In this document: positions 1 through 16,972 of the stretch, one piece after another | Numbering within the stretch: position 1 is the first letter of the stretch | How the letters are laid out: the number at the start of each line of letters is the position of its first letter | Assembly: GCA_046760505.1 (NCBI GenBank) | Contig: JBHIEG010000035.1 | Span: 1-16,972 of the forward strand | Direction of reading: 5' to 3' | Length of the DNA: 16,972 nucleotides | DNA from: Candidatus Hydrothermarchaeota archaeon | Lineage (GTDB): Archaea > CAYFZR01 | Position numbers and translations under genes: made by a program | Notes under the pieces: model-generated | What the model was told of the DNA's origin: nothing | Databases searched by the model: none | Seen by the model: the letters and a program-made list of their open reading frames with translations, nothing else

Positions 1-1
1 A

Positions 2-226
2 CACTATATAGCCTATATTACTGATAAAATCCTCAAAAAACATCAGGATATGCATAAAGGGCTCTCACGCTTCTTGGATGAAAATGGATTATCAGGGTTA
101 GCAGAATTGTTCAGAGAATTGGACCTTCTTAGACAAGGAAAATGGTATGGAGGCCAAGAAAACGGAGAAACATCTGAGAGAGCCATTCAAATCCTAGAAA
201 AGATTAGAGGGATAGGAGGTATATGA
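2..226 (+). CDS. HEPN-domain protein, 5'-partial (runs off window)
   Basis: Frame 2 is open from base 2 to TGA 224-226: HYIAYITDKILKKHQDMHKGLSRFLDENGLSGLAELFRELDLLRQGKWYGGQENGETSERAIQILEKIRGIGGI. It has the HEPN-type H-x-G segment and R-X4-Y (RQGKWY), resembles 3308..3682, and lies 4 nt upstream of an MNT gene. Not in the ORF track. Confidence 0.8.
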   Translation, partial: HYIAYITDKILKKHQDMHKGLSRFLDENGLSGLAELFRELDLLRQGKWYGGQENGETSERAIQILEKIRGIGGI

Positions 227-230
227 CGCT

Positions 231-845
231 ATGCTAGAGCATTTCTCTGGGGAAGATAGAAGTTTAATTGAAAGTTTCATCAAAGAAGTTAAAAATCTGA
301 TACCTAGTCTTAGCACTATCGTGCTATATGGATCTATGGCAAGAGGAGACTATCACAAGGACTCTGATATCGATGTTTTATTGGTAATAGAAGAGGAAAA
401 GCCAAACAAATACCTCCCTGAAGTCACAAAGATAATTTCAAGCCTTAAACCACATAGGGAGATCAGACCAGTGCTAACGAATTTAAAAGATGTCGAATAC
501 TCCCTTATCAACGAGGTTCTCAGAGATGGAGTTGTTCTCTTTGGAAAAATAGTTGTTAGTCCAGACAATCTTGGGCTTAGACCCTATCAAATAATCTCTT
601 ATGATCTCAGTAATGTAAACGGAACTGTAAGAGCTAGAGTTGCTCGAAGAATATATGGTTACACCTCACGTAAAAAAATAGGAAAAGAAATTAAAGAATA
701 CAAATATGAAGGGCTTGTTAGCAGGAGAGATTGTTTTGTTTTAGGAAAGGGCGTGATTGCCTTACCAAAAGAGGATGCCAATGGATTCAAAACATTTTTA
801 GAAAGGAACAAAGTCACATACAAAACCCTAGATATTTGGGTTTAA
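231..845 (+). CDS. Minimal nucleotidyltransferase (MNT, Pol-beta superfamily) with C-terminal Cas2/PaaX-like ferredoxin-fold extension
   Basis: GS-X10-DxD motif (YGSMARGDYHKDSDID), MNT end motif (RDGVVLF), GGAGGT RBS at 215-220, then an extra domain starting IISYDLS. Confidence 0.85.
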   Translation: MLEHFSGEDRSLIESFIKEVKNLIPSLSTIVLYGSMARGDYHKDSDIDVLLVIEEEKPNKYLPEVTKIISSLKPHREIRPVLTNLKDVEYSLINEVLRDGVVLFGKIVVSPDNLGLRPYQIISYDLSNVNGTVRARVARRIYGYTSRKKIGKEIKEYKYEGLVSRRDCFVLGKGVIALPKEDANGFKTFLERNKVTYKTLDIWV

Positions 846-1044
846 TCCATAAATTCTATAACAACTGTAACCGAAATACTCTCAGTCCTTGTTTTTATAA
901 CTATAGTTAGATTAAGATTAAATGGAGACATATTGCTCTATCCGATATGATGATAATGTATATACGCCTTTTATAGTTTTAATGAAAATCAACTATTCAT
1001 CTCCCTTTTTTCTTCAACGCATCAAAATTCCTCAGATAATTAGG

Positions 1045-1149
1045 GAGAATATGAAGAGAATATCATTTAATGAGAATTATGAATCTTGGGTCATGTAACC
1101 CATTTCCCTTCAGGAGAATACTTAGAATAAAAGGCTTTTAGAATAAAAG
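1045..1149 (+). repeat. Cluster of short AGAATA-core direct repeats upstream of the integrase
   Basis: GAGAATAT at 1045 and 1056, GAGAATAC at 1114, TTAGAATAAAAG at 1122-1133 and 1138-1149. Confidence 0.35.
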
Positions 1150-1227
1150 AAATTATACTACTTGTCAATCTTAATTTTAAGCACGTAACATGCTTATTTT
1201 TAAACCTATACCTCTTTGACCACAAAT

Positions 1228-1876
1228 ATGTCTCAAACATTATTGAAAAGTGTACCCATACTTTTTTTTGAAGCTTTTCTCTCACTCCAATCTTGATTTA
1301 GAAAGCATATTGAAAGATTTTGAAGATTTTCTAAAAGTAAATCATCTCTATACTACCAGAAAATTTCTCCTGCATGTTAAAAAAATGATTCCTTCTTGCG
1401 AAGATGCTCAAAAATATAGAGAATATCTGATCCGCAAATCCTTATCAGAGACTCACATAAACAACAACCTGAAGGCGATAGAGTACTATTTAGATTTTCA
1501 TGGAATTTCTGTAAAATTAAAAAAATTGAACAGAAGAAGAAAGCTTCCAGAAATACTTACAGAAAAAGAGGTTAAGAGAATTCTCTACGCATGCGATAAC
1601 TACAGGGACTATGCAATTATCCAGACACTCATTTCTACTGGCATAAGAGCCTCAGAGCTTTGCAATTTAAACATAGAGAATGTAGACCTTGAAAACAGGG
1701 TGATAAGGATTGTAGACGGTAAAGGAGGCAGAGACGGTATAGCAATAATGTCTGAGAAATGTTCAAAAGCAATTCAGGAATATCTGAAGAGAAGGAATGA
1801 AAGTCTTTCTAATGCTCTCTTCTTAAACATAAATGGTAAGAGGGTAATTTTCCTGATCGAATTTGCAGGTTTTTAA
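1228..1876 (+). pseudogene. Tyrosine recombinase/integrase (XerC/XerD/XerA-like), C-terminally truncated
   Basis: LPEILTEKEV, RDYAII, TGIRASEL (catalytic Arg) and DGKGGRD (catalytic Lys) are present. HxxR, H/W and catalytic Tyr are absent, and similarity ends at about LFLNINGKR (~1843). Likely ATG 1228 (TTTTAAA box ~24 nt upstream) is out of frame by one T in the T8 run 1262-1269. The ORF track uses GTG 1250. Confidence 0.8.
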
Positions 1877-2061
1877 GAGACTAGCGATGTCGTACAGATC
1901 TTTCCACAATTTTGCTCTGGTGAAATCCGTTTCCATTATGACTTTTAAGGCTTCTATCCTTCCTAGTACGGCTCCAATCTTGTATGTAAGTAGGAGTCCA
2001 GGTAAGGGATATAGATGTAAACATCTTCTTTGAGCTTGAATTTCTTTAGCTCTTCCACCAT
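1823..2061 (-). pseudogene. AbiEii/DUF1814-like nucleotidyltransferase remnant (C-terminal part, frameshifted)
   Basis: Minus strand reads MVEELKKFKLKEDVYIYIP / frameshift / PGLLLTYKIGAVLGRIEALKVIMETDFTRAKLWKDLYDIASLLKTCKFDQE. K-x-x-A-x3-R ... KD-x-YD-I (KDLYDI at 1886-1903) is the characteristic C-terminal signature of this family. Confidence 0.55.
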
Positions 2062-2273
2062 GCCGCTATGGGAGGAGTAAACGCAGAGGGAGGGATCCCT
2101 GAAATAGGAATCGTAATACTTCTCACACAATTTAATTCTTCATAGAGACAGTTCCTCATGACTTAAGATGGGATAGGGAAAAGGTTCAACTTACACAAGA
2201 TAAGGTCAAGATCTTTCGGAACAGAAAAAATTCAAAGGTAATCTTATATACAGAGAAATTTACTTTTTAAACC

Positions 2274-2459
2274 ATGGTCACGATAGAAGAAATAAAAAAG
2301 ATGCAAAGATTGGTCGAGATTTTCGGTAAAACCGAAAAACCTGGTGAAAAAAAGAAAACACAGATCTATAAAGATGCAGGGATATTTAAAGATCTATTTC
2401 CGGAGGAAAAAAATTCTGTGGAAATCTTTCATAAACTCAGAGAAGAGCAGCTGGGCTAG
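2274..2459 (+). CDS. Putative VapB-type antitoxin
   Basis: 61 aa, charged, C-terminal NSVEIFHKLREE typical of archaeal antitoxins. Directly upstream of a PIN gene, with CTTATATA box at 2243-2250. Confidence 0.55.
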   Translation: MVTIEEIKKMQRLVEIFGKTEKPGEKKKTQIYKDAGIFKDLFPEEKNSVEIFHKLREEQLG

Positions 2460-2465
2460 ATCTTT

Positions 2466-2679
2466 ATGCAGACATTGTATATCGATGCTAATATCGTTTT
2501 GAATTTGTGGAGGAAGGAGATAGACCCGAAGACTGGTAGAGAATTATGGAAAGGGTCAGGCAGCATCCTTGAGAAAGTCGAAAGAAAAGATTACAGATGC
2601 ATTCATTACAAGGGACAGAAAATTAAAAATGAAAGCAGAGAAAGTAATAACCATAAAAGAGCCAGAAGAACTAAATTAG
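2466..2679 (+). pseudogene. vapC: PIN-domain (VapC) toxin with internal deletion and frameshift
   Basis: N-terminus LYIDANIVLNLW carries the first PIN Asp. From ~2593 another frame gives the PIN C-terminus TDAFITRDRKLKMKAEKVITIKEPEELN* (TAG 2677-2679). The middle helices with the other acidic residues are missing. Confidence 0.75.
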
Positions 2680-2733
2680 ATCCAAATGAAAGCGATCGTA
2701 ATCTCATTGTAAGGATTTTAATTATAGACGGAC

Positions 2734-3315
2734 TCAATAAGTCCAGATGGGAATCTCCTTCCACCTTGCATTGAATCTTTCTAGGGTTTTGGTTATTTCT
2801 GGAGCATTTCGCCTGTCAGTTATCAAAACGCCCTTGCCTATCTTTTCAGCGCGAATCCTATCAGCAATTCCTACATATCGCTTAACTTTTTTCTCGTTTT
2901 CTTTCATGTAGGTTGAGGTTCCTCCATATAATGCTCTGTAGAGTTTGTTTCTTGTATTCTGGTCCAGTTCAGAGGTATCGTAGGCAATTATCATTTTAGG
3001 CTTCAGTTCGATATCTTCTACGGAAACAATTACAGGTTTTCCAAAGAGCAAGATGCCTTCTCCTGACAATGCACCGGAAATAGTCGGTTCATCCTTTAAT
3101 TCTTCAATGCTTAGATGAGTGAGCTGAAATTTCTCAGGAGCCATGGCATTTATTTTTCTTACCACATCATCTTTCTTCTCTGAGTAAATTATGGCAAGAT
3201 CAATATCAGAGTCTCTCGTGGCTTCTCCTCTGGCAATTGAGCCAAAAAGAACTATGGATAAGACTCCTTCAAAATCTTTGATCTTATTAGAGAACTCAAT
3301 GGCTTGTCTAAACAT
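2734..3315 (-). CDS. MNT nucleotidyltransferase with C-terminal Cas2/PaaX-like extension (paralog of 231..845)
   Basis: FGSIARGEATRDSDID (GS-X10-DxD), EGILLFGK, then MIIAYDTS...RNKLYRALYG...IGKGVLI...IPIW, which parallels the first copy. Confidence 0.88.
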   Translation of the reverse strand: MFRQAIEFSNKIKDFEGVLSIVLFGSIARGEATRDSDIDLAIIYSEKKDDVVRKINAMAPEKFQLTHLSIEELKDEPTISGALSGEGILLFGKPVIVSVEDIELKPKMIIAYDTSELDQNTRNKLYRALYGGTSTYMKENEKKVKRYVGIADRIRAEKIGKGVLITDRRNAPEITKTLERFNARWKEIPIWTY

Positions 3316-3682
3316 TCAAAAACCCCTCACAATACTTTTTGATCTTAGAATACAGAGATTTCGCTTTTCTGGCCATGTCTCCATTCTTCCCGAGACCATA
3401 AATTTGGCTAGGTCTCATGCCCTCCAATTCTTTAAACCAGGCCGCTATCTCAGCGCTCTCATCGCCAAAATATTTCTCCCTTTTTAAAGCACCAAAGATT
3501 TTATTATGCCTGATATCTTTATCTGGTCTGAGTCTTCCTGACACATGGAGGGCAGCGTTGATATAATGGGAAGATATAAGCATACAAAGATCTATAATAG
3601 TCTCATGATCCTCTTCATCATCCAGTTTACTAAGTGTGCCCTGAAGCTTCTTTATCTTTTCGGCATGCCCTTCTATTCTCAT
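3308..3682 (-). CDS. HEPN-domain protein
   Basis: 124 aa, predicted helical, with HYINAAL, IRHNK and R-X4-Y (RPSQIY). Overlaps the downstream MNT start by 8 nt. Confidence 0.8.
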   Translation of the reverse strand: MRIEGHAEKIKKLQGTLSKLDDEEDHETIIDLCMLISSHYINAALHVSGRLRPDKDIRHNKIFGALKREKYFGDESAEIAAWFKELEGMRPSQIYGLGKNGDMARKAKSLYSKIKKYCEGFLNV

Positions 3683-3684
3683 GC

Positions 3685-3806
3685 TGTTATTTCAATATAA
3701 CAAAAAAGATATATAAGCTTAACTGTTGTATCAATATAACAGGAAAAAAATTTATATCAGTACAACAGAAACGATTCATCTGGGCATATGTTGTATTAAT
3801 ACAACA
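3685..3806. promoter_or_regulatory. Four 18-bp palindromic operator-like sites flanking the TATA box of the HEPN-MNT operon
   Basis: TGTTATTTCAATATAACA 3685-3702; TGTTGTATCAATATAACA 3724-3741; ATTTATATCAGTACAACA 3750-3767; TGTTGTATTAATACAACA 3789-3806 (perfect palindrome). Minus-strand TTATATA at 3716-3710. Confidence 0.7.
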
Positions 3807-3948
3807 AAAAAAGATACACGCCCTTCATTGTAAGCAAAAGGCTGAGCGCCTTGTTAATAAAAATTTAAATACCATGACATACTACCTTTAATTCAAAAAT
3901 GACATCCGGAGAACAAAGCAGTCCCGAAAAATCACTCTGTAAACACGA

Positions 3949-3988
3949 CTGATAACCAAGAGGTCCGGGTTTCAAATCCCGCGCCCCA
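3949..3988 (+). tRNA. Degenerate 3' half of tRNA-Ile(GAT); probable attR site, not a functional tRNA
   Basis: CTGATAA (anticodon loop) CCAAG AGGTC CGGGT TTCAAAT CCCG CGCCCCA follows the archaeal tRNA-Ile 3' half with small defects. There is no 5' anticodon stem, D-arm or acceptor 5' strand upstream. Confidence 0.75.
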
Positions 3989-4099
3989 TCTAAACCTATA
4001 CACAGCTGTGTTTTTGGATTAAAAGGATAGCAGAGATTATTTCAATTATGGAGAAATACGATAGAAAACATAATGAAATAGAAAGGTACAGGGAGATAA

Positions 4100-4276
4100 A
4101 TGCACTGCGAATTTTTCTGTGTGAAGTGTAAGGGTTGTATCATACTGAATGCGACTCCTCAAATGATAGAAATCGGGGATGATTGCAGTGCCCATGCCCC
4201 CTGCGAATATCAGGGTGAACTTGAAGATCCATTTGGATGTTTAATATTACAAGCAATAGAAGGAATGTACGCTTAA
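4100..4276 (+). CDS. Small Cys-rich protein (58 aa, 7 Cys)
   Basis: ATG 4100 after GGGAG (4091-4095), TAA 4274-4276. MHCEFFCVKCKGCIILNATPQMIEIGDDCSAHAPCEYQGELEDPFGCLILQAIEGMYA. Not in the ORF track. Confidence 0.55.
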   Translation: MHCEFFCVKCKGCIILNATPQMIEIGDDCSAHAPCEYQGELEDPFGCLILQAIEGMYA

Positions 4277-4556
4277 GTTTCATATCCTACTTCTGCATTA
4301 ATGGTATCTAGGAGGGTTACCGTATCCACACTTTTATAAGTTGAGCAACTTTAAGTAATGCTCTTTGCTAAATTTTTTATCTCCGCTAAAAGTCCCTTTC
4401 CCCATTCTTTATCCAGGTCATGGAGCTCATTTCCCAACAGGAGTAGTTTTTCTACTTCTTCACTTAACTGGCTAGATTTATTCTTGCTCCTTCTGGAGAT
4501 GTATCAAGTCTGATAAGCTTATATAATTTTAGAAAAACAGAATTTACTAGGTAAAC

Positions 4557-4840
4557 ATGCCCCTCCAGCATTTAAAACACCAAAAGATCTGATTTTCTGG
4601 CAGTACGCAAAGATTATTTCTGAATCGGCTGGAGTAGGAAAAAAGAAGTACGCTTTCGTGATGATAGATTCAAAAAACCCATTTGAAACTTCTTTTCTCT
4701 CTATATGAAGATATGGGAACATTGGATATAGAAGACATCTCCAAACTTTGTAAAATCTGTGATCTTACCTCGAAATGTCCTGATAAGGAAAAATTGATGT
4801 TTTATGTCTTGAAGGTTTGTCCAGAAAGAGTATAAAATGA
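4557..4840 (+). pseudogene. Multiply frameshifted, internally deleted gene, possibly of an archaeal HNH-endonuclease family
   Basis: Joined frames: M/PPAFKTPKDLIFWQYAKIISESAGVGKKKYAFVM/DRFKK // LKLLFSLYEDMGTLDIEDISKLCKICDLTSKCPDKEKL/VLCLEGLSRKSIK*. The family assignment is from my recall of similar N- and C-termini; no HNH motif remains. Confidence 0.45.
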
Positions 4841-4994
4841 TAGAAATTTTTCATTTTGATTCAGAATCTTCTAACGCATGTTTTATCCCCAAGATATAGG
4901 AAATGGGTTCTTTTGACATTAATTCTTCTAACCAGTTTCTTCTAATTTTTTATGCAGAGGCTGTATACCGCGCGAACAGTTAGTAGACCATCGT

Positions 4995-5309
4995 CTACTC
5001 GATCTTTACCGCTGTACCATATGCAATTATCTCTGCTGCTCTGGTTGTTACCACGGAAGAAGAAAAGCGAACATTTATTATGGCATCAGCACCAAGGCTT
5101 TCAGCCTCTTTTATCATCTTTTGCAATGCCTTTTTCCTAGTTTGGTCCATCATTTCCTCGTATTCTATGAGTTCTCCTCCAACGATATTTCTAAGACCGG
5201 CTAGAATGTCTTTTCCTAAATGAACAGCCCTTATTGAGTTTCCCTGAACTAATCCAATTATTTCCTTAATTTTAAATCCGGGAATGCTCTCTGTATTGGT
5301 CAATATCAT
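4995..5309 (-). CDS. ybjQ: YbjQ (UPF0145) family putative heavy-metal-binding protein
   Basis: MILTNTESIPG...GKDILAGLRNIVGGE...GADAIINVRF...EIIAYGTAV. ATG 5309 follows a GGAGGTG RBS. Confidence 0.92.
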   Translation of the reverse strand: MILTNTESIPGFKIKEIIGLVQGNSIRAVHLGKDILAGLRNIVGGELIEYEEMMDQTRKKALQKMIKEAESLGADAIINVRFSSSVVTTRAAEIIAYGTAVKIE

Positions 5310-5310
5310 T

Positions 5311-6285
5311 TCAAACACCTCCTACCAGAAAGATCAATTTGGTTACAATTTCAGCGACGAAACCACCAAGGATGACGGTTATTATTGCCTCTCCAGTTTC
5401 CAATTCTGATTCCTCTCTTAGTGCATATACGAACAGGATAAACAGCCAAATCATAAACGAGATCAATATAATGCCGAATATGGAAAGTTTTATCGTTTCG
5501 GGCATGATCTCTGCAGTCAGTTGGGTGACCTTTCCGGGATCACTCAAAGAAAAACGGGAGATCTCCATTAGTTTCTCCATTAATTCCGGGTTGATTATGT
5601 GTTTTGTGATTGAATAAGAAGCCAGAATAGCTGAAGGGACGATTACTATCTTTGATATGCCTACAGAAGAGAAAACATCTAAAAACTCGGCTTTTTTCTT
5701 ATAAACAACTCTAGGAACGCCGTAAAAGAAAATACTGAGAGCGAACCAACTAAGCATGAGTTGAAAAAGGACAGAACCCAGAGACGGATTTGGCCAAGAA
5801 TGAATGTCTACTGCTCCATCGTAGACACAACCGAGCCTATATCCAATGAAAGCCAAAAGCAATAACACAACGAAGGAGGGAAGAATATACATGCCACCGT
5901 TTCCCTTAATCTGTCGAAATAGTTTTGTTGGCTGGGTTACAGCATCAATCAAAGATCTAAAGTTCGAAAAACTAAATATTTCGCTGATTTTTTCCTTTCT
6001 CTCTGCTTTCTTCACTCCTATCTCTGTTTCGCCACCAATCATGATATTGTAGGCTCTTCTACCCTTCTCCGAGAGAAAATAATTCTTATTCTCGTCCCGC
6101 TCTAAAAAATCGTCCAATTTCTTTAAATGATGACCAAAAGTTCCGGGCTCGACTTCTAGGTGCTCGAGCATATGTGAAAAACTCAATTTCTCTTCATAAA
6201 GTAGTTTTAACACCTCTCTTCGTAGAGGATGGCTTAATACACTGTATATTTCATTGATCTCATTGTCTTTCAATTCTTTCGTCAT
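5311..6285 (-). CDS. ArsR-like winged-HTH fused to a Yip1-like multi-pass membrane domain
   Basis: N-terminal LSHPLRREVLKLL...LSFSHM...GTFGHHLKKL...YFLSEKG (wHTH). Then VTQPTKLFRQIK followed by about five hydrophobic segments (Yip1-like). AGGTGAG RBS. Confidence 0.75.
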   Translation of the reverse strand: MTKELKDNEINEIYSVLSHPLRREVLKLLYEEKLSFSHMLEHLEVEPGTFGHHLKKLDDFLERDENKNYFLSEKGRRAYNIMIGGETEIGVKKAERKEKISEIFSFSNFRSLIDAVTQPTKLFRQIKGNGGMYILPSFVVLLLLAFIGYRLGCVYDGAVDIHSWPNPSLGSVLFQLMLSWFALSIFFYGVPRVVYKKKAEFLDVFSSVGISKIVIVPSAILASYSITKHIINPELMEKLMEISRFSLSDPGKVTQLTAEIMPETIKLSIFGIILISFMIWLFILFVYALREESELETGEAIITVILGGFVAEIVTKLIFLVGGV

Positions 6286-6325
6286 AATCTCACCTTTTAC
6301 GTATCAACATCCATATACAAGCGTA

Positions 6326-6382
6326 TTATTTAAGTTTTTCTATCGAAAAGGCACGATAAAAGGAGATCGATGCCCATCGATA
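6326..6382 (-). promoter_or_regulatory. BRE/TATA promoter with two upstream ATCG-N8-CGAT inverted repeats
   Basis: Minus strand GAAAAAC-TTAAATAA (6340-6326). ATCG-N8-CGAT at 6342-6357 and 6366-6381 (second: ATCGATG-CC-CATCGAT). Confidence 0.5.
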
Positions 6383-6394
6383 ATCTTTGGGTAA

Positions 6395-7132
6395 TTATTT
6401 CTTCATTCTCTCTCTTACCGCGAATCCAAAGATCAGCACGAGCATAAGGATATAAAAAACTCCTGCCTTAACAGGGGTTCTTTTAGTCTGGAAATCAAAA
6501 GAAAATGAAGGATGGGCTTTTTCTTTAATATTTATCCTGATAACTTTTCCTTTCTCATAGTACTTGCAGTCTCGACAGTTTACCTTCTTGATTTTAGGAA
6601 GAAGACGAATCTCGCCCTTAATTGATCCGTATAGATATATGGGCATTCTTAAGCCGAGATGCTCTATATCGATGCTGATAGGGGTATCAAATGCGTAATA
6701 ATTCCCCCAGAGTCCGAGTCTATATCTCCCAGAAGGCATGGTAAAATAATCCATCTTCGAAGAAACCTCTACGGTTTCATTTTTTTCGAGAGGTATGGTT
6801 AAACGATATTTGCTCCGATATTTGTCCTCGGAGACTGTTTCCAGCACAGCTTTCTCTCCATTAACTAAAACACTCAAAAGTCTTGGCTTCTTCCAGAAAT
6901 AATACGTGAAAACAAGCCTGAGACTCTCATTAGTAGGGTTTGCAATGCGATGTTCATATGTAAGACTCGTGTTTTCGATACCTATAGATCCGTTTACCAT
7001 AATATCAACCGGAATTACCATGCCCCTTTCAATGAGTCCTAGAGGCATCACCGTTATTTCTCTGGGAGGTTGAGCGATCGCTGTGGATATCATCAAGAAG
7101 GATAGAAGTATTATTGCTATTCTCTTCATCAC
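6395..7132 (-). CDS. Hypothetical exported protein with signal peptide and C-terminal membrane anchor
   Basis: MMKRIAIILLSFLMISTAIA signal-like N-terminus, beta-rich middle, C-terminal GVFYILMLVLIFGFAV + basic tail. Start overlaps the upstream stop. Confidence 0.75.
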   Translation of the reverse strand: MMKRIAIILLSFLMISTAIAQPPREITVMPLGLIERGMVIPVDIMVNGSIGIENTSLTYEHRIANPTNESLRLVFTYYFWKKPRLLSVLVNGEKAVLETVSEDKYRSKYRLTIPLEKNETVEVSSKMDYFTMPSGRYRLGLWGNYYAFDTPISIDIEHLGLRMPIYLYGSIKGEIRLLPKIKKVNCRDCKYYEKGKVIRINIKEKAHPSFSFDFQTKRTPVKAGVFYILMLVLIFGFAVRERMKK

Positions 7133-7728
7133 ATCACCAGAAGAACGTATTGCAGTATTATCCCGAGCCCTACAAGACCGGAGGTAATAAGCAGGCAGTC
7201 GTAAAATGATTTTTCAATCTTGAGTTCTCTTTTTCTTATCATACCATATACAGACGAGCCTATTTGAAATCCTGCGCTTGTTGAGAACATCATCGCCGCT
7301 ATAAACACAGAAAGGCAGATTATAACCTTAACATTCATTATTAAAGGAGTGAATTCAAGGATCTCTGCGAGAGAAGAGCCTGATGCTATCCCTATTACAA
7401 AAAGCAAGGTTGCAGAAGGTATTGCAAGCAAAACTCCGCATCCTATTATCGCTACAGCAGGCACGATATTTGACCTCAGTATGTCTAAAATCTCGACCTC
7501 GAATTCATACCCCAAAGCCTCGTAAGCATATCCTTCAAAGGATTTCATTGCATACACCGTCTCTCTGTGTATTGGATATATCGGCTCAAACCCAAGCATA
7601 GGTCCATGTATCACGTCTAAAAACCTCAGCGTATATCCTATAAAGAATCCAGCAAAGAATATCATGACAGATATCCAAACGAAGTTTTTATTGCTAAATT
7701 GAAACGTTTTTATATTCTCCATGGGCAT
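7129..7728 (-). CDS. Stage II sporulation protein M (SpoIIM)-like membrane protein, divergent
   Basis: Multi-pass protein with ILRSNIVPAVAIIGCGVLLAIPSATLLFVIG and late SAGFQIG resembling SpoIIM. Lacks the usual PHG-x-x-E motif. Confidence 0.55.
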   Translation of the reverse strand: MPMENIKTFQFSNKNFVWISVMIFFAGFFIGYTLRFLDVIHGPMLGFEPIYPIHRETVYAMKSFEGYAYEALGYEFEVEILDILRSNIVPAVAIIGCGVLLAIPSATLLFVIGIASGSSLAEILEFTPLIMNVKVIICLSVFIAAMMFSTSAGFQIGSSVYGMIRKRELKIEKSFYDCLLITSGLVGLGIILQYVLLVM

Positions 7729-8198
7729 TTGTACCTCTCAGTCGGCGAATTGTCATAGTTTTTGTCGTATTTAAATTTTTATTCCATTCTATCTTTTACC
7801 GTATGCGAGTTCCTGTGGTTTATAAGCATTGTGATAACTAGTTCTGGGTCGCTTCAAGTCAATAGAATTCCGATAATTAGTTATTTAGGCTTTGTCAATT
7901 GTGAGTTCAATTTTTTGATTCACGAAGGCTTTTTCAACGAATTCAATTGTGGATGAATGCCTCTAATAACAAAGAATGGTGGCTTTAGTTATGGCTATGA
8001 GATTAGCAGATGGAGTGAAAGTATCTTTAGTGATAATCCTTTATTTTGGTCATTAGCAACAAATTATTATAACACTAATCATTATAACACTAGCAATTTT
8101 GACTTTTTTGCAATATAATCCCTAGCGGAGTATCATCTCTTCGGAGTCTGAGGGAGTATTAAAATTAATTTTTTATATCTTCCTTTCTAATTTCATTT

Positions 8199-8939
8199 AT
8201 GAAGGTTGTATTCTTGGGTGTTGGCGAGGCATTTGATGAAGAGATACCAAATAACTCACATTTAATATCATCAGATACTAACCTGCTGTTAGATTGCGGT
8301 TATTCTGTTCCAAGGCAACTGTGGAAGTACACTTCTGACCAATCTTTCTTGGATGCGATTTACATAAGCCATAAACACGCTGATCATTACTTCGGAATAC
8401 CGGCATTGCTCGTTAGAATGTGGGAAGAAAGAAGAAATAAACCTCTAACAATTATTTGTCAAAGATCTCTTGAGAGTTCAATCAAGGAATTAATCGAATA
8501 TGGTTACGAGGGCTTTTCTAAGAAATTCGAATTTGACATAAATTTCATCAAGGTTAAAAAGGGTAAAACGATTAAATTCAACGAATTTGAATTGTCTTTT
8601 GCGTCAACAACACATTCAACGAATAATTTGGCAATAAAAATATTCGATGGTAAAAATGCGGTTTGCTACAGCGGAGATGGAATGTTCAACGAGGAAACGG
8701 AAAAACTATACGAAAATGCAGATCTAGTAATTCACGAGGCTTATTTCCTTAGAAAAAATGAAAATATAATAACTCACGCTTCCATAGATGAGCTGATAAG
8801 AATGGCCGAAAGGAATAACGTTAAATGTCTGGCGTTGACTCATATTCAAAGAGATCTCAGGAAAGAAATCAAAGAAAAATTTTCTCAAGAAATGGTTAAA
8901 ATCATAATTCCAAATCCGTTTGAAGAATATTCATTCTGA
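8199..8939 (+). CDS. MBL-fold metallo-hydrolase, RNase Z/BN-like
   Basis: VVFLGVG, LLLDCG, SHKHADH (HxHxDH), TTHS, YSGDG, LVIHEA, THAS, LTHI. TTTTATAT box at 8171-8178. Confidence 0.9.
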   Translation: MKVVFLGVGEAFDEEIPNNSHLISSDTNLLLDCGYSVPRQLWKYTSDQSFLDAIYISHKHADHYFGIPALLVRMWEERRNKPLTIICQRSLESSIKELIEYGYEGFSKKFEFDINFIKVKKGKTIKFNEFELSFASTTHSTNNLAIKIFDGKNAVCYSGDGMFNEETEKLYENADLVIHEAYFLRKNENIITHASIDELIRMAERNNVKCLALTHIQRDLRKEIKEKFSQEMVKIIIPNPFEEYSF

Positions 8940-8962
8940 GAAATTTACTCTGATGCCATCTA

Positions 8963-11407
8963 CTAAGCATATCTATATTCTAGGAATCTTCTTAACAATA
9001 TTTCAAAGAAAAACAGGAAAAGTGCAGCCTTTACGAGCACTTCCCACAGGTTTTCTACTTTGGTTTCAAATTGCTTTGTTTCCTCAATTTCTCTTAATAG
9101 ATCTTTTTTTAAAGAATTTATTTCCTTGAAGTCGTAATATTTTCCTCCTGTGATGGAACAAATCTTCTTTAATGTTTCTGTGTCGGGATTGAGTTCTTTT
9201 ATCTCTTCAGGATAGTTAACAGAAACTCCCTCTTCATCTGAATTCATCTTGTCTCCATAAACCTTGAATAAAAAGAAACCGGTATGATTCGGTCTAAATG
9301 AATATTGATACAGGTTTAGATCTATTTGCTCCAATTTTAAAGCCTTATTTTCACTTCTTTCATACAATTCAACATTCTTCATCGGAAAAGAAGTCATTAT
9401 GTTTAATATTATGTTCTCACCCAATTCTGAATTTCTAGAAATTATCTTTATAGGTTTTCTGTATTCTAAATCTCCTATTATCCAGTTAATTATATTCTTC
9501 ATCAGTTTTGGATGATCTTTCCATGTTATAAAGGGATACCCCCAAGAATTACCGTTGTCTGTGGTGTAAGCAGCAACTCTTCCCAATCCGTAGTGCCAGA
9601 CGGTGAGAATCATGTTCATATCATCAGTGGCAATCAAAGACTGGGCGCCTGGTTTTTTGCTCACCAAATTAAATCCACTTACACTGGAAGAAATTTCTAT
9701 ATCTTTTGTTATGAAGTGTTCTTCATCAAGAATCTGCAGTGAATACCGTTCTTTTTTTTCCTCCTCTTTTTTCCCCAGGAAAAAACTTAATCTCTGGTAG
9801 GCAGTGGGTCTGAAGTACTCACCTCCTGTTTTTCTTGCCAGTGCTTGCATAAATGGCTCATACGTATCGCTTCCCACGCCAATTGTATAAATAGGGGTTC
9901 CAGAAGTTTCAGCATACTGTATAGCCTCCTCAGGAAAGGCAGTAAGACCATCAGATATCAACACTATGTATTTCTTTCCTGAATAACCTGAGAGTAAGTT
10001 ATTTGCCTTTATCAAGGCCGGGGTTATGTAAGTTCCTTCTCCAGAACTCAATCTGGATATTTTCTCGGTTAAATCTCCCATGTCTGTTATGGGAGAGAAA
10101 TCTTTTATTACATAAGGATCCACATCAAAAGCAATTACACCAACGAAATCTCTTGGATTTAAGTCGTTTATTAGATTAATGGCAATTGCTTTCTCCAGAT
10201 CTAACTTTGATGCTCCGCCAAAAGCCTGGCCTGTGCTGCCGGAAATGTCTAAGACAAAAACGATTCCTAACCTTTCTTCCCTTCGTTTTGGCTCAGGAGA
10301 AGAGGTAACTGGTAATATCTTTTCCAGTGAACTTTTATAGTAAGAACCGTAGTCGAATGATTTATCTCCTCCGATAACCAACAATCCTCTACCCTCTCTC
10401 ACGTAATCCCTCAATTCACTTATCATAGAATATGAAATTCTATTTAGAGGAATATTATCAAGTATAACTGCATCATATTTATTTAAATCATCAATAGATG
10501 TACTAGAAGCCTTGGTTAAAATGTAATCATTCTTTATTTCGTTTATGATGTAATTTGAACTGTCTGAGGAGATATAAATTATTTTTGGCCTTTCAACGAT
10601 CTCTAAAGATGCATATCTCACGTTGTTATCAGGGAAGTAATCATTTTTAGGCTCTATGACTGCTTTTATTGTATGAAATCCTTCATCGTTGGTTTTGTAT
10701 GTATACTCGATTATTTCTGACTCTTTTTTCTGAACTTTATGCACGTTGTAAACCAGCCTATCATCTATAAACAATTTGAAGTCATATTCAGCGGTTAAAT
10801 TTCCAAAGTTTTTTATCTTCGATTTTATTGCAATAGGACTTCCCGGATAACTCTTTTCTGGCAAAATTAAGTCCGTTATTGCCACGTCACTCCTGTATTT
10901 TGTTATTCCGAGTGCGTATATGCTAATGCCCCTCTCCCTTGCTATCATGCTCGCCTCAATAGGATCCTTGCCGTAGTTGTTTTGTCCATCCGATATGAGC
11001 AGGATCTTTCCTCCCTCCATCTTCAAGGCTGCATCTTGAATCGCTTTTCCTATGGAAGTCCTGTATTCAGGAGAAAATGAGATTAATTTGACATTTTCCT
11101 TTCCGATTTCTTCTCCAAAGAAACTATATAGGTTATTTGTCTGGTTATTTGCGTTATAAAGCATCATGCTCTTGGATTTATCAAGCAAAATATAGAGAGT
11201 TGGTTTTTCCACGGTACTCGTTTCAAATGAATATACTCCCACGATGGATAAAACTATCAGCGCAAGTACCAAAAATCTCAGGAAAAGTATTATAAACCTC
11301 TTATTCCCTAAAAAAGTCTTCTCAGATCTGTGTAATAAGTAATAATAAAGAATCGCTAGAGGTACGAGTAACGATAACCAGAGTTCATTCCCTAAATAGA
11401 TGTTCAT
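8963..11407 (-). CDS. Membrane-anchored double-vWA protein with Ig/CARDB-like and GATase-like domains
   Basis: Two MIDAS motifs (LLDKSKS, VLDISGS, each with later ISDG), Ig-like segment ending DYFPDNN, GATase-like GLLVIGG...GLGRV, N- and C-terminal TM segments. ATG 11407 overlaps the upstream TGA (ATGA). Confidence 0.88.
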   Translation of the reverse strand: MNIYLGNELWLSLLVPLAILYYYLLHRSEKTFLGNKRFIILFLRFLVLALIVLSIVGVYSFETSTVEKPTLYILLDKSKSMMLYNANNQTNNLYSFFGEEIGKENVKLISFSPEYRTSIGKAIQDAALKMEGGKILLISDGQNNYGKDPIEASMIARERGISIYALGITKYRSDVAITDLILPEKSYPGSPIAIKSKIKNFGNLTAEYDFKLFIDDRLVYNVHKVQKKESEIIEYTYKTNDEGFHTIKAVIEPKNDYFPDNNVRYASLEIVERPKIIYISSDSSNYIINEIKNDYILTKASSTSIDDLNKYDAVILDNIPLNRISYSMISELRDYVREGRGLLVIGGDKSFDYGSYYKSSLEKILPVTSSPEPKRREERLGIVFVLDISGSTGQAFGGASKLDLEKAIAINLINDLNPRDFVGVIAFDVDPYVIKDFSPITDMGDLTEKISRLSSGEGTYITPALIKANNLLSGYSGKKYIVLISDGLTAFPEEAIQYAETSGTPIYTIGVGSDTYEPFMQALARKTGGEYFRPTAYQRLSFFLGKKEEEKKERYSLQILDEEHFITKDIEISSSVSGFNLVSKKPGAQSLIATDDMNMILTVWHYGLGRVAAYTTDNGNSWGYPFITWKDHPKLMKNIINWIIGDLEYRKPIKIISRNSELGENIILNIMTSFPMKNVELYERSENKALKLEQIDLNLYQYSFRPNHTGFFLFKVYGDKMNSDEEGVSVNYPEEIKELNPDTETLKKICSITGGKYYDFKEINSLKKDLLREIEETKQFETKVENLWEVLVKAALFLFFFEILLRRFLEYRYA

Positions 11408-13314
11408 ATCAAATTCTCCGTATAATACATCCATTCTACAAGAAGGAATACCATAACCAAAGAAAGTATGAAAGGATACCACAACTTTTTGTTTTCAGTC
11501 AAGGTTATGGACTCAGGTTTTTGAATCAGTTCTTCACCGGATAATGATTGTTTAAAGGCAATATCTGATTCCATTTCATCCAGAAGATTTACAGCGAGAT
11601 ACTCTCTTAAACCATTATGTTCTACTGTGTATATGCCGGTATGATCCAGTGGAAAGGGCGTGGAGGGTTTTAGTGAAGAGGTTACTCCTCGCGGATCGTT
11701 TATGAGAACCTCTGTATTTGCAGTAATCACTGAACCAGTCAGTGCATTCTTCTGAGAAATGATTCCCTGATTCCTGCTGGTCCATTCTACAACATGGTAC
11801 CAAAAGACAGGAAAAGAAGGGGTGAATTGAAAGTTTGTCGTTTTGTCTGGATAGAAACTCATGAAGACTACTTTACCTGCTGAAATTCTTAGCGATATGA
11901 GAGGATTTTTATCTGGTGATTCGGCTATTATGAATGATCCGTTTTTAGGCTCATTGCCAATGTATCTTTCCAAAAAAACGTTCTTGAAGGAAACATCCTT
12001 TAATATTTGGTGTTCCGCTACCGGAATGATGTCTGTTTTTTTCTCCATGACGCTTTCCAGATTTACTGGCAGTATATCTTTAATCAAACCTATCGTTCGA
12101 AGATCTTTCCCAAGCACTATTAATCCGCCGCCTTTTCTGACATAATCACCCAAATCCTTATCAATTCCCGGCAAAATATAGTCGTAAGGTACATCTCCCA
12201 AGATTACAGCATCAAAATCATCCAAATTTGAAGGTATTACTGGAGGGTATGCTAAACTTAATTTCACATTGGGCAGGGATTCTAATGCCAGCCTTAAATA
12301 TGGAGAAGCCTTTTTTCTCTCTACAAGCAATACTCTATGCATCTTTATCTCTGGTAGTACACCGTAGGCAACATTATCAATTTCAAAATCATCTTCAGCA
12401 TCGATTGAAAATCTTAAGATGTGAGCATCCAATGTGGTTGAACCGGTATAAGTCATGGACTTTGCCTCTTTAGATTTCAAAAAAATTTTTTCTGTGTGAA
12501 TTAATTTTTTATCCAAGTTTATATTTAACTTTATTTCTTCTGAATTTTCTTTATAGTTTTTTATTCTCAAAAATGTGTAGAATACATTCAAATTGCTCGG
12601 ATCTCTTGCTACTGTAGAGCCAACTATGCCAATGTTCTTTCCCCTATTGTTAATATCTAAGAAAAGGACGTTTATGTCATTGGACCTTAATAGGTTCGCT
12701 GCTTCTTCTAGGGGATAGCCCAGCTGGCTGTAAGAAATATCTGATAGAACATAAACAGTTTTTTTGCCTTTTTTTCCTTCCAATATAGTGTTTGCAAGCA
12801 AAATTGCGTCTCCAATATTTGTCTTAGTAGACTTGCATTCAAGCGAATTAACAGCATTTTTTACTTCCCTATAATTATCAGTAGGATGAATTATTAATTC
12901 TGGATTGTTTTTAGCCAATATTACTCCTGCATTTCCATCTATTGAATCTAAAAGTGAGAACAATATTTCTTTTGCTTTTTCAAATCTTGTCTCTCCAAAA
13001 TCTCTTGCATTCATACTTGCAGAAGCATCTATGATGAATATTACCTCGTCTATCTTTTTCTTCGCTCCTATCGTGTATGGGTTGGCAAGTGAGAGAACCA
13101 AAAGACCCAGTATAAATAGTTGAAGAAGCAGGAGAGGTAAATGTGTTATCCTTTTTATTGTAATTTTTTTCTTTCTCTCCTTTATACTCCTTAAAAAGAA
13201 CATAAGAGTGGAAAAACTTTCCTTCTTCGTTTTTTGCCATATCAAGTAGAGGATTATTACTGGAATCCATATAAGTAGGAAAATCAGGGCATTTGGATTT
13301 GCGATATTAACCAT
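11404..13314 (-). CDS. BatA-type N-terminal TM + vWA domain protein with GATase-like domain
   Basis: NPNALIFLLIWIPVIILYL...FSTLMF...LLLLQL...LANP (BatA-like), IIDASASM (MIDAS), VRKGGGLIV, C-terminal TM LLVEW. Confidence 0.88.
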   Translation of the reverse strand: MVNIANPNALIFLLIWIPVIILYLIWQKTKKESFSTLMFFLRSIKERKKKITIKRITHLPLLLLQLFILGLLVLSLANPYTIGAKKKIDEVIFIIDASASMNARDFGETRFEKAKEILFSLLDSIDGNAGVILAKNNPELIIHPTDNYREVKNAVNSLECKSTKTNIGDAILLANTILEGKKGKKTVYVLSDISYSQLGYPLEEAANLLRSNDINVLFLDINNRGKNIGIVGSTVARDPSNLNVFYTFLRIKNYKENSEEIKLNINLDKKLIHTEKIFLKSKEAKSMTYTGSTTLDAHILRFSIDAEDDFEIDNVAYGVLPEIKMHRVLLVERKKASPYLRLALESLPNVKLSLAYPPVIPSNLDDFDAVILGDVPYDYILPGIDKDLGDYVRKGGGLIVLGKDLRTIGLIKDILPVNLESVMEKKTDIIPVAEHQILKDVSFKNVFLERYIGNEPKNGSFIIAESPDKNPLISLRISAGKVVFMSFYPDKTTNFQFTPSFPVFWYHVVEWTSRNQGIISQKNALTGSVITANTEVLINDPRGVTSSLKPSTPFPLDHTGIYTVEHNGLREYLAVNLLDEMESDIAFKQSLSGEELIQKPESITLTENKKLWYPFILSLVMVFLLVEWMYYTENLI

Positions 13315-14179
13315 GGGAAGCACCTAGGAATTCTAGAAAAACGTCATGTATGGGCTGATCCGTTGTTGTAAGGAAGTAATCTGCGTTAACGTCTCTGCAA
13401 AACCTGTTAATGGATCGAATGTGTCTTTCAACTTCTCCGGTGTACCTGTCTATTTCTTTTTTTGTCAGCGATATTCTTTCTTTTTCCTGGGTCTCGAGAT
13501 CTAGTATTTCGTATTCGCCCTTAAAAGGCAAAAATATTTCTCCCCTATCTAAAATTTGGAATACGATAATATCGTTTCCTTTAGCCGCTAGTTTATAGAG
13601 GGACCACCTTATCGTATCTAAATCCAAGAGAAGATCGGAGATTAGAATTATGAGTCTCTTTCCCTGGGTGACCTGCATGTATTCTCTAACAACCTTCTTC
13701 AGATCCGTTTTTCCTTGGGGTTTTATCTTTTCTAATGCATTAAGTATCCTTATGAACTGCCTTCTTCCTCTCCTAGAATGTATTCTTGTATTTAAATGAT
13801 CAGAAAAGGTGAACAAGCCTATTCTATCGTTATTTTGGGCCACAAGATACGAAAAACCTGCTGCAGATTTTGTTGCATAGTCAATTTTCGATTCGGCATC
13901 AGAAGAGTAAAGCATGCTGTTGCTGGTGTCTAACAGGATATGCGCTATTATTTCTCTCTCTTCCTCGTACCTCTTCACATGCAGTTTCTCGGTCCTAGCA
14001 AAAATCTTCCAGTCAACCGTCTTGTAATCATCGCCAGGAGAGTATTCCCTGTAATCAATTGTTTCCAGTCCTTTTCCTCTAAGCCTTGATCTATGTTCTC
14101 CCGAATAAGCGGTAATCATCTTCTTTTTTACCATTAAGTTTAGTTTTCTGAGCATTCTATAGAAACTAGGATCGTACAA
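13307..14179 (-). CDS. DUF58 family vWA-like protein (MoxR partner)
   Basis: GEHRSRLRGKGLETIDYREYSPGDDYKTVDWKIFAR, LLDTSNSM, LISDL. TTG start after GAGGTG. Confidence 0.92.
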   Translation of the reverse strand: MYDPSFYRMLRKLNLMVKKKMITAYSGEHRSRLRGKGLETIDYREYSPGDDYKTVDWKIFARTEKLHVKRYEEEREIIAHILLDTSNSMLYSSDAESKIDYATKSAAGFSYLVAQNNDRIGLFTFSDHLNTRIHSRRGRRQFIRILNALEKIKPQGKTDLKKVVREYMQVTQGKRLIILISDLLLDLDTIRWSLYKLAAKGNDIIVFQILDRGEIFLPFKGEYEILDLETQEKERISLTKKEIDRYTGEVERHIRSINRFCRDVNADYFLTTTDQPIHDVFLEFLGASHG

Positions 14180-14185
14180 ACTCAG

Positions 14186-15148
14186 TTATGACACCTCTTC
14201 CAGAATGGATCTTATAACTTCATCAGTTGATATTCCCTGAGCTTCAGCCTCAAAATTCAGTATGAGTCTGTGTCTTAGCACAGGGAACATCATTTTTTTT
14301 ATATCCTCCTCGCTTACGTAAGTCCTTCCATGGATCAAGGACCTTGCTTTTGATGCTAAAATTAATGAAATAGAGGCTCTCGGAGAGGCTCCATACTCGA
14401 TATATTTTTTGGCAACTTTGCTCGCGTGATTGGAATTTGGTCTTGTTGAGGCGATGAGGGAAACAGCGTATTCTTCTATGTCACTTGCTATCGGAATCAT
14501 TCTCGCAAGTTTTTGTAGTTCAATCAACTCGTTTCTGCTTAGTATTTTTCTTACGCTTGGCTCTTGATTCTTCGTGTAAAGTCTCACTATGTTCATTTCC
14601 TCTTCACGATCAGGATAGTCGATGAGGATCATTAGCATGAATCGGTCTAGTTGAGCCTCAGGCAAGGGATACGTTCCCTCCATCTCAATGGGATTTTGTG
14701 TGGCCAAGACCAAAAATGGAGTTGGCAGTTTGAATGTTGTTTTTCCTACCGTGACCTGCCTTTCCTGCATGCACTCGAGCAGGGCACTCTGAGATTTTGG
14801 CGTAGCCCTGTTTATTTCATCTGCGAGCACGATATTCGTGAAGATCGGCCCTTCTGAAAAAACAAATTTTTTTGTCTTAGTGATTTTGTCTTCCTCTATT
14901 ATGTAGGTTCCAGTGATATCAGATGGCATCACATCGGGAGTGCACTGTATCCTGCTAAACTCTAAGTCTAAAACCTTCGAAAAGGTTCTTATCATCATCG
15001 TTTTACCAAGACCGGGTAGGCCTTGGAGTAGCGCATGACTATCGGAAAGCAATGTAATGAGCAACTGCTCAATTACCTCTTCCTGTCCCACTATCGCCTT
15101 GGATATTTCCTTTTTTATATCACCGAAGATCTCCTTGGATATTCTCAT
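14186..15148 (-). CDS. moxR: MoxR-family AAA+ ATPase
   Basis: Walker A GLPGLGKT, RIQCTPDVMPSDITG, Walker B VLADEINRA, ATQNPIEMEGTYPLPEAQLDRF, GASPRAS, VLRHR. Confidence 0.96.
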   Translation of the reverse strand: MRISKEIFGDIKKEISKAIVGQEEVIEQLLITLLSDSHALLQGLPGLGKTMMIRTFSKVLDLEFSRIQCTPDVMPSDITGTYIIEEDKITKTKKFVFSEGPIFTNIVLADEINRATPKSQSALLECMQERQVTVGKTTFKLPTPFLVLATQNPIEMEGTYPLPEAQLDRFMLMILIDYPDREEEMNIVRLYTKNQEPSVRKILSRNELIELQKLARMIPIASDIEEYAVSLIASTRPNSNHASKVAKKYIEYGASPRASISLILASKARSLIHGRTYVSEEDIKKMMFPVLRHRLILNFEAEAQGISTDEVIRSILEEVS

Positions 15149-16071
15149 TCTTCCTCTACCTCTGCCAATTTCTCGAAGTATTTTTCAGCAATTTCTTTGT
15201 ACTCGAATGAAATTTCCTCTCTAAAGTATCTGGATGGTTCTGCTTCTCCAACTTGAACGTTTGAAATCTTTCTGAGATTAAAATCCTCGTTTTCTATTCT
15301 CTCTCCACCAATTTCAGACCCTTCGCCTCTTTTAATCTCAACTTTCACCTCTTCACCTTCTAGAGGCGCTAGTCTCTTTTCTCCGAATATACTTTCCCTC
15401 TCGCTATATGTTCCTATTTTACCCTCGCTTACGACTCCTTTCTTTCCTCCAAGACCCATGCTGGATAATACGTTACTGCATGCCTTATTTATCTTTGATA
15501 GAAATCCACTGTTCATGCTAACCCCATCTTCACCTGAGAGTGTCCCGAATATTCCTTTTTTATGCAAAATTTTTCCATATCCGGGAATTTCAATCTCAAG
15601 GTACTTTGGAGTAAAGAGGTAGAGTATTAACGCAACCAGACAGAGTATCAGAAAAACCCTTACGAGCACTTTATTCATGTCAACCAAAAGGTTAAAGTCA
15701 AGATTGTCAAGCGATGTTTGCACATCGATGATTAATCTATAGACAAAATGATTTTCTTTCCATTCTTTCGCGTTATCATATGCTGTTCTCAACTTCTCTC
15801 TCAGTTCAGAGAAGTTTTCCTCGATAAATAATAAAAAGTTGAGTGATCTAGTCCTGAGTCTTTTAAAGTAGATGAAAATACCTGTAATTGCGGTGAAAAG
15901 AAGTAAAACATGAAATTCGCCAAAATTCAGTTTTGAAAAAAGAAGAATGATAGAAATTACGAGAAATACGATGATGGCATCTAATACACCTTCATAGATA
16001 ATAATTTTTGAATAGTCGTCTTTCATCAATTCTACTCTCTTAACAAGTTCCCTTCCAGCGTCCATAATCAT
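15145..16071 (-). CDS. Hypothetical membrane protein, first gene of the MoxR operon
   Basis: Two N-terminal TMs, LREKLRTAYDN, a third TM, Gly/Glu-rich tail ending EYKEIAEKYFEKL. Stop overlaps the moxR ATG. Confidence 0.8.
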   Translation of the reverse strand: MIMDAGRELVKRVELMKDDYSKIIIYEGVLDAIIVFLVISIILLFSKLNFGEFHVLLLFTAITGIFIYFKRLRTRSLNFLLFIEENFSELREKLRTAYDNAKEWKENHFVYRLIIDVQTSLDNLDFNLLVDMNKVLVRVFLILCLVALILYLFTPKYLEIEIPGYGKILHKKGIFGTLSGEDGVSMNSGFLSKINKACSNVLSSMGLGGKKGVVSEGKIGTYSERESIFGEKRLAPLEGEEVKVEIKRGEGSEIGGERIENEDFNLRKISNVQVGEAEPSRYFREEISFEYKEIAEKYFEKLAEVEEE

Positions 16072-16112
16072 CTTTTTATATGTTCCTTTATTTTTATATA
16101 ATGTGGGGTGAC
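16072..16112. promoter_or_regulatory. Compact divergent promoter
   Basis: 41-bp gap with TTTTTATA (16073-16080, +), TATATAAA (16100-16093, -) and GGGGTGA RBS (16105-16111). Confidence 0.5.
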
Positions 16113-16661
16113 ATGAAAAGGAATGTAAATACGTATTTGATGATAATAAATATCATGTTGTTATTTTCACTTGTATTCATGGGTATATATGCGGGTATTC
16201 AGTATAAAAGAGCCAATAGACTGATAGATGAACTTAACTCTCAGTCAGAAAACCTAATAGTCATGCTTCAGAGCAAGGAGAAACAGTATAACCTCACTTT
16301 AAAGACATTGAACATAACTGAGAGTAAGATTGAGGCACTCAAAGAGAAATACACCAAACTGGATGCTGAAAAAACAAATCTTGAGAGAAAACTGCGAAAT
16401 ACGGAAAAAGAATTGGAAAAGACCAAATCTGACTTAAAAGATCTGAGACAAGATTACAACGAAAAGCTTATCGAGATTGAGACCTTGAACGCAAGACTCT
16501 CAGCCTACAAGGAGGAAAATGCCGATCTAAAAGCCGCTTTAAACCAATATAAACTCGAGCTTCTTGTTGCTTTGGAAGAAATAGACGATCTTCGAGACGA
16601 AGTAGACAACCTTGAGGAAGAATTAGCAGCCTGCAGAGCAGGAAGTACGAATTCTACTTGA
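16113..16661 (+). CDS. Membrane-anchored coiled-coil protein
   Basis: ATG 16113 after GGGGTGA, one N-terminal TM (YLMIINIMLLFSLVFMGIYAGI), then long Leu heptad repeats. Confidence 0.8.
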   Translation: MKRNVNTYLMIINIMLLFSLVFMGIYAGIQYKRANRLIDELNSQSENLIVMLQSKEKQYNLTLKTLNITESKIEALKEKYTKLDAEKTNLERKLRNTEKELEKTKSDLKDLRQDYNEKLIEIETLNARLSAYKEENADLKAALNQYKLELLVALEEIDDLRDEVDNLEEELAACRAGSTNST

Positions 16662-16662
16662 T

Positions 16663-16802
16663 TAGAAGGGGGTTTTAAAGTATTTTATTCTGTATTTACA
16701 CTATTTTAACTTATCACCCCCTTTCTAAACCCTAGAAGGGGGTTATATTGTAATTTATTCTGAATTTATCCTATTCTACCTTATCACCCCCTCTCTACAC
16801 CC
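16663..16802. repeat. Two tandem 70-bp units, each bounded by inverted G5/C5 repeats
   Basis: Units 16663-16732 and 16733-16802, 59/70 identical without gaps. Each reads TAGAAGGGGGT ... ACCCCCT(T/C)TCTA around an AT-rich core. Confidence 0.9.
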
Positions 16803-16910
16803 CCATATGAGAAATGGAGGGGATAAAGAAAGAGCGGATGAAGAAGTAATAGGCTTAGAGCAGGAAAGAGTAGAAAACATCTTCCGTTAATAAAATAATT
16901 TTAGATAGAT

Positions 16911-16972
16911 TTGCGGATGGAGCGAGCCACGCTCCATCGAACTTTTCCTAAAAGTTCGTTGCGGATGCAACG
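16911..16972. repeat. REP-like palindrome cluster, cut by window edge
   Basis: GATGGAGCG-AGCCA-CGCTCCATC (16916-16938), CGAACTTTT-CCT-AAAAGTTCG (16938-16958), CGTTGC-GGAT-GCAACG (16957-16972). TTGCGGATG occurs at 16911 and 16959. Confidence 0.75.

Follow-up and report, generated by a model that had tools for sequence, protein, structure and literature searches.

Archaeal HEPN/MNT gene pairs with a basic ferredoxin-like domain on the nucleotidyltransferase, a candidate operator-binding module

Few kinds of gene pair are as abundant in archaea as HEPN/MNT pairs. A missing DNA-binding component was proposed for MNT-HEPN by Makarova et al. in 2009 (PMC2701414). The window analyzed here, the whole of contig C35 (16,972 nt), carries two such pairs in which each MNT, a presumed antitoxin, has an added C-terminal domain.

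Two diverged HEPN/MNT modules

Module 1 is read from the plus strand, where the 3′ part of HEPN1 (2..226; 74 aa, cut by the contig end), the putative toxin gene, is followed 4 nt later by MNT1 (231..845; 204 aa). Module 2 lies on the minus strand and consists of HEPN2 (3308..3682; 124 aa), a putative RNase toxin gene, and MNT2 (2734..3315; 193 aa), with the MNT2 start and the HEPN2 stop overlapping by 8 nt. Neither tRNA genes nor Rfam families were found in the window. Both MNTs begin with a nucleotidyltransferase core, residues 1 to ~110 of MNT1 (231..560, plus strand) and 1 to ~99 of MNT2 (3019..3315, minus strand), and the intact GS-x10-DxD motif reported for both genes in an earlier reading made from the sequence only is present as G34-S35-x10-D46-x-D48 and G25-S26-x10-D37-x-D39, respectively. 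Pfam families PF01909 and PF18765 span just residues ~10 to 106 of each MNT (E values, 1.5e-11 and 1.3e-11 for MNT1; 2.9e-12 and 1.9e-11 for MNT2), and all 25 sequences compared keep L32, G34, S35, D46, and D48. Foldseek matched MNT1 to the MNT antitoxins 8xeo, 7ae9, and 7bxo at an E value of ~4e-6, and a PDB profile search of the MNT also found MntA/MNT antitoxins. The NCBIfam model MntA_antitoxin scored 38.9 bits for MNT1 and 38.4 for MNT2, under its cut-off of 60.

The remainder of each protein is the C-terminal domain, residues 110 to 204 of MNT1 (558..845, plus strand) and ~100 to 193 of MNT2 (2734..3018, minus strand; profile match E value, 9.1e-45). MNT1 and MNT2 align end to end (33% identity, 198 columns; E value, 9e-27), and the C-terminal ~90 aa are therefore homologous and not a chance pattern. 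This bears out the shared extension that the sequence-only reading had drawn from IISYDLS, VRARVARRIYG, LGKGVI, and DIW in MNT1 and IIAYDTS, TRNKLYRALYG, IGKGVL, and PIW in MNT2, all of which are present in the translations. Its figure of ~100 aa for stand-alone MNTs needed correction, as MNTs lacking the C-terminal domain beside PF05168-type HEPN genes of the same genome range from 92 to 184 aa.

The upstream genes were harder to place. Pfam and NCBIfam gave no match for HEPN1 or HEPN2, the PF05168 model did not match the upstream gene, and a PDB sequence search with HEPN2 returned none. Even at an E value of ≤10, Pfam found no family in HEPN2 or in five of seven relatives scanned, the other two having unrelated weak matches, and none of the 29 HEPN2 homologues carried a Pfam domain. 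The Atlas search with HEPN2 pointed to HEPN only weakly, through its entry at rank 14 (score, 0.92), of whose members 13% have PF05168. When 41 partner sequences were compared with 36 PF05168-type HEPN proteins using hhalign, the two families aligned across the whole length (96.7%; E value, 3.4e-10; 127 columns), while four control comparisons gave 0.2 to 0.3%. The HEPN label first given to these genes thus passes a profile-profile test despite the absent Pfam match and, judged from such profiles, the upstream family is a remote HEPN relative visible by this kind of comparison only. HEPN1 shares 30% identity with HEPN2 over 60 aa (E value, 7e-6) and fits positions 39 to 118 of the partner-family profile (E value, 5.9e-19 in a small search). 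H59, R90, Y95, and G96 are invariant in the HEPN2 family, and the site aligned with RX4HXY reads R90-x4-Y95-G96, without a His at R+5. HEPN-T members often substitute the motif His and retain a His elsewhere (PMC3710099); in the HEPN2 family, the invariant H59 lies outside this site. Since the canonical Rx4-6H is absent at the aligned site, RNase activity is not assured.

On the best reading of the region, a two-gene HEPN→MNT module of the type VII (HepT/MntA-like) toxin-antitoxin kind is present twice, in diverged form. Like the HepT/MntA systems of Shewanella oneidensis, Aphanizomenon, and Legionella, it pairs a HEPN protein with a minimal GS-x10-DxD nucleotidyltransferase, the HEPN has an invariant Tyr near the conserved Arg of the motif region, and the N-terminal half of the MNT finds its best matches among MNT structures. 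Unlike them, the MNT adds a ~90-aa basic ferredoxin-like domain and the promoters carry repeated boxes; the HEPN lies beyond the reach of Pfam, with R-x4-Y replacing RX4HXY and the invariant His elsewhere, and the family is known from sequence and predicted structure alone. The archaeal COG1708/COG2250 MNT-HEPN pairs (PF01909 plus PF05168) belong to the same two superfamilies, and PF05168 has 20 matches at an E value of ≤0.01 in this genome; the C-terminal domain search matched none of the canonical MNTs beside them.

In a first set of 13 fusion genes with upstream DNA, taken from the window, the sister genome, and loci in MAGs or metagenomes, a partner-family ORF lay directly 5′ of every MNT. 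The same was seen for 13 of 22 fusion genes in sampled genomes (11, then 2 through a larger profile), with an unassigned 106- to 127-aa ORF in the upstream position of three more, and for 7 of 13 in a second fusion sample, in which two others had an unassigned ORF. A related-locus search with a narrower alignment yielded 4 genome and 9 metagenome loci; a single-protein scan of the genome contigs found nothing. Within the same genome, the C-terminal domain search gave four matches, on contigs C35, C8, and C37 only. L007, the fourth module of this genome, is preceded by an ORF unmatched by either HEPN profile. Having HEPN first was rejected as a distinguishing gene order, given that canonical pairs elsewhere in archaea are HEPN first in 13 cases and MNT first in 9; in the same genome, the MNT is 5′ in 10 of 11 canonical HEPN loci with an adjacent MNT found. 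Two candidate stand-alone C-terminal domains, L010 and L003, were likewise rejected, as both are truncated remnants whose start falls within the tail of the MNT.

Fold and charge of the C-terminal domain

The AlphaFold2 model of the MNT1 C-terminal domain is confident (pLDDT, 94.6; pTM, 0.81) and has the topology β-α-β-β-(β-β)-α-β, which agrees with the ferredoxin fold (β-α-β-β-α-β core) anticipated in the sequence-only reading. In the full-length model (pTM, 0.56) the linker is of lower confidence, which suggests that the domain may be an independent module. A fold search with that model returned MNT matches alone, and the C-terminal domain was therefore folded separately; among the matches listed, its closest structural neighbors were ferredoxin-like domains throughout. 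Pfam found no family in either C-terminal domain at an E value of ≤10. The family comprises 447 clusters at 50% identity, is common in Archaea, and was present in 87 of 401 sampled genomes. It is archaea-wide, unnamed, and covered by none of the protein-family libraries searched. Net charge is +9 (pI 9.9) for MNT1 and +6 (pI 9.6) for MNT2, with a median of +10 across 151 fusion C-terminal domains. Conserved residues (MNT1 numbering) are Y124, R139, G143, and G161, and both helix 1 (positions 134, 136, and 139) and the hairpins bear conserved basic residues.

The first suggestion made for this domain was a Cas2/VapD-like metal-dependent nuclease. The domain resembles Cas2, and may resemble VapD and the PaaX central domain, in its β-α-β-β-α-β core, a hydrophobic strand 1 that in many cases closes with YD, and a basic helix 1 leading to YG. 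The best geometrically sound Foldseek rows were Cas2 chains (6k2e_B: probability, 0.90; TM, 0.48/0.52; rmsd, 2.7; 91 columns), and hhalign matched Cas2 locally, over strand 1 only (iisYDls versus vvYDI). The Asp of the YD pair, however, is D in 114 of 204 sequences, S in 42, N in 20, and T in 7, and so lacks the conservation of a Cas2-type Asp. Cas2 (PF09827) did not match either C-terminal domain at an E value of ≤10, nor any of 150 homologues at ≤0.01. Neither the family searches nor the best 50 structural rows listed contained a VapD family or chain, and no PaaX Pfam family was found in either MNT, whose N-terminal half is a nucleotidyltransferase where PaaX has a winged helix. We consider a nuclease role scarcely credible. 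The domain could alternatively bind RNA in the manner of an RRM or EF-G domain V, recruiting the MNT, or the whole complex, to the ribosome or to RNA and, at the extreme, making the MNT an RNA-modifying toxin with the HEPN as its partner; this seems decidedly improbable.

A role in protein-protein contacts, in which the domain docks on the HEPN dimer or dimerizes the MNT, would give it the part taken in other MNT antitoxins by the C-terminal helix, which grips or plugs the HEPN cleft. Such contacts do not call for a net charge of about +10, and inspection of the partner by eye shows no marked acidity. Furthermore, the domain accompanies upstream ORFs unmatched by the partner profile (L007, L070, L077, and L082) and exists as a stand-alone protein, and such a role leaves unexplained the promoter boxes with which the domain is associated. 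We therefore regard protein-protein contacts as unlikely to be its function.

Boxes at the promoters of fusion operons

Upstream of HEPN2, all on the minus strand, four boxes at 3684-3806 flank a TATA-like element (TTATATAT; 3709..3716) on both sides. This element is centered ~30 nt 5′ of the ATG, and its putative promoter role was assigned from its position and from general features of archaeal promoters. Box O1 (TGTTATATTGAAATAACAG; 3684..3702) lies between it and the start codon, 2 to 20 nt 5′ of the HEPN2 ATG, and box O2 (TGTTATATTGATACAACAG; 3723..3741), an imperfect palindrome, is directly 5′ of it. Box O3 (CTGTTGTACTGATATAA; 3752..3768) is related and more degenerate, with 82% complementarity to 3723-3739. 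Box O4 (TGTTGTATTAATACAACAT; 3788..3806) is palindromic, departs from the box consensus at three positions whichever strand is read, and in a repeat search was 89% complementary to 3724-3741. When both strands of all 16,972 nt were searched with the 19-nt box, the five matches obtained fell at three sites, every one within 3684-3807; 0.04 matches were expected, and none of 200 shuffles reached five. The L007 module also has three 17-nt palindromes, spaced 40 nt apart and similar in kind to these boxes (TGTTATAT..TATAACA), and among MNT1-like loci the upstream DNA is similar just from about −70, a stretch holding two boxes and the TATA region.

Using a motif-free statistic, upstream self-similarity at p≤0.05 was found in 11 of 25, 5 of 9, and 3 of 5 fusion operons by set (19 of 39 in total), the statistic having been devised after the first two sets were viewed so that the third alone is blind, and start codons having been taken as the first ATG, GTG, or TTG, so that some upstream stretches may be misplaced. 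None of the HEPN/MNT pairs without the C-terminal domain reached this level (0/8 in the same genome and 0/21 in other genomes), COG1708/COG2250 promoters thus differing from those of fusion operons (Fisher p, 3e-6, for loci that are non-independent, many being interrelated). Twenty of the 39 fusion operons lacked significant self-similarity. A simple count of palindromes with 7-nt arms showed no enrichment (fusion, 2/25; stand-alone, 2/21; canonical, 1/8), and repeated exact 7-mers reached p≤0.05 in just 4 of 21 loci. The half-site TGTWA-N3-11-TWACA was dropped as a general motif: it occurred in 11 of 25 loci of the first set (0 of 300 shuffles) and in 1 of 13 new loci, from which it follows that the boxes vary between lineages. 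Among the HEPN/MNT pairs compared, repeated boxes are limited to promoters of fusion operons, which marks out a widespread subfamily.

With moderate confidence, we infer a type VII-like HEPN/MNT module whose antitoxin has gained an operator-binding domain. The HEPN product, presumably an RNase toxin, would be nucleotidylated and so neutralized by the MNT, by analogy with MntA, which polyadenylylates a Tyr adjoining the HEPN motif (PMC7641770). The obvious acceptor would be Y95, the invariant Tyr five residues past the invariant Arg (R90-x4-Y95). A probably flexible linker joins the MNT core to the strongly basic ferredoxin-like domain, which would bind the repeated or palindromic boxes flanking the TATA box of its own operon's promoter. 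The antitoxin would then repress its operon in the style of type II systems as well as neutralize the toxin enzymatically. Type II antitoxins (RHH, AbrB, and HTH) likewise have a separate domain on palindromic operators over the promoter, as proposed here, but in this family the fold is ferredoxin-like, neutralization would be enzymatic, and operator binding is a proposal. The HEPN protein, or a factor whose gene lies elsewhere, could instead bind the boxes, and the homologue P0185, in which an N-terminal HTH stands beside the C-terminal domain, fits poorly with the domain as the DNA binder. Of the roles raised in the sequence-only reading, the boxes and basic charge favor operator binding, with nuclease and protein-protein roles rated lower. 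An antitoxin with its own basic domain and boxes at its promoter is a concrete, testable candidate for the missing DNA-binding component.

Stand-alone homologues and Cdc48-like genes

Stand-alone homologues have no overall basic charge, being neutral or acidic, and few of their promoters are self-similar (3/16 and 0/9), which counts against operator binding. For 16 of 26 (20 of the 26 regions were hand-picked from short-frame matches), the gene that follows immediately, at a gap of −37 to +27 nt, encodes a Cdc48-like AAA ATPase, and all nine ATPase genes checked with Pfam carry CDC48_N and CDC48_2. Acting as an adaptor or in the manner of a degron, the domain might therefore couple the antitoxin to the Cdc48/VAT unfoldase-proteasome pathway and so set antitoxin turnover. 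Gene adjacency is all that points to such a link, there is no Cdc48 gene beside the fusions in the window, and we hold it to be very improbable. The HSR1 operon includes a cdc48 member. A small autoregulator placed first in a stress operon fits equally well, compare HSR1 of Archaeoglobus (PMC9133787), and the stand-alone proteins resemble HSR1 and Phr in being encoded by the first gene before the Cdc48-like one. HSR1 and Phr are described as winged-helix proteins (PMC9133787), whereas the stand-alone proteins here have no HTH match.

A broader reading, put forward tentatively, is that the domain defines a family, new and found across the archaea, of sequence-specific DNA-binding domains with a ferredoxin fold. 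In MNT fusions it would provide type II-like autoregulation of a type VII antitoxin, and in its stand-alone form of ~110 aa it would be the regulator encoded first in the Cdc48/VAT unfoldase operons of many small-genome archaea. The relatives before Cdc48 genes may indicate an unrecognized regulator of archaeal proteostasis genes. As a separate observation, the stand-alone homologue L108 has the palindrome TTTGTTTACGTAAACAAA beside its TATA box, and some others are arranged likewise.

HEPN/MNT modules and their surroundings

Contig C35, which makes up the entire window (16,972 nt), belongs to an archaeal assembly of 2.17 Mb. Two nucleotidyltransferase genes encoding putative antitoxins, MNT1 (231..845, + strand; 204 aa) and MNT2 (2734..3315, − strand; 193 aa), follow the putative toxin genes HEPN1 (2..226, +; 74 aa, open at the contig end) and HEPN2 (3308..3682, −; 124 aa), respectively. 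In both MNTs, PF01909/PF18765 cover residues ∼10 to 106 (E values, 1e−11 to 3e−12); no Pfam match was found outside this part, and the C-terminal pieces scanned alone at an E value of ≤10 gave no family. MNT1 and MNT2 align end to end (33% identity; E value, 9e−27), and thus the C-terminal extension that the sequence-only reading had noticed in both is homologous rather than a chance resemblance.

Neither upstream ORF was matched in Pfam, NCBIfam, PADLOC or PDB sequences, and none of the 29 close relatives of HEPN2, nearly all of 124 aa, carries a Pfam domain. When a 41-sequence profile of this partner family was aligned using hhalign with one built from the PF05168-type HEPN proteins found in the same genome and in 40 other archaeal genomes, the probability was 96.7% (E value, 3.4e−10; 127 columns), compared with 0.2 to 0.3% in four control comparisons and 40.9% in an earlier run with smaller profiles. 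The earlier assignment of the upstream genes to HEPN is therefore upheld as a remote homology. The partner alignment is invariant at H39, H59, R68, R90, Y95, G96, N100 and A107, and R90-x4-Y95-G96 aligns to the HEPN motif region. The partner lacks the His of Rx4-6H and keeps an invariant His elsewhere, the same situation that Anantharaman et al. (PMC3710099) describe for HEPN-T families. The partner lay directly 5′ of the gene fusing MNT to the extension (hereafter, the C-domain) in all 13 first-set genes having upstream DNA, in 13 of 22 genome loci (a further three had an unassigned small ORF there) and in 7 of 13 loci of a second sample (a further two unassigned).

The window modules resemble type VII HEPN/MNT systems, being the same kind of toxin-antitoxin-type pair as bacterial ones of known mechanism, in which MntA polyadenylylates a Tyr adjacent to the HEPN active site via GS-x10-DxD (PMC7641770). 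What is new relative to known HEPN/MNT pairs is the C-domain, ∼90 aa, basic and predicted to be ferredoxin-like. The host genome is rich in HEPN/MNT genes (20 matches to PF05168 and 2 to HepT). Canonical pairs (PF05168-type HEPN and an MNT lacking the C-domain) of other archaeal genomes (L113 to L140) were HEPN-first in 13 cases and MNT-first in 9, in contrast to the published statement that the MNT is nearly always first.

The modules are located at the contig end, next to a fragmentary integrase and a remnant that looks PIN-like, and seem to lie in decayed mobile DNA. The XerA-like tyrosine recombinase ORF (1250..1876, +) is truncated, ending after ∼208 aa and matching model positions 22 to 189 of 263, and no frame continuing it was seen. 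A split integrase (L007:2721-3223) directly follows another module on contig C37 of the same genome. ORFs of 61 aa (2274..2459, +) and 102 aa (2466..2774, +) had no Pfam match at an E value of ≤0.01; the latter has an N terminus (LYIDANIV) that looks PIN-like by eye, is convergent with MNT2 and overlaps its 3′ end by 41 nt. Together they may represent a decayed VapBC pair. Elsewhere in the window are genes for YbjQ, an ArsR-Yip1 protein and a metallo-beta-lactamase-fold protein. An operon at 8963..15148 (−), whose four large genes encode MoxR AAA (AAA_3), DUF58, VWA/BatA and VWA proteins, has no connection with the modules.

Predicted fold and charge of the C-domain

The AF2 model of full-length MNT1 (pLDDT, 88.6; pTM, 0.56) consists of two domains connected through a linker of lower confidence (residues ∼105 to 118), and residues 110 to 204 modeled alone from 53 sequences reached a pLDDT of 94.6 and a pTM of 0.81. 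The C-domain is probably an independent module, predicted to have a ferredoxin-like core into which a hairpin is inserted (strand, helix, two-strand hairpin, second short hairpin, helix, strand). The sequence-only reading had foreseen a ferredoxin fold and called the extension Cas2/VapD/PaaX-like; the modeled fold agrees, and kinship with Cas2, VapD or PaaX is conjectural. Foldseek searches against the PDB returned nothing at an E value of ≤1e−3; the rows of best geometry were Cas2 chains (6k2e_B: E value, 0.24; TM, ∼0.5; rmsd, 2.7), and a second inspection of the top 1,000 gave the same picture. Aligning 204 C-domain sequences with 30 archaeal Cas2 using hhalign gave 13.4% over 18 columns only, namely the strand that the earlier reading had pointed out ("iisYDls" against "vvYDI"). 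The Asp of this YD, whose conservation had been proposed as a check, is retained in 114 of the 204 sequences, whereas 42 have S and 20 have N at this position. The fold prediction thus holds, and a Cas2-type catalytic role is unlikely; a Cas2-like nuclease is scarcely to be expected. The absence of cas1 from the window, remarked on earlier, extends to every cas gene; the single Cas2 of the genome is on a different contig.

Fused C-domains have a median net charge of +10 (n = 151; range, −3 to +19), with +9 (pI 9.9) in MNT1 and +6 (pI 9.6) in MNT2. The best-conserved glycines are G161 (204/204) and G143 (198/203); position 134 is basic in 193 of 204 sequences and position 136 in 159, and R139 is kept in 161. 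K148 and the aromatic positions 124, 142, 157 and 203 are also among the best conserved. RNA binding by this basic domain is improbable.

Boxes upstream of fusion operons

Directly 5′ of HEPN2 are four related imperfect palindromes of 17 to 19 nt on the − strand: O1 (3684-3702), O2 (3723-3741), O3 (3752-3768) and O4 (3788-3806). O1, next to the HEPN2 ATG, and O2 flank a TATA-like element, TTATATAT, centered ∼30 nt before that ATG. The 19-nt box pattern had five matches against 0.04 expected, a number reached in none of 200 shuffles, and was absent from the rest of the window. Over the ∼1.2 kb past the boxes (3807..4994), no ORF of ≥90 aa in any frame, tRNA or Rfam match was found. L007, the fourth module, has three palindromes of this type, each 17 nt long and spaced by 40 nt, and its upstream ORF was matched by neither HEPN profile. 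MNT1-like loci have two boxes and the TATA region in common; a variable spacer separates them, and the DNA upstream of about −70 is unrelated. A half-site motif was rejected as a general rule (11/25 in the first set, its source; 1/13 in new loci), and a loose palindrome count showed no enrichment; the boxes are therefore lineage specific.

A motif-free statistic, the best ungapped direct or inverted self-match in the 110 nt before the operon, was compared with 100 dinucleotide shuffles. Fusion operons reached P ≤ 0.05 in 11 of 25 cases in the first set, 5 of 9 in the second and 3 of 5 in a third, blind set, and HEPN/MNT pairs lacking the C-domain in 0 of 8 in the same genome and 0 of 21 in other archaeal genomes (Fisher P = 3e−6, for loci that are related to each other, have uncertain start codons and, in the first two sets, were seen before the statistic was designed).

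With middling confidence, operator binding is taken as the likeliest role: the C-domain of the MNT would bind boxes bracketing its own promoter. This ranking follows from the independence of the module, its highly positive charge, the co-occurrence of the boxes and the presence of boxes of the same kind beside an unrelated partner in L007. HEPN docking or oligomerization, performed by the C-terminal helix of other MNTs (PMC11586414), is a lesser possibility. Operator binding would supply the DNA-binding component that Makarova et al. (PMC2701414) proposed to be missing from MNT-HEPN systems.

Distribution and stand-alone relatives

A three-sequence C-domain profile matched 447 clusters (50% identity) at an E value of ≤1e−3, and 70 at ≤1e−10, among 1.84 billion representatives. 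In 149 of the 150 best matches, those with a full-length domain match, the C-domain is preceded by >80 residues in 98, 31 to 80 in 16 and ≤30 in 35; in long forms, PF01909/PF18765 mostly lie N-terminal of it. No Pfam family covers the C-domain in any of the best 150 homologues, and no model was found in the protein-family libraries searched. The architecture was likewise not found described in full-text literature searches or in the parts covered of PMC3710099 and PMC2701414; supplementary tables, outside this scope, may list it. Named relatives come from MAGs of Methanocellales, Hydrothermarchaeales, Hodarchaeaceae, Thermoplasmatota, Hadarchaeota and Methanobacteriota, and all ESM Atlas structural neighbors were archaeal MNT fusions or family-less hypothetical proteins of 93 to 121 aa.

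Of 401 sampled archaeal genomes, 87 had a C-domain match (E ≤ 1e−4), and counting from the table, open frames of at least 171 aa hold 57 of the 119 matches. The genome has four copies in all, as the two window copies are joined by a truncated remnant on C8 and the fourth module on C37. A search restricted to the phylum covered just two genomes of the same genus (G000, which holds the window, and G001), so the lineage is sparsely sampled. ORFs of 163 to 194 aa at L088, L147, L148, L154 to L156, L158 and L160 match the profile with no detectable MNT part and look like a third architecture; in L088 the match (residues 14 to 90) precedes a longer C-terminal extension. Rare forms include P0185 (270 aa; an IclR/MarR-type HTH, then MNT and C-domain) and P0173/P0049 (355 aa; a ∼165-aa helical N-terminal extension).

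For 16 of the 26 stand-alone homologues examined (87 to 189 aa), the gene directly downstream encodes a Cdc48/VAT-like AAA ATPase (gaps, −37 to +27 nt), a fraction that is not a family-wide estimate, 20 of the regions being hand-chosen from short-frame matches. Nine of these ATPase genes were scanned with Pfam, and each has CDC48_N and CDC48_2. A link to Cdc48 as the role of the C-domain in the MNTs is very unlikely. The stand-alone proteins are near neutral or acidic; some loci have a palindrome beside the TATA box, and only 3 of 16 passed the self-similarity test. By analogy with HSR1 (PMC9133787), they may be small first-gene regulators, or else Cdc48 cofactors. At the 16 loci with the ATPase gene (L087, L090 to L098, L101, L102 and L107 to L110), a stand-alone protein of ∼100 to 150 aa is encoded by the first gene, and in one genome family all 15 genomes have a C-domain match.
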